In this document: one piece after another, positions 1 to 64,000 of the stretch
Layout of the letters: every line of letters starts with the position of its first letter
Position numbering within the stretch: position 1 is the stretch's first letter
NCBI GenBank assembly: GCA_963754655.1
Contig: CAVWGN010000001.1
Location: forward strand, 2,528,001-2,592,000
Source of the DNA: an uncultured Chlamydiae bacterium
Lineage (GTDB): Bacteria > Chlamydiota > Chlamydiia > Chlamydiales > Parachlamydiaceae
Length of the DNA: 64,000 bases
Reading direction: 5' to 3'
Notes under the pieces: generated by a model
Database searches by the model: none
What the model was told of the DNA's origin: nothing
Seen by the model: the letters and a program-made list of their open reading frames with translations, nothing else
Made by a program: the position numbers and the translations under genes

Positions 1-25
1 GATTAGAAGGAATAGATGGGAACAT
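1..25 (-). CDS. Possible 5' end of a gene running off the window start (MFPSIPSN...)
   Basis: Minus strand reads AAGAGG-ccttg-ATG TTC CCA TCT ATT CCT TCT AAT, with an AT-rich upstream region at 60-140. Only 8 codons are visible. Confidence 0.35.
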
Positions 26-369
26 CAAGGCCTCTTATTGTTTAGTGACGAAGTTGTAAATTTAATTAAAAAAAACAATTTTTAAATTACATTTTTTGAA
101 AGTTTAATTAATTATTAAATTAATTTCAATTTTAATTTATAATATTTTCCAGTCAATACGCAGTTACGCAATGTAATCGATTTAAAGAAATTCAATGATG
201 CTCTAAGCAGCGTTAACTGCCTACACATCAAGCTTAAGCTAAGAGAGGAAACCAGGCGGAGATATTATCAAAAGTTGTTGATTTTTAGAATAAGGAAAGC
301 ATAACCTCAATACATTTTCGACAATTAATCAAAAATTTCAAAAAGAGGCAACGCCATAAAAGAGAGTGT

Positions 370-532
370 CATAAGACCAGCGTGTTTTGTCCTAATAGGA
401 TATGAATTAAGAATGCTTGCAAGTGAATATGCCACAATTTCTCTTGTAGTCTTTCAGACTACGATAGGAGTGTGTCTTTTTCCCAGGCCGCTGGCTTGGG
501 CTATTTCACTTTAGAGCCCTTCAGGCTCAAAA
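370..532 (-). pseudogene. Degenerate 5' remnant of the IS200-type tnpA with its upstream REP-like hairpins
   Basis: Reverse complement matches about 14008-14170 (GAGCCTGAAGGGCTC...GTAGTCTGAAAGACTACAAGAGAAATT-GTG GCA...CACTTGCAAGCATTCTTA) with substitutions and indels. Confidence 0.85.
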
Positions 533-554
533 CGCCTTGATTAGCCAGCCCAGA

Positions 555-702
555 GCCGGGACTTAACAAAGAACTTTTTTGGGCTTGATATTCTTCATGT
601 CAATTTAACAACACCCCGCCTGTAACAGGCTTTAAAGGCATACTTCCCGAAAATGACGGGAAAAACATCAAAGCCCAAAACAGTTCTTTGTTAAGTCCCG
701 GC
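555..702. mobile_element. MITE-like element copy 1 (148 bp, about 35 bp terminal inverted repeats GCCGGGACTTAACAAAGAAC...)
   Basis: Starts GCCGGGACTTAACAAAGAAC and ends GTTCTTTGTTAAGTCCCGGC; no ORF; a second, inverted copy lies at 1069-1217. Confidence 0.8.
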
Positions 703-758
703 CATAGGCTAGGAAGGAAATGCTTCTGGCAAACTCCAGAAGCTAAATTTGTCGCTCA

Positions 759-992
759 AGCGGCGTTAGCCGCGCATGGATAGTAGCCGTGGGTGTAGGC
801 GCAAGCCGGAACCCACGGTGTATGGTAAAAAAAATGAAGCCACGTTAGTGGCGTAGGAAATTGATGGTGGAGCAATGTTTATTTAAACGAATGCTACGCC
901 ACTAACGTGGCTCAAATTTGTTTTTTGGGTAACCGTGGGTTTCGGCTTGCGCCTACACCCACGGCTACTATCCATGCGCGGCTAACGCCGCT
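759..992. repeat. REPIN-like palindrome with GTAG-type REPs
   Basis: 61 bp arms at 759-819 and 932-992 (1 mismatch), each with GTAG-CCGTGGGT...ACCCACGG; inner inverted pair AGCCACGTTAGTGGCGTAG (838-856) / CTACGCCACTAACGTGGCT (894-912). Confidence 0.9.
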
Positions 993-1068
993 CGTCGCTG
1001 AGGGAAAGGATATGGATCAAGCAACATTGCAAAAACAAAGATAAAAAATTCCGATTACCTAGCCATAT

Positions 1069-1217
1069 GCCGGGACTTAACAAAGAACTGTTTTGGGCTT
1101 GATAATTTTTCGCGTCATTTTCGATAAATATGCCTCTAAATGCTGTTATAGGCGGGGCGTTGTTAAATTGATACGAAGAATATCAAGCCCAAAAACAGTT
1201 CTTTGTTAAGTCCCGGC
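1069..1217. mobile_element. MITE-like element copy 2, inverted relative to copy 1
   Basis: Same TIRs as 555-702; the internal spacer is a diverged reverse complement of copy 1. Confidence 0.8.
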
Positions 1218-1310
1218 CCAGAGCGAAGCGGCGTGGCGAATGAAGGCGTCGCTTAACCTAGCGCTCGCTCTTAGCTTGATCCGTATATCCTCCGAGATTA
1301 GGCTCAAAAC

Positions 1311-2936
1311 CTAATGTAACGAAGTATTAGATCTTATATACCTATCAAGAAGTGCCACAAGTTTTTTATCATCAAAATGATTCATGATCTGAGCAATATA
1401 GAGATCGGGTCTAATCAAACACATTCCATGCTTTTCCGCACAACCATACAATTTAGAAATAGAAAAATCACTGTCTAAAATGAGAGGGCAAAGGTTTGGA
1501 TGAATCTCTTTAGGACTAATCAAGAAACAAGCGATTGTGTTCGAATAATTTTGCTGAACCTTTTCTATGAGCATCTTTAACTGACTGATATCCTCTTCTT
1601 GAATATATGATCCTGTAAATAATAAAAGATTGTGATAAGGATGGCGAAAATAATCATAAAGGCGTTGAGAGGAATTGGCAATAGACAGATCGGGAGCTCT
1701 TTCTCCTGGCTGAGGAGCCTCTTTTTTAACGTTCGTTTGATAATCAATAATGGGACTTTGCTTATAACGGATAGCAAGTTGAGTGATCACACTACTCAAT
1801 TTACTTTTTAAAAATTGACTACGTCCAATCACATTGTGGATTAAACTATCTCGAATGTTAAGCAATATAGAGTTTGAAACTGAACCCATCTTTGTTAATC
1901 TTTCTGTCACACGGATAATGCTCTTAATGATTGGGTAGCGCTCATCTTGGTAACTTTTTAATAATAAAAAAGGATAAGCTTGGCCTTTGATCACCAAAGC
2001 TAATTTCCAAGCCAGATTATAAGCATCTTGTATTCCTGTATTCATTCCTTGTCCTCCAGCTGGAGAATGGACATGAGCAGCATCGCCTGCAATAAAAACA
2101 TTTCCTTGAGACATACGACTTGCAATTTTACTATGGATCCAAAATGGAGAGAGCCATACAATCGTTTTTACCTTGAAAAATCCTTTAGATCGATTATGAA
2201 CAAGTTCTTGCATCTCTTCTGCAGTGGGTTTTATTTCAATTTCTTGCCTTCCCATATTCGCAATGACACGATAAAGATGATTTCCCAAGGGAAAACAAGC
2301 CAACACCTTCCCATTCCCCAAAAATCCATCTCCTTTATCTTGAGATAAGGGACTCTCTAGTATCATATCAGCTACTAAATATTCTTCTGGCAGATCTTCT
2401 CCTGAAAAAGGAATATGGCATTTATCGCGTACTACACTACGAAATCCATCACATCCCACTAGCCAATCACTCTCAATGAATTCTATTTCCCCATTTTCGT
2501 GCTTGACAGTTGAAATCATCTTTCGACTTTCCTGTCTCACATCAACTAATTCTAGCTGCCTTTCTACAGGACCATGAAGCTCTTCTAAACGTTCATTTAA
2601 TAATTTTTCGGTTTGGCTTTGAGGAATGAATAAAGAACAGTTAAAACGAGAATCAGGCTGATACAAAGCAATATCGGTTAATGTTTGTCCCTCACGGCCA
2701 TGAATACGAAATCCCCTGCAGTGCAAACCCAAAGGCAAGAAACGATCCACAATGCCAAGATGATCAAATATTTCTAGAGTACGTGTATGAATGACGGCAG
2801 CATTGGTCAATTGTGTAGGCTCGGGCTTCTTTTCTATAATTCTAAAAGAAATCCCATAACGAGCTAACTCACAAGCCATCATGAGGCCTGTTGGGCCGGC
2901 TCCTACAATCAATACTGAAATAAATGAATTCATCAA
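1311..2936 (-). CDS. FAD-dependent monooxygenase (PheA/TfdB-like aromatic hydroxylase family)
   Basis: GAGPTG FAD motif, DG motif (VGCDG), GDAAHVHSPAGGQGMNTGIQDA and a C-terminal thioredoxin-like region with LIRPD. Confidence 0.9.
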   Translation of the reverse strand: MMNSFISVLIVGAGPTGLMMACELARYGISFRIIEKKPEPTQLTNAAVIHTRTLEIFDHLGIVDRFLPLGLHCRGFRIHGREGQTLTDIALYQPDSRFNCSLFIPQSQTEKLLNERLEELHGPVERQLELVDVRQESRKMISTVKHENGEIEFIESDWLVGCDGFRSVVRDKCHIPFSGEDLPEEYLVADMILESPLSQDKGDGFLGNGKVLACFPLGNHLYRVIANMGRQEIEIKPTAEEMQELVHNRSKGFFKVKTIVWLSPFWIHSKIASRMSQGNVFIAGDAAHVHSPAGGQGMNTGIQDAYNLAWKLALVIKGQAYPFLLLKSYQDERYPIIKSIIRVTERLTKMGSVSNSILLNIRDSLIHNVIGRSQFLKSKLSSVITQLAIRYKQSPIIDYQTNVKKEAPQPGERAPDLSIANSSQRLYDYFRHPYHNLLLFTGSYIQEEDISQLKMLIEKVQQNYSNTIACFLISPKEIHPNLCPLILDSDFSISKLYGCAEKHGMCLIRPDLYIAQIMNHFDDKKLVALLDRYIRSNTSLH

Positions 2937-2969
2937 TTTTGCCTTAAAATAAGAAAATGATCCTTTAAA

Positions 2970-3617
2970 CTAAGGTGTGTCTTTGTAGGCATCATCTCCT
3001 TTTTTATTTTGTCTCTTTTTCATTTTAATCAAATAAACAAGATAAATGAGTCCAATCAATATGACGACCGTTAAAATACTCTCCATGTCAATCTCAATAT
3101 TTTCGAAAATGGAAAACCAATAATTCCCAAAGAAGTATCCTATGGAAAGAAACGTCGTCACCCAAATTAACGCTCCACTATAAGCAAATAAAGCAAAGTC
3201 TTTAAAATCAAGAGAACTCATGCCCGCGGTAAATCCAGTAAAATGTCGAATACCAGGAATGAAATAACCCAAAAATAGTGTCCATTTACCAAACCGCTCA
3301 AACCACGCATGCGCTTTATCAAGATGCTCTTGTTTAATTCCTATCCATTTCCCATAACGAATGATTAAAAAATGACCTGCCGTACGACCTAATAAATAGC
3401 TTGCGGTAATTCCACATAAACTTCCTAATACTGCTGCAATAATAGTTTGTGGAATTTGAAGCTTACCGTGATGCATTAAGATCCCAGCAATAACCATAAG
3501 AGTCTCTTCTGGAACCGGCAAGGCTATAATGCCAATAGTCAATAACAAAAATAAGGCGAAACTTCCATAATGAATCAACCACACTTGCAAAGCGCTATTA
3601 TTTGCTAATGCATCCAT
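2970..3617 (-). CDS. DedA/SNARE-associated membrane protein
   Basis: LPVPEE motif, G..ASYLLGR, WFERFG...FIPGIR and hydrophobic helices. Confidence 0.9.
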   Translation of the reverse strand: MDALANNSALQVWLIHYGSFALFLLLTIGIIALPVPEETLMVIAGILMHHGKLQIPQTIIAAVLGSLCGITASYLLGRTAGHFLIIRYGKWIGIKQEHLDKAHAWFERFGKWTLFLGYFIPGIRHFTGFTAGMSSLDFKDFALFAYSGALIWVTTFLSIGYFFGNYWFSIFENIEIDMESILTVVILIGLIYLVYLIKMKKRQNKKGDDAYKDTP

Positions 3618-3702
3618 TCAAAAAACCCGATCTGATGATGATTTAAAAAGTTATTACAAGCCTGCTTTCGCCATTCTGTTACCTTTGTGAGCCAAGACAA
3701 TT

Positions 3703-4728
3703 TTATTTGCAAGATTTAATACTCAAGGCTGGATCTTTCTGAAGCAGATAATCGACAACGGAAGGACTAACCTCTTTCAAATGCTTAGCTCCCCATCTTG
3801 TCTTGAAATCAGCAATCATTGTATTTAAAAGAGGATAATAGAGGTTATGAAGGGCTATTTTTTCTTTTTCTTTTTGTTGAAAAATGCTAACCCATTCCTC
3901 AAAAGTATTGAGATCGTACTCTTTTTGCCGCATCATCCATTTAGTTAAAGCCATGATTCTATCATCATTAGGGCTGTTTTTAATTAAAATAGTCATTGCA
4001 GATACAAGAAGAGGATGATTAGAGGGAAGAATCGATGCGTTTTGTGTTTGATTCCAATTTTTTTCCTGATAAGTCTTGATTAATAACTCTAAAGCATAAG
4101 GACTAAAAGGAACTTGCTGCTGAAGTTTATCTATAAAAACTTGCAAACAGCTTTTTAATAAACTCGTGTTAAAAGTTTTTTCTTTTCTTAACCATTCCCC
4201 CAGCTGCTCGCTTGTCTCTTTATTGCATTCTTTAAAAACATCAATTATCACGCGGGCACATATCGGGTGATTGAGATCCACTTCACTCAATTCAGTTAAA
4301 TAAAGCATTAAATCGACAACTGAAAAAATATCCTGTCTGATCTGACCCTGCGACTCAATAAACTTAATATCATTAAAAATAATCATTTTTTTGACTTTAC
4401 CACATTGCTCTGGTTTATCCTTGTAAACCCCTAATATTTTCACTTTGCTATCGGGAATACCATGAAATAATGAGTTTGTATTTTTCTGTTCTCCCTCCTT
4501 CTTCTCTGCTTTTTTCTTTTTAAACGGAACATTTCCAGGAAGAGCTTTTTTTTCTGGTTCTACTTTTTCCGCTTTAAATTGATAACAACAAAAATAATAA
4601 AGAGCTGTAAACCCTAAAATGGCAAGGGCGATGATGACCACTCTTTGATTAATGGCACTCTTGACTACTTGGGTTTGCATCAATTTAATAGGAGAGTCAA
4701 CGGACGAAAAATTACAACAAATATTCAT
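3703..4728 (-). CDS. Hypothetical protein with an N-terminal TM anchor (candidate effector)
   Basis: 341 aa ORF with GGAG upstream; TM segment VVIIALAILGFTALYYFCC..FKA resembles the LRR gene N-termini. Confidence 0.7.
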   Translation of the reverse strand: MNICCNFSSVDSPIKLMQTQVVKSAINQRVVIIALAILGFTALYYFCCYQFKAEKVEPEKKALPGNVPFKKKKAEKKEGEQKNTNSLFHGIPDSKVKILGVYKDKPEQCGKVKKMIIFNDIKFIESQGQIRQDIFSVVDLMLYLTELSEVDLNHPICARVIIDVFKECNKETSEQLGEWLRKEKTFNTSLLKSCLQVFIDKLQQQVPFSPYALELLIKTYQEKNWNQTQNASILPSNHPLLVSAMTILIKNSPNDDRIMALTKWMMRQKEYDLNTFEEWVSIFQQKEKEKIALHNLYYPLLNTMIADFKTRWGAKHLKEVSPSVVDYLLQKDPALSIKSCK

Positions 4729-5007
4729 AAATTAGCTCCAAAAATTAAATAATATTTAATTAAAATTACATTTCTTAATCCAATCAATTAAATTTCATAA
4801 TAAAAACATTGATTTTTATAGCATTATACAAATTTTATCTATTGTTAGCTATCATTCATTTAAATCTATCTCTATATCTCACTTTACCAAGGGTTGCTCC
4901 CATTAGCTGCTGTTTAGAAGCCCAAAAGACTTTGAAGTAAAATTCTAATTGGCAAAGGAGAGCCTCTTTGATACATTAAAATTTTATCTACTAGTAGACA
5001 TGACGTT

Positions 5008-6159
5008 ATGATTGTTTTAGCCCTTAAAATGCTCATCGGAAATAGGGCCTCCTTTATTGGAGTCATTTTTGGTATTTTCTTAGCAACTTTACTTATTTCA
5101 CAGCAATCGGCCATATTTTTAGGCTTAATTTCAAGAGCTTATCGTACCTTGACCGACATTCCTTCGCCCAATATTTGGGTCATGGACCCCGCTACTGAAA
5201 GTGATGACCGCGTACGAGAAATACCCGAAGATGATCTCTACGTTGTACGCAGTATTCCTCAAGTGGAATGGGCGGTTCCAATCAATGTGATGCATATTCC
5301 TTTAGTAACACAAGCGGGCATTTTTCAAATTTCCCAGCTTTATGGAATTGATACTGCCACTTTAATCGGAGCTCCTCAGCATATGTTAGAAGGAAAAATT
5401 CAAGATTTGCGTCGTGAAGGAGGAATCATCGTCGATATCTATTCTGCCAAAGGAGCTTTAGCCACTCCCCTACCAGACGGCACAAAAAAACCCCTTCAAA
5501 TTGGCGATGAACTTGAAATTAATAATCATCGCGCTGTCGTTGTTGGCATTTGCAAAATTACTCAAGGGTTTTACCCCCAACCCATTATTTTTACGAGCCT
5601 GAATGACTTTCACCGCTTTACCTCTTTTGCAAGTCACAACTTAAGCTTTATTGCAGCCAAAACCGTTCCTGGAGCGAATATTCAAGAAGTGTGCAACCGC
5701 ATCAAGGCCTTCCCCAATTTGAACGCATTAACTGACGAGCAGTTTAAATGGAGAATCATTAAAACTTTTTTGGCAACGGGAATTCTCATTAATTTTGGTC
5801 TCTCTGTTGCTTTGGGATTTATTGTAGGTTTTTCTATTGCCGGACAAATTTTTTATATCATGACACTTGAGAACTTAATGTACTATGCCTTAATTAAAGC
5901 AATAGGAGGAACGCAAAAGATGATTTTGCAAATGATTTTAATCCAAGCACTTGTTGTAGGCATCATCGGTTTTTTCTTAGGAATTGGCGCTACACTTCTT
6001 TGGGGCTTGGCAATTCAACATACAACTTTAGCTTTTCTTTTTCCTTGGCAGCTTCTGGTCTTTACAGGAATGATTGTGTTGGTCATTTGTATTTTGACTG
6101 CGGGTTTAAGCATTCGAAAAGTTTTTCGAGCTGATCCTAAATCACTCATGGGAACCTAA
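5008..6159 (+). CDS. ABC exporter permease (MacB/FtsX/DevC-like)
   Basis: N-terminal TM, large periplasmic domain, LIKAIGG motif and C-terminal TMs. Confidence 0.85.
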   Translation: MIVLALKMLIGNRASFIGVIFGIFLATLLISQQSAIFLGLISRAYRTLTDIPSPNIWVMDPATESDDRVREIPEDDLYVVRSIPQVEWAVPINVMHIPLVTQAGIFQISQLYGIDTATLIGAPQHMLEGKIQDLRREGGIIVDIYSAKGALATPLPDGTKKPLQIGDELEINNHRAVVVGICKITQGFYPQPIIFTSLNDFHRFTSFASHNLSFIAAKTVPGANIQEVCNRIKAFPNLNALTDEQFKWRIIKTFLATGILINFGLSVALGFIVGFSIAGQIFYIMTLENLMYYALIKAIGGTQKMILQMILIQALVVGIIGFFLGIGATLLWGLAIQHTTLAFLFPWQLLVFTGMIVLVICILTAGLSIRKVFRADPKSLMGT

Positions 6160-6164
6160 TTCGT

Positions 6165-6857
6165 ATGACGGAACTCGCCATTTGCTGCAGAGGCATTAAA
6201 AAACATTATGGAGAAGGCGATAATCGAGTGGAGGCTTTAAAAGAGATCGATTTGGATGTCGAGCAAGGGCAACTCACGCTTTTAGTCGGACCTTCTGGGT
6301 CTGGAAAAACGACCCTGTTATCCATCATTACGACTATTTTAACACCAGACGCTGGGGAGCTTTATTTATTGAATCAAAATATCTATGAAATGTCAGAAAT
6401 TGAAAGAGCTCAATTTTGCCGTGATCATTTGGGAATCGTTTTTCAATCGCTTTTTTTAATTCCGACTCTCACTGTAGCAGAAAATATTAGTCTGCCTTTG
6501 ATTATTGCTGGATTCAATCGACAGCTAGCATTAGATAAAGCAAGGGAACTACTGGAAAAGATGCATTTAATGCACCGCTTTCATTCACCCCCAAATACGC
6601 TATCCAAAGGGCAGCAGCAGCGCGTAGCCATTGCACGGGCAATCATTAACGACTCTAACATTCTCGTATGCGATGAGCCAACAAGTGCTTTAGATCAAGC
6701 GTCTGGACTAGAAATCATGACTCTTTTACGCGAAAAGGTTTTGCAATCTTCAAGAGCTGTATTGGTCGTGACACATGATCAGCGCACGTTTCCTTTTGCT
6801 GATCGCATCATCCAAATGAGTGACGGTCAAATCATACCAGGTGAAAAACATGAGTAG
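6165..6857 (+). CDS. ABC transporter ATP-binding protein (LolD/MacB-like)
   Basis: Walker A GPSGSGKT, signature LSKGQQQR, DEPT and VTHD. Confidence 0.92.
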   Translation: MTELAICCRGIKKHYGEGDNRVEALKEIDLDVEQGQLTLLVGPSGSGKTTLLSIITTILTPDAGELYLLNQNIYEMSEIERAQFCRDHLGIVFQSLFLIPTLTVAENISLPLIIAGFNRQLALDKARELLEKMHLMHRFHSPPNTLSKGQQQRVAIARAIINDSNILVCDEPTSALDQASGLEIMTLLREKVLQSSRAVLVVTHDQRTFPFADRIIQMSDGQIIPGEKHE

Positions 6858-7911
6858 AAACTACTTTTTTTGGATCGTTTTCATTACCTTGGCTTGCGTC
6901 TTTTTCACTTTTTATTCCATGTGGAAAACGATTAAGCCGTCTACTTCTGTACCAGCAGCCATTGCATCCTATCCTGTTGCTCCTTTTAAATCTTCTATTT
7001 CTGGTGTAGGGATTGTTGAAGCCAGCAGCGATAATATTTCCATTGGCACTCCTATCAACCGTATTGTGGAAAAAGTCTTTGTTCATGTTGGGCAAGAAGT
7101 CAAAAAAGGAGATAGTCTCTTTAAACTAGAAGATCAAGATCTTCTAGTTGATTTAGCCTCCCGTCAAATAGAATATGAGATTGCGAAAGCCAAATTACAA
7201 AAAATGGAGGATTTGCCGCAGCGCGAAGATTTGATCAAGGCCGAAGCGGGTCTTAAAATTGTTCAAGTAGAGCTGGATCAAGCCCAAAACCAATATGACA
7301 TAGTACAAGGTTTACAAGACTCTCGGGCATTGAGCCAGCAAGAAATCAATCGCCGTCGATTCAATTATGAACAAGTCCAAGCCCGATGGCAGGAAGCACA
7401 AGCCAATTTGAATAAAATCAAATCAGGCGCATGGAAACCCGATCTTGCGATCGCCTCTCTTGAGGTTCAACAAGCAAAAACCAATGTTGACCGCATAAAA
7501 ACTGATATCCAACGCACGCTCATCCGCTCTCCTCTTAATGGCAAAGTTTTGCAGATTAAAATTCATGAAGGAGAATCTCCCACAGCAATTGGAGCGAATG
7601 GTCCGCTACTGATTGTGGGCAATACGGATGAAATTTACCTTAAAGTCAGTATTAACCAATTTGATACTCCCTATTTTCGCCCTGACGCTCCAGCTGTCGC
7701 TTATTTGAGAGGAAATGCGCGCGTAGAATTTCCCTTAGAATTTGTCCGATTAGTTCCTTATCTCGTCGACAAAGAAAATTTAAACAATAACATTACAGAG
7801 AAAGTAGATACACGTGTTTTGCAAGTCATCTATCTTATCAAGAACCAAGATCATCATATCTTTGTTGGGCAACAGATGGATGTTTTTATTGAAGCTGAAT
7901 TTCCCTCATGA
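6850..7911 (+). CDS. Membrane fusion protein (HlyD family) of the exporter
   Basis: ATG at 6850 overlaps the upstream stop; N-terminal TM, lipoyl half motifs (V.VGQEVKKGD; IRSPLNGKV) and coiled coil. Confidence 0.88.
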   Translation: MSRNYFFWIVFITLACVFFTFYSMWKTIKPSTSVPAAIASYPVAPFKSSISGVGIVEASSDNISIGTPINRIVEKVFVHVGQEVKKGDSLFKLEDQDLLVDLASRQIEYEIAKAKLQKMEDLPQREDLIKAEAGLKIVQVELDQAQNQYDIVQGLQDSRALSQQEINRRRFNYEQVQARWQEAQANLNKIKSGAWKPDLAIASLEVQQAKTNVDRIKTDIQRTLIRSPLNGKVLQIKIHEGESPTAIGANGPLLIVGNTDEIYLKVSINQFDTPYFRPDAPAVAYLRGNARVEFPLEFVRLVPYLVDKENLNNNITEKVDTRVLQVIYLIKNQDHHIFVGQQMDVFIEAEFPS

Positions 7912-9362
7912 GAAGTCAAATGCATTGGACTTATTTTTGTCAAATCCTCTTACTCTTTCTTACAGGATGTACAGTGGTAGGTCCCACGTATAAGGGACCG
8001 CCGCAAATGGATATTCCAAACGAGTGGCAAACTCCTTCTTCTACAGGCATGTCTACCGCTGACCCTAGCTCTATTCTTTGGTGGGAGGCTTTGAATGATC
8101 CGATTTTGAATTCTCTCATGCGAAGAGCCGCAGAGCAAAATTTGGACTTATTTATTGCTAGCACACGCCTATTAGAAGCGCGCCTACAGCGGAAAGGAAA
8201 AGAAGCAGAACTTTACCCTCACATTGATGGATCCATCACCACCGGGCATCTCTACTGGAGCAAAGATCTCCTTCGCAATGGCATTTTAGGGAAATGTGGG
8301 TCTCATCGTCCTCATTGCAAGCGCAATGTCAATTTCTTTGAAGTGGGATTTGATGCTGATTGGGAGATTGATCTCTTTGGATTTAATCAGCATGAGGTTA
8401 ATGCTGCACAAGCGAGGATTGAGGTTACAGAAGAAAGCTTATGTGATGTTTGGATTACACTTTCAGCTGAAATTGGACGCAATTATGTCGAATTGAGGGG
8501 ACTGCAGCAGCGTCGCATTCTTATTCTGAAAAATATTGAAACACTGCAAGACAGTGTGCATTTGACTCAACAGCTTCTGACAATTGGTATGGCAAGCAGC
8601 ATTGATTTGCTACAGATAGAACAGCAACTGAACCAGCTTTATGCTCAAAAGCCGCTACTCAATCTTGACATAGATAAAGCCATTCATCGCCTCTCTATTC
8701 TTTTAGGCGATCCACCAGGGGCACTTTTTGAAGAACTGTGTCCCACTCAAACTTTGCCCCAATTGCCTTGTGAAAAACCCATTGGCATTCCTTCTGAACT
8801 TTTAAGGCGGCGACCTGATATTCGCAAAGCCGAAAGACATTTGGCAGCTGCAACAGAATCCGTGGGCAGTGCAGTTGCTGCTCTTTACCCTCGTTTCTCT
8901 CTTTCTGGATTTGTAGGAGAAATTGGCACACAATTGCGGTCATTGACAAACAGCAGTGGTGTCACCTGGTTTGCAGCTCCACAGCTCCTTTTTCCCATTT
9001 TTAATAGTCGTTTGCTTACGCAAGATGTGGAATTGAATCAAATTCAAGCCCGCCAAGCGTTATTTGAGTATCAAAAGAGCGTCTTAGCTGCTTTGGAAGA
9101 AGTCGAAAATGCTTTGGCTTCCTATCGCTATGAATTAGAAAGAAATGAGCAATTAAACCAAGCAAAATTCATTACACGAGAAACCTATCAATTGACCTTG
9201 CAGCTCTATCAAAAAGGAATCAAAGATTATCTTGATGTCTTGACGGCAGACCGCGCTTTAATTGTTGCAGAAGAGACTTATTTGCAAAGTCAAGAGAATT
9301 TACTTGTGCATTATATCTCTCTATATAAAGCCTTAGGGGGAGGATGGGAGATTCCGCAATGA
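7908..9362 (+). CDS. Outer membrane efflux lipoprotein (NodT/OprM/TolC family)
   Basis: Lipobox LTGC, PSELLRRRPDIR and C-terminal LYKALGGGW. Confidence 0.92.
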   Translation: MRSQMHWTYFCQILLLFLTGCTVVGPTYKGPPQMDIPNEWQTPSSTGMSTADPSSILWWEALNDPILNSLMRRAAEQNLDLFIASTRLLEARLQRKGKEAELYPHIDGSITTGHLYWSKDLLRNGILGKCGSHRPHCKRNVNFFEVGFDADWEIDLFGFNQHEVNAAQARIEVTEESLCDVWITLSAEIGRNYVELRGLQQRRILILKNIETLQDSVHLTQQLLTIGMASSIDLLQIEQQLNQLYAQKPLLNLDIDKAIHRLSILLGDPPGALFEELCPTQTLPQLPCEKPIGIPSELLRRRPDIRKAERHLAAATESVGSAVAALYPRFSLSGFVGEIGTQLRSLTNSSGVTWFAAPQLLFPIFNSRLLTQDVELNQIQARQALFEYQKSVLAALEEVENALASYRYELERNEQLNQAKFITRETYQLTLQLYQKGIKDYLDVLTADRALIVAEETYLQSQENLLVHYISLYKALGGGWEIPQ

Positions 9363-9615
9363 AACATGACATTCATATCTTCCTGCAGTAAAAAGGGGGA
9401 GGGCGTGTACATATAGATAAACTTTGATCATTTTTTTATCCTTGTGTATGGATTGACCTCTACTGCCATAATTTAAGTAACATTTATCAAAATTTTAATT
9501 TCGCTGTCTTACGTCTGTAAATGAAGATAAGCTGATTCTCATTCATAGATAATGAGACAATGCCTTAAAAATGCTAACTATAAAATGATGTGTAAACGAT
9601 TCCTAAAAAGGTCTC

Positions 9616-11244
9616 TTAATTGATTACACCCTTGATTATATTACAAAAACTTAAGTTTAAAGATTGCAAAGATGTCAAATCCTTTAAATGCGCAAGCCCT
9701 TGATAGGTTAGCTTCGCGCATCCCTCTAATTTTAAAAATTGCAAAGAAGTCAAATTCTTTAAATGCACAAGCCCTGGATCGGTTAGCTTCGTCTGTCTTA
9801 AATCTAAAGATTGCAAAGTGTTCAAATTCTTTAAATGCGCAAGCCCTTTATTGGTTATATTACAAAAACTTAAGTTTAAAGATTGCAAAGAGGTCAAATC
9901 CTTTAAATGCGCAAGCCCTTGATCGGTTAGCTTCACGCATTTACTGAAGTTTAAAGATTGCAAAGAGGTCAAATTCTTTAAATGTGTAAGCCCTTGATTG
10001 GTTATGTTACAAAAACTTAAGTTTAAAGATTGCAAAGATGTCAAATCCTTTAAATGCGCAAGCCCTTGATCGGTTAGCTTCACGCATTTACTGAAGTTTA
10101 AAGATTGCAAAGAGGTCAAATTCTTTAAATGTGTAAGCCCTTGATTGGTTATGTTACAAAAACTTAAGTTTAAAGATTGCAAAGATGTCAAATCCTTTAA
10201 ATGCGCAAGCCCTTGATCGGTTAGCTTCACGCATTTACTTAAGTTTAAAGATTGCAAAGATGTCAAATTCTTTAAATGCACAAGCCCTTGATCGGTTAGC
10301 TTCGTCTGTTTTAAATCTAAAGATTGCAAAGAGTTCAAATTCTTTAAATGCGCAAGCCCTTGATTGGTTATATTACAAAAACTTAAGTTTAAAGATTGCA
10401 AAGAGGTCAAATCCTTTAAATGCGCAAGCCCTTGATTGGTTATATTACAAAAACTTAAGTTTAAAGATTGCAAAGAGGTCAAATCCTTTAAATGCGCAAG
10501 CCCTTTATTGGTGATCTGCTGACAATCTTTTAAATTAAGAGAAGTAAGATGAGTCAAGTTTTGGCTCAGTTTTTTAAGATCTGTATCTGTGATATTGCTA
10601 TTAATTAAATCTAGACTTTCACAATTGCGGCAATGCTTAAGAACAAGTTGCAAATCAGATTGGGAATAACTCTTAAGGGTTAAATTTTGAATCAAGCCTC
10701 CAATCTGTGCATTCAATACTTGATTGAATGAAGAAAGACGATGGAGGTTAGCTTCGAAAAGCAAGGCGGTAATGGGAGGATGAGAAGGAACAGATTTTAA
10801 GCTTTTGCAGACGGAACCTATTCCTTGTCTGCTATGAAAAATAATATTTTGCCAAATATCCAAAGGAAGAGTGTCAAGTGTCAAAAGAGATTCTCCTTCA
10901 GTAGCTTTTTTAATTTGAGAATTATCTTGAGACAAAAATTCTTCTTCATCTTCAGCAGAAAAATCTATCTCGTGTTGATCAACAAAAAGACTCCCAAGAT
11001 CTGAATCTTGGTTGTGAATGCGATCTGAATCTTGAATGGAATCTGGGTCTTGAATAGGATTGAAAAGTTCTTTTGCTTTAAAATAAGAAGAGCAATAGGA
11101 AAAAGCAGCATAACAAGCTGCTAACAAACCTAAAGCTACAGAGACAATGATTAAAATTTTTTTATTTTGACTCGTTAAAGTCGACTTAAACTTATCTATA
11201 AGCAAAATAGGACAAAAAGAATTAAAAGCCGGAAAATTAAACAA
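9616..11244 (-). CDS. LRR protein with N-terminal TM and F-box-like motif (paralogue A; last repeat frameshifted)
   Basis: LDTLPLDIWQNI F-box-like motif and 24/25-aa Cys-containing LRRs. A 4 bp deletion near 9634 relative to paralogue B removes the shared C-terminal tail. Confidence 0.9.
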   Translation of the reverse strand: MFNFPAFNSFCPILLIDKFKSTLTSQNKKILIIVSVALGLLAACYAAFSYCSSYFKAKELFNPIQDPDSIQDSDRIHNQDSDLGSLFVDQHEIDFSAEDEEEFLSQDNSQIKKATEGESLLTLDTLPLDIWQNIIFHSRQGIGSVCKSLKSVPSHPPITALLFEANLHRLSSFNQVLNAQIGGLIQNLTLKSYSQSDLQLVLKHCRNCESLDLINSNITDTDLKKLSQNLTHLTSLNLKDCQQITNKGLAHLKDLTSLQSLNLSFCNITNQGLAHLKDLTSLQSLNLSFCNITNQGLAHLKNLNSLQSLDLKQTKLTDQGLVHLKNLTSLQSLNLSKCVKLTDQGLAHLKDLTSLQSLNLSFCNITNQGLTHLKNLTSLQSLNFSKCVKLTDQGLAHLKDLTSLQSLNLSFCNITNQGLTHLKNLTSLQSLNFSKCVKLTDQGLAHLKDLTSLQSLNLSFCNITNKGLAHLKNLNTLQSLDLRQTKLTDPGLVHLKNLTSLQFLKLEGCAKLTYQGLAHLKDLTSLQSLNLSFCNIIKGVIN

Positions 11245-11371
11245 AATATTACTCCTAATTTATTAATTCTATGAATTATATCTTAAAATCAGTTTAAGTT
11301 CAATATTTACACATTATCTGGATGCCTTAGCAGCATGATGATTAAGCTGCTGTACTCGTGCCAACTTCACC

Positions 11372-11472
11372 TTTCAAGATGAATATCGTAGATTTCTAAA
11401 AAAAATATGAGGTTGTGTTTGATGAAAAATATGTTTGGAATTCGGTGATTCTCTTGTAGTCCTTCAGACTAC
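11372..11472 (+). pseudogene. 3' remnant of tnpA with its downstream hairpin
   Basis: TTTCAAGATGAATATCG...TTTGATGAAAAATATGTTTGG...TTCTCTTGTAGTCCTTCAGACTAC matches about 14484-14582. Confidence 0.85.
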
Positions 11473-11874
11473 ATGAGGATAGGAAATATGCCCCAGGGCG
11501 ATGCCCTGGGCTAGGGTGTTCATTTTGTGCAAAAAATGAGCTTTATTTTTCACAATAATTGGCATAGTTAAATTGAAGGTCGCATGTTTATGCCGTCCTT
11601 TCAGGACTCGATGTCTTTTTGATAGAACCCAGGCCTCCGCTTCGCTGCGACCTGGGCTGTAACATGACGGCCCTTCAGGCCTTAACAAGAGATGTTTAAG
11701 TCCCTCTTCTATAGTCCCTAAATCATCTTTTTGTTAAGGCCTGAAGGGCCGTCAATGTTGTCCGATCAAGCACATAGGTAACACATTATCCAAGGACATA
11801 GGTAACTCTATCTAAGCACATGGGTAACGGTTTTAATTAAAATAAAACACTTATATAATAAGGCAATGTCCTTT

Positions 11875-12318
11875 TTAGGCCCATCTATAAAGACAACTTT
11901 TTTGGTACAGCCTTTCAAGAGCCAGCTTAAACTCACTTATTACTATAGTTAAAGGGAGGTCATCTCCTGTTACACTGTCCTTAACATATTTTTCGTAAAT
12001 TTTCAAATCACTCCACTTTTTTGTCATAGCAATTCTAATGCATATTCTCGATTGAATTGACATGTATCGTTAACAACTGTACTTCCATTTTGAAGGAGAT
12101 TACGAATAAATCCCCCAGTATTCAGGATTTTCTGCCCTGAAGTCATTCTTACATTTGCAAACTCAACAACTTCTTTTAGCCTTTTTGAAGGGTATGTTTT
12201 TACCCAATAGCAAAGAGTTCCATCATCTGTATTTATTTCTTGCTCTTTCAACCATACGTATATCCTAATTTGCTCATCTGTAAGTTTAAACTTTTTGGTA
12301 GAAAATTTGTGTTTTCCT
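11875..12318 (-). pseudogene. 5'-truncated, frameshifted passenger gene fragment inside the IS
   Basis: The frame is open from near the transposase stop (KFKLTDEQIRIYVWLKEQEINTDDGTLCYW...) and continues in another frame (..MTKKWSDLKIYEKYV...RWA*). Confidence 0.5.
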
Positions 12319-13473
12319 TCATAATCTCTTAAACCCTCTGGCCATGTTAATTTTTCCTAGGAGAATTGGGCCGAAATAAATCCCCATTATCCCTACTTCA
12401 ATTTCTCTGAGTCCTACATATTCCCCTCGTAGCATTTCACTAATGAAGAAATAGGTGCCCTTCCAAGAAATCAATCCTCCTGCGCAAACTTTTCTGACTT
12501 CATAGTAACTGGGGTATTCAATGGGTTTGAATTTACCATCCCAAATAGGTCGAGAAGGTTTATACACGGAAGCTGGTGTTTGCTGGCCTAATGCTTCGTG
12601 GTAACGTCTGTTATTGTAATATTTTTTGAATTGAAGAAATTTTTCCTGTTGAAGAGATAACGTCAAGGCTGGGGGATTTGCTGTCTCATTTTTTAGAGTT
12701 AAATGAAACCTCTCATGCCTACCGTTTTGTTCAGGACATCCAGGATCGATCCATTCTGGAGTAACGCCAATTTTGATTAATTTAATTGCAATGCTAGATA
12801 ATCGACCTACAGCCAAAGAAGCAAAAGGGGGACCATTATCACTTCGCAATTTCTTTGGTAATCCGTACACATAAAAAAGTTGTTCTAATTCCTTCCAAAC
12901 ATCACATCCCCGTTTCCTTGGCATATGTTGACAATGAAGAAGATAGCGAGAAAAGCCATCTGTAACTGTTAAAGGTTCGCATATTTGATTATCACCTGTT
13001 CGAAACCACCCTTTAAAATCATACATCCAGGTATCATTTGAAGCGTTGCAATCGCCCAATGGAGCTGTTTGAGTAACATGTCTCCTGTGGATTCGTTGAT
13101 TGGACAAATTATTTCTCTTTAAAATATTACCGATACTGGCTTCAGAAGGCACTAATAATTCACGATAGTGATTTACAAGCTCGGCTCGTATTTTTTTAGG
13201 GCCCCAGTTAGGAAATTGCTTGCGAATACTGACAGTTGCTAATTCAACTTCTTTTGAAATTTGATTAGGGTGGGAAAAGGGAGCCCGAGAAAGGTCTTCA
13301 AGGCCCTTTTCTCCGTTTTTTTTAAATCTATTTAACCATTTATATCCTGTTTTAGTACTAATATTGTAACTTTCACATAAATCTGCAAAAGCTACATGGC
13401 GGCGATCAGTGCGTAAAGCTTGATCTATGAATTTTTTACGTTCCTCTGTAGTCGACATAATCCTCCAAGGCAT
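12319..13473 (-). CDS. IS481-family DDE transposase
   Basis: HTH (ISTKTGYKWLNRF), WGPKKI, and rve core WMYDFKG / SDNG / NGRHERFHLTLK; GGAGG RBS. Confidence 0.93.
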   Translation of the reverse strand: MPWRIMSTTEERKKFIDQALRTDRRHVAFADLCESYNISTKTGYKWLNRFKKNGEKGLEDLSRAPFSHPNQISKEVELATVSIRKQFPNWGPKKIRAELVNHYRELLVPSEASIGNILKRNNLSNQRIHRRHVTQTAPLGDCNASNDTWMYDFKGWFRTGDNQICEPLTVTDGFSRYLLHCQHMPRKRGCDVWKELEQLFYVYGLPKKLRSDNGPPFASLAVGRLSSIAIKLIKIGVTPEWIDPGCPEQNGRHERFHLTLKNETANPPALTLSLQQEKFLQFKKYYNNRRYHEALGQQTPASVYKPSRPIWDGKFKPIEYPSYYEVRKVCAGGLISWKGTYFFISEMLRGEYVGLREIEVGIMGIYFGPILLGKINMARGFKRL

Positions 13474-14010
13474 GGGTTTACCTCCAGTTGTTAATCAACC
13501 GGAGTGTTACCCATGTCCTTGGATAATGTCACCTATGTCCTTAGATAAAGTGTTACCCATGTCCCTAGATCGGACCATGTTACAGCCCAGGTCGCAGCGA
13601 AGCGGAGGCCTGGGTTCTATCAAAAAGACATCGAGTCCTGAAAGGACGGCATAAACATGCGACCTTCAATTTAACTATGCCAATTATTGTGAAAAATAAA
13701 GCTCATTTTTTGCACAAAATGAATACCCTGCCCTGGCTATTTCTATTTGAAGCCCTTCAGGCTATAAAACAAATAAAAGCTATTGGGTTATTTGGGAAAT
13801 ATCACTGACTCTTTGACCTCGCTTGCATAAGGTGAACTTGGAATATATCCTGAGCCATACAATGGAAAAAATTCAGTTAATGATCATATTAGACTTGCTG
13901 CGTATGACAATGGCTTGATTTATAATATTTATGTTAAATATGATGAGTTTTGACTCATACATATAGTGTACTTTCAACCTTTACATTTCCCTAATGTTAG
14001 TAGGTAGTTT

Positions 14011-14099
14011 GAGCCTGAAGGGCTCTAAAGTGAAATAGCCAGGCCAGCGGCCTGGGGAAAAAAACACCCCATATCGTAGTCTGAAAGACTACAAGAGAA
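14011..14099 (+). repeat. REP-like hairpin cluster upstream of tnpA (repeated at about 16139-16229 and 19991-20080)
   Basis: GAGCC-TGAAG-GGCTC, TAG-CCAGGCC..GGCCTGG and GTAGTC-TGAAA-GACTAC. Confidence 0.8.
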
Positions 14100-14102
14100 A
14101 TT

Positions 14103-14555
14103 ATGGCACAGTCACTTGCTAGCATTCTTATCCATATTATATTTAGCACCAAAACACGTCGGCCATTTATACAACCACCAATCATTAGAGATCTTTATTG
14201 TTATATGGCAAATATTGTGCGTGCGTATGGTTGCCATGCTTTTGAAATTGGAGGAGTTGAAGATCATGTTCATCTTCTTGTTTCTTTACCTCGTACTTTG
14301 CCATTGAGTAAGCTTATTGAGGAGGTTAAAAAAGGATCTTCCAAATGGATAAAAACAAATGGAGAGTTTTATTTAGATTTTGCTTGGCAAAATGGTTATG
14401 GTGCATTTTCTATAGGCCAATCAGGTTTTCCAGCTCTGCAAAAATATATTCAGAATCAAAAAGAACACCATAAAACACTAACATTTCAAGATGAATATCG
14501 CGAATTTCTAAAAAAATATCAAATCGAGTTTGATGAAAAATATGTTTGGGATTAG
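14103..14555 (+). CDS. tnpA: IS200/IS605-family HUH (Y1) tyrosine transposase associated with REP-like palindromes, copy 1
   Basis: HIIFSTK.R, HUH motif DHVH, WQNGY and catalytic YIQNQ. Bracketed by 23 bp inverted repeats at 14077-14099 and 14560-14582; no tnpB. Confidence 0.92.
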   Translation: MAQSLASILIHIIFSTKTRRPFIQPPIIRDLYCYMANIVRAYGCHAFEIGGVEDHVHLLVSLPRTLPLSKLIEEVKKGSSKWIKTNGEFYLDFAWQNGYGAFSIGQSGFPALQKYIQNQKEHHKTLTFQDEYREFLKKYQIEFDEKYVWD

Positions 14556-14622
14556 GTGATTCTCTTGTAGTTCTTCAGACTATTATAAAACAAATAAAAG
14601 CTATTGGACTATTTACAGGATA

Positions 14623-15525
14623 TCACTCATTTAAATCGGATGTCAGTTTAAAAAGAGTTTGCTCAAACCAATCATCTTTATAATAAATTTCATTTAATTT
14701 CTTATTTAATTCATCATATTTTTCTTTTAGTTGAATGGTTTCTGAATGATCACAATCTGAAAGAAACATTACACGATTAATTGAAGCAATAATATTAAAG
14801 TCATGTTCATGAAATAATTTCAATTTATCATTAATTTTATTTAGATTTTTTTTGATAATGTCTAATTTGTATATGCCAGATTTTTTTGCTCTTTCTAATA
14901 AATCTATTAAATGTTCTCTCTTCTGAAATAAGATAGCATTATGTTTACCAAATCCCAGTAAAATTCCCAGCAGTCCTTCATTATCATGAAGAATACTAAA
15001 TACATTTGTATTTTCTAGCTGAAATTGATTTAGTAATTTTTCAGCTGATATTTCATGATCAATAAATTTTTTGAATATATTGATCTCTTGACTTATAATT
15101 TTTTTGAAAGCTTCCTTATTTATCAAAAATATTCTTCTTTTTTTACCAATTGTTTTCTCTATTAAAAGGAATTTTTTTATTTCAAATCTGTCACTGTATT
15201 TTTTCCAAATTTTCCATCGTTCTTTTATTAATCTATTTGGTTCAGAGTACACTTCTAGAATTTCTTTACAAGATTGATCTAAAGGGAAATCTTCTAAGAC
15301 TTTCAACAAGTGACTTTCTTCTAAAGATACGTCGCAATAAGTCATAGGCTTATCACCATATAGAGAGTAAGCAAACGTATGTGTCTTAAATAAATCTTTG
15401 AATAGAGATTTGATTTCTTCTCTATCATTTTTTGGAATTGAATTAATAATCTCAATTGTATGACTATAGTCGCTTGCACTCAAATTCATGCAAGCGAATA
15501 AAACAAAAAGAATAAGAATCATCAT
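14623..15525 (-). CDS. Hypothetical secreted protein
   Basis: 300 aa with a signal-peptide-like N-terminus; very AT-rich. Confidence 0.75.
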   Translation of the reverse strand: MMILILFVLFACMNLSASDYSHTIEIINSIPKNDREEIKSLFKDLFKTHTFAYSLYGDKPMTYCDVSLEESHLLKVLEDFPLDQSCKEILEVYSEPNRLIKERWKIWKKYSDRFEIKKFLLIEKTIGKKRRIFLINKEAFKKIISQEINIFKKFIDHEISAEKLLNQFQLENTNVFSILHDNEGLLGILLGFGKHNAILFQKREHLIDLLERAKKSGIYKLDIIKKNLNKINDKLKLFHEHDFNIIASINRVMFLSDCDHSETIQLKEKYDELNKKLNEIYYKDDWFEQTLFKLTSDLNE

Positions 15526-15533
15526 TTAACTTG

Positions 15534-15737
15534 TTATTTCGCGTTTCTGCATTTTTCACGTGAATCATGCACTTCTCCGCATCTTAAACACTTCATTATT
15601 CTGCCTTCCAAATCCTGGATATAAATTCCAACTGATCCTGGTGCCACATATAGCTTGCCATCCAGTTCGCTCATAGAACTAGCAAAACATTGAAAACTTA
15701 GCGCACATCCTAATAGACTTAACATAAAATTTTTCAT
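15534..15737 (-). CDS. Small hypothetical exported protein with CxxC
   Basis: AAGGAG RBS, signal-peptide-like N-terminus, CLRC...C; 8 bp upstream of the next gene. Confidence 0.6.
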   Translation of the reverse strand: MKNFMLSLLGCALSFQCFASSMSELDGKLYVAPGSVGIYIQDLEGRIMKCLRCGEVHDSREKCRNAK

Positions 15738-16232
15738 AGATTCTCCTTGATTAAAGTGGATTTAAAAATCAAGGAAGATGCCTGTAAAATAAAAATTTTT
15801 CAAGAATAATTTTTGAGATGAAAAAAAAGTTTCATAATCACCCATGAATGCCAATTCTTTTCAGAATATGTTTGGTAAGCCTGCATGTTATATTGCTAAA
15901 TTTTTTTAAGGTGTCATTTATGCTCTTAGAATAAATCCGAGCCATATAATGGAAAAAATTCAGTTAATGATCATATTAGACTTGCTACGATTCTAAAAAA
16001 ATTTAAGCCAATAGAAAAGAAGTATGACAATGGCTTGATTTATAATATTTATGTTAAATATGATGAGTTTTGACTCATACATATACATATATAGTGTACT
16101 TTCAACCTTTACATTTACCTAATGTTAGTAGGTAGTTTGAGCCTGAAGGGCTCTAAAGTGAAATAGCCTAGGCCAGCAGCCTAGTAAAAAAACACCCCCC
16201 ATATCGTAGTCTGAAAGACTACAAGAGAAATT

Positions 16233-16685
16233 ATGGCACAGTCACTTGCTAGCATTCTTATCCATATTATATTTAGCACCAAAACACGTCGGCCATTTAT
16301 ACAACCACCAATCATTAGAGATCTTCATTGTTATATGGCAAATATTGTGCGTGCGTATGGTTGCCATGCTTTTGAAATTGGAGGAGTTGAGAATCATGTT
16401 CATCTTCTTGTTTCTTTACCTCGTACTTTGCCATTGAGTAAGCTTATTGAGGAGGTTAAAAAAGGATCTTCCAAATGGATAAAAACAAATGGAGAGTTTT
16501 ATTTAGATTTTGCTTGGCAAAATGGTTATGGTGCATTTTCTATAGGCCAATCAGGTTTTCCAGCTCTGCAAAAATATATTCAGAATCAAAAAGAACACCA
16601 TAAAACACTAACATTTCAAGATGAATATCGCGAATTTCTAAAAAAATATGAAATCGAGTTTGATGAAAAATATGTTTGGGATTAG
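16233..16685 (+). CDS. tnpA: IS200/IS605-family HUH tyrosine transposase, copy 2
   Basis: Three aa differences from copy 1 (Y32H, D54N, Q140E); inverted repeats at 16207-16229 and 16690-16712. Confidence 0.92.
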   Translation: MAQSLASILIHIIFSTKTRRPFIQPPIIRDLHCYMANIVRAYGCHAFEIGGVENHVHLLVSLPRTLPLSKLIEEVKKGSSKWIKTNGEFYLDFAWQNGYGAFSIGQSGFPALQKYIQNQKEHHKTLTFQDEYREFLKKYEIEFDEKYVWD

Positions 16686-17003
16686 GTGATTCTCTTGTAG
16701 TCCTTCAGACTATATAACGATAGGCAATCTGACTCAGAACGATGCCCTTGTCATTACCCAAATTTTTTAAAAATTTATTATTTTCATTAACTTTGCACCT
16801 TCTACAAGCTCTATAAGCCTACTCATGCCGAGCCAAAGGGTCTTTAACCCCGGCATTCCATCACTTTTTCTGTTAAGGTGACCTCTACTGCCAATAATTT
16901 AAGTAACATTTATCAAAATTTTAATTTCGCTGTCTTACGTCTGTAAATGAAGATAAGCTGATTCTCATTCATAGATAATGAGACAATGCCTTAAAAATGC
17001 TGA

Positions 17004-19037
17004 CTATAAAATGATGTGTAAACGATTCCTAAAAAAGTCTCTTAATTGATTACACCCTTGATTGGTTATATTACGAAAACTTAAGTTTAAAGATTGCAAA
17101 GATGTCAAATCCTTTAAATGCGCAAGCCCTTGATCGGTTAGCTTCGCGCATCCCTCTAATTTTAAAGATTGCAAAGAGGTCAAATTCTTTAAATGTGCAA
17201 GCCCTTGATTGGTTATATTACAAAAACTTAAGTCTAAAGATTGCAAAGAGGTCAAATCCTTTAAATGCGCAAGCCCTTGATCGGTTAGCTTCGCGCATGC
17301 CTGTAATTCTAAAGATTGCAAAGAGGTCAAATCCTTTAAATGCGCAAGCCCTTGATCGGTTAGCTTCGCGCATCTCTCTAATTTTAAAGATTGCAAAGAG
17401 GTCAAATTCTTTAAATGTGCAAGCCCTCGATTGGTTATATTACAAAAACCTAAGTTTAAAGATTGCAAAGAGGTCAAATCCTTTAAATGCGCAAGCCCTT
17501 GATCGGTTATATTACAAAAACTTAAGTCTAAAGATTGCAAAGATGTCAAATTCTTTAAATGCATAAGCCCTTGATTGGTTATATTACAACAATTTAAGTT
17601 TAAAGATTGCAAAGATGTCAAATCCTTTAAATGCGCAAGCCCTTGATCGGTTAGCTTCACGCATTTACTTAAGTTTAAAGATTGCAAAGAAGTCAAATTC
17701 TTTAAATGCACAAGCCCTGGATCGCTTAGCTTCGTCTGTCTTAAATCTAAAGATTGCAAAGAGTTCAAATTCTTTAAATGCGCAAGCCCTTTATTGGTTA
17801 TATTACAAAAACTTAAGTTTAAAGATTGCAAAGAGGTCAAATCCTTTAAATGCGCAAGCCCTTGATCGGTTATATTACAAAAACTTAAGTCTAAAGATTG
17901 CAAAGATGTCAAATTCTTTAAATGTGCAAGCCCTTGATTGGTTATGTTACAAAAACTTAAGTTTAAAGATTGCAAAGATGTCAAATCCTTTAAATGCGCA
18001 AGCCCTTGATCAGTTAGCCTCACGCATTTACTTAAATTTAAAGATTGCAAAGATGTCAAATCCTTTAAATGCGCAAGCCCTTGATCAGTTAGCCTCACGC
18101 ATTTACTTAAGTTTAAAGATTGCAAAGAGGTCAAATTCTTTAAATGCACAAGCCCTGGATCGGTTAGCTTCGTCTGTCTTAAATCTAAAGATTGCAAAGA
18201 GTTCAAATTCTTTAAATGCGCAAGCCCTTGATTGGTTATATTACAAAAACTTAAGTTTAAAGATTGCAAAGAGGTCAAATCCTTTAAATGCGCAAGCCCT
18301 TTATTGGTGATTTGCTGACAATTTTTTAAATTAAGAGAAGTAAGATGAGTCAAGTTCTGGCTCAGTTTTTTAAGATCTGTATCTGTGATGCTCTTATTTA
18401 AAGATAGACTTTCACAATTGCGGCAATTCTTAAGAACAAGTTGCAGATTAGATTGAGAAGTTTTTATAAGGGTTAAAGTTTTAATCGAAGCTCCCACCTC
18501 TGAATTCAATACTTGATTGAATGAAGAAAGACGATGACAGTTAGTTTCGAAGAGCAGTGCAGCAATGGGAGGATGAGAAGGAACAGATTCTAAGCTTTTG
18601 CAGACGGACCCTATTCCTTGTCTGCTATGAGAAATAATATTTTGCCAAATATCCAAAGGAAGAGTGTCGAGTGTCAAAAGAGATTCTCCTTCAGTAGCTT
18701 TTTTAATTTGAGAATTATCTTCAGACAAAAATTCTTCTTCATCTTCAACAGAAAAATCTATCTCGTGTTGATCAACAAAGAGACTCCCAAGATCTGGATC
18801 TTGGTTGTGAATGCGATCTGAATCTTGAATGGAATCTGGGTCTTGAATAGGATTGAAAAGTTCTTTTGCTTTAAAATAAGAAGAGCAATAGGAAAAAGCA
18901 GCATAACAAGCTGCTAACAAACCTAAAGCTACAGAGACAATGATTAAAATTTTTTTATTTTGACTCGTTAAAGTCAACTTAAACTTATCTATAAGCAAAA
19001 TAGGACAAAAAGAATTAAAAGCCGGAAAATTTAACAA
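17004..19037 (-). CDS. LRR protein with N-terminal TM and F-box-like motif (paralogue B)
   Basis: N-terminus nearly identical to 9616-11244; more LRR units; intact C-terminal tail. Confidence 0.92.
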   Translation of the reverse strand: MLNFPAFNSFCPILLIDKFKLTLTSQNKKILIIVSVALGLLAACYAAFSYCSSYFKAKELFNPIQDPDSIQDSDRIHNQDPDLGSLFVDQHEIDFSVEDEEEFLSEDNSQIKKATEGESLLTLDTLPLDIWQNIISHSRQGIGSVCKSLESVPSHPPIAALLFETNCHRLSSFNQVLNSEVGASIKTLTLIKTSQSNLQLVLKNCRNCESLSLNKSITDTDLKKLSQNLTHLTSLNLKNCQQITNKGLAHLKDLTSLQSLNLSFCNITNQGLAHLKNLNSLQSLDLRQTKLTDPGLVHLKNLTSLQSLNLSKCVRLTDQGLAHLKDLTSLQSLNLSKCVRLTDQGLAHLKDLTSLQSLNLSFCNITNQGLAHLKNLTSLQSLDLSFCNITDQGLAHLKDLTSLQSLNLSFCNITNKGLAHLKNLNSLQSLDLRQTKLSDPGLVHLKNLTSLQSLNLSKCVKLTDQGLAHLKDLTSLQSLNLNCCNITNQGLMHLKNLTSLQSLDLSFCNITDQGLAHLKDLTSLQSLNLGFCNITNRGLAHLKNLTSLQSLKLERCAKLTDQGLAHLKDLTSLQSLELQACAKLTDQGLAHLKDLTSLQSLDLSFCNITNQGLAHLKNLTSLQSLKLEGCAKLTDQGLAHLKDLTSLQSLNLSFRNITNQGCNQLRDFFRNRLHIIL

Positions 19038-19165
19038 AATCTTACCCCTAATTTATTAATTCTATGAATTATAATCCTAAAATCAGTTTAAGTTCAATAT
19101 TTACACATTATCTGGATGCCTTAGCAGCATGATGATTAAGCTGCTGTACTCGTGCCAACTTCACC

Positions 19166-19266
19166 TTTCAAGATGAATATCGTAGATTTCTAAAAAAAAT
19201 ATGAGGTTGTGTTTGATGAAAAATATGTTTGGAATTCGGTGATTCTCTTGTAGTCCTTCAGACTAC
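19166..19266 (+). pseudogene. 3' remnant of tnpA (duplicate of 11372-11472)
   Basis: Same sequence as 11372-11472. Confidence 0.85.
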
Positions 19267-19284
19267 ATGAGGATAGAAAATATG

Positions 19285-19807
19285 CCCCAGGGCGATGCCC
19301 AGGACTAGGGTGTTCATTTTGTGCAAAAAATGAGCTTTATTTTCACAATAATTGGCATAGTTGAATTGGAGGTCGCATGTTTATGCCGTCCTTTCAGGAC
19401 TCGATGTCTTTTTGATAGAACCCAGGCCTCCGCTTCGCTGCGACCTGGGCTGTAACATGACGGCCCTTCAGGCCTTAACAAAAAGATGATTTAGGGATTA
19501 TAGAACAGGGACTTAAACATCTCTTGTTAAGGCCTGAAGGGCCGTCATGTTACAGCCCAGGTCGCAGCGAAGCGGAGGCCTGGGTTCTATCAAAAAGACA
19601 TCGAGTCCTGAAAGGACGGCATAAACATGCGACCTTCAATTTAACTATGCCAATTATTGTGAAAAATAAAGCTCATTTTTTGCACAAAATGAACACCCTA
19701 GCCCTGGGCTATTTCTATTTGAAGCCCTTCAGGCTATAAAACAAATAAAAGCTATTGGGTTATTTGGGAAATATCACTGACTCTTTGACCTCGCTTGCAT
19801 AAGGTGA
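19285..19807. repeat. Giant REP-built palindrome P2 (core 19305-19701) plus outer flank
   Basis: About 177 bp inverted arms around a 42 bp loop (19482-19523); flank ends TAAGGTGA. Confidence 0.92.
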
Positions 19808-20083
19808 ACTTGGAATATATCCTGAGCCATACAATGGAAAAAATTCAGTTAATGATCATATTAGACTTGCTGCGTATGACAATGGCTTGATTTATAATAT
19901 TTATGTTAAATATGATGAGTTTTGACTCATACATATACATATATAGTGTACTTTCAACCTTTACATTTCCCTAATGTTAGTAGGTAGTTTGAGCCTGAAG
20001 GGCTCTAAAGTGAAATAGCCCAGGCCCAGCGGCCTGGGAAAAAGCACCCCCATAGCGTAGTCCGAAAGACTACAAGAGAAATT

Positions 20084-20293
20084 ATGACACAGTCGCTTGC
20101 TAGCATTCTTATCCATATTATATTTAGCACCAAAACATGTCGGCCATTTATACAACCATCCATCATTAGAGATCTTCATTGTTATATGGCAAATATTATG
20201 CGTGCATATGGTTGCCATGCTTTTGAAATTGGAGGAGTTAAAGATCATGTTCGTCTTCTTATTTCTTTACCTCGTACTTTGCCATTTGTGTAA
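20084..20293 (+). pseudogene. tnpA: Truncated tnpA copy 3
   Basis: First about 67 codons match tnpA, but HUH is mutated (DHVR) and similarity ends near 20295. Confidence 0.88.
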
Positions 20294-20324
20294 GCTTAAC
20301 ATGATCTAGAATAAGCCATTTTAT

Positions 20325-20618
20325 TTAAGGCTCATGTCCTACACCTTTTTCGTCTCTTAATGTACGTTTTTTTGTACGAGATTCACTTTCGCCTAAATTT
20401 AACTCTTGATGACTTCCCATATCGTATTCATGTATATCATTCTCGTTTTCGCCTTTTTCTTGGTAAATCATTTTATCAAACGGAAAAAGAGGTTCTTTTG
20501 AGTCATCCTTTTGTGCTATGTCATTATCTGCTATGCCATTATCCCTCTCGTTTTCATGAGAAGTTGACACCTCTTCAAAACCCTCTTCTCCACTTTTAAA
20601 TTTTTTATTCTTTGTCAT
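20325..20618 (-). CDS. Small acidic hydrophilic hypothetical protein
   Basis: GGAGG RBS before MTKNKKFKSG...; ORF is open to 20325. Confidence 0.6.
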   Translation of the reverse strand: MTKNKKFKSGEEGFEEVSTSHENERDNGIADNDIAQKDDSKEPLFPFDKMIYQEKGENENDIHEYDMGSHQELNLGESESRTKKRTLRDEKGVGHEP

Positions 20619-20669
20619 TTCAGCCTCCCTTAGATAAACTCTATTAAAGCTTGCTTCCAATGATAAGCC

Positions 20670-21038
20670 TTACATACCAAAAGGACGAGGAAAGTGCTCT
20701 GAAACAGGCTGGGAACTTCCCGTTTCTGCTCCCTCTTTAGAAAGCATATAATTCTCTACTTCAGATAAATTTCTTTTAATGGATTCTAAGCTTTCTTTAA
20801 AACTAGGATCCTCTTCAGATTCACGCTCAATGCGATCTATCGGATCTCTTAAAGTTTTTAAAAAATCTTTGCCTTTTTGTCTCTTTTCTTCCAATGAGAG
20901 ATTAGGATCATTCCAAATATCGTCTATTGTTTTCTTATATGCGTCTAAAAGAGGTTTTGGATTATTATTATCAAATCCATTTAAATTTTGTTGATAATCG
21001 GAATAATCCGAGTAATTACTATTAACATTCATACTCAT
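20670..21038 (-). CDS. Hypothetical protein
   Basis: 122 aa, GGGGAG RBS, Ser/Asn-rich N-terminus. Confidence 0.65.
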   Translation of the reverse strand: MSMNVNSNYSDYSDYQQNLNGFDNNNPKPLLDAYKKTIDDIWNDPNLSLEEKRQKGKDFLKTLRDPIDRIERESEEDPSFKESLESIKRNLSEVENYMLSKEGAETGSSQPVSEHFPRPFGM

Positions 21039-21186
21039 CTCCCCTACAGGATAAAAATCAAATTAATAAAACCCCAACTACAACCTTAATATTATCAAAA
21101 AAATGATTCATTATCAATATAAATTCTTTTAAAGGAATTAAATAGAAATAACCCTGGTTAGCTAATAGATCTCTCTATGATTTGAT

Positions 21187-22620
21187 TTAATTTGGCAGCA
21201 AAGACAAGAGGGGATCTGGATAAATAGAAAAGAGAAGGATAGCGGCAAAGATAGTTATTCCCACTACTACTGCTGGCCAAGAATGCGTAGGGGAGGTCTC
21301 GTCTACTGGCGTGTCTGAAAACATAATAGAGATCAGGCGAACATAGTAAAAGATTGAAATAATGGTTGTTAAAAGCCCGACAATAACCAGCACATAATAG
21401 CCCGCTTGAAAAGCCACTTTAAAGACATAAAACTTCGCGAAAAATCCTGCAGTTGGAGGAATACCAGCCAACGTTAAAAGACACAAGGCAAAGACTCCAG
21501 CCAGAAAAGGCGAACGTCGGAAAAGCCCCTGCAGATCCTTAAGAAAAACACCTTGGCTGTCATGGTCGAGAATGGCGAGAACGGCAAAAGAACCCAATGT
21601 TGCCAAAGCATAGACGACCAAATAAAACTCAAGCGACGGCAGCGATTCTGCAGTATTAGCCACAATGGGAATGAGCAGAAAGCCTGCATGCGAAATGCCA
21701 GAATAAGCAAACAGACGGCGCAGCTGCACTTGACGCAGGGCAACTATATTGGCATAGATCATCGTTGCGATAGCCAACCAGGCCATTCCTTGATTCCAAA
21801 TAGGATTAAATTGGGGTAATGCAACTAAAAAAACTCTTGCAAAAGCTGCAAAAGCACCCACCTTGGTTCCTACAGCCATAAAAGCAGTGACGGGATTAGG
21901 GGCTCCATCATAGACATCGGGAGCCCACACATGAAAGGGAACAATAGCTGCTTTAAAAGCCAATCCAAGAGTGACTAAAGCAATTCCGCCTAAGAAAAGC
22001 GCTTGATTCGATGTCATCGATAAAGAGCGATAGTCTCCCAGTAAATCTGCAAAATGAGTCGTCCCTACCGCCCCATAAATCAGAGCAATTCCATAAATAA
22101 AAAAGGATGTCGCCAAAGCACCGATCAAAAAGTACTTGATGGCTGCTTCGCTTGAGGCCTTCCATTTTTTCATATAGCCACACAGGACGTAAAGGGCAAT
22201 TGACAGAGTTTCAAGCCCCAAGAACAAAGTCAAAAAATCGGCAGCAGCCCCAATCAGAATCAATCCAAAAAGAGCGGAGAGGAGAAAAAAATAATATTCC
22301 CCATGCGTCGCTTCAAAGCGTTGAAAAAAAGAGGCAGTAAGAAAAGCAGACGCAAAGCCGATGCTTAAAAATAAAATAGAAAAAAAACGGGCTAAGGAAT
22401 CAAATTTCAACCAAGGAGTTAAAAGGGCATTGTCGCTAGCGGGAGCAAATACAGTGGCTATTAACGCCAAGGTAATCGCAACTAACGCTACATAAAAAGA
22501 CCCTTTTTTTGCGATTTTTTCGCTAAAAGCTTCCATCAAAAGCAAGCTCAATGCGCACACGAGCAAGATCAAAAGTGGGCTTAAAGCAGCAAAGTCAATC
22601 AATTGCAAAACAGGATTCAT
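21187..22620 (-). CDS. nuoN: NADH-quinone oxidoreductase subunit N
   Basis: EAAIKYF, FKAAIVPFHVWAPDVY, RRLFAYSGISH; last gene of the operon. Confidence 0.95.
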   Translation of the reverse strand: MNPVLQLIDFAALSPLLILLVCALSLLLMEAFSEKIAKKGSFYVALVAITLALIATVFAPASDNALLTPWLKFDSLARFFSILFLSIGFASAFLTASFFQRFEATHGEYYFFLLSALFGLILIGAAADFLTLFLGLETLSIALYVLCGYMKKWKASSEAAIKYFLIGALATSFFIYGIALIYGAVGTTHFADLLGDYRSLSMTSNQALFLGGIALVTLGLAFKAAIVPFHVWAPDVYDGAPNPVTAFMAVGTKVGAFAAFARVFLVALPQFNPIWNQGMAWLAIATMIYANIVALRQVQLRRLFAYSGISHAGFLLIPIVANTAESLPSLEFYLVVYALATLGSFAVLAILDHDSQGVFLKDLQGLFRRSPFLAGVFALCLLTLAGIPPTAGFFAKFYVFKVAFQAGYYVLVIVGLLTTIISIFYYVRLISIMFSDTPVDETSPTHSWPAVVVGITIFAAILLFSIYPDPLLSLLPN

Positions 22621-24086
22621 GACTCCTCCAGATCCTTAACAAGGACAAGATCTTTTCCAGCAGCAGGCACCACTTGTTTCAACACTGGATCGGGATAAAA
22701 GCCAATCCAGAAAATCACAGCCACGAGCGGAAAAGCAATCAATAACTCTTTGAAATGAATATCAGCAAAAGAAAGGGAGAAATTTGCTTTTGGTGTTTCA
22801 AAGTAAACCTTTTGCATCCAACGCAGCATATAAATGACCGAAAGAATGACAGTCAATCCTAAAATCAACGTTAACCAAGGATGCTGTTCAAATAAACCAA
22901 AAAGAATTAAAAGCTCGCCAATAAAGTTGTTTGTGCCAGGAAGAGCGATAGAGGATAAAACAAAAATCATTGTCAGCCAGCACAGTTGCGGCAAAAACTT
23001 GGCGATTCCACTACAGGGACCCATCGCTGTGGACCCCAGACGCTCTTCCAACCAGCCTGCCACTAGAAATAAGCCCGTGATGGTCACGCCGTGGTTCAAA
23101 GCTTGCAAAACGGCTCCCTCATGGGCGGCCTGGCTCCAAACAAAAATTCCAGCCAAAATAAAATTGACGTGCGAAAAACTCGAATAGGCAATCAAACGCT
23201 TATAATCGTTTTGCATCCAAGCTGCAAGCCCTCCATACAACACACCTGCAATTGCTAATCCAAGCAATAGAGGACTCCATTCCCTAATGAGAGTGGGAAA
23301 TAATCCCAATCCAATGCGCAAAAAACCATAAATGCCCGCTTTGGATAGAAGAGCCGCGAGGAGAATGGATCCAGACGTCGACGCTTGATAATAAACATCT
23401 GGCAGCCATCCATGAAAAGGGAAAAGAGGTGTCTTCACTGAAAAAGCGAGCACGAAGATGGCGCAAATCCAACCTGCATAGGGATGATGAGAAGCCAAAT
23501 CAGAGAGAACATCAAGATTAAAAGTACTTTTTCCCTGAGCCGCAGATGCCACGTAAAGAGCCAACACAGCAGCCACCATTAACGCAGAGCCTGTGATCAT
23601 ATAAATTAAAAATTTAAGGGCGGCTGTCTTTCGATGTGCTTTGCCCCAAAGTGTGATCAAAAAATACAGGGGAAAAAGCATCGCTTCCCAAAAGATGACA
23701 AACAGCACGAGATCGCGCGCTGTGAAAAATCCAATAAGTAATCCTTGCAAAAGCAAAACAAATCCATAAAAAGTATTGGGAAAAGAAAGATCTTTACCAT
23801 GGATTGCTAAAAGGCTAATTGGAATGATCATTGCCGTTAAGTACAAAAAAAGCAAGGAAAGGGAATCCACTCTCAAGTAAAATTCAATGGACAAAGGAGA
23901 AAGCCAGGCATATTCTACCCGATCACCAACCCAACTATTCACACCAAATGAAAGGAGAAGCAAAAGAGGAAGAAGGCTCATCCCTACTGCCAAACGCTTG
24001 AAATTTTTTCCTGAAATCGAGGGAAAAATAAAAGCGACGATTGAAGCGAGAAAGGGAATGATAAACAACCACATCAATTTAGGCAT
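22617..24086 (-). CDS. nuoM: NADH-quinone oxidoreductase subunit M
   Basis: FWEAM, VKTPLFPFHGWLP, KRLIAYSSFSH, LPGTNNFIGE. Confidence 0.95.
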   Translation of the reverse strand: MPKLMWLFIIPFLASIVAFIFPSISGKNFKRLAVGMSLLPLLLLLSFGVNSWVGDRVEYAWLSPLSIEFYLRVDSLSLLFLYLTAMIIPISLLAIHGKDLSFPNTFYGFVLLLQGLLIGFFTARDLVLFVIFWEAMLFPLYFLITLWGKAHRKTAALKFLIYMITGSALMVAAVLALYVASAAQGKSTFNLDVLSDLASHHPYAGWICAIFVLAFSVKTPLFPFHGWLPDVYYQASTSGSILLAALLSKAGIYGFLRIGLGLFPTLIREWSPLLLGLAIAGVLYGGLAAWMQNDYKRLIAYSSFSHVNFILAGIFVWSQAAHEGAVLQALNHGVTITGLFLVAGWLEERLGSTAMGPCSGIAKFLPQLCWLTMIFVLSSIALPGTNNFIGELLILFGLFEQHPWLTLILGLTVILSVIYMLRWMQKVYFETPKANFSLSFADIHFKELLIAFPLVAVIFWIGFYPDPVLKQVVPAAGKDLVLVKDLEES

Positions 24087-24092
24087 GCGACC

Positions 24093-25964
24093 TCAAAAAA
24101 CAAAATAAATCATTAAAAGAACTGAGCCAACCACCATCCATGCCATGTATGAACGGATTTGTCCGCTTTGAAGACGTTGTAACCTTTGAGCAACTTGTTG
24201 GGTGACACGAACTGCTCCTGTTATCACACCCTCAAAAATTTTTGGTTCAAGGAATTGAACGATCAATCTTGCAATCGCTTTAAGAGGTTTAACAAACACC
24301 CACTCATAACATTCATTGACATAGAATTGATGTTTCAACAGCGCGAATGGGGTACTTAAGCGATTCAAATAGCGGGTATAAATAAAGGCTGTCACCCCTA
24401 CTCCTAAAAAAGCCCCTGCTATAGCGATCCAGGTTTCAGGCGTAAGCACAAAACCACTACGCAGCTCTTCTTCTAAGTGGGTGACTCCCACTTCCTTCAA
24501 AAAATGCTCTAGCAGTGGAGAACCATTAAATGTATAACCCAAGAAGCCGCCTATCATGGCAAGCAGTCCTAAAATCCCAATTGGAATCAACATCACATTT
24601 GGAGCCTCATGCACTGTCTTTAATTCCTGAGGATCAAAACGGTGTGGTCCTGTGAATGTGAGGCAATAAGCGCGAGTCATATAGACTCCTGTCAAAATGG
24701 ATGCAGCCAAGCCAATATAAAAAAGGATGTCATATCCCGCTAAGTATTCTTGTTCTAAAATTAAATCTTTGCTGAAAAAGGCGGCAAATGGAGGAATTCC
24801 CGATAAGGCGAGCACTCCAATTAAAAAGAGCCAATGTGTCTTAGTAAAAATTTTCGATAATCCACCCATCTTTGCCATTTCAGTGGTTCCATGCAGCATA
24901 TGGACAACATTGCCAGCAGACAGGAAAAGGAGAGCTTTAATAAATGCATGGGTTGTCAAGTGGAACATGGCCGAGTAAAAAGCACCTGCTCCGCAAGCCA
25001 GAAACATTAATCCTAATTGGCTTACAGTAGAGAAAGCTAACACTCGTTTCAAATCAGTCTGACCTAAAGCACAAAGAGCTGCAAACAAGGAGGTGACTCC
25101 TCCTATTATCCCAACCACTTGTAACGTCACTGGAGCCAATAGAAAGAGCGCATGCAAACGCACCACCAAATAAACGCCTGCAGTTACCATGGTGGCAGCA
25201 TGGATCAGTGCAGAAACAGGTGTTGGACCTTCCATCGCATCAGGCAGCCAGGAATAGAGAGGGAGCTGCGCTGATTTTCCAGTGGCGCCAACAAAATAAA
25301 GCATAGTCAACAGAGTGATAATGGGCGCTCCAACTGCAAATTCTTGTCCTGCTCGCTGGGAAATTTCGGCAATATCGCCTGTTCCAAATAAGTAAAATGT
25401 CAAAATCAATCCTAATAAAAAGCCCAAGTCGCCGATGCGGTTGATGACAAAAGCCTTGGTAGCCGCTTGCGCAGCTGCTGGACGTGTATACCAAAATCCA
25501 ATCAAAAGATAGGAAGCAAGACCCACTCCTTCCCATCCCAAAAAGAGAACGAGCAGATGGCCTGCTAAGACCAATAACAACATCGAAAAGACAAAGAAGT
25601 TCAGAAAAGCAAAGTAACGGGCGAAATCTTCCTCCTCTTCCATATAGCCAACCGAATAGACATGAATGAGAAAACCAATGCCTGTAATGATTAAGGTCAT
25701 GAGCAATGATAAAGAGTCAAGATGCAAGGTAAAATCAGCGTTAATGCCTTTAAGCGGGACGAAGCGAAATAAAGTGAATTGTGCAGAACTTATGTCTGTT
25801 TTAAGATACATGGCCAGCAGACTGATAAAGCAGATGAAGGAAAAGCAAAGAGTGGAACATGCAATAATGCCAGCCCAACGTCTTCCAATCACTTTGTAAG
25901 ACGCAACCAATCCCAAAAACCCAGCCAATGGCAGAAAAAGTCCAAGGTACAAGACGTATGACAT
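24093..25964 (-). CDS. nuoL: NADH-quinone oxidoreductase subunit L
   Basis: GWEGVGLASYLLIGFW, GKSAQLPL.SWLPDAMEGPTPVSALIHAATMV. Confidence 0.96.
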   Translation of the reverse strand: MSYVLYLGLFLPLAGFLGLVASYKVIGRRWAGIIACSTLCFSFICFISLLAMYLKTDISSAQFTLFRFVPLKGINADFTLHLDSLSLLMTLIITGIGFLIHVYSVGYMEEEEDFARYFAFLNFFVFSMLLLVLAGHLLVLFLGWEGVGLASYLLIGFWYTRPAAAQAATKAFVINRIGDLGFLLGLILTFYLFGTGDIAEISQRAGQEFAVGAPIITLLTMLYFVGATGKSAQLPLYSWLPDAMEGPTPVSALIHAATMVTAGVYLVVRLHALFLLAPVTLQVVGIIGGVTSLFAALCALGQTDLKRVLAFSTVSQLGLMFLACGAGAFYSAMFHLTTHAFIKALLFLSAGNVVHMLHGTTEMAKMGGLSKIFTKTHWLFLIGVLALSGIPPFAAFFSKDLILEQEYLAGYDILFYIGLAASILTGVYMTRAYCLTFTGPHRFDPQELKTVHEAPNVMLIPIGILGLLAMIGGFLGYTFNGSPLLEHFLKEVGVTHLEEELRSGFVLTPETWIAIAGAFLGVGVTAFIYTRYLNRLSTPFALLKHQFYVNECYEWVFVKPLKAIARLIVQFLEPKIFEGVITGAVRVTQQVAQRLQRLQSGQIRSYMAWMVVGSVLLMIYFVF

Positions 25965-25965
25965 T

Positions 25966-26265
25966 TTATCCTCTCAATACATTGTACTGATCAACATCAA
26001 CCACTTTCTTTGTGCGAAATAAGTTGATGATAATGGCAAGTCCTACGGCTGCCTCAGCTGCTGCTACAACAAGGACAAAGAAAACCCAAACTAAACCAAT
26101 TTGATTTTCCCATTGCCTAGCAAAGGCAACAAAGAGAAGATTAGCGGAATTGAGCATCATTTCAATCGATAAAAATAAAATCAATGTATTGCGTTTGGTC
26201 AAGACTCCGATAATGCCAATTGCAAACAGCGCCAGGCTGATAAAAATGATGAACGAAATGTCCAT
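25966..26265 (-). CDS. nuoK: NADH-quinone oxidoreductase subunit K
   Basis: SIEMMLN, VAAAEAAVGLAI. Confidence 0.96.
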   Translation of the reverse strand: MDISFIIFISLALFAIGIIGVLTKRNTLILFLSIEMMLNSANLLFVAFARQWENQIGLVWVFFVLVVAAAEAAVGLAIIINLFRTKKVVDVDQYNVLRG

Positions 26266-26778
26266 TTAATTCTCCTTCTTTGCAATGTAAAGCGCTCCAA
26301 CGATAGCAACTAAAAAAAGTAAAATGACAGCTTCAAAAGGAAAAAAGAAATCCAAGTAAAGAGCCCGACCGATTCCATGCACGCTCCCAAATTCTTGGGG
26401 CAGCGTTTGATTAAAGTTGGCCAAATGAATGAGCTTTGATCCAAAAAAACTCAACGCCACCACAAAGGCAATACCTGCAATTGTCAAAAATTGCGGTTGA
26501 CTTTGCGATTTAAATCGCGCCATCTGTTGATAAGCATCTTGAAAAAGCACAATGACGAAAACAAAGATCACAAGAATCGCTCCTGCGTAAACTAAAATTT
26601 GCATAACGGCAATAAATTCAGCAGATAGCTGCAGATAAAACACAGCTAATACGATAAGCGAAAGAAGAAAAGAAAGACTGGCATGAATCGGTTTGCGCAG
26701 CGAGACCACGCCTATAGCAGATAAAATTAATGTGATACCTAAAATCCATTGTGTAAAGCTAACGTGCCAAGGTCCCAT
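26266..26778 (-). CDS. nuoJ: NADH-quinone oxidoreductase subunit J
   Basis: QILVYAGAILV, PFE. Confidence 0.95.
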   Translation of the reverse strand: MGPWHVSFTQWILGITLILSAIGVVSLRKPIHASLSFLLSLIVLAVFYLQLSAEFIAVMQILVYAGAILVIFVFVIVLFQDAYQQMARFKSQSQPQFLTIAGIAFVVALSFFGSKLIHLANFNQTLPQEFGSVHGIGRALYLDFFFPFEAVILLFLVAIVGALYIAKKEN

Positions 26779-26784
26779 TGCGAT

Positions 26785-27258
26785 TTAAATCTCCCTTCGG
26801 GGATCACGTCCCGATTCGCCCGGATATTTTTCTGTTAATATTTCTTTGGTAAAGATCATTTCTTCGCGCGTATAGGTAGAAAGCTCATATTCATTGCTTA
26901 AAATAATTGCCCCTGTCGGACAAGCTTCTTCGCAATATCCGCAATAAATACAGCGAATCATATTGATTTGAAAATCAGAGGCATAACGCTCGCCATGCGA
27001 ATGCACATCGCCTGGTTTATTTTCTGCTGGCTTCACATAAATGGCTTGGGCGGGGCAAACAATGGCGCACAACTCGCAACCCACACAGCGTTCTAGACCA
27101 TCTTCCCATTTGGTGAGGTAATGGAGGCCGCGAGAACGGGAAGCAGGTTGACGCTTTTCCTCTGGATAGCGTATGGTCACCGGACGTTTAAAAGCATATT
27201 TTAAAACAATAAAAAGACCGTTAATCATTGATGCAATTTTTGATATTGTTTTTCTCAT
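26785..27258 (-). CDS. nuoI: NADH-quinone oxidoreductase subunit I
   Basis: Two CxxCxxCxxxCP motifs. Confidence 0.96.
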   Translation of the reverse strand: MRKTISKIASMINGLFIVLKYAFKRPVTIRYPEEKRQPASRSRGLHYLTKWEDGLERCVGCELCAIVCPAQAIYVKPAENKPGDVHSHGERYASDFQINMIRCIYCGYCEEACPTGAIILSNEYELSTYTREEMIFTKEILTEKYPGESGRDPRREI

Positions 27259-28240
27259 GATTTACCACCAAAATAAAATATGCTGTGACAATCAAATTAA
27301 TGAGTGCGATGGGAAGCAAGACTTTCCAGCCAAAATTCATCAGCTGACCATAGCGAAAGCGAGGCATCGTTGCCCGTACCCACATGAAAAAGAAAATAAA
27401 GATCGCGACTTTGACCACAAACCACAAAATGGGAATATCCCAAGGTCCAAGCCATCCTCCAAGAAAAAGAGTAACGGCAATCGCAGAAACAGCCAACATA
27501 TTGACATATTCGCCTAAAAAGAAAATGGCAAATTTCATTCCCCCATATTCGGTATGATAGCCGCCCGTCAATTCCTGTTCAGCTTCCGGCAAATCAAAAG
27601 GGGCGCGATTCGTTTCGGCAAACATCGTAATGACATAAATGATAAAGCTAATGGGATTGGTCCAAATAAACCAATGCTGACGCTGCGCTTCTACAATTTG
27701 CGTAAAATCTAAAGTTCCTGCCGAAAGAATCACAGTTAAAAGCGAAATCCCCATGGGAATTTCATAGCTGATCATTTGCGCTGTGCCGCGCAATCCTCCT
27801 AAAAGAGAATAACGGTCATTTGAAGACCAGCCAGCTAAAACAACACCATAAACAGCTAAAGAAGAAAAGGCGAGAAAAAAGACGATGCCTGCATTGACAT
27901 CTGCAATGCGTAAAGCAACTGGGTGGCCAAAAATTGTCACTGTTCCACCAAAAGGGATAAGGACAAAGGCAAATAAAGCGGTAAAAAGAGAAATTCCAGG
28001 AGCTAGCCAATAGGTAAAGATATCAATATTTGCCGGTTGAAAACGCTCTTTGCTTAGAAGCTTAATTCCATCGGCAATGGGCTGGAGCAGTCCCAAAGGT
28101 CCCACGCGGTTGGGGCCCAAACGTAGCTGCATACGTGCCATGACCACACGCTCCATCAACGTCATATAAGCAGCCGCCAACATAAGCAGGGCAATGAGGA
28201 TGATGGATTTGATAAGCACTTCGACTGTCATTTCAAGCAT
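27221..28240 (-). CDS. nuoH: NADH-quinone oxidoreductase subunit H
   Basis: GPNRVGPLGLLQPIADGIKL, ETNRAPFDLPEAEQEL. Confidence 0.96.
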   Translation of the reverse strand: MLEMTVEVLIKSIILIALLMLAAAYMTLMERVVMARMQLRLGPNRVGPLGLLQPIADGIKLLSKERFQPANIDIFTYWLAPGISLFTALFAFVLIPFGGTVTIFGHPVALRIADVNAGIVFFLAFSSLAVYGVVLAGWSSNDRYSLLGGLRGTAQMISYEIPMGISLLTVILSAGTLDFTQIVEAQRQHWFIWTNPISFIIYVITMFAETNRAPFDLPEAEQELTGGYHTEYGGMKFAIFFLGEYVNMLAVSAIAVTLFLGGWLGPWDIPILWFVVKVAIFIFFFMWVRATMPRFRYGQLMNFGWKVLLPIALINLIVTAYFILVVNHEKNNIKNCIND

Positions 28241-28291
28241 GCATTTTTCTTTTTTAAAATTCTTTTTAAAAACAAATCAAGCTTTAGTCCT

Positions 28292-30751
28292 TTAAGTTTC
28301 CTGCCTTGGATTTCGGATTTCACGCTCTTGATTGCCCAGACCTTGCTGTTGGCTGCCAGCCCCTGATTCTTGGCGCCTCACTTCAAACTTTTGGCTCTTA
28401 ACTCCCCACTCTCGGCTTTGTGTTTCTGTTTCACGGCTGATTTTCACTTGCATTCCATTCATTAGACCAGTTCCTAATTCATGAACGGGAATCTCGTGCT
28501 CAAACCCAAGAGGCAAAACAATTGTCCCTTCGGCTACCCGCTTATCAAATCTCACTTTTGCTACGATGGAATTGCCATTAGCACTGACACGCACTGTATC
28601 GCCATCCTTTAACCCTTGCTTCAATCCTTCTTGATCTTGCAATCTTAACATCGGTTCTTTTGCCAGCCAAATAAGGTGAGGATCATGCTTCATGCGCACT
28701 CCATGATCAAAAAGAGTACGGGTAAAAGTTGCTGCAAGCGCTCCCTGATTTAAGGGAGCCGGCTGATGAGATTGCACATGAGGTTCCAACGTTTGCGGCC
28801 TCGTTAAAGGGAAGCGCTTAAGGTTAAGCTTGTCGGCAAAATCGGCATCGAGCTCCAAATTGAAATTCAATTTTTTAGCCAGTTCCATAAAAATTTCAGC
28901 ATCACCATAAATGTTTTCAGGCACCTCTTTTCCAGGAAGCAGCGCCTGCACGCGCCCTTCAATGTTGATAAAACTTCCCCCTTTTTCAATAAAAGTCAAT
29001 GTCGGAAGAATGACGTCAGCCTGTTGTGCCGTTTCTGTTAAAAAGAGATCTTGAACGACCAAAAATCCTAACTTGGAACGAGCGCCTTGCCAAAGTTTTG
29101 TAGGGAATTGCAAGGCTGGATTTGCACCCGCAACATAAAGAAAATCCCAGCCTTCAGAGGCTGCGCTCTCTAAAACCTGTTGAGCATTCATGCCAGGCTT
29201 CTCTATGGTTTTGCCAAAAGGTCCACATTCTGGCCGCATCCCAGCCAAGCGAGCTCCCATGCTATTGCCTCTTCCTTCCATAATGTTCAGCGTAAGATTA
29301 GGCATTGCTTGGCGCAATTTCAATAATTCAGATAAAATTGCACGACGTTGCGGACTCACTAAGTACTGCCTGCCAACGAAAAGAGCGCCTTTTTTTCCCT
29401 GTTTTGCTAAATCGTTTATCTTAGATAACTGCTGTTTAAATATTTCAAGTTCCCGACCAGGCGGATGAAGGATGGTTTCTGTTAAATAAGGGGCAATTTC
29501 AGGAGCAAAATGTCCCATAAAAATGACTTGAGCTCCTTTATTAATGGCTTGCCGCAAACGCAGCCAGATCACAGGAAATTGCTCAGTTAGGTCCAATCCC
29601 AGAAGAACAGCAAACGACAAATCTTCGCATTCACCAATGGTCATTTCCATCCCCGGCCCTATGCCCTCTTCTTCTAGGCTTGTAAGAGGCATTCCAATGC
29701 GATGATCCACATGATTGACACCCGCTCCTTCACGCATGAACTTTTGAAACAAGTAATTCTCTTCAAACGTCAGAGGATTGCCGCCGAATGCAGCTAACTT
29801 GCCATTGGGCTTAGCTGCTTGGATGTTAGAAGCTATTAACGACAAAGCTTCTTCCCAATTGGCTGACTCCAATTGACCGTTGCGACGAATCAGCGGCTGT
29901 GTCAGACGATCGGGATGATAGGTAAACTCGTAACCAAACCAACCTTTATCACATAGCCAAATGTCATTCACATCGCGATTTTCACGCGACCGTGTCCGCA
30001 TGATCTGACCATCGCGCGAATCAAGAATTAGGCTGCATCCAACAGGACATAAGGGACACGTGCTATTAGTAGAATCATTATCCCAAGGCCGCGCACGAAA
30101 ACGATAAACCTGACTTGTCAAGGCACCGACTGGACAAATCATAATGGTATTGCCTATAAATTTGGATTCAGCAGGTCCTCCATCTGGAGTTCCGATTTCT
30201 GTTCTATAGCCTCGTTCCAGAAATTCAAGCGCATGATCGCCCGCTAGAAGATCACCAAAGCGAGTACAGCGAGCACATACGATGCAGCGTTCGCGATCCA
30301 GCATCAGAACAGGCCCTAATGGCAGAGGTTTTTTAAATTTTCTTTTTTCTTCAAAAAAGCGGCTCATTCCAGGCCCATATTTCAAAGTATTTTCCTGAAG
30401 TGGACACTCCCCTCCGCGATCGCAAATAGGGCAATCGAGCGGATGATTGAGAAGCAAGAATTCAATAATTTCTTTGCGACCCTCTTCTGCCATTTGACTT
30501 TGGGTTTTGACAACCATTCCTTCTTTCGCTTCCAATGTGCAAGATGTTTGCGGCTTCGACATTTTTTCCACTTCCACTAAACACACACGGCAAGCGCCAA
30601 AAGGAGGCAAGCGATCAAGATAACAAAAAATCGGAATTTCAATTCCAATTTGCAGGCATGCCTGATAGACAGTTGTCCCTTGAGGAACAGTGATTCTTTT
30701 GCCATCAATTGTCAAATTAATCATCATTGGGTTTGTTGTTGGCTCACTCAT
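28292..30751 (-). CDS. nuoG: NADH-quinone oxidoreductase subunit G
   Basis: GACRVCLVE, NHPLDCPICDRGGECPLQ, CIVCARC and CPLCPVGC. Confidence 0.95.
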   Translation of the reverse strand: MSEPTTNPMMINLTIDGKRITVPQGTTVYQACLQIGIEIPIFCYLDRLPPFGACRVCLVEVEKMSKPQTSCTLEAKEGMVVKTQSQMAEEGRKEIIEFLLLNHPLDCPICDRGGECPLQENTLKYGPGMSRFFEEKRKFKKPLPLGPVLMLDRERCIVCARCTRFGDLLAGDHALEFLERGYRTEIGTPDGGPAESKFIGNTIMICPVGALTSQVYRFRARPWDNDSTNSTCPLCPVGCSLILDSRDGQIMRTRSRENRDVNDIWLCDKGWFGYEFTYHPDRLTQPLIRRNGQLESANWEEALSLIASNIQAAKPNGKLAAFGGNPLTFEENYLFQKFMREGAGVNHVDHRIGMPLTSLEEEGIGPGMEMTIGECEDLSFAVLLGLDLTEQFPVIWLRLRQAINKGAQVIFMGHFAPEIAPYLTETILHPPGRELEIFKQQLSKINDLAKQGKKGALFVGRQYLVSPQRRAILSELLKLRQAMPNLTLNIMEGRGNSMGARLAGMRPECGPFGKTIEKPGMNAQQVLESAASEGWDFLYVAGANPALQFPTKLWQGARSKLGFLVVQDLFLTETAQQADVILPTLTFIEKGGSFINIEGRVQALLPGKEVPENIYGDAEIFMELAKKLNFNLELDADFADKLNLKRFPLTRPQTLEPHVQSHQPAPLNQGALAATFTRTLFDHGVRMKHDPHLIWLAKEPMLRLQDQEGLKQGLKDGDTVRVSANGNSIVAKVRFDKRVAEGTIVLPLGFEHEIPVHELGTGLMNGMQVKISRETETQSREWGVKSQKFEVRRQESGAGSQQQGLGNQEREIRNPRQET

Positions 30752-30754
30752 TAT

Positions 30755-32155
30755 TTAACTTCTTATCCCTAATTTCTTTTTTTCTCCTTCAGGTCCTCGT
30801 GTGTGGACCGCCGTCTCTTCCCCTACTCCCCCTTCCACGGCAAAAGGATAGACCTTTAAATAGGGATAGGAGACTTTCATGGACGGATGTCCTTTGGCAT
30901 TGGGATTGCGGCGAATGTAATCTTCAAATTCATTTCTAAATTCGACAATCGCGCTCACAATGGGTGGAGCTGCTCCAACGGCTAAAGCACAAAAAGAGGT
31001 TGCCGCCATGCTATTGCACACCTGTTCAATCACCGACAAATCACCCAATGTTCCACCACCCGTTTCAATTCTTGCTAAAATCTGAACAATCCAACGCGTT
31101 CCTTCGCGACAAGGCGTACATTTCCCACATGATTCATTTTGATAGAACTGCATCAAGCGATGGACAACTTTGACCATGTCGGCTGTCTCATCCATGACGA
31201 TAATGGAAGCTGTTCCCAATGCTGATCCGCGGGCTGCCAATTCTTCAAAATCCATGGAAATATCCAAATCGCGCGCAGTCAAAAGTGAACACGAGGAACC
31301 CCCTGGATAACAAGCCTTAAATTTCCGCCCAGGAAGCATCCCACCCGCTGCATCTAAGACTTCGCGAAGAGGAATGCCTAGCGGAAATTCATAGCAGCCA
31401 GGATGCTGGACCTGTCCACTGATTTGAAAAATTTTCGTTCCAGTATTCTTGGGCTTTCCAATTTTTTGGTACCATTCCACTCCCCGATTCACAATGTGTA
31501 CGACATTGCATAAAGTCTCAACATTATTGACGACAGTCGGTTTGCTATAAAGGCCTGCTACAGCGGGAAAAGGAGGCTTCAATCGTGGCGTGGCGCGCAA
31601 GCCTTCTAAGGAATTAAGTAACGCTGTTTCTTCGCCAGCGATATAGGCACCTGCTCCAGGGTGGACAATGATTTCTAAAGAAAAATTGGATCCTAAAATA
31701 TTTTCTCCGAGATAACCTTTTTCCTTCGCCTCTCTGACCGCTGTGCGCAATTTGGCAATGCCTTCAAAGAATTCTCCACGACAATAGATGACGGCAAAAT
31801 GGGCGTTAATGGCATAGCTTGCCAGAATCATTCCTTCAATCAGCTGATGAGGATCGTGCTCGATTAGCATTCGATCTTTAAATGTTCCAGGCTCGCTTTC
31901 ATCACAGTTGCAAACCAAATACTTAGGAAGCGAGGAATCTTTGGGAATAAAGCCCCACTTCGCGCCAGTTGAAAATCCAGCTCCTCCCCGACCTCGCAAA
32001 CCTGATTGCTTGACACGCTCTGTCAGTTCTGCCGGTGCAATGTTAGGAATCGCCTTACGAATCGCTTGATAGCCTCCATTGCGTTCGTAGGTATCAATAT
32101 GGATTTGATCGGGTGAATCCACGTGAGCCATGAGAATACGCATTTCAGACATCAT
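30755..32155 (-). CDS. nuoF: NADH-quinone oxidoreductase subunit F
   Basis: GLRGRGGAGF, DESEPGTFKD, GEETAL, ESCGKCTPCREG. Confidence 0.96.
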   Translation of the reverse strand: MMSEMRILMAHVDSPDQIHIDTYERNGGYQAIRKAIPNIAPAELTERVKQSGLRGRGGAGFSTGAKWGFIPKDSSLPKYLVCNCDESEPGTFKDRMLIEHDPHQLIEGMILASYAINAHFAVIYCRGEFFEGIAKLRTAVREAKEKGYLGENILGSNFSLEIIVHPGAGAYIAGEETALLNSLEGLRATPRLKPPFPAVAGLYSKPTVVNNVETLCNVVHIVNRGVEWYQKIGKPKNTGTKIFQISGQVQHPGCYEFPLGIPLREVLDAAGGMLPGRKFKACYPGGSSCSLLTARDLDISMDFEELAARGSALGTASIIVMDETADMVKVVHRLMQFYQNESCGKCTPCREGTRWIVQILARIETGGGTLGDLSVIEQVCNSMAATSFCALAVGAAPPIVSAIVEFRNEFEDYIRRNPNAKGHPSMKVSYPYLKVYPFAVEGGVGEETAVHTRGPEGEKKKLGIRS

Positions 32156-32660
32156 CAGCCTCCGGTTTTTCGATTGGGGCTGGGTGCCCAGGACCTTGTT
32201 TGGCTTCTGCTAAAATGCGATCTAAGTCCTCTTCCTTGACCGGCCCTACCACCTTCTCATCCACGATCATCATGGGAGCACGATCGCAAGCAGCCAAGCA
32301 CTCGGATGGAACAACGGTAAATTCGCCATCTGCAGTCGTTTCACTTGGATGGATTTGAAGCTTATCACACAACTTTTCTAACAATTCATCCGATCCTCGC
32401 AACATACAGGAAATATTTTTACAGACGTGAATCAAATGCTTGCCAACCGGCTCCTCAAAAAACATGTCATAAAAAGTGACCACAGCATTGACTTCATTTG
32501 GATCCAATCCGAAAAGCACAGCCACTTCATTTTGCGTCTCGCGCGGAAGATATCCCACTTCCGCCTGTGCTAAATGAAGCGCTGGAATAAGCGCCGAGCG
32601 CTTCTCAGGATATAATGTTTGCAATTTCAAAATTGCGTTTTTTGTTTTCTGAGTTAGCAT
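32145..32660 (-). CDS. nuoE: NADH-quinone oxidoreductase subunit E
   Basis: CKNISC...ECLAAC 2Fe-2S motif. Confidence 0.95.
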   Translation of the reverse strand: MLTQKTKNAILKLQTLYPEKRSALIPALHLAQAEVGYLPRETQNEVAVLFGLDPNEVNAVVTFYDMFFEEPVGKHLIHVCKNISCMLRGSDELLEKLCDKLQIHPSETTADGEFTVVPSECLAACDRAPMMIVDEKVVGPVKEEDLDRILAEAKQGPGHPAPIEKPEADDV

Positions 32661-33883
32661 TAGCGATCCACATCTCCTAGAATGGGGTCGACGCTGGCGA
32701 TGGCTACCACGACGTCGGATAGAATCAATCCTACTAATACCTTTTTTAAGACTTCCACATGCGGAAAAGAAGGTGAGCGCACCCGCAAGCGATAGGGACG
32801 GTTGCTTCCATCACTGACGAGATAAAATCCCAGTTCTCCGCGCGCTGATTCAACGCAGTAATAAATTTCTCCAACCGGTGGATGAATTCCCTCGCTTACC
32901 AGCTTGAAGTGATGGATGACCGCCTCCATACTACGCGCTAATTCACGACGTGGAGGCAAAGCCACTTTGCGATTATCGGTGATAATGGGTCCAGGCGTTA
33001 GCCGTCCTAATGCTTGCTCTACCAAAGAAGCACTTTGCTGCATTTCTTCCATGCGTATTAAATAACGGGCGTAGGCATCGGCTTCCGTGTAAGTTGGAAT
33101 GTCAAACTGATACGTTTCATATCCCAGATAAGGATAGATCTTGCGGATGTCATAGGGGACGCCAGCTGCACGAATCACAGGGCCGGTACACATGTACTGC
33201 TTGCAAAGCTCTTGATTAATGACAGCCACGCCTTGCAGTCTTTCGCACCACACATAATTATTTGTTAACAGATGATCTAAATCTTTCCAAGTCCTAGGAA
33301 AATTTTTTAAAAAATCACGCACTTGATCTTCAAATTCAGGATTAAGATCATAAGCTAATCCACCAATGCGCCAGCTATTAGGGAACATGCGCGCACCGGA
33401 AAATCCCTCAAAGACATCTAAAATTTTTTCCCGTTCAGCAAAACAATACATGTAGACGGAGGACATATTGAGTTCGAGGGCACTTGTTCCGACCCATAAT
33501 AAATGACTGGCAATGCGTGCAAGTTCCAAGATGATCAAGCGGATGATTTGTGCTCTTTCTGGAACATCTACTTTCATCAAGCGTTCCACTGTCCCAGCAA
33601 AGCCTTGTTCTTCAGAAGGACCTGATAAATAATCTAACCGATCAACCAAAGGAAAAACTTGAAAATAGGTACGCGTCTCACATTCTTTTTCAATGCCTGT
33701 GTGCAAATAGCCAATGACAGGTTCAGCCGCTATGACCACTTCTCCATCAAGCTTAAGTTTGATGCGCAATACGCCATGAGTAGAGGGATGTTGAGGCCCG
33801 AGGTTGAGCTCCATCATATCGCCTGTTTTTTCAAGGCTAAGATCTTCGCTTACCTTTGACATACTGCCTTGCCCGCTATTCAT
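32660..33883 (-). CDS. nuoD: NADH-quinone oxidoreductase subunit D
   Basis: GPQHPSTHGVLR, DRLDY, C-terminal GDVDR. Confidence 0.96.
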   Translation of the reverse strand: MNSGQGSMSKVSEDLSLEKTGDMMELNLGPQHPSTHGVLRIKLKLDGEVVIAAEPVIGYLHTGIEKECETRTYFQVFPLVDRLDYLSGPSEEQGFAGTVERLMKVDVPERAQIIRLIILELARIASHLLWVGTSALELNMSSVYMYCFAEREKILDVFEGFSGARMFPNSWRIGGLAYDLNPEFEDQVRDFLKNFPRTWKDLDHLLTNNYVWCERLQGVAVINQELCKQYMCTGPVIRAAGVPYDIRKIYPYLGYETYQFDIPTYTEADAYARYLIRMEEMQQSASLVEQALGRLTPGPIITDNRKVALPPRRELARSMEAVIHHFKLVSEGIHPPVGEIYYCVESARGELGFYLVSDGSNRPYRLRVRSPSFPHVEVLKKVLVGLILSDVVVAIASVDPILGDVDR

Positions 33884-34415
33884 GAATATTCTTTTGTTTT
33901 CGTCTTACATGGATAATCTCTGAAGGAACCTTAGGATGAACGCCATGCTTGAAAGCAACCGGCTGCTCTGTTAAAGGATAATCCTTGCATAAAGGATGAC
34001 CTTTCCAATCATCAGGCATCAAAATGCGCTTTAAGTCAGGATGCCCATTAAAATGAACACCAAACAAATCAAAAAGTTCGCGCTCATACCAATCTGCTCC
34101 TTCCCAAAGAGAAGCGACAGAAGGAAGAATTTCTTCACGCTTTGCAAATAGGCAAATGCGCAATCTTTGATAATCAATGGGATTATGAAGCCAATAGACG
34201 ACTTTGGTTCCTTTGATCGGCTCTAAATAATCAACTCCTGTCAAATCCATTAAGACCTCATAGCCAGGAGCTGGCGTCTGCTTTAAAAAAGAGAGCACTT
34301 CAATCAAATTTTCCTTGCGAATCTCTAAGGTGATTTCATCACAAAAGTCAGTTTCTTTAAGGATAGCTTCTCCACATTTTTCTTTAACTTCCTTCACAGC
34401 GTCAGACGTTTTCAT
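33876..34415 (-). CDS. nuoC: NADH-quinone oxidoreductase subunit C
   Basis: Likely start MKTSDAV at 34415; [11 protein letters not shown]...HPDLKRILM. Confidence 0.94.
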
Positions 34416-34902
34416 GTGCTTGCCTTCTTTTGACAAAAGCCTCTTTGGATTGAATCTTTTTTTGTAAAACAAGCAACCCATCAAGCAGAGCTTCGGGACG
34501 TGGAGGACAGCCAGCGACATAAACATCGACAGGCACTAGGAGATCCACCCCTTGAATGATTGCATAATTATTGAAGACCCCGGCACAAGAGGCACAGTCG
34601 CCCATTGCAACCACCCATTTAGGCTCCAACATTTGCTCGTAAATAGTGACAAGCACAGGAGCCATTTTCTGACTCACACGCCCTGCAACAATCATGACAT
34701 CACTTTGACGAGGAGAAGCACGAAAAACCTCCATTCCAAAACGAGCCATATCATAGCGACTAGCAGCAGTTGACATCATTTCAATGGCACAGCACGCTAA
34801 TCCAAATTGTGCGGGCCAAAGCGAATTTCCCCGGGCCCAATTAAGCAACTTTTCAAAGGGACCCAATAAGAAGGGAATTCTTTCTCGAGGGGCATATCCC
34901 AT
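34402..34902 (-). CDS. nuoB: NADH-quinone oxidoreductase subunit B
   Basis: [22 protein letters not shown]. Confidence 0.96.
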
Positions 34903-34932
34903 GGTGTTCTCCTGTAACAGATTAGATGGTCA

Positions 34933-35289
34933 TTATTCCCATTGCAAACCTCCTTTACGCCAAACGTAAGTGAATCCCACTAAAAGTGCGACTAAAAAAA
35001 ATGCCATTTCATAAAAAGCGAAAGCTCCCATCTGCTTAGCAATGGCAGCCCATGGGTATAGAAAAATCACTTCAATATCAAAAACAAGAAACATCAAAGC
35101 CACTAAATAATGGTGAAGGGTAAACCGTTCATGAAGCAAATTCGTTTCAGTTGAAATTCCAGATTCATAAGGCATAAATTTGACTAGAGAAGATTTTCTG
35201 GATGGAAAAAGAGAGGAGGCGCCTAAGACGAGTAGTGTAATCAAAATCACGACCCAGAAATAAACGTAAACTGAGAAATAACTTGTCAT
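34933..35289 (-). CDS. nuoA: NADH-quinone oxidoreductase subunit A
   Basis: PYESG, FLVFDIE.IFLYPWA, WRKGGLQWE. Confidence 0.95.
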   Translation of the reverse strand: MTSYFSVYVYFWVVILITLLVLGASSLFPSRKSSLVKFMPYESGISTETNLLHERFTLHHYLVALMFLVFDIEVIFLYPWAAIAKQMGAFAFYEMAFFLVALLVGFTYVWRKGGLQWE

Positions 35290-35342
35290 ATGCCTATCCT
35301 CAATTGAAGCAGTTAAGCTTAAGATTTATTTTATCCCCAAGG

Positions 35343-35804
35343 CTAAGGAAGATTTGCTATACGGACAACTCCCAACTGTGCACGATAATAATAATAGACA
35401 TTTGTTGGGTCCGCATTAGAATTAATATAGTTTACATATACCATATTACTCGGCTGAGTTGCTTGAAAAATAGACGTAAAAGCTGCGGAAGGAAATTCGT
35501 TCTGATTTATATTGAGAGGTAAAAGAATACTATCCCCTATATTCATGCCATTTACTACAAGTTGTGCACTAGGTAAACCCATAGTGTTCGTAGCAGTGTT
35601 ATTGGATGTAACTAGAGTAAAGTTAAGTTGATAGACACCGGGTCCAACATTAATTGCATAATAGAACATGGGTATAGGAGGATTATTCATTGAAACTGGC
35701 ATAATGTTATTTACCAATTCAACTGTATCATACATAAAATTTTTTGCTAGACGAAATAAATGCAAAACTAAAAATTCAAATTCAATGAAAGATTGCTTCA
35801 ACAT
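35343..35804 (-). CDS. Hypothetical beta-rich protein (possibly BclA-C/C1q-like; may be a fragment)
   Basis: GVYQLNF...VVRIA pattern, Asn-rich; start uncertain. Confidence 0.45.
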   Translation of the reverse strand: MLKQSFIEFEFLVLHLFRLAKNFMYDTVELVNNIMPVSMNNPPIPMFYYAINVGPGVYQLNFTLVTSNNTATNTMGLPSAQLVVNGMNIGDSILLPLNINQNEFPSAAFTSIFQATQPSNMVYVNYINSNADPTNVYYYYRAQLGVVRIANLP

Positions 35805-36268
35805 AGGTTTTGACCAATTCCCCTATCATTTTTGAATTCAATTAGTCTATTTGCTGGCTCTTTGCTCATCATTAAAATAAATTGTTTGATACCATGTCAA
35901 AAAAAAATTTACAAGCATAAAAGAAAAGGATAAAGACAAAAAATGATGAGTCTCCTTAATCTTATCCCCCTTCAGGACGTTTAACTAAAACAATTTGGCA
36001 GCCTTAATTCTATTCATTTCTAAAAGTTACAACAAAAACCACCGCAATTCATCTTCTTTTTTCAACCCTCTTCTTTTTAAACATAAAATCAATATAAATT
36101 GTAAACGTTAGAAAATAAATCGTTTAAATCTGTCAAATTTTTCTTATTAAAAAGCTCCAGTAAAAAGTATAGGTAAATATATAATAAATTAATAAATATG
36201 ATATAATTAAATTGAATGCACGTCTGCCTTATTAGACTTGGGAGTTTTAACTAACAGTAGGAGAAGGT

Positions 36269-36424
36269 ATGTTAGGCACAATTTTATTAATCATTCTTAT
36301 TTTGATTTTGTTGGGCGCTCTCCCTACATGGCCATATAGTGCTGGTTGGGGGTATGGTCCCAGTGGGATTCTCGGTACTATTCTCATTATCTTTATTATT
36401 TTAATGTTAATGGGAAGAATTTAG
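36269..36424 (+). CDS. DUF3309-family small membrane protein (51 aa; not in the ORF track)
   Basis: AGGAG RBS; MLGTILLIILILILLGALPTWPYSAGWGYGPSGILG...MGRI has the family motif. Confidence 0.88.
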   Translation: MLGTILLIILILILLGALPTWPYSAGWGYGPSGILGTILIIFIILMLMGRI

Positions 36425-36608
36425 CCGAAAAAAAAGGGTAGCGCATCTGTTAAATAACCAGATGATAAGACTGGATGATTCGATATATTTAGTCGTAATA
36501 CCCCACTTCGCTCAAAAACGAGATGGGGCGTATCTTAAAAGAATAACGCCCCACCCCAATGTGTTAAGTTAAGAGTTGGGGCGATGCGTTAAATACATAG
36601 AAAAGAAA

Positions 36609-36678
36609 GTTCCTCTTCAGGGAACAATCAGGATTTCTTATGAACCCACAGCTGTGCTGCGCTTGGGCTGTGGGCTAC
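36609..36678 (-). repeat. Isolated degenerate REP-like unit
   Basis: Hairpin GTTCC-TCTTCAG-GGAAC plus minus-strand GTAG-CCCACAGC...GCTGTGGG. Confidence 0.55.
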
Positions 36679-36869
36679 AAAAAAGAATAGCGTAAAGCGC
36701 TAAATTTAAGTCCTAAAGGCATTGTATATGATCGATAAAGTTCTGCAAATTTCAATCTACCGATTTTACAATCATATGTCATATTGCTAAAAGGGCAATC
36801 ATCCATGTTTTTCAAGAGAACAAGAAAAAGACTAACAATTTTTCAAGATCGGTTGCGAGCAAGTTAGAT

Positions 36870-37501
36870 AGTCACCTTACGCAAGCGAGGTTAAATAATC
36901 AGCGATATCCTTTAAATAACCAATAGCATGATTTGTTTAATAGCCTGAAAGGCTTCAAAGAAAATAGCCCAAGGCATCGCCCTGGTTTAGGGTGTTAATT
37001 TTGTGCAAAAAATGAGCTTTATTTTTCACAATAATTGGCATAGTTGAATTGAAGGTCAGATGTTTATGCCGTCCTTTCAGGACTCGATGTCTTTTTGATA
37101 GAACCCAGGCCTCCGCTTCGCTGCGACCTGGGCTGTAACATGACGGCCCTTCAGGCCTTAACAAGAGATGTTTAAGTCCCTCTTCTATAGTCCCTAAATC
37201 ATCTTTTTGTTAAGGCCTGAAGGGCCGTCATGTTACAGCCCAGGTCGCAGCGAAGCGGAGGCCTGGGTTCTATCAAAAAGACATCGAGTCCTGAAAGGAC
37301 GGCATAAACATCTGACCTTCAATTCAACTATGCCAATTATTGTGAAAAATAAAGCTCATTTTTTGCACAAAATTAACACCCTAAACCAGGGCGATGCCTT
37401 GGGCTATTTTCTTTGAAGCCTTTCAGGCTATTAAACAAATCATGCTATTGGTTATTTAAAGGATATCACTGATTATTTAACCTCGCTTGCGTAAGGTGAC
37501 T
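36870..37501. repeat. Giant palindrome P3 (632 bp)
   Basis: 295 bp arms (36870-37164 / 37207-37501) with one mismatch found by eye (36903); 42 bp loop. The two 69 aa mirror ORFs in the track are identical. Confidence 0.96.
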
Positions 37502-37540
37502 TACTTAAGATTGATAAAGTCAGCAAAAATAGTAAATCCA

Positions 37541-38554
37541 TTAATCTATTAAACAATCAATTAACACTGGCAAATGATCAGATGGAAAATGCCCATCAAC
37601 GGTTCCCGGCTGCACGGCATGCAGGATCACTGTGAGTCCATTTGAAACGTAAATATGATCTAAAAATACGCCTGGAGTGCCAGTCCCTTTAAAGGGAATG
37701 GTATCATCGCTTGTATTACTAAAGGTAGAAACAGGGCCTAAATGACCTAAAAGAGAAACATCTTTGGCATCACGCAAATGCTTTTTTGTCAGAATGCGAT
37801 GGACGTAGTCGCCATCATGAAAAGGCAATTTTTCTAAATCCAATCGATTAGGAAAAGTATTCATATCGCCTGTCAATATCACTGGCATTTTTTTTGCAAA
37901 CACCGCAATCTTGTGAGCAATAAACCTCGCTTGAAAATCTCTCTTCTCAATTTTGGAAAAAGCCAAATGAGTATTAAAAACTGCTAGACATTTCCCAGTC
38001 AGACGATCTTTTAATTGCAGCATCGTTAACGTTCCTGCATTTGTTACATTTGGTGTAGGGGTCATCAACCAAATGTGATGCTCCATTACCTCAAAACGTT
38101 CTTTGCGATAAAAGATGCCATTGAGCTCGCCATCTTGACAAGCTTTAGCATAAAATTCAAATTGTTCTTCAAAATGAGGTAACAAATCCACAAGCTGATC
38201 CGGATACAGCTCTTGCACTCCTATAATATCAGGTTTCATTTCATCAATTAACTCGACAATACGTGATAAACGCTGCGGCCAGCGATTCTCTTCATCCAAA
38301 TTGTGATCGTAAAGATTAAACAGTACATTGTAACTCACGATTCGGAAGCTTTCCTTCTTACTTTTAAGAGCAGATGCTATTTCCGAAAATTGCCCTTTAG
38401 AATATTTGGCAGTAGGAAGATTCTTAAGATTTTCAAATTTCTCCATTTGTGGAATAATAGAATGCTCAACAGCTTCACCTAAATAAGAATTTATCAGAAA
38501 AGGGACCAAAAGATAAGTCCAGAATCCTTTTAACTTCCATTGACAAGGCACCAT
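37541..38554 (-). CDS. Endonuclease/exonuclease/phosphatase (EEP) family protein
   Basis: SYNV, GVQE, NTHL, GDMN, LDHI and SDHLP motifs. Confidence 0.9.
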   Translation of the reverse strand: MVPCQWKLKGFWTYLLVPFLINSYLGEAVEHSIIPQMEKFENLKNLPTAKYSKGQFSEIASALKSKKESFRIVSYNVLFNLYDHNLDEENRWPQRLSRIVELIDEMKPDIIGVQELYPDQLVDLLPHFEEQFEFYAKACQDGELNGIFYRKERFEVMEHHIWLMTPTPNVTNAGTLTMLQLKDRLTGKCLAVFNTHLAFSKIEKRDFQARFIAHKIAVFAKKMPVILTGDMNTFPNRLDLEKLPFHDGDYVHRILTKKHLRDAKDVSLLGHLGPVSTFSNTSDDTIPFKGTGTPGVFLDHIYVSNGLTVILHAVQPGTVDGHFPSDHLPVLIDCLID

Positions 38555-38717
38555 AAAAAAAACTCCTTATTGCTTTAGAAATTTATAGCTCGAAATGCCC
38601 TATTTTAAATCAAATCTTGTTTACAGAAAATATGTAATTATTAATTTAAATAAAAATTAAATCTTTGTTGAAATTTAATTCTATTTTGAATATTATTAAC
38701 TAATAATAATTAATTTT

Positions 38718-39239
38718 ATGAAATTACGTTTAGCTTATTATTCTCATCCCATTTTACGTCAAAAAGCAGAGCGCGTGGAATCCATTGATGATGCGCTGCG
38801 TCAACTCGTCAATGACATGTTAGAAACAATGCATCTCACGCGTGGCATAGGCTTAGCAGCTCCCCAGGTTTTTCACTCTCTTAGGCTTTTTGTCTCTTGT
38901 ATCCCCATTCAGATAAGCGAGGGAAAATGGTACCGAGGAAAAAATCGGGTTTTTATCAATCCTGAAATCATTAGCTGTAGCCCAGAAACGCAGCAATCAG
39001 AAGAGGGATGTTTATCTATTCCAGACATCTACATGACAATCTCAAGACCTGTTAGTATTCACATTCAAGCAACCGATCTCCTAGGACAAGCATTTGAAGA
39101 CACTCTTGTTGGGCTTCATGCTGCTAATTTTTTACATGAATATGATCATCTCCAGGGCATTTTAATTATCGATCATTTGACAGAAGAGCAACGTCAGAAG
39201 ATTGAGCCTCAATTAGCAAAAATCAAGGCGATGTCCTAA
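38718..39239 (+). CDS. def: Peptide deformylase
   Basis: GIGLAAPQ, EGCLS, HEYDH. Confidence 0.95.
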   Translation: MKLRLAYYSHPILRQKAERVESIDDALRQLVNDMLETMHLTRGIGLAAPQVFHSLRLFVSCIPIQISEGKWYRGKNRVFINPEIISCSPETQQSEEGCLSIPDIYMTISRPVSIHIQATDLLGQAFEDTLVGLHAANFLHEYDHLQGILIIDHLTEEQRQKIEPQLAKIKAMS

Positions 39240-39332
39240 GGCATGTCTTAAAACTGCTAACGCCTTAATCTGAATTGCCTTTTTTATTCTATCTAGGTAA
39301 ACTAGAAACCTTATTTTAACCCCCTTTTTTAT

Positions 39333-41876
39333 ATGGTAATGGATACAAAAACTTCTGATGACCTTAAAATTTCTCCTATGATGATTCAATGGCATGCTTG
39401 CAAGCAAATGGCCAAAGATGCCGTGCTTCTTTTTCGTTTAGGCGATTTTTATGAAGCCTTCTATGAGGATGCCATTTTGCTATCAAAAGAGCTTGATTTG
39501 ACATTGACAAAACGCCATGACATCCCCATGAGCGGCGTCCCTTTCCATACATGCGAGCTCTACATAGACAAATTAGTAGCCAAAGGCTTTCGAGTTGCCA
39601 TCGCCGAACAAGTGGAAGATCCAAAAAAAACAAAGGGATTAGTCAAACGAGAAATTGTGCGCATGGTGACTCCTGGGACTTTAATGAACTCTCATTTATT
39701 ATCTGAAAAAGTCAATAACTTCTTTGCTGCTTTGACGCAAGTTGGAAAAGTCATGGGACTCGCCTTTATTGATTTAACCACAGGTGAATTTTGGGTTAGC
39801 GAATTTACCCATGAAAGAGACTTGCTTAACGAAATTTATCGCCTTCATCCTGCCGAATTTTTGACTTCAGAGAAATTCAAAGTCAAACATGCAGATCTCT
39901 TTGAGGAAATTCGTCAAAGCTATCCTTTCTTAGTCAATACCCAAGCCGATTGGCATTTTGAGCATCAAACAGCTCATGATTTTTTAATTCAACATTTTAA
40001 AGTTTATCATCTTGATGGCTTTGGATTACAAGGAATGGTGGCAGCCATCAATGCTGCGGGAGCGCTTCTACGCTATATTCAAGAAACATTATGCCTGCCC
40101 ATTCACCAAATTCAAGATCTTCGTGCTTATTCGACTTCAAATTTCATGGCTCTCGATAGCATAACGCAGCGCAATTTAGAATTGACCTCTTCTTTACAAG
40201 ATGGAAGGCGGAAAAATACCTTATTAGATATTTTAGATTATACCCAAACTCCTATGGGCGCCCGTCTTTTGCAGCACTGGATTAAGCAACCTTTATTATC
40301 GGTGAGTGAAATTCAACGAAGGCAAGAAGGGATTCACACTTTCCTTCAGCATGAACCTTCTCTAAAAGCTTTACGAGAAAGACTCTTACAAGTGAAGGAT
40401 ATTGAACGTCTCATCATGAAAATTAGTGCAGGCTATGCCACTCCGCGCGATTTGATGGCTTTGCATCACTCGTTTGCTCCTATTGGTTCTTTAACAGCTT
40501 TACTTGCTCCCCTTTCTTCTGTCTGGATTCAAAATGAAACTCAAAAACTAGATCCCTTAACTGAAATGAATCATCGCATTGCCCAAGCACTTATCGATGA
40601 GCCACCTCTACGCATTGGAGAAGGGAAAATTTTTAAAGACGGGTTTCATCGCGAGCTCGATGAATTACGCGAAATTAGCCGCGACAGTAAAGCTTGGATA
40701 GCCCGCTATCAAGCAGAGTTGCGTGAACAGACGGGAATTAAAACACTCAAGGTGGGCTTTAATAAGATGTTCGGCTATTACATCGAAGTCAGCCGTGGAC
40801 AAATCAACCGCATGCCAGAGACGTTTTTGCGTCGTCAGACACTTGTCAATGCCGAGCGATATATTTCCCCTGCTCTCAAAGAATATGAAAGCAAAGTTTT
40901 AACGGCTGAAGAGCGCATGCAAGCCATCGAAAGTGAATTATTCCAAGAACTGCGGCAGGAGGTAGCTCAATATACAAAAGCAGTCATGAATGTTGCGCAA
41001 GCAATTGGTCGTGTAGACTGTTTAAGCGCACTCGCAGAGGCTGCTAAGCAAAATCATTACTGCTGCCCTACCATCGATGAAGGCAATTCCATTCAAATTG
41101 AAGAGGGACGCCACCCAGTCATTGAACATGTCTGCAAACAGGAAAAATTTATTCCTAATGAAACTTACTTAAATGATCAAGAGCAACGCCTATTATTGAT
41201 TACAGGCCCTAATATGGCAGGAAAATCCACTTATTTACGCCAAGTAGCCTTGATCGTCATTATGGCTCAAATTGGATCTTTTGTACCGGCTAAAAAAGCC
41301 CATATTGGCATTGTTGATAAGGTCTTCACTCGGATTGGAGCCAGTGACGACCTTTCCAGGGGCCAATCCACCTTTATGGTAGAAATGACAGAAACTGCCA
41401 ATATTTTGAATAATGTCACATCGCGCTCCCTTGTCATTTTAGATGAGATTGGACGAGGGACAAGCACCTATGATGGCATTTCCATTGCATGGTCTGTAGC
41501 GGAATATCTTTTAACAACTGAGCAGCGCATGGCTAAAACTCTTTTTGCTACTCATTATTGGGAACTCACAAAACTCGAAGACAAGGTTCCAGGAGCAGTG
41601 AATTATCATGTTGCTGTACATGAAGCAGAAGACCACATTACTTTTTTGCGCAAGATCGTCAAGGGCGGAACAGATAAAAGCTATGGCATCCATGTCGCAA
41701 GACTCGCAGGACTGCCTCTAAACGTCATTCAGCGATCCAAAGAAATCTTGGAACATTTAGAAGAGAACGCCAACCGTAAAAGCGCCTTTGAACCCTCGCG
41801 GCTTAAAAGACCTTCTCCAACTAAACTCAGAGCCTCTCCAACAGATTTCCAATTATCTCTATTTGATGGCTCCTAA
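39333..41876 (+). CDS. mutS: DNA mismatch repair protein MutS
   Basis: FRLGDFYE, TGPNMAGKST, STFMVEM, DEIGRGT. Confidence 0.97.
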   Translation: MVMDTKTSDDLKISPMMIQWHACKQMAKDAVLLFRLGDFYEAFYEDAILLSKELDLTLTKRHDIPMSGVPFHTCELYIDKLVAKGFRVAIAEQVEDPKKTKGLVKREIVRMVTPGTLMNSHLLSEKVNNFFAALTQVGKVMGLAFIDLTTGEFWVSEFTHERDLLNEIYRLHPAEFLTSEKFKVKHADLFEEIRQSYPFLVNTQADWHFEHQTAHDFLIQHFKVYHLDGFGLQGMVAAINAAGALLRYIQETLCLPIHQIQDLRAYSTSNFMALDSITQRNLELTSSLQDGRRKNTLLDILDYTQTPMGARLLQHWIKQPLLSVSEIQRRQEGIHTFLQHEPSLKALRERLLQVKDIERLIMKISAGYATPRDLMALHHSFAPIGSLTALLAPLSSVWIQNETQKLDPLTEMNHRIAQALIDEPPLRIGEGKIFKDGFHRELDELREISRDSKAWIARYQAELREQTGIKTLKVGFNKMFGYYIEVSRGQINRMPETFLRRQTLVNAERYISPALKEYESKVLTAEERMQAIESELFQELRQEVAQYTKAVMNVAQAIGRVDCLSALAEAAKQNHYCCPTIDEGNSIQIEEGRHPVIEHVCKQEKFIPNETYLNDQEQRLLLITGPNMAGKSTYLRQVALIVIMAQIGSFVPAKKAHIGIVDKVFTRIGASDDLSRGQSTFMVEMTETANILNNVTSRSLVILDEIGRGTSTYDGISIAWSVAEYLLTTEQRMAKTLFATHYWELTKLEDKVPGAVNYHVAVHEAEDHITFLRKIVKGGTDKSYGIHVARLAGLPLNVIQRSKEILEHLEENANRKSAFEPSRLKRPSPTKLRASPTDFQLSLFDGS

Positions 41877-42165
41877 GTTCTAATTTAACCGTCTGAAAAA
41901 ATGAGATAATATCAAGATTTTTCTTACAAAAAGCAATTTTTGCCTTAAACTATTTGTAATAAGGCGTTTAAAAAGGCGGATAAATTTTTTAGGAGGAAGA
42001 ATTTTTTTTCTATTGACAATCATATGCCTAACAAGGATATAGATAAAGGTGTGTTAATCAAAAACACTTAATTGTTTCATTTATTTGGATTTAGGTAGGA
42101 AAAACAGGATTCTACTTTAAGACTAAAGGAAGCAATTAAAAATTTATTTTTTAAGGAGGCTTATT

Positions 42166-42288
42166 ATGAACAACAACGACAAAAAACAACCACAAAAGCA
42201 AAATCCAAATCCAAATCAAAAGCAACAACCACAGAAACCTAACCAATCTTCTACAAAGAATCCTAATCAGAAGAAAGGCCAATTTTAA
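42166..42288 (+). CDS. 40 aa Q/N/P/K-rich small protein (not in the ORF track)
   Basis: TAAGGAGG RBS, ATG at 42166, MNNNDKKQPQKQNPNPNQKQQPQKPNQSSTKNPNQKKGQF, followed by a terminator. Confidence 0.7.
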   Translation: MNNNDKKQPQKQNPNPNQKQQPQKPNQSSTKNPNQKKGQF

Positions 42289-42330
42289 TTGACTAGGTTG
42301 GTGTTTGCTAACTGAATGCAAATCAATTAG

Positions 42331-42365
42331 CCGCGCAGTTCTAGGACTGCGCGGACTTTTATTTT
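42331..42365 (+). terminator. Intrinsic terminator
   Basis: CCGCGCAGT-TCTAGG-ACTGCGCGG followed by ACTTTTATTTT. Confidence 0.8.
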
Positions 42366-42459
42366 AAGAGTTGAGAAATTAATTTTTTATTAGAATTTCA
42401 TTTGAGTTTTTTGTCAAGGGCATGATAGGATCATTGCAAATGAAAGAAGGACGAGGACT

Positions 42460-43185
42460 GTGTTCACACAAATCCGAAGGCCAGACCACCATTTCAGCGC
42501 CTTTTATGAAGACAATTCTCTTTTGATTCAATTCATTTTAGAGGAATTTGTTCAATCTTATCAATTAACCTCCCAAATGAAAATATTGATTCAGGAGAGT
42601 TTAAAGTCCAAGGAAGGATTAAACTCATTAGCTTCCTCTTTAATTCAAATCTTAGGTCAGCTTGTCGGCTATCTGCCTCAGCAAGAACGCTTTCCTTTCT
42701 CGCGCTGGACTAAAGGCTCTTTAACAAAATTTAAGGAATACTGCGAACAATTTTCGCACAACTCTTCTCATCAAAATAAACTTCACTTCAATTTACACAT
42801 GGCCTCTCATCAAGCTTGGTTAACAGCAATTCATAATCTTGAATTATTAAACTCTTTACACATCAGTTCTTACACACCAAATTCCAGAACCATCTTATTT
42901 TTTCACCCTCTCCAACGTGCTTTTCACAGCTTACAATTGCGTTTTACACAGATTAGTCGTTATATTCCACGCGTCATGCATGCCTATTGGAACAATGAAA
43001 ATGTGATTTTATGCTTACTACGTAAGAAAGCTTTACTGACTGAAATTTATGGATCCGATTTTCTTTACAAGCGTTTCAAATGGCCCATGAAGACTTCAGA
43101 CCTCAGTCAATTGCTTGTTCAACGCTACCAGGCAAGAGGATTTGAAGCTTTGCTTTCCAGTATCCAACATATTCTTGAATCATAG
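42460..43185 (+). CDS. Hypothetical protein
   Basis: GAGGA RBS before GTG; 241 aa; first gene of the run ending in priA. Confidence 0.75.
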   Translation: MFTQIRRPDHHFSAFYEDNSLLIQFILEEFVQSYQLTSQMKILIQESLKSKEGLNSLASSLIQILGQLVGYLPQQERFPFSRWTKGSLTKFKEYCEQFSHNSSHQNKLHFNLHMASHQAWLTAIHNLELLNSLHISSYTPNSRTILFFHPLQRAFHSLQLRFTQISRYIPRVMHAYWNNENVILCLLRKKALLTEIYGSDFLYKRFKWPMKTSDLSQLLVQRYQARGFEALLSSIQHILES

Positions 43186-43195
43186 GAACATCAAT

Positions 43196-44110
43196 ATGAA
43201 ATCCATTAAGCACGGCTTTGCCGAATTGCTCAATTTAACGCAGCTTTATTTACTGCGTGAATATTCTCTTAAAGAAGCCAAAATGGTTGATCCTGTAACC
43301 TTTGGTTTTTTTCAAAACAAAATGAAAAGCTCCTTTGTGCTGCCATCAACAAAAAAGGTTCGTCCTCCTCCCCTGGCTTCTATGGCACCCGTTCAGATGC
43401 CTAAAAACTCCCTTTCTGCCACCACAGTTCCCCCATCACCTGATCCCCGACCGCCTGAGACTCGTCCAGAGCCACCTCCATCTGAGCCTTTGCCCCCTCC
43501 TAATCAACCAGAGCCGTTAATTCCAGATCCTAAGCCGCCTGCTATTCAAGATCATTCAAGCAAAGGTAAAGGATTTATTTTAGAACCTATGACATCAGCC
43601 TCTTCAACAAAAGATTATCGTGAATTTTGGAAACTTTGTAGCACTCTTTTTCTAGATTGGATTCTATGTGAAACGATTCCAAGCGATGCTCTTGCCCAGA
43701 AGCATAAAAATGCTTGGTTAAACCATCAAACGATCACTCCTGTGATCATTCTAGCCTTTCATGAAGAGGAAAAGCAGTTAGCATTCCTCAAAAATATTGC
43801 GCAAGCCATTTCCCTATGCCTTGCTCCCACCCGTGTTTTATCAGCTCAAAAATTAGAAAAAGAGAATTGTTGGGAAAATGTGTTAAACTCCCCCCATTTA
43901 CGCTTGATCATTGCGTGTGATTATGGACTTTACCTTCAACCCAATTTAATGCGTTTTTACCGTGAGATCCCTCAACAGAGCAAGCATTTACTCAATCAAA
44001 TTCCTTTGTTGCTCCTTTCCGATCTTTCCCTGTATTTAAAAGAGCCTCAACTCAAACCTCTTTTGTGGCGTGCGATCTGCAATGAATTTGCCTCCTTGCA
44101 ACAATTATGA
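43196..44110 (+). CDS. Hypothetical protein with a Pro-rich linker, upstream of priA
   Basis: Likely start MKSIK at 43196; ends LYLKEPQLKPLLW; overlaps the priA start. Confidence 0.75.
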   Translation: MKSIKHGFAELLNLTQLYLLREYSLKEAKMVDPVTFGFFQNKMKSSFVLPSTKKVRPPPLASMAPVQMPKNSLSATTVPPSPDPRPPETRPEPPPSEPLPPPNQPEPLIPDPKPPAIQDHSSKGKGFILEPMTSASSTKDYREFWKLCSTLFLDWILCETIPSDALAQKHKNAWLNHQTITPVIILAFHEEEKQLAFLKNIAQAISLCLAPTRVLSAQKLEKENCWENVLNSPHLRLIIACDYGLYLQPNLMRFYREIPQQSKHLLNQIPLLLLSDLSLYLKEPQLKPLLWRAICNEFASLQQL

Positions 44111-46344
44111 ATCAATTTGCTGGTTTTGCTTCAGTTGTGCTCGATGTTGCTGTAGACAAGCTCCTTGATTATGGCATGACGGCTGAACAACGCAAGGTTA
44201 TCCAACCTGGCAGCCGGGTAGAAGTTCCTGTTCGAGGACATCTAAGAGCTGGATATGTTGTCGAAATCAAAGAAAAGCCGAGTTATTCTTCTATCAAACC
44301 TATTGCCAATGTTCTTTCTGACACTGCCTTAGTTTCTGTCGATTTATTTCAATTGGCTTTATGGATTTCCCGTTATTATTGCTCTCCTTTACGAGATATT
44401 TTCCGAATTTTATTGCCGCCTGGGGTTAGAAAAGGGATGGCGCCTAAAGAGCAATTATTTGTCATGCGAGGCAAAACCCGTGACGAGCTACGAGAGATTT
44501 GCATTGCCTTGCGTGCAAAAAAGCCCGCTCAAGCGGCTATCTTGGAAGCGATGCTGCCGGTCAAAAAAGGGATTCTTCTGTCTAAGCTCCTTGAAGAGAC
44601 CAAAGGATCGCGCAGCACAATCAATACTTTAGCCAAGCAAGGGCTTTTAGTAGTCGATATTGTCCGTTTAGATCGCTCTCCTCTGATCAATGAAGAATAT
44701 TTTACAACAAAGCCTAAAACACTTAATCAAGATCAAGCTGAAGCATTAATTAAAATTGAGAAAAGCTTGAATCATCAAGTATTTGAAACTCATTTGCTTT
44801 ATGGCGTAACAGGCAGCGGCAAAACCGAAGTGTATTTACAAGCTATTGATAAAGCTCTTAAAGCTGATAAAGGCACTATTATGCTAGTTCCTGAAATTTC
44901 TTTAACAGCTCAAACAATCGAACGCTTTCGCAGTCGATTTAAGGAAAAAATTGCCATTTTACACTATCGCTTAAGTCAAGGTGAACGCAATGACGAATGG
45001 CATCATATTCGAGAAGGCAAAGCGAAGATTGTCGTCGGCGCCCGCTCAGCCATTTTTAGTCCCATTGTCAATTTGGGGCTGATTATCGTTGATGAGGAAC
45101 ATGAGCAATCTTATAAACAGAACGAGCTCTCTCCTTGCTATCAAGCACGCGATGTTGCTGTCATGCGCGGCAAATTAACAAAGAGCACAGTCATACTAGG
45201 AAGCGCAACGCCTAGCTTGGAAAGCTATTATAATGCACAATGCGGCAAATATACGCTCAGTACTTTGCCTCAGCGCGCAGACATAGCCAAGCTTCCGCAA
45301 GTCACCATCATTGATATGCGCAAGGAATTTGAAAAAGCAAAAGGATTTACCAATTTTTCTGAGGCTTTGCTCAATGGTATTCAAAAGAGACATGAACAAG
45401 GCGAGCAAACTATTCTCTTTTTGAATCGGCGCGGATACCATACCATTTTACTTTGTCAAGATTGCCAGCACACTATCAAGTGTGCACATTGCGAAGTTCC
45501 CATGACTTTTCATCTGGGCGACAATTGCCTTTCTTGCCATTTATGCCACTTCCAATTCATGCCGCCTCCAACTGAATGTCCTGGATGCCATGGAAAACGC
45601 CCTCTTAAATTTCGAGGTGTTGGAACAGAACAAATTGAGCGTGCGCTACATGCCATCTTTCCCTCGATTCGTACCTTGCGCATCGATGCTGACACCACAA
45701 AACATAAGGGAAGCCATCAAAAATTGCTTCGAGATTTTGGCACAGGTAAAGCAGATGTTTTAATTGGTACACAAATGATCGCCAAAGGACTTCATTTTCC
45801 AGAAGTCACACTTGTAGGCGTCTTGAACAGTGACGCTGGGTTGAATATTCCCGATTTTCGAGCTTCAGAAACGACTTTTCAACTTATTACACAAGTGGCA
45901 GGTCGATCAGGACGCGGAGTCATTCCAGGCGAAGTGCTGATTCAAACCTCATTGCCTGATAATGTCACAATTCAATACGCTGCATGCCAAGATTTCGTAG
46001 GATTTTACAACGAAGAGATTGCAGTACGGGAACTTTTTCGCTATCCCCCTTTCCGACAGATGGCCAAGCTCCTTTTTACCGGAAAAAATGCGCAGCAAAC
46101 GCAGGAAATGGCCGAACAAATTCGCCAATTCCTCATTCGTTCTCTTCCTCCTCAATTCGAATTTAATCCCGTCGTACCTTGCGGCTATAAGAAAATTAAA
46201 GATCATTACCGCTACCAATTTCTTTTACGCGGTCCTACTTTATCTCCCCTCAATAGTGTTTTACAAACCCTACAGGAAAAAATTCCGCTACCCCGCCAGG
46301 TTAAGCTTTTTGTCGACATTAATCCTTCGTCAACCTTCTTTTAA
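44107..46344 (+). CDS. priA: Primosomal protein N'
   Basis: GVTGSGKTEVY, DEEHE, four CxxC pairs, QVAGRSGR. Confidence 0.97.
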   Translation: MNQFAGFASVVLDVAVDKLLDYGMTAEQRKVIQPGSRVEVPVRGHLRAGYVVEIKEKPSYSSIKPIANVLSDTALVSVDLFQLALWISRYYCSPLRDIFRILLPPGVRKGMAPKEQLFVMRGKTRDELREICIALRAKKPAQAAILEAMLPVKKGILLSKLLEETKGSRSTINTLAKQGLLVVDIVRLDRSPLINEEYFTTKPKTLNQDQAEALIKIEKSLNHQVFETHLLYGVTGSGKTEVYLQAIDKALKADKGTIMLVPEISLTAQTIERFRSRFKEKIAILHYRLSQGERNDEWHHIREGKAKIVVGARSAIFSPIVNLGLIIVDEEHEQSYKQNELSPCYQARDVAVMRGKLTKSTVILGSATPSLESYYNAQCGKYTLSTLPQRADIAKLPQVTIIDMRKEFEKAKGFTNFSEALLNGIQKRHEQGEQTILFLNRRGYHTILLCQDCQHTIKCAHCEVPMTFHLGDNCLSCHLCHFQFMPPPTECPGCHGKRPLKFRGVGTEQIERALHAIFPSIRTLRIDADTTKHKGSHQKLLRDFGTGKADVLIGTQMIAKGLHFPEVTLVGVLNSDAGLNIPDFRASETTFQLITQVAGRSGRGVIPGEVLIQTSLPDNVTIQYAACQDFVGFYNEEIAVRELFRYPPFRQMAKLLFTGKNAQQTQEMAEQIRQFLIRSLPPQFEFNPVVPCGYKKIKDHYRYQFLLRGPTLSPLNSVLQTLQEKIPLPRQVKLFVDINPSSTFF

Positions 46345-46417
46345 TGCGTAGCAAGTCGCAGGTTCGCCAATTCTCATGAATTTTGTTCCTGAATCATATT
46401 TTATAACAACTTTTTGC

Positions 46418-46858
46418 TTAGAAAGGAAATTCAAAGATAGCTAAGTCCAAGCGTTCCTTCCAACCTCTTTTTTTATAAAACTGCTTAATATAAATAGGAT
46501 TATTTCGATTATTTTCTAGCCACAATCTTGAACAATCCTGATTTCTAGCTTTTTGAACTGCAGCTTCTAATAGCGCTCTTCCAATTCCCCTGTTTCTTGC
46601 CTGCGAAATGACGTAGAGGCTTGAGACTAAAGCTTCGGGTGTATCCGACCATAATTCTTGCATCCAATGAATAGTCAGATAACCTTTAATTTGATCTTGC
46701 CCTATAGCAATGAAAATTGTTAACTCTTTTGAGTTAATACATTTTAAAACCCTGGCCTCAATTTGTTTTCTATTTTTTTGCTCTTGCTCAAATTGCTCGA
46801 TAAGAAGTTCAGTTAGCTTTTTACAATCTCTTTCTTCTGCTTCTCTTACAAAAAACAT
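46418..46858 (-). CDS. GNAT acetyltransferase
   Basis: LYV...RNRGIGRALL...FYKKRGW. Confidence 0.85.
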   Translation of the reverse strand: MFFVREAEERDCKKLTELLIEQFEQEQKNRKQIEARVLKCINSKELTIFIAIGQDQIKGYLTIHWMQELWSDTPEALVSSLYVISQARNRGIGRALLEAAVQKARNQDCSRLWLENNRNNPIYIKQFYKKRGWKERLDLAIFEFPF

Positions 46859-46923
46859 TTAACTTTCTGTTTATGCTGTTGTCAATTTTAAAAATCTAAA
46901 CTCATTTCCAAATAAGCAATGAT

Positions 46924-47450
46924 GTTAGATAATTCACCTTACGCAAGCGAGGTTAAAGAATCAATAATATCCCTTAAATAACCACATCGCTTGATGTGTT
47001 TAATAGCCTGAAAGGCTTCAAATAAAAATAGCCCCATGGCATCGCCCTGGGCTAGGGTGTTCATTTTGTGCAAAAAAATGAGCTTTATTTTTCACAATAA
47101 TTGGCATAGTTGAATTGAAGGTCGCATGTTTATGCCGTCCTTTCAGGACTCGATGTCTTTTTGATAGAACCAGGCCTCCGCTTCGCTGCGACCTGGGCTG
47201 TAACATGACGGCCCTTCAGGCCTTAACAAGAGATGTTTAAGTCCCTCTTCTATAGTCCCTAAATCATCTTTTTGTTAAGGCCTGAAGGGCCGTCATGTTA
47301 CAGCCCAGGTCGCAGCGAAGCGGAGGCCTGGTTCTATCAAAAAGACATCGAGCCCTGAAAGGACGGCATAAACAAGTTACCTTCAATTTAACTATGCCAA
47401 TTATTGTGAAAAATAAAGCTCATTTTTTTGCACAAAATGAACACCCTAGC
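46924..47450. repeat. Giant palindrome P4 (core 47051-47450) with the outer flank on the left
   Basis: Inverted arms around the same 42 bp loop; left flank TCACCTTACGCAAGCGAGG as in P3. Confidence 0.92.
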
Positions 47451-47525
47451 TGTCGGTTCATGTAAAACCTCTGTATTCCACTGAAGGCATGGGATTGAAT
47501 TGCCAACCTCTAGCTATGATGTCAT

Positions 47526-48668
47526 TCAACGGAAAATTCTTGCTCCTTCTGACAGTTTCGGCAGGTTTTGCAAATTAGAGCACCGGCTAAAGTCAAGTAC
47601 TTGCACATTTGGCAACTCAGGCAGGCTTTGCAAATTAGAGCACCAGCCGCAGTAAAGCTCTTGCACATTTGGCAGCTCAGGCAGGCTTAGCAGATTATAG
47701 CACCGGATGCAATCAAGTTTTTGCACATTTGGCAACTCAGGCAGGCTTTGTAGACTAGAGCACCAACTGCAGTTAAGCTTTTGCACATTTGGCAGCCCAG
47801 GAAGGCTTAACAGATTAGCGCACCAGCTGCAGTTAAGCTCTTGCACATTTGGCAGCTCAGGCAGGCTGTGCAACTTTAAGCACTTGCAGTTAAGCTTTTG
47901 CACATTTGGCAACTCAGGCAGGCTTAACAGATTAGCGCACCAGCTACAATTAAGCTCTTGCACATTTGACAGCTCAGGCAGGCTGTGCAGATTAGTGCAC
48001 CAGTTGCAGTTAAGCTCTTGCATATTTGGTAGCTCAGGCAGACTTTGAAGATTAGAACATCCGCTGCAGTCAAGCACTCGCACAATTGGCAGCTCAGGTA
48101 AGTTTTGAAGATTAGAGCACCCCTTGCAGTCAAGCCTTATGAGATTGCTTGCCTGAATTGGTAAATTTCTTATTTTATCTGATTTAATCATTAACTGATT
48201 AAGATTGGGGCACTTTTTAAATAATTCTTCAATGTCGCTTTCCTCTAAGTCCGGAAATTCTATTAGGTTTACTCCTGTTAGATCATGACTGATCGCATAC
48301 TGGATAGCCTCTTTTGCAGTGTTGCATCTATATTTTTTAAGAGAAACAAGCTGCTCGCTAGCCCATTCTTTTTCCTCATTTTTTCCAATCTTAGTGAGTT
48401 GCTTGGAAAAATGCATATTTTCCAATCCACTTTGAACTCCTCCCTTTGCGTAAGGAATGTCAAACTTGCGCGGAGGAATATGGAAACAAACTTTCCGCCA
48501 TATTTCTTCTGGCAATTGAGGAAACTCGTTGCTAGTAAAGAATACACTCTCAGCGATATTTATAATTATCCTCTCGTCTTTTTGAATCTCTTCTGGAATT
48601 GATGGCAAATCCCCTTGTCTAAATTGATCTTCTGAAACAGTAAATTGATTATTTATCATTTTTATCAT
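47526..48668 (-). CDS. F-box-like/LRR protein, 20-aa repeat family, copy 1
   Basis: LPEEIWRKV motif; 60 bp repeats LPELPNVQxLxCxxCxNLxS. Confidence 0.9.
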   Translation of the reverse strand: MIKMINNQFTVSEDQFRQGDLPSIPEEIQKDERIIINIAESVFFTSNEFPQLPEEIWRKVCFHIPPRKFDIPYAKGGVQSGLENMHFSKQLTKIGKNEEKEWASEQLVSLKKYRCNTAKEAIQYAISHDLTGVNLIEFPDLEESDIEELFKKCPNLNQLMIKSDKIRNLPIQASNLIRLDCKGCSNLQNLPELPIVRVLDCSGCSNLQSLPELPNMQELNCNWCTNLHSLPELSNVQELNCSWCANLLSLPELPNVQKLNCKCLKLHSLPELPNVQELNCSWCANLLSLPGLPNVQKLNCSWCSSLQSLPELPNVQKLDCIRCYNLLSLPELPNVQELYCGWCSNLQSLPELPNVQVLDFSRCSNLQNLPKLSEGARIFR

Positions 48669-48845
48669 CCTTTTATATTATTCTAATTATTTAATTTAAA
48701 ACTAATTTATTAGTTAATAAAATTTAAATTAAATATAATAATACTAAATTATTTGATAATTGTAAATAATTGCTTTTTTAATTTATCCTCAATAGGACGA
48801 GGGATTTCATTCTTCCTAAGATATTCATCTAGCTGGATGATGACA

Positions 48846-49988
48846 TTAAAATAAAATGCTTACTCCGTGCAGTTGCAGGCTGTGCAAATTATGGCAATTG
48901 CTACAATTAAGCTTTTGCACATTTGGCAGCTCAGGCAAGCTTTGCAGATTAGAGCAATGGGTGCAGTCAAGCTCTTGCACATTTGGCAGCTCAGGCAGGC
49001 TTTCCAGATTAGAGCATCCGCTGCAGTTAAGCTTTTGCACATTTGGCAACTCAGGCAAGCTTTCCAGATTAGAGCATTCGCTGCAGTTAAGCTTTTGCAC
49101 ATTTGGCAACTCAGGCAAGCTTTCCAGATCAAAGCACTCCCAGCAGTCAAGCTTTTGCACATTTGGCAACTCAGGCAAGCTTTGCAGATTATAGCATTCG
49201 CTGCAGTTAAGTTCTTGCACATTTGGCAGCTCAGGCAAGCTTTCCAGATCAAAGCACTCCCAGCAGTCAAGCTTTTGCACATTTGGCAGCTCAGGCAGGC
49301 TTTGCAGATTAACGCACCCGCTGCAGTCAAGCTTTTGCACATTTGGCAGCTCAGGCAAGCTTTGCAGATTAGAGCAATGGCTGCAGGTAAGCTCTTGCAT
49401 ATTTGGCAGCTCAGGCAAGCTTTGCAGATTATCGCACCAGCTGCAGTCAAGTTTTATGAGATTGCTTGCCTGAATTGGTAAATTTCTTATTTTATCCGAT
49501 TTAATTATTAATTGATTAAGATTGGGACACTTGGTAAATAATTCTTTAATGTCATTTTCCTCTAAGTCTGGGAATTCTCTTAGATTTGCTCCTGTCAGAT
49601 CATGATCAATCACATACTGGACAGCCTCTTTTGCATTTTTGCATTTATATTTTTTAAGAGAAACCAGTTGCTCGCTAGCCCATTCTTTTTCCTCATCTTT
49701 TGCAATCTCACTCAATTGCTTCGAGGAAAAATACATCTCTTCCAATCCACTTTGAACACCTCCCTTTTTGTAAGGAATGTCAAAATTGCGTGGAGGAATA
49801 TGGGAACAAATTTTCCGCCATACTTCTTCCGGCAATTGAGGAAGCTCGTTGCTAGTAGAGAACATACTCTGCGCGATATTCATTATCTTCATCACGTCTG
49901 TTTGAATTTCTTCTGGAATTAATGACAAACCCTCTGGTCTAGATTGATCCTCTAAAACATTAAAGTGATTGCTACTTATTGTTTTCAT
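48846..49988 (-). CDS. F-box-like/LRR protein, 20-aa repeat family, copy 2
   Basis: Tandem paralogue of 47526-48668. Confidence 0.9.
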   Translation of the reverse strand: MKTISSNHFNVLEDQSRPEGLSLIPEEIQTDVMKIMNIAQSMFSTSNELPQLPEEVWRKICSHIPPRNFDIPYKKGGVQSGLEEMYFSSKQLSEIAKDEEKEWASEQLVSLKKYKCKNAKEAVQYVIDHDLTGANLREFPDLEENDIKELFTKCPNLNQLIIKSDKIRNLPIQASNLIKLDCSWCDNLQSLPELPNMQELTCSHCSNLQSLPELPNVQKLDCSGCVNLQSLPELPNVQKLDCWECFDLESLPELPNVQELNCSECYNLQSLPELPNVQKLDCWECFDLESLPELPNVQKLNCSECSNLESLPELPNVQKLNCSGCSNLESLPELPNVQELDCTHCSNLQSLPELPNVQKLNCSNCHNLHSLQLHGVSILF

Positions 49989-50304
49989 TTTAAATCCTGT
50001 TAAATTAAAATTAGTTAAATTCTTAGTATTAATACAAAAAAAATTAACATCATTATCTGAGATTGATAAATAATTGTAAATTAACTAATTTTTTTAATTT
50101 ATTTTCATATGTCAGTAGTGAGAAAAACAGTTAATAGGCGATGCCCTCGTGTATGAATGTTAATATCAGATTATTCTTAAAGAGCAAGGTCTTGTTAAAA
50201 CTTTCGCCAATCCTTCTCAGACAATAAGTCAGCGTTGCGGAAAACAGCTTGCTGATTTATCGCTGAATAAAATAAGATTTGAAAAAATTCTGATTCTTCT
50301 CTAC

Positions 50305-51510
50305 TTAAGTGATTGAGTTTTCTACAAGAGATTTATGCTGTTTAGGTTTCTTGAACAAAGCCTCAAAAGTTTGCTTTTGCTCTACTACTTGTTGATGTTG
50401 AATGGCGTGTACTTCATTCAGAATTTGAGCCATTTCTTTTTCATCAACAACTGTTCCCTTCTTTTTCCCTTCTACGTCTTTAGTGATGACATATTTACCA
50501 TCCTGAGTGCGTATAATGGCATTTTTCCATGTTTGTTCTCCTTCTGGAAAAAGAGATGGCATGCGCTTGGGATTGCCTGTTAGCCCTATTTTTTCAAGCG
50601 GGGATAGGGTTTCAACGGGAAGTAAAGAATGATTCGCAAGCAACCTGATCAATTTACGAATTTTTTTTGCTTTCTGACGAGGATTAATACGCGATAAATC
50701 AATCATGCCTTTGCGAATAATTTCTTTTTCTTCCTCTGTGCATAGATATCCATCAGGAAACACCACTTGGCCATCGCTACACTCAATCATGTAAGACTCT
50801 GCTAGTGTCTCTACCATTTTGTATGTCTTTTTTTGCAAGGCATCGTCATCGGCATCTATTTGATCGACTTGATGGCAAAGTTCAATGAGTTTACAGATCA
50901 AATCATATTTTGCCGCTCCTGCAAAAATGTCTTTCATATCTTCAGGAGACATTAAACGTCCAAAGGCATCGCGCAAGCGCCCCGTTTCTGCATCTACTGT
51001 AAATAGCTGATCGATTGACAATTTAGAGAGCTGTTGTAGCTTGCGTGGGTCAAACATTGCTTTTTGATAAGCTAAAGAAACTAAGCAAATCAATGTGGGC
51101 GCTGCCACTGATACTGCTGTTCCAGTCATCAACGTCATGTAAGGCAAAAGGGCAGGGGTAATAGTCAATTTTAATGTTTCAGCTACTGTTTTCCCAGTGA
51201 TTCCAGTCATAATATTTTTGATCCTATCCCAAAAAGAAGGGGGTCTCATTTCTGGTTGAAAAAAACGTCTTACAACAAAGTCAATGGCACTATTGCTCCA
51301 TTGAGCTCCATAAGTTAAAGCCAAATGCTCACCTGCCTTATATCCCACTGTTTGAGAAGTGGGGAAATAACTGCAAATACGCGCCCATAAACCCGGACCT
51401 TTTACTAAATGTACCTGTTTTCCAAAGCTATCTCCAATTTTTACTCCATATTCGCGTAAAACTGCTTGATTTTCATAAGTATGGGGAAGGTAAGTTTTAT
51501 TAATCATCAA
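50305..51510 (-). CDS. Hypothetical protein
   Basis: 401 aa ORF with GAGG RBS and a central hydrophobic segment. Confidence 0.75.
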   Translation of the reverse strand: MMINKTYLPHTYENQAVLREYGVKIGDSFGKQVHLVKGPGLWARICSYFPTSQTVGYKAGEHLALTYGAQWSNSAIDFVVRRFFQPEMRPPSFWDRIKNIMTGITGKTVAETLKLTITPALLPYMTLMTGTAVSVAAPTLICLVSLAYQKAMFDPRKLQQLSKLSIDQLFTVDAETGRLRDAFGRLMSPEDMKDIFAGAAKYDLICKLIELCHQVDQIDADDDALQKKTYKMVETLAESYMIECSDGQVVFPDGYLCTEEEKEIIRKGMIDLSRINPRQKAKKIRKLIRLLANHSLLPVETLSPLEKIGLTGNPKRMPSLFPEGEQTWKNAIIRTQDGKYVITKDVEGKKKGTVVDEKEMAQILNEVHAIQHQQVVEQKQTFEALFKKPKQHKSLVENSIT

Positions 51511-51730
51511 TTCCTCTCTTTATTTTTATTATATAAATAATTAAACAGACACTTATTTTAAGCAAAAATTAATAAATGATTAGAAAAAACAAGTAAAGAA
51601 ACTATTAATTTTATTAGATTAAATCAATATAAGTAAGATTTAAAATTACACTATTGAATTTAAAAAACAGTTAATTTAGACTGGAAGCGAAGAATTTTAA
51701 AAATTATCTATTAGCTAGGAGAGCTCTTGC

Positions 51731-53155
51731 ATGTTGCCCATGTATAAAAATCCAGATCAGTCCAGCAAGCCTACGCCCGCTGTTGCCCAAGAATCAGAAG
51801 ATGAACGTGTATTGAATTTTCGCTTTGATGGTAATAAGATTAACTTTATTAGCTTAGGCTGTCCGCGGAATTTGGTTGATAGCGAAGTGATGTTAGGCAT
51901 TCTTTTGCAGGCAGGGTATGAGGTTGCGCCCTCTTTAGAAGAAGCCGATTATATTGTCATTAATACCTGTGGCTTCTTAGAAGCTTCTCGGCAAGAATCA
52001 AGAGATACAGTCCGTGAGACTCTAGCTCAGCGCAAAAAAACAGCTAAGCTTATTGTCACAGGCTGCATGGTACAAACGCATAGCCAAGAAATGAAAGAGA
52101 CATTTCCAGGGATTGATTATTTGCTAGGTTCTGGAGATGTCAATGGTATTTTAGATGCTGTTCAATCCACGCAAAAGGGTGAACGCATTACGACTGCACG
52201 CAGCTATCTTGAAGCTGGCGAAGTGCCGCGCCGCTTATCGACTCCCAAGCATTATGCCTATTTAAAAATAGCAGAAGGCTGTCGAAAGCGTTGTGCTTAC
52301 TGTGTGATCCCTACGATTAAGGGACCGTTGAAAAGTAAAAGCCAAGAACAAATCCTCAAAGAATTCCATCTTTTACTGAATCAAGGGGTACAAGAAATCA
52401 TTTTGATTGCGCAAGATTTAGGTGATTATGGCAAAGATCAGGGCTCAAAAAATTTAACTGCTTTACTCGATTTACTTCGCAAAATATTAAGCATTGATCA
52501 ACCTTTCTGGCTGCGCCTTCTCTATCTTTATCCGGATGAAATCACTGATGAGCTGATTGCTCTTATGAAGAGCGACAAGCGCATTTGCTCTTATCTGGAT
52601 ATGCCCATCCAACACGTCAATAATCAAATCCTTAAAGCTATGCGACGCACAACTTCTAAAGAAGACATCATCCACACGTTGACCCATTTACGCCAAGAAA
52701 TACCTGAGGTGGTGATTCGCACAAGTTTGATTGTTGGTTTTCCAGGAGAGACTGAAGAGCAATTTGAAGAGCTTGTTCAATTCATTCAAGACTATCCTTT
52801 GGATAACGTAGGAATTTTTAAGTTTTCACGCGAGCCAGGCTCTCATGCTTATTCTCTTCCTGATCAAATTTCAGAAGAGGTGAAGAATAAACGCTATCAC
52901 CGTTTGATGCAGGTTCAGAAAAAAAGAGTGAAAAAGCTGCAGAAAAAGATGATTGGAAAGCAATTGCCTGTCTTTGTAGAAGGCTATCATCCCGAGTCCA
53001 ATTTGCTGATGATTGGCCGCCACTATGGACAATGCCCTGATATTGATGGGCAAGTCATTATCAATGATGGACGCAAAGTCAAAGCTTTTGGTCAATTATA
53101 TACAGTTGAAATTACCGATATCGCAGATTATGACCTTATCGGCAAGGTCATTTAG
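51731..53155 (+). CDS. rimO: Ribosomal protein S12 methylthiotransferase
   Basis: SLGCPRNLVDSE, NTCGF, AYLKIAEGCRKRCAYC radical SAM motif, TRAM domain with PDIDG. Confidence 0.95.
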   Translation: MLPMYKNPDQSSKPTPAVAQESEDERVLNFRFDGNKINFISLGCPRNLVDSEVMLGILLQAGYEVAPSLEEADYIVINTCGFLEASRQESRDTVRETLAQRKKTAKLIVTGCMVQTHSQEMKETFPGIDYLLGSGDVNGILDAVQSTQKGERITTARSYLEAGEVPRRLSTPKHYAYLKIAEGCRKRCAYCVIPTIKGPLKSKSQEQILKEFHLLLNQGVQEIILIAQDLGDYGKDQGSKNLTALLDLLRKILSIDQPFWLRLLYLYPDEITDELIALMKSDKRICSYLDMPIQHVNNQILKAMRRTTSKEDIIHTLTHLRQEIPEVVIRTSLIVGFPGETEEQFEELVQFIQDYPLDNVGIFKFSREPGSHAYSLPDQISEEVKNKRYHRLMQVQKKRVKKLQKKMIGKQLPVFVEGYHPESNLLMIGRHYGQCPDIDGQVIINDGRKVKAFGQLYTVEITDIADYDLIGKVI

Positions 53156-53239
53156 AGAACAACTCATGTCATGTCTGGAGAGAAAAGATTGAATCGGCTA
53201 TAACCGAAATAAATTCTTTCTTGGCAAAGGAGTTAAGCT

Positions 53240-53425
53240 ATGTGGCAAGCAATTAAAAAGTTTAAAAACGCTCATCGACAAACTCAGTTTTTTATTTTCA
53301 TGTGGGCGATTTATCTGATTGCTCTTGTATGGACGACAGCCCAAGCTTATGCAAGATTGGCCTATAGTCGCAGCGATCTTACTCCACCCATCGTGATTAA
53401 AATTCCACCCCCTGATCATAAATAA
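53240..53425 (+). CDS. Small hypothetical membrane protein
   Basis: AAGGAG RBS, one TM helix, 5 bp before lysS. Confidence 0.7.
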   Translation: MWQAIKKFKNAHRQTQFFIFMWAIYLIALVWTTAQAYARLAYSRSDLTPPIVIKIPPPDHK

Positions 53426-53430
53426 AATGG

Positions 53431-55023
53431 ATGACCATGACTAAATTACCCGAGTATCACCAACAAGAAGAATTTCAAAATCGCACACGCAAATTAGCTG
53501 AAATTCGTCAAGCAAATGTTGAACCTTATCCGCATAAATACACTCCAACAAATACAGCTTTGCAGCTTCATCAACAATTTAATCAAATCGATGTTGGCCA
53601 CAGCGATGATGCCGCAGCTGGAACAACAGAACCAGTTCGCGTTGCAGGCCGCCTTGTCTTGTTTCGCTCAATGGGCAAAAACAGTTTTGCTCATTTGCAA
53701 GACGAAACAGGCCGCATTCAAATCTTATTTAATCGCGATGCCACACAAGTTACCGGATATCAGCCAGAGGGAAAAGATGCGGAGATCACTCCTTATAAAT
53801 TTATTGAGAAAAAAATTGACTTAGGAGACATCATTGGAGTAGAAGGACATCTTTTCCGCACTCAAAAAGGTGAACTGACTATTTTTGCCAAGGAAGTCAC
53901 GCTCTTAAGCAAAACATTGCTTCCTCTGGCAGATAAACACAGCGGATTAGCAGATAAAGAATTGCGCTATCGCAAGCGCTGGCTAGATCTTATTTCTCAT
54001 CCCGAAATCAGTCAACTTTTTCGCACACGCACGCATCTCCTTCAGGTGCTTCGCAATTTTTTCCATCATCATCAATTTTTAGAAGTAGAAACGCCTATCT
54101 TACAAAGCATCTATGGAGGAGCCGAAGCGCGCCCTTTTAAAACGACTCTTCATGCTCTTGATCAAGAAATGTTTTTGCGAATTTCGCTAGAGATCCCTCT
54201 CAAAAAACTCATTGTCGGCGGTATGCATCGCATTTATGAAATGGGACGCGTTTTTCGCAACGAGGGCATCGACCGCAACCATAATCCCGAGTTTACTTTG
54301 CTAGAAGCCTATGCTGCTTACTGGGACTATCATGACATGATGTCATTTGTTGAGAATTTATTTGAGCATTTAGCTCTAGATTTATACGGGTCGACGCTTG
54401 TTCCCTATACTCCACCGGATGGAGGAGAAGTTTTGCAGGTGGATATGAAAGCACCTTGGAAGCGCATGAGTATGAAAGAAAGCCTTAAACACTATGCCAA
54501 TTTAGATGTAGAGACTTTAAGCGATGAACAAATACGCGAAATGCTTAAAGCAAGCGGGCATTGCGATGTTAAAAAATTGGCAGGCCTTAGCCATGGTTTA
54601 CTTATTGCAGCCCTTTTTGAAGTTTTTGTTGAGCCTCATTTAATTCAACCCCATCATATTTATGATCATCCCATTGAAACAACTCCCCTGTGTAAACCTC
54701 ATCGCGATCCAAAATTGAGAGCGGAAGGGCTTGTCGAACGCTTTGAAAGTTTTATTCTCACTCAAGAAATTTGTAATGCCTATAGTGAACTTAACGATCC
54801 CGAAATTCAGCGCCGTTTGCTTGAACATCAAGCTCAACGACGCGAAGCTGGGGATGAAGAGGCAAGCCCATTGGATGAAGAATTCATTGAAGCCATTTGC
54901 CAGGGCATGCCTCCTACTGGGGGAATTGGAATTGGAATCGACCGCTTGATTATGATTATGACGAATTCACATTCTATCCGAGATGTCTTATATTTTCCCT
55001 GGATGAAGCCTTTACAAACATAA
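53431..55023 (+). CDS. lysS: Lysyl-tRNA synthetase (class II)
   Basis: OB fold, FLEVETP, FRNEGID..HNPEF, MPPTGGIGIGIDRL. Confidence 0.97.
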   Translation: MTMTKLPEYHQQEEFQNRTRKLAEIRQANVEPYPHKYTPTNTALQLHQQFNQIDVGHSDDAAAGTTEPVRVAGRLVLFRSMGKNSFAHLQDETGRIQILFNRDATQVTGYQPEGKDAEITPYKFIEKKIDLGDIIGVEGHLFRTQKGELTIFAKEVTLLSKTLLPLADKHSGLADKELRYRKRWLDLISHPEISQLFRTRTHLLQVLRNFFHHHQFLEVETPILQSIYGGAEARPFKTTLHALDQEMFLRISLEIPLKKLIVGGMHRIYEMGRVFRNEGIDRNHNPEFTLLEAYAAYWDYHDMMSFVENLFEHLALDLYGSTLVPYTPPDGGEVLQVDMKAPWKRMSMKESLKHYANLDVETLSDEQIREMLKASGHCDVKKLAGLSHGLLIAALFEVFVEPHLIQPHHIYDHPIETTPLCKPHRDPKLRAEGLVERFESFILTQEICNAYSELNDPEIQRRLLEHQAQRREAGDEEASPLDEEFIEAICQGMPPTGGIGIGIDRLIMIMTNSHSIRDVLYFPWMKPLQT

Positions 55024-55468
55024 TTCGGAAGTAAGGAAACAAACAGTGGACTTTTGGCAGTGACACTGCATTTTTTTTTCTTATTCGTTTGCCGCTGTGG
55101 CGAGCACAAGGCAAGAATATAAGATGTCCATGCTGGAGAAAATACCTCCATAGATGGGTGGAGCGAATTTATATTTGTTCAAGGTAAAAGACCGAACAGC
55201 AACATTTATTTTAACGAATTAAAGTGACTGCCTTCTTCTACTCCTTAACGTCATATCTAAAAGTATTATCTCTTATCTTGTCATAATAGGTGCCGGATGC
55301 TGGCCATTAATCAAAGCTTTAAAAATATAGGCTTGGCTTTTAACACTGAAAGAATACGAATAGTATTTTATTAATGAAAATTTTATTTTATAATTTTTTA
55401 GTTTAGTGTAAAAAAGTTTTTGTTGACATTAAATTAAATTTATTTTAAAACTTTTATTAAATTTTAAA

Positions 55469-56401
55469 ATGGAATTTTATATGAATACGGAAATTTCAAA
55501 TAATTATACTCAACAATTAATTACCTCGTCTTTGGATGATGTGAAAACAAAATCTGTGAAACAGTCCTCGAAAAAAAAATGGACAGATGCTGAAAATATT
55601 CAATTGAGCAATTATATAAAAGAATATGGAAAGAACTGGAAGAGAATTGCAGAGAAGATACCTGGTACAACTCATCAGCAATGTGCTTATCATTGGAAAG
55701 TTGCATTGAACTCTGAAATTAAGCATGGAGAGTGGTCGCAAGAGGAAGACGAGAAATTGAAACAACTTGTAGAGCAAGGGGGAGAAAGATGGTCAGAGAT
55801 AGCCAAACAGATTCCGGGTAGGACTAATCAGCAATGTAGGAAGCACTACCATGCGCGTTTAAATCCATTTATCAAACATGGAAAATGGACAAAAGAGGAA
55901 GATGATCAATTAAAACAAGTCGTTCAACGCCTCGGACAGGATAAATGGGATCTCATTGCAAAGGAATTGTCTAATAAAACAAATCAACAATGTGCAAATC
56001 GTTGGCAAGTATTATATCCAAAATATAATAAGCAGCGCCCTAGAAGTGAAACAAATTCTCCTATTGAAGAAAGGCCTTCAAAAAAATTTAAAAAAAATCA
56101 TTCTTCTGACGTATCGGATTTGAATGAAAATAGAATTGCTTTAAATCCGAATTCTACAGAATTAGATCAGCCCCAACCCCAGCTTCCACCTCAACCGATT
56201 TTATTAAATGAACCTATTCCTAAACAATTAGAGCAACAACCTCAAGATATCCGTGTTTTGGATTCTATTTTTCAACAATCGTTGACCTGTCATAACGAGC
56301 TCTTTACTTTTGAATCGTACCCCTCTTTTACGAATCAGGATTTGACTTTTGAAGAATTAGACAAAAATCTTTCGTTTTCTTGGATAGATGATCTTAACTA
56401 A
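55469..56401 (+). CDS. Three-repeat Myb/SANT DNA-binding protein (eukaryote-like)
   Basis: Three W-x(18-19)-W-x18-W/Y repeats (WTDAEN, WSQEED, WTKEED; IAxxxxxxTxQQC), basic RPSKKFKK and an acidic C-terminus. Confidence 0.9.
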   Translation: MEFYMNTEISNNYTQQLITSSLDDVKTKSVKQSSKKKWTDAENIQLSNYIKEYGKNWKRIAEKIPGTTHQQCAYHWKVALNSEIKHGEWSQEEDEKLKQLVEQGGERWSEIAKQIPGRTNQQCRKHYHARLNPFIKHGKWTKEEDDQLKQVVQRLGQDKWDLIAKELSNKTNQQCANRWQVLYPKYNKQRPRSETNSPIEERPSKKFKKNHSSDVSDLNENRIALNPNSTELDQPQPQLPPQPILLNEPIPKQLEQQPQDIRVLDSIFQQSLTCHNELFTFESYPSFTNQDLTFEELDKNLSFSWIDDLN

Positions 56402-56719
56402 GACTTAATTAGGATAACGCGATGTGCGAATTTTCCAAAGGAAAATTACATGCAAATTAACGGACGACAAGGTACTCAAGTTACAAAGGCTCATGGCCTC
56501 TATCTATATTTACTTTGATGTAAATGAAATAGATAGAGAAGTTGTTGAACTTATTATATTACGAGGGAGGATATTTAACGTTCTTCATCAAATCATAAAA
56601 TAGACTTTTTGCGTAATTAAAACGTCCAGCGATCAAGCGAGGAAATCAAATCCAGCGTAACGAATTCGAAAGGAAGGAAGTTTTTTACCCTTTCTGAGCA
56701 TCTAGCTGGATGAAGTCAT

Positions 56720-57919
56720 TCAACGGAAAATTATTACTTCTTTTGGCAGCTCAGGCAAGCTTTGCAGATTAGAGCAAAAGCGGCGGTCAAGCTCTTGCAC
56801 ATTTGGCAGCTCAGGCAGGCTTTGCAGATTAAAACAAAAGCAGCAGTTAAGCTCTTGCACATTTGGCAGCTCAGGCAGGCTTAACAGATTAGCGCACCAG
56901 CTGCAATTAAGCTCTTGCACCTTTGGCAGCAGCTCAGGCAAGCTTTGCAGGTTATCGCAATCGCGGCAGTTAAGCACTTGCACATTTGGCAGCTCAGGCA
57001 GTCTTTGCAGATTAGAGCATTCGCGGCAGTTAAGCACTTGCACATTTGGCAGCTCAGGCAGCCTTTGCAGATTAGAGCAATTGCTGCAGTTAAGCACTTG
57101 CACATTTGGCAGCTCAGGTAGTCTTTGCAGATTAGGACAAAAGCAGCAGTCAAACTCTCGCACCTTTAGCAGCTCAGGCAGCCTTTGCAGATTAGGGCAA
57201 AAGCAGCAGTTAAGCTCTTGCACCTTTGGCAGCTCAGGCAAGCTTTGCAGATTATCGCAATCGCGGCAGTCAAGCTTTTGCACATTTGGCAGCTCAGGCA
57301 AGCTTTGCAGCTTAGTGCACCGGCTGCAGTCAAGCACTTGCACATTTGGCAGCTCAGACAGGCTTTGCAGATTAAAACATTCGCTGCAGTCCAGTCTTAT
57401 GAGATTGCTTGTCTGAGGTGGCAATTTTCTTATGTTATCGGATCTAATCGTTAATTGATTAAGATTTGGACACTTTTTAAACAATTCTTCAATGTCACTT
57501 TCCTCTAAATCCGGAAATTCTCTTAGATTTGCTCCTGTTAGATCATGATTGATCGCATACTGGATAGCCTCTTTTGCAGTGTTGCATCTATATTTTTTAA
57601 GAGAAACAAGCTGCTCGCTAGCCCATTCTTTTTCCTCATTTTTTGCAATCTTACTCAATTGCTTGGAGGAAAAATACATATTTTCTAATCCACTTTGCAC
57701 TCCTCCCTGTTTGTAAGGAATGTCTAAATTGCGTGGGGGAATATAGGAACAGATTTTCCGCCATAATTCTTCTGGCAATTGAAGGAGCTCGTTGCTGTTA
57801 GAAAACACGCTCTCAGCGATATTTATCATTTTCATCTCCTCTTTTTGAATATCTGGAATTGATGAAAAACTCTCTTGTCTAAATTGATCTTCTGAAATAG
57901 AAAATTGATTATTTATCAT
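56720..57919 (-). CDS. F-box-like/LRR protein, 20-aa repeat family, copy 3
   Basis: Paralogue of 47526-48668 with more repeats. Confidence 0.9.
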   Translation of the reverse strand: MINNQFSISEDQFRQESFSSIPDIQKEEMKMINIAESVFSNSNELLQLPEELWRKICSYIPPRNLDIPYKQGGVQSGLENMYFSSKQLSKIAKNEEKEWASEQLVSLKKYRCNTAKEAIQYAINHDLTGANLREFPDLEESDIEELFKKCPNLNQLTIRSDNIRKLPPQTSNLIRLDCSECFNLQSLSELPNVQVLDCSRCTKLQSLPELPNVQKLDCRDCDNLQSLPELPKVQELNCCFCPNLQRLPELLKVREFDCCFCPNLQRLPELPNVQVLNCSNCSNLQRLPELPNVQVLNCRECSNLQRLPELPNVQVLNCRDCDNLQSLPELLPKVQELNCSWCANLLSLPELPNVQELNCCFCFNLQSLPELPNVQELDRRFCSNLQSLPELPKEVIIFR

Positions 57920-58130
57920 TCTTAATCTTTAAATATTTAATTCAAAACGCTTATGTTAAATAACAAAAAAATAAATTAAATGTGATTATAATAAATAACT
58001 AATTAACTGTAAACTCTTATTCTTTTATTTATTTTTATGGGTATAATTAGTTATATTTTGTCGAGTACATAGATTACAGTGTCCAAGGACATAGTTTACA
58101 CTTGTTCAAGCAATAATGATAGTTGGTGTA

Positions 58131-58418
58131 TTGAGAGCCGAAGAGCTATCGAATGCTTTGAGCGTTTTATTCTCGCCAATAAATTTGTAATGCCTATAGT
58201 GAACTCAACGATTTCGAAATGCAATGATGACTGAAATCTCAAGCTCGGCGCGCCGCGAAGCTGAGGATGAAGAATTCATTGAGGCTATTTGCTAGAGAAT
58301 GCCTCCTACTGGTGGAATTAGAATTGGTATAGACTGCTTAGTTTTATGATCATGACCTATTCACATTTTATTCGAGGTATCTTATAATTTTCCTAAATGA
58401 AGCCTCTCTCTAACATAA
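58131..58418 (+). pseudogene. Decayed duplicate of the lysS 3' end
   Basis: Aligns to 54715-55023 (ATTTGTAATGCCTATAGTGAACT, GATGAAGAATTCATTGA, ATGCCTCCTACTGG, ...AACATAA) with indels and stops. Confidence 0.9.
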
Positions 58419-58439
58419 CTTAATTTAAGGAGATAGATA

Positions 58440-58718
58440 ATGGATTTTTGGCTTGTGCATGGCATTTTTTTTCTCATTTTCATTACTTTTTTTCCTCGTT
58501 TAACCATGTTATTTGCAATAACAGTTCACTTTGGCCTTTTAGGTTGGCTGGGTTGGCTTTTTGCCCCTCACCTAACTGTTGCCATTTTGGCTACAGAATA
58601 TTATTGGCAAACGAATCCGATTCTTTGCATTATTGCCTGGTTTATTGCTTTAGCAGGTACAGGGGGAGAATATAAGATGGTTCATGCTGGAGGAAGGCGT
58701 CGCCACTGGTGGGGCTAG
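58440..58718 (+). CDS. Small integral membrane protein
   Basis: AAGGAG RBS, 92 aa, hydrophobic (FPRLTMLF, LGWLFAPHL.VAILAT.YYW.TNP). Confidence 0.8.
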   Translation: MDFWLVHGIFFLIFITFFPRLTMLFAITVHFGLLGWLGWLFAPHLTVAILATEYYWQTNPILCIIAWFIALAGTGGEYKMVHAGGRRRHWWG

Positions 58719-58973
58719 TAACTGCTAAATAAAATCTAAGAAAACAGCTAATTTAAGCTAGCATTCCATTACATTAGTTTTAGCCTATTGGGACTGCTTC
58801 AAAGCCTTGGGGTTGGGATGAGAAAACAAAAAATATTTAATAACTTAATTATTATAAAACTTTTCCTTCTATTTTAAATTAAGTTGGCTTTTTAAAAGAA
58901 GTTATTTTAACTGATTGATCAAAATCCAAGGTGTTTTACTAAAAAAATTTGACACTGACTCTTACGTTGCATC

Positions 58974-60806
58974 TTATGTTCTTTTTTTGCAATATAGCCT
59001 TCCTAAATTATAATTTCTTTCCTCTATATTAATTGTTGGATGAAATTCTTGAATAAAATCTTTAACTCTATTTTTCATCTCATATTGATCATTGCTAGAA
59101 TGATATCCAATGCCTGTCACAATAATAAATGGAGAGATGCTTTTTTGAGAGGTTAAGTAGTGATGAATCAGAATGCAAGCTTCTCCATAAGAAAGACCAT
59201 GACAATCTAATAGATCTTGGCCATTTTCTTGTTTTAAAGGAGAAAAATGGGCGATATCATTAAATAAGCTTTTAGCTGCTTCTAACTCTCTTTTTTGAAC
59301 GTAAAAATCCGAAAGAAGGCGAAGCGTGACTTCATCTAGCTGGATACTTACCCTATTCATTTGATTCAAGACCTGTTTGATTCCTGGAACATTTTCCTTT
59401 TTGACGAATAGATTGAGAAGCGTTGTATACGTCACTTCATCTGCATGGAGACCCGCCTCATACATTTGATCCAAGACATGTTTGACTCCTTGCGCATCTT
59501 CCCTTTTAACGTATAGATTGAGAAGCGTATTATACGTCACTTCATTTAGATCGAGATTCACCCTATTCATTTGATCTAAAACACGTTTGATTCCTCGAAT
59601 ATCTTCCTTTTTAACGTATAGATTGAGAAGCGTTGTATACGTCACTTCATCTGCATGGAGACCCGCCTCGTACATTTGATCCAAGACATGCTTGGCTCCT
59701 TGCACATCTTCCTTTTTAACGTATAAATTAAGAAGCGTATTATACGTCACTTCATTGGGATGAAGACCTGCTCTATGCATTCGATCTAAAATATTTTTGG
59801 CTCCTTGAACATCTTCCTCTTTGACGTATAGATTGAGAAGCGTATTATACGTCACTTCATTGGGATGAAGACCCGCTTTATGCATTCGATCTAAAATATT
59901 TTTGGCTCCTTGAACATCTTCATTTTTAACATATAAATTGAGAAGCGTCGTATACGTCACTTCATTTGGATCGAGACCTACTCTATGCATTTGATCTAAA
60001 ATATTTTTGGCTTCTTGAGCATCTTTCTTTTTGACATATAGATTAAGAAGCGTATTATACGTCACAATGCTAGACTCAATGCCAGCTTTTTGCATATTTT
60101 GAAATATTTGAATAGCTTGTTCAGGCTCATTGGCCTTTACATAAGCTTGAATGAATGAAGTATAGGTATAAACATCCGGCTTTAACCCTGCCTGAATCAC
60201 ATTGTCAAAAATCTTTTTTGCCGTTTTTGCTTTTTTTTCTCTTGCTGCTTGAGCAAGCGCTTGATTATAAGGCATAAGCTTTGGATCTGAACGCTGCTTA
60301 TTTGGCTTCGATGTGCCAATAGGTATTCGGCTATCAAAATTTAACTTTTCTTTTGGTGAATAGAATGAATCTGATCGATTGTCATGTTTGAAGTCTTTCT
60401 TTTCCCACTCTTGTTCGCTCTCTTTTTGTGAAGGATGCTCTGCCACTCTTTTGCCATACTCTCTATCGTTTAAATCTCTTTCTTTATCCCTTAAACCTTG
60501 TCCTTTTGTGTCTATTAAGGCTCGTTTAAATGCTCGGTCAACTTCTTCTTTTGATCTTTCCCTTTTGAGCAAGGACCGACTGCTTTCATTAACAAATGAA
60601 GCATTCGAATCTTTTGTTAAGGAATCTCGTCGTAAATATCTAAAAGAATGAGATGTTTGATTCCAATCAGATGCATGCTCTTTTTGCCTCTCTTTGAATC
60701 TTAAGCGATCTTCTTGCTTTTGCTTATCTTCTTTGCATGGAACAAAATTTGAATCTCTAGATAAAGAATCATTTTTATATGAATGATGTGAATACGTGGG
60801 ATACAT
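58974..60806 (-). CDS. Pentatricopeptide repeat protein with a C-terminal Smr domain (PPR-SMR)
   Basis: About ten 35-aa repeats (aa 177-526), then LDCHG...IIVTGIGYHS...NLGRL Smr motifs. Confidence 0.92.
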   Translation of the reverse strand: MYPTYSHHSYKNDSLSRDSNFVPCKEDKQKQEDRLRFKERQKEHASDWNQTSHSFRYLRRDSLTKDSNASFVNESSRSLLKRERSKEEVDRAFKRALIDTKGQGLRDKERDLNDREYGKRVAEHPSQKESEQEWEKKDFKHDNRSDSFYSPKEKLNFDSRIPIGTSKPNKQRSDPKLMPYNQALAQAAREKKAKTAKKIFDNVIQAGLKPDVYTYTSFIQAYVKANEPEQAIQIFQNMQKAGIESSIVTYNTLLNLYVKKKDAQEAKNILDQMHRVGLDPNEVTYTTLLNLYVKNEDVQGAKNILDRMHKAGLHPNEVTYNTLLNLYVKEEDVQGAKNILDRMHRAGLHPNEVTYNTLLNLYVKKEDVQGAKHVLDQMYEAGLHADEVTYTTLLNLYVKKEDIRGIKRVLDQMNRVNLDLNEVTYNTLLNLYVKREDAQGVKHVLDQMYEAGLHADEVTYTTLLNLFVKKENVPGIKQVLNQMNRVSIQLDEVTLRLLSDFYVQKRELEAAKSLFNDIAHFSPLKQENGQDLLDCHGLSYGEACILIHHYLTSQKSISPFIIVTGIGYHSSNDQYEMKNRVKDFIQEFHPTINIEERNYNLGRLYCKKRT

Positions 60807-60999
60807 GAGATTCTCTTTAAATTTAGTTGATATATTAAATTTTTATAATCTTAATTAATAATCAATTTATTTGAAAGATAAATTAGCTTTTAAAATAAAA
60901 ATTTGTTAATTTAATATTGAAATAATTAATTATATTAATAGTTAAAAGCAAATAATATTGATATATTTTTAAAATTTTAATTCAATAAATCATTAAAAA

Positions 61000-61175
61000 C
61001 CGAAGAGTTATCGAATGATTTAAGTATTTTATTCTCCCCAAGAAATTTGTAATCTCTATAGTAAACTCAATGATTTCGAAATGCAACGATGATGACTGAA
61101 ATATGATGCTCAGCGCCACAAAGCTGAGGATAAAGAATTCATTGAGGCTATTTGCTAGAAAATCCTCCTACTGGT
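61000..61175 (+). pseudogene. Second, shorter decayed duplicate of the lysS 3' end
   Basis: CAAGAAATTTGTAAT..TATAGTAAACTCAA...AAGAATTCATTGAGGCTATTTGCTAG...CCTCCTACTGGT. Confidence 0.85.
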
Positions 61176-61279
61176 AAAACCTCATTTAATCAGTCAAGTA
61201 CTTCGCAATCAAAACTTTCTTGGCAATTAGTTATTCTTGCAGTATGATGACCCATACTTAACTCAATAAAGGCAGGAAA

Positions 61280-61717
61280 ATGACATTAATCGAAAAAATT
61301 AATGATGATATTAAAGAATCTATGAGAAATAGAGAGACTCTCAGACTTGAAACTTTGCGTATGCTCAAATCTAAAATATTAACCGTGGATGCACGCGGCA
61401 ATCTCCCCGACATAGAAGTTGTCAAACTTTTCAAAACTTATTTGGGAAATCTCCAAGAAGCCATGGATCAGGCTCATACTGTTAACCGACCTGAGCTTGC
61501 GGAGAAATTAAAAAGTGAAATTGCAATCGTACAAGAGTTTTTACCTAAGGCTCTTTCCCACGAAGAAACTAAAAAAATCGTAGAGCAAGCCATCATAGAG
61601 TCTGGAGCCAAGACAAAAAAGGATTTAGGAATGGTGATGAAAGCAATTATGAAGATCAATTCTGGGGTAGAGGGAAAGCTTGCTAAAGATTTAGCAAATC
61701 AACTTCTTCCCGATTAA
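61280..61717 (+). CDS. GatB/YqeY domain protein
   Basis: MTLIEKINDDIKESMR..., FLPKALS, KDLGMVMK. Confidence 0.9.
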   Translation: MTLIEKINDDIKESMRNRETLRLETLRMLKSKILTVDARGNLPDIEVVKLFKTYLGNLQEAMDQAHTVNRPELAEKLKSEIAIVQEFLPKALSHEETKKIVEQAIIESGAKTKKDLGMVMKAIMKINSGVEGKLAKDLANQLLPD

Positions 61718-61874
61718 AATCAACCAATAAAACTCCACGCGACGTGCAAATTTTTTATCGTTTTTAAAAGCTAGGAAAGCGGTGTTAGCCGTCTAATCAA
61801 GCTCTAGCAAAGCGGACGGCTTCAGTCGCCGCTCTGCTAACGCTCCAAGCACTATGTAAACGAGACTAGCGTCT

Positions 61875-62972
61875 TTAACCGTTTTTAATGAGCTGATTGA
61901 TTAAAAGATTTAACTCTTGCTCCATACCCGGCAAAGAATATTTGATGGCCAGGATTAACAATTCCACGTAATGATCTTTAGAAATTTCTGTCCAATCAAG
62001 GACAGAATTGGCATCTGGCGATTGTGTGCTAGACGCTGAAGAAGAGGCGTTATCCGGTTTCTTTAATCTTTCAGCTGCTTTTAAACTGGGCTCTATAAAC
62101 TCCGGTAGCTGATAATAATAAGCACTATTGATAAGATTTACAATAGTGTCTGGCGATAAATCTGTTTTCTGATTTAAGAGCTGCAGGATGAGATCTGTAC
62201 AGTGATTAAATAAATCAGGTATCTGATATTGATGAGAGATTGCTAAAAGCTCAATGAGCAGCTCTAAATTTTGGTGAGAGGAAGCTTGTATGTTGCCTTG
62301 GTAAATAAATTGTACAAGGTTATTGACAGCCTCTGTAGAACCTTCCAAAGTGATGGTTTTGGTATTGCCTTCTTTCATTGATGAGTTCAACATGCTCTTA
62401 AAAAATTCACAGCTCGTTTTTAAAAGGAGAGAATGGACAGATATTTTCTCTGCGGTTTTGCTGATGATCGTTACATCTGTTTCGATCCCTTTCTTAGCGC
62501 AGTCTAATAAAAAGACATTTTTAATTTCTGGATTGTAGGTATAACGAGGGATGCTTTCAAAACAAAAGGGGCGAGTTTTAGGTGTCCAATAACATGAAAA
62601 ATCAAATACATGGCCAGAGGGAAGGAGTTCAGAATTAAGCGAATTTAATCCCTTGCGATTAGCATACAAATCAAAATCAAAAATCAGACCGAATTTTTTT
62701 TGAAAAATATTGCTAATTAATAGCGAAGTTGATGAATCTAGATAGCTATCTTTGAGAGTTGTCCGGCAGCTAAAGCTTTCCTTATTAGTGTTTGCAGCTT
62801 TTTTTATTGCATCAAATAAACGTTTGCACACCTCTTCGATACTGGCGGTGACTATAGGAACAAAATCTTGATATTGGCCTTTAAATACTGGTTTAATATT
62901 TTCTTTAACATAGCTGTCAATTTCAGATTGAAATCCAGTAGTAAAATCACTAATACGATTTTCTATATTCAT
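61875..62972 (-). CDS. BTB/POZ domain protein (candidate effector)
   Basis: TDVTI...ISVHSLLL...CEFFKSMLNSSMKE...ITL...LVQFIYQG BTB motif. Confidence 0.88.
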   Translation of the reverse strand: MNIENRISDFTTGFQSEIDSYVKENIKPVFKGQYQDFVPIVTASIEEVCKRLFDAIKKAANTNKESFSCRTTLKDSYLDSSTSLLISNIFQKKFGLIFDFDLYANRKGLNSLNSELLPSGHVFDFSCYWTPKTRPFCFESIPRYTYNPEIKNVFLLDCAKKGIETDVTIISKTAEKISVHSLLLKTSCEFFKSMLNSSMKEGNTKTITLEGSTEAVNNLVQFIYQGNIQASSHQNLELLIELLAISHQYQIPDLFNHCTDLILQLLNQKTDLSPDTIVNLINSAYYYQLPEFIEPSLKAAERLKKPDNASSSASSTQSPDANSVLDWTEISKDHYVELLILAIKYSLPGMEQELNLLINQLIKNG

Positions 62973-63271
62973 AACTCCCCTTTTTTTATTTTTAAATTTA
63001 AAATTGTATTAGTAATTTTAACTAAGAAATTAGTTGTTTGCAATTAAATTTACTAAAAAAATGATAAAATAAAGAAATAATTAAAGGTATGAGGGATACC
63101 ACTCTTAAGCAATAAATTCACGCGATATGCAACTTTTTTATCGTTTTTAAAAACTAAGAAAGCGGTGTTAGCCGCCTAATTAAGCTCAGAGATGCGCTTT
63201 AGCAAAGCGGACGCCTTCAAGTCGCCGCTCTGCTAACGCTTCAAGCTCTATGTAAACAAGTCCTAGCGCTT

Positions 63272-64000
63272 TTAACTGTTTTTAATGAAGTGATTGATTA
63301 AGAGATTTAACTCTTGCTCTATACCTGGCACAGAATATTTGATGGCAAAACTAAACAATTCTACGTAATGATCTTTAGAGATTTTTTTCCAATCAAGGAC
63401 AGAATCGGCATCTGGCGATTGTGCACTAGACGCTGAAGAAGAGGCGTTATCTGATTTCTTTAATCTTTCAGCCGCTTTTAAACTGGGCTCTATAAACTCC
63501 GGTAGCTGATAATAATAAGCACTATTGATAAGATTTACAATAGTGTCTGGCGATAACTCTGTTTTCCGATTTAAGAGCTGCAGGATGAGATCTGTACAGT
63601 GATTAAATAAATCAGGTATCTGATATTGATGAGAGATTACTAAAAGCTCAATGAGCAGCTCTAAATTTTGGTGAGAGGAAGCTTGTATGTTGCCTTGGTA
63701 AATAAATTGTACAAGATTATTGACAGCCTCTGTAGAACCTTCCAAAGTAATCGTTTTGGTATTACCTTCTTTCATTGATGAGTTCAACATGCTCTTAAAA
63801 AATTCACAACTCGTTTTTAAAAAGAGAGAATGGACAGATATTTTCTCTGCGGTTTTGCTGATGATCGTTACATCTGTTTCGATCCTTTTCTTAGCGCAGT
63901 CTAATAAAAAGACGTTTTTAATTTCTGGATTGTAGGTATAACGCAAAGGGATGCTTTCAAAACAAAAGGGGCGAGTTTTAGGTGTCCAATAACATGAAAA
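63272..64000 (-). CDS. BTB/POZ domain protein, tandem paralogue (5' end beyond the window)
   Basis: Near-identical to 61875-62972. The frame stays open past the TTG at 63946, which is an in-frame 3 bp insertion, to the window end. Confidence 0.88.
   Translation of the reverse strand, partial: FSCYWTPKTRPFCFESIPLRYTYNPEIKNVFLLDCAKKRIETDVTIISKTAEKISVHSLFLKTSCEFFKSMLNSSMKEGNTKTITLEGSTEAVNNLVQFIYQGNIQASSHQNLELLIELLVISHQYQIPDLFNHCTDLILQLLNRKTELSPDTIVNLINSAYYYQLPEFIEPSLKAAERLKKSDNASSSASSAQSPDADSVLDWKKISKDHYVELFSFAIKYSVPGIEQELNLLINHFIKNS

Follow-up and report, generated by a model that had tools for sequence, protein, structure and literature searches.

Proteins directed to the host nucleus are known from Chlamydiae and other intracellular bacteria; those that read host DNA directly are rare, and the TAL effectors are the classic case. 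A TAL effector has an N-terminal export region and a central array of nearly identical repeats, variable in number, as well as a nuclear-import motif and an acidic end at the C-terminus. Their repeats are 33-35 amino acids long and obey a two-residue code, the differences between repeats falling at the base-reading positions. The TAL effectors of Xanthomonas and Ralstonia are counted among the nucleomodulins (PMC7819608).

For Clostridia that live as endosymbionts in termite-gut protists, "Myb-like transcription factors" are named among the eukaryote-like proteins, and such classes of eukaryote-like proteins are said in the same paper to occur also in Legionella and Chlamydiota (PMC10579323). 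Given that listing, the presence of Myb-like genes in intracellular bacteria is in itself not new. The accessible part of the paper mentions these proteins at the level of a list, and differs from the present work in containing no repeat-array family, hypervariable-position analysis, or functional test. In the Parachlamydiaceae, a lineage-specific expansion of eukaryote-like effector candidates has been described (PMC4209131). The family reported here is likewise a lineage-specific expansion, in the same bacterial family of organisms, but the families of that study are ubiquitination-related, and "myb" does not occur in its accessible text. Our search of the literature found no bacterial Myb-repeat array family; the supplement of PMC10579323 and two reviews cited in it may name chlamydial or Legionella Myb-like proteins.

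In eukaryotes, the 3R-Mybs (c-Myb, A-Myb, and B-Myb, and plant MYB3R) consist of three tandem repeats of about 51 amino acids (R1, R2, and R3) followed by a non-Myb C-terminal half. Base contacts of c-Myb are made by K128/N179, K182, E132/N183, N186, and N136/S187 (PMC3203581, PMC2673439). SNAPC4 (SNAP190) has 4.5 Myb repeats (Rh and Ra-Rd), together with regions that bind other SNAPc subunits.

Here we analyze a Myb-repeat gene in a stretch of 64,000 nucleotides (the window) of a chlamydial chromosome. A preliminary description had presented the gene as a bacterial mimic of a eukaryotic R1R2R3-Myb activator; it proved not to stand alone but to belong, as the minimal member, to a family of 15 open reading frames (ORFs) with 3-14 repeats each. 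We hold with moderate confidence that this Myb-repeat family is eukaryote-derived and was expanded in this chlamydial genome. The reading that we favor, at about even odds, is that its members are effectors which are secreted, directed to the nucleus, and bind DNA with diversified specificities, following a TALE-like logic.

Genome and Locus

The assembly comprises two contigs of 3.12 Mb and 35 kb, is 96.7% complete with 1.8% contamination, and carries the Myb gene in the complete chromosome. By its gene content, the genome is bacterial and of the intracellular type. The window contains bacterial operon genes (nuo, mutS, priA, def, rimO, and lysS), and the genome encodes four TLC (ATP/ADP-type) nucleotide transporters and a Protochlamydia-type Pom porin (E 3e-72). 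It also encodes the type III secretion ATPase SctN (640 bits against a cut-off of 604.75), so the producer has the type III secretion system that is one mark of a type III secreted nucleomodulin; a secretin 9 kb from sctN scores 82.5 bits, below its family threshold (cut-off 238). SctN, the TLC transporters, and the porin are the grounds on which the bacterium is placed among the chlamydiae of amoeba-symbiont type.

The Myb gene lies 445 bp after lysS, has no introns, and shares a lineage-specific insert with a convergent LRR gene (Table 1). In two congeners (G003 and G001) the homologues of lysS and of the 92-amino-acid membrane-protein gene are direct neighbors, separated by 139 and 19 bp, and in a third (G002) this place is taken by other genes. 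A terminator-like hairpin, recognized by consensus match only, stands between lysS and the Myb gene, and a promoter scan returned 6 sites against 6.1 in shuffled sequence, with no excess. Five LRR genes are found in the window, one of them adjoining the Myb gene, and the other eukaryote-like genes that lie beside the family in the genome are of the LRR, PPR, and RhoGEF kinds.

The gene had been described as an ORF from 55469 to 56401. An ORF with these limits (plus strand, 310 amino acids) is present in the ORF list of the window, but its start needs revision. Alignment points to the second ATG (55481), 12 nt 3' of 55469, as the most likely true start, since all 13 paralogs with a retained N-terminus begin at equivalent MN codons behind a common leader; the product would then have 306 amino acids, which is also the length of the public protein record P0001. 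When the 200 nt upstream were aligned, AAATTTTAA and the purine-rich block of the leader were found in 13 of 13 paralogs, and the earlier start falls within this conserved leader.

Table 1. Features of the Myb-repeat locus, in window positions
Feature	Position	Strand	Remarks
Lineage-specific 3.4-kb segment	55024..58439	.	Between lysS and the 92-aa membrane-protein gene
Terminator-like hairpin and T-run	55057..55079	+	Just 3' of lysS; stem 55057-55069, then T run
Conserved leader, AAATTTTAA then purine-rich box	55459..55480	+	Directly 5' of start codon 55481
Myb-repeat gene, corrected	55481..56401	+	306 aa and stop; from paralog starts, leader alignment, and public protein record P0001
N-terminal 32 residues	55481..55576	+	Predicted disordered; homologous among paralogs; no hydrophobic signal peptide
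Myb repeat 1, "first" type (F)	55577..55729	+	Profile closest to R1 of 3R-Mybs
Myb repeat 2, "middle" type (M)	55730..55882	+	Unit amplified to at most 12 copies in paralogs
Myb repeat 3, "last" type (L)	55883..56035	+	QQC helix, not R3-type
Basic block EERPSKKFKKNH and the K/R-containing stretch before it	56066..56101	+	Fits the classical K-K/R-x-K/R nuclear-import pattern
P/Q-rich linker	56162..56245	+	Predicted disordered (AlphaFold2)
Acidic/aromatic C-terminal end	56288..56398	+	Short predicted helix, residues 290-296; homologous to paralog tails
Convergent LRR gene within the 3.4-kb segment	56720-57919	-	Shares the insert with the Myb gene

Protein Architecture and Fold

The Pfam family Myb_DNA-binding (PF00249) matches the window protein in three stretches (E 5.4e-44; 148.5 bits against a cut-off of 24.4), and PF13921 matches as well (E 1.8e-43). 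Pfam has no family for the N-terminal 33 or the C-terminal 135 residues, and none of the C-terminal families of c-Myb was found by Pfam in the window protein. A sequence search against solved structures matched 40 distinct chains at E<=0.001, the best being c-Myb R1R2R3 (1h88_C, 6.9e-31) and SNAPC4 (7xur_A, 3.6e-30). AlphaFold2 predicts three three-helix units over residues 33-183 (pLDDT 78-94), with pLDDT <50 for residues 1-30 and 184-306. Foldseek, run with this model, places the c-Myb R1R2R3-DNA complex at the first rank (E 2.9e-10), and two adjacent model repeats superpose on DNA-bound Trichomonas Myb2 with an rmsd of 1.2 A over 94 columns. By score above the gathering cut-off and by its three-helix units, the protein belongs to the Myb/SANT DNA-binding domain family PF00249; in repeat 2, the third Trp is replaced by Tyr.

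The core of the preliminary description, a eukaryote-type three-repeat Myb in a bacterial chromosome, is upheld by the PF00249 match, by the AlphaFold2 units, and by BLASTP alignments collinear with 3R-Mybs. The features that it listed are all present in the translation, namely the Ser/Thr/Asn-rich N-terminus, three QQC helices, RPSKKFKK, the P/Q stretch, and the acidic/aromatic end.

Comparison with Eukaryotic Myb Proteins

The window protein shares with the 3R-Mybs three tandem repeats of about 51 amino acids followed by a non-Myb C-terminal half. Single BLASTP alignments run collinearly through R1, R2, and R3, at 38% identity over 208 amino acids to plant MYB3R and 36% over 167 amino acids to crustacean c-Myb. 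By profile score, the first repeat pairs best with R1 and the middle one with R2: for plant MYB3R, R1 gives 55.6 bits against the F profile (M, 47.9; L, 40.7), and R2 gives 66.7 bits against M.

The resemblance ends at the last repeat, which has a Q-Q-C helix, whereas R3 has a helix of the IKNHW type (P0037, P0022). The R3 repeats of four named 3R-Mybs reach 12-40 bits with the three profiles of the family, against 44-67 bits for R1 and R2 with their best profile. The L profile itself finds its best match in a SNAPc-like protein from Cryptosporidium, in the last repeat (49.2 bits, against 16-33 bits with R3 repeats), and no repeat is of the R3 type. The third repeat retains the Q-C motif and lacks the K182/N183 pair, and repeat 2 has Q and K at columns 34 and 38 in place of the base-contacting K128 and E132. 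The protein thus has no equivalents of K128, E132, K182, and N183, in agreement with the earlier remark that its recognition helices are unlike those of c-Myb. The family as a whole also departs from the fixed three repeats and conserved non-Myb regions of the 3R-Mybs, its repeat number ranging from 3 to 14, and the gene of the window, unlike theirs, is bacterial and intronless, with a type III secretion system encoded in the same genome. We considered and rejected an R1R2R3 orthologue, because there is no R3-type helix and the key contact residues are not kept.

SNAPC4 is matched nearly as strongly as c-Myb, and it shares with the window protein a Q-C motif in every repeat. Identity to SNAPC4 is, however, 33% over 164 amino acids, with nothing matched outside the Myb region, which gives no ground for assigning the family to an snRNA-promoter complex.

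A Repeat Family with a Variable Helix Face

The 15 family ORFs together encode 83 Myb repeats, in units of 50-51 amino acids. Leader DNA, N-terminus, first and last repeats, basic block, and tail are common modules, and the window gene, with one first, one middle, and one last repeat, is the shortest member.

Variability was scored over the 51 columns of 55 middle repeats. Of these columns, the five that correspond to base contacts of c-Myb (34, 37, 38, 41, and 42) all fall within the 7 most variable (the chance of this, 9e-6, is a descriptive figure). Identity between middle repeats is 0.30 at the seven variable columns against 0.73 elsewhere, and pN/pS is 1.0-1.3 against 0.38 in the scaffold. 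The variability is concentrated on one helix face and not spread across the repeat, and the ordered string of variable-column residues differs in every paralog. A pN/pS ratio of about 1 at these columns would be expected under relaxed constraint no less than under diversifying selection. The pattern may also have been inherited in part, and not evolved in the bacterium, because four multi-repeat Myb proteins from metagenomes are likewise variable at columns 34, 38, and 42.

These data bear on what the variable face might touch. The proteins could be secreted and nuclear, with repeats that are SANT-like binders of protein or chromatin (histone tails or host Myb partners) and a helix-3 face that diversifies protein contacts, a reading that we consider rather unlikely. 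To our knowledge, R1 of c-Myb does not read bases, and the middle repeats, whose net charge is on average close to zero (+0.67, range -4 to +6), are nearer to it (-1) than to R2 (+7). Their helix 1-2 half is acidic (-2.89) but their third-helix half is basic (+3.56), and repeats 1, 2, and 3 of the window protein are all net positive (+3, +1, and +3). The best local phmmer alignment is offset by one repeat, with window repeats 2-3 lying on c-Myb R1-R2; the c-Myb contact residues, as described above, are not kept; and there are weak Pfam matches to SANT_DAMP1_like and SLIDE, both below their cut-offs. Yet the variable columns coincide with positions of DNA contact in c-Myb, and the best matches, in sequence as in fold, are DNA-bound Myb domains. 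In the reading that we favor, DNA binding is a predicted activity of the repeats.

Conserved Termini and Restricted Distribution

The N-terminus, in which M1, N2, S6, N7, Y9, and Q12 are invariant in 10 sequences, is a candidate type III secretion signal; its constraint is weak (pN/pS 0.76). The basic patch singled out in the preliminary description emerged as the most constrained part of the tail: KK[FI]K[KN] is kept in 12 of the 12 paralogs that retain the region, and in 10 group-A tails the block has a pN/pS of 0.17, compared with 0.73 when the weakly constrained tail is taken as a whole. This low ratio argues that the block is put to use in the biology of the bacterium and is not a relic. 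The acidic/aromatic end is a candidate activation or partner-binding motif. One paralog tail carries four PPxY motifs, which we take to be WW-domain ligands.

Among 340 relatives searched, the family is restricted to this genome. Ten of 40 relatives have one to nine weak matches (the three congeners 1, 1, and 0), and a sample of the phylum (300 other genomes) yielded two with a match at E<=1e-10, in proteins whose termini are unrelated. Named relatives outside the genome, found by word-based searches, are all eukaryotic and share 30-43% identity, and the Atlas clusters with recorded taxa are likewise all eukaryotic. When 1.84 billion representatives were scanned, none of the best 150 matches from outside exceeded 46% identity, the best non-self matches being multi-repeat metagenome Mybs (E 1e-128 to 1e-87). 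These proteins (P0061-P0064 and others) resemble the family in having 8-12 tandem repeats of the Q-C type, with columns 34, 38, and 42 among the most variable, but they are only 37-46% identical to it, have other N- and C-termini, and reach a repeat-to-repeat identity of at most 0.58 with the family, against 0.68 within it. Two metagenome Mybs start with a short hydrophobic stretch that by eye resembles a signal peptide. No relative was found in public genome contigs searched with the window protein or in metagenome contigs searched with the family alignment; the three loci found in public genome contigs with P0063 are, by the repeat profile, a single weak SANT-like unit or chance.

It is conceivable, though in our view unlikely, that the proteins are not secreted and that a co-opted eukaryotic DNA-binding domain acts on the bacterium's own chromosome, as a regulator or nucleoid protein, for example in the chlamydial developmental cycle. 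The N-terminus is weakly constrained and the secretion signal in it is a candidate, helix-turn-helix proteins commonly act in cis in bacteria, and PF00249 is above its cut-off in a Bacillus subtilis control genome too. But the strictly conserved KKFKK, the long disordered acidic/aromatic tail, and the PPxY motifs of the paralog have no obvious intrabacterial use. The absence of the family from congeners of the same lifestyle speaks against a core regulatory role, and so does its position beside other eukaryote-like genes speak against an intrabacterial one.

Amplification and Decay within the Family

Eight of the 15 ORFs form one 17-kb tandem cluster, and family copies are found at five chromosomal loci, with yidC, dnaA, and other core genes among their flanks. 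Eleven genes have open frames of 306-825 amino acids that run from the common start through to the tail. Four ORFs are damaged (two are halves separated by an IS607-like element, one is truncated beside an IS5-like element, and one is a single-repeat fragment), and three more genes have shortened tails or an internal deletion. Some family repeats are 98% identical. The GC content of family genes is 0.34-0.385, against 0.388 for the genome; their composition is ameliorated toward that of the genome.

The family could on this record be young DNA, selfishly amplified or decaying, that has no current function and goes back to a single gene transfer followed by tandem duplication and unequal crossing-over. 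The tandem cluster, the near-identical repeats, the damaged and shortened genes, and the pN/pS of about 1 at variable sites would all be expected of such DNA. The eleven open frames from start to tail would not, nor would the low pN/pS of scaffold and basic block, the focus of variability on one helix face, or the same modules kept by copies at five separate loci, and we judge this account decidedly unlikely. That the gene is an assembly artefact or contamination from a eukaryotic host is scarcely credible: the taxonomically placed relatives are all eukaryotic, but the assembly is nearly complete in two contigs with little contamination, the gene follows lysS, and bacterial operons fill the window around it, it lacks introns, its GC content is close to that of the genome, and the family occupies five chromosomal loci flanked by core genes.

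Proposed Function and Implications

In the favored reading, that of secreted, nucleus-targeted DNA-binding effectors, the disordered but family-conserved N-terminus would send the protein out through the type III secretion system, and the conserved KKFKK block would carry it into the host nucleus. There, the Myb repeats would contact host DNA through their third helices, and the disordered acidic/aromatic tail would recruit host factors, with activation or some other outcome. Since paralogs differ in how many middle repeats they have (1 to 12) and in the residues at the presumed base-reading positions, the family would address many host sequences.

The likeness to TAL effectors is one of logic and layout only: a candidate export region, an array of repeats that vary in number and at putative base-reading positions, a candidate nuclear-import motif, an acidic end, and a producer with a type III system. 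The folds are unrelated, the family consisting of three-helix Myb units of about 51 amino acids and not of TAL repeats. Each family repeat has several variable residues, and a fixed number of bases per repeat is not in evidence; the family comes from a protist-associated chlamydia and not from a plant pathogen. For a nine-repeat paralog, AlphaFold2 gives folded units in an undefined overall arrangement (pTM 0.26), which bears neither way on a DNA-tracking superhelix, and this model lends no support to the notion that long Myb arrays follow the DNA groove.

A bolder proposal would be that the family forms a second, independent "programmable" DNA-reading effector system, in which each of the near-identical Myb repeats would recognize a few base pairs by means of its hypervariable third-helix residues and about 11 paralogs would address different extended host targets after type III injection. 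This would make it a Myb-fold analogue of the TAL effectors, built from a horizontally acquired eukaryotic transcription factor; we think the proposal improbable as it stands.

If the favored reading is true, the family would represent a new type of reprogrammer of host transcription and a natural experiment in the diversification of DNA-binding specificity. The family also offers a clear example of how a bacterium can take up the domain of a eukaryotic transcription factor and multiply it. The window gene, with its three repeats, is the smallest and most tractable member of the family, and if the repeats read DNA modularly, they may be of interest as designable DNA binders.

The Myb-Repeat Gene and Its Product

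The preliminary description placed a three-repeat Myb ORF at 55469..56401. The ORF (forward strand, 310 aa) is real, but its start is most likely the second ATG, at 55481: the leader AAATTTTAA and a purine-rich box precede it, as in all 13 paralogs with an N-terminus; the equivalent Met-Asn forms the first codons of these 13; and the public protein record has 306 aa. Pfam recognizes three tandem Myb_DNA-binding repeats (E 5.4e-44; 148.5 bits vs a cut-off of 24.4), and every sequence detail first listed was found in the translation.

Of 40 distinct chains matched in a sequence search of solved structures, the two best are those of c-Myb (R1R2R3 domain; 1h88_C, E 6.9e-31) and human SNAPC4 (7xur_A, 3.6e-30). 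An AlphaFold2 model built on a ten-paralog alignment contains three three-helix units at residues 33-183 (pLDDT 78-94), flanked by 30 N-terminal and 123 C-terminal residues with pLDDT <50 and one short helix (290-296). In Foldseek, the top match is the c-Myb R1R2R3-DNA complex (E 2.9e-10), and a pair of adjacent repeats superposes on the DNA-bound Myb2 of Trichomonas (1.2 A, 94 columns).

The proposed R1R2R3-Myb layout holds in part. In BLASTP, the three repeats are collinear with those of plant MYB3R, at 38% identity over 208 aa, and of a crustacean c-Myb, at 36% over 167 aa, and against plant 3R-Mybs the family profile for first repeats scores best with R1 and that for middle repeats with R2. 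In contrast, none of the three family profiles scores R3 of four named 3R-Mybs above 40 bits (range 12-40), and the family last repeat carries a Q-Q-C helix where R3 has an R3-type helix; the highest score of the last-repeat profile is with the final repeat of a Cryptosporidium SNAPc-like protein. As had been proposed, the helices differ from c-Myb, the equivalents of its base-contact residues not being kept. The tail matches no Pfam family. Judged from its sequence, the protein would work like a three-repeat Myb domain, and its ancestor was probably a eukaryotic Myb with several repeats, yet it lacks features that define the c-Myb/MYB3R family.

Source Genome and Locus

The window is plainly bacterial DNA, with the nuo operon, mutS, priA, def, rimO, lysS, an efflux system, and IS elements. 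The assembly comprises two contigs (3.12 Mb and 35 kb) and is 96.7% complete. It encodes a type III secretion ATPase (640 bits vs an equivalog cut-off of 604.75), four ATP/ADP-translocase-family transporters, and a Protochlamydia-type Pom porin (E 3e-72). We take the source to be a Parachlamydiaceae-type environmental chlamydia; amoebae are the habitat of such organisms.

A terminator-like hairpin lies 3' of lysS. The homologues of lysS and of a 92-aa membrane-protein gene are 139 bp apart in congener G003 and 19 bp in G001, whereas in the window the latter gene sits 3.4 kb further on; in G002, the third congener, lysS is followed by different genes. The intervening segment is therefore specific to the source lineage (see table).

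Several neighbors also deserve mention. The LRR protein that converges on the Myb gene has a weak F-box-like N-terminal stretch (E 0.013, below cut-off). The PPR protein, which has no match in the three congener regions around lysS, ends in a weak Smr-like match (E 0.002, below cut-off), a PPR-plus-Smr layout of eukaryotic organelle type, here in a bacterium. The four further LRR proteins, two of them tandem paralogs of 380 aa (47526-48668 and 48846-49988), weakly resemble the type III LRR effectors XopL and SspH2, all far below cut-offs. The three transposase genes fall within 4.5 kb, beside LRR genes.

Features of the window, the source genome, and other chlamydiae (C1, main contig of source genome G000; unprefixed coordinates refer to the window)
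Feature	Position	Strand	Remarks
Tandem cluster, eight family ORFs	C1:1.212-1.229 Mb		between yidC and PknD-like kinase gene, near dnaA
Other family ORFs	C1: three at 1.355-1.360 Mb; one each at 1.633, 2.447, 2.467 Mb
Split family member	G000:C1:1223619-1226682		N-terminal piece, 3 repeats; C-terminal piece, 2 repeats and tail
Truncated three-repeat paralog	G000:C1:1355268-1356648		ends directly after last repeat; adjoins IS5/IS4-type element (DUF4096 and DDE_Tnp_1 ORFs)
Paralog with PPxY motifs	G000:C1:1357556-1358782
RhoGEF-domain protein, 522 aa	G000:C1:1204926-1206494		E 1.6e-8, over cut-off; 5 kb upstream of main Myb cluster
Lineage-specific segment	55024-58439		contains Myb gene and convergent LRR gene; congener comparison (G001, G002, G003)
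LRR protein, 399 aa	56720-57919	-	LRR_4, E 8.7e-17; converges on Myb gene, same 3.4-kb insert
Pentatricopeptide-repeat (PPR) protein, 610 aa	58974-60806	-	PPR_2, E 1.1e-89, 9 stretches
Four further LRR proteins	9616-11244, 17004-19037, 47526-48668, 48846-49988	-
IS481-family transposase	12319-13473	-
IS200/IS605-family transposase, two copies	14103-14555, 16233-16685	+	150 aa each
Unrelated chlamydial Myb-domain proteins, 2-4 repeats	L011 (G017), L009 (G006), L031 (G209), L032 (G249)		one with R3-like helices

An Expanded Family

The best database matches to the window protein are ten proteins of the same 3,123,268-bp contig. A Pfam scan of the genome gave 82 Myb matches, and phmmer identified 15 family ORFs, in which a family repeat profile found 83 repeat units: 14 in one ORF (13 complete, one partial), 9 in two, 8 in two, 6 in two, 5 in one, 3 in five (the window gene among them), 2 in one, and 1 in one. 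The common plan is an N-terminus of ~30 residues, a first repeat, 1-12 middle repeats, and a distinct last repeat, followed by a basic block, a P/Q-rich stretch, and an acidic/aromatic end; 11 ORFs extend from the shared start into a tail. The window gene, first-middle-last, is the minimal form and has the longest branch in the main group of nine, within which branching is poorly resolved; a second group is made up of the two three-repeat genes at 1.36 Mb that are full-length.

Upstream of the main cluster, the RhoGEF-domain protein is, from its sequence, another eukaryote-like candidate effector. In one paralog, the tail includes four PPxY motifs, a ligand type of eukaryotic WW domains, within a short tandem repeat of proline and tyrosine.

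Focused Variability of the Repeats

The alignment took in 81 repeats, each 45 aa or longer: 13 first, 55 middle, and 13 last. The seven most variable of the 51 columns among middle repeats are 34, 42, 37, 38, 33, 43, and 41, column 34 reaching 3.39 bits with 13 residue types. The c-Myb base contacts reported in two studies (K128, E132, N136, N179, K182, N183, N186, and S187; PMC3203581, PMC2673439) map to columns 34, 37, 38, 41, and 42, anchored on the conserved Cys and on the alignment of the window protein to the c-Myb structure chain. All five are within the top seven (hypergeometric 9e-6, a descriptive value, the alignment having been viewed before mapping). Identity is 0.30 at the seven variable columns vs 0.73 at the other 44, other exposed charged positions in helices 1 and 2 vary little, and the ordered string of variable residues differs in every paralog. 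The pN/pS ratio is 1.01 for the five contact columns, 1.33 for the seven variable columns, and 0.38 elsewhere; values near 1 fit diversifying and relaxed selection alike. Since four unnamed public multi-repeat Myb proteins are also most variable at columns 34, 38, and 42, the pattern may be partly older than the transfer.

Distribution and Origin

Weak Pfam Myb matches, 1-9 each, occur in 10 of 40 relatives (1, 1, and 0 in the three congeners), and matches at E<=1e-10 in two of 300 other genomes of the phylum, with at most 22 candidates scored per genome. The N- and C-termini of these other chlamydial Myb proteins are unrelated to those of the family, a sign that the phylum acquired Myb genes on several separate occasions. 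Clustering at 90% identity leaves the window protein a singleton, and scans of public genome and metagenome contigs gave no relatives of it or of the family; among the genomes searched, the expansion is peculiar to the source genome.

Named relatives outside this genome are all eukaryotic (28-47% identity) and include a Cryptosporidium SNAPc-like factor, plant and animal 3R-Mybs, nematode SNAPC4, and oomycete and fungal proteins; ESM Atlas look-alike clusters with recorded taxa are likewise all eukaryotic. All 1.84 billion representatives yielded 29,408 matches at E<=0.001, and among the best 150 no outside protein exceeded 46% identity. The top outside matches are unnamed proteins with 8-12 Myb repeats. 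Two such proteins, P0063 (nine repeats) and P0064 (eight), on contigs of 15 and 25 kb, have a short hydrophobic start that by eye resembles a signal peptide, and may be secreted Myb arrays elsewhere.

The GC content of the genes (0.34-0.385) matches that of the genome (0.388); together with the eukaryotic relatives, this points to a eukaryotic-type domain long resident in the bacterium. Middle repeats share 68% mean identity, vs at most 58% with any outside repeat compared, which fits amplification inside the source lineage.

Candidate Function

The best-supported reading, to which we give an even chance, is that the family comprises Myb effectors that would be exported by type III secretion, targeted to the host nucleus, and bind host DNA with specificities diversified among paralogs; the window gene would be the smallest. 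The motif KK[FI]K[KN] of the basic block, present in every one of the 12 ORFs that retain the region, fits the classical nuclear-import pattern K-K/R-x-K/R. This effector reading has weak points. The middle repeats are nearly neutral: their mean net charge is +0.67, where c-Myb R2 has +7 and c-Myb R1 has -1. Their third-helix half is nevertheless basic (+3.56). The model of a nine-repeat paralog has no defined overall shape (pTM 0.26), and a search of public sequencing runs for the Myb gene listed none of RNA. It is unlikely, though the strongest of the alternatives, that the repeats are instead SANT-like binders of chromatin or protein in the nucleus. Action on the bacterium's own DNA is slightly less probable again.

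We consider it improbable that the family is young, partly decaying amplified DNA. Damaged members exist: an IS607-like element (resolvase and TnpB) divides one gene into two ORFs, another gene is truncated beside an IS5-like element, and a further ORF is a single-repeat fragment. The 12-residue basic block has a pN/pS of 0.17; the tail as a whole has 0.73 and the N-terminus 0.76. That the block stayed strictly conserved while the family expanded is a reason to think it is used. As to the elements themselves, the IS607-like insert encodes a serine resolvase and OrfB_IS605/TnpB, with the break at a repeat boundary, and ORFs of 136 and 128 aa, sizes as in the IS5/IS4-type element, also adjoin a paralog at 1.632 Mb. 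Contamination is excluded by the genomic context.

Relation to Earlier Work

Myb-like transcription factors are named among eukaryote-like proteins of protist endosymbionts, classes that occur in Legionella and Chlamydiota, in one study (PMC10579323); at list level, Myb-like genes are thus already known from intracellular bacteria. Myb appears only as a host target in the excerpted text of a nucleomodulin review (PMC7819608), and search listings show no 'myb' in papers on Parachlamydiaceae gene-family expansion (PMC4209131) and on Neochlamydia. The literature searched held no description of a bacterial Myb-repeat array family. What is unusual in this eukaryote-like candidate nuclear effector is its form, a repeat array with focused variability.
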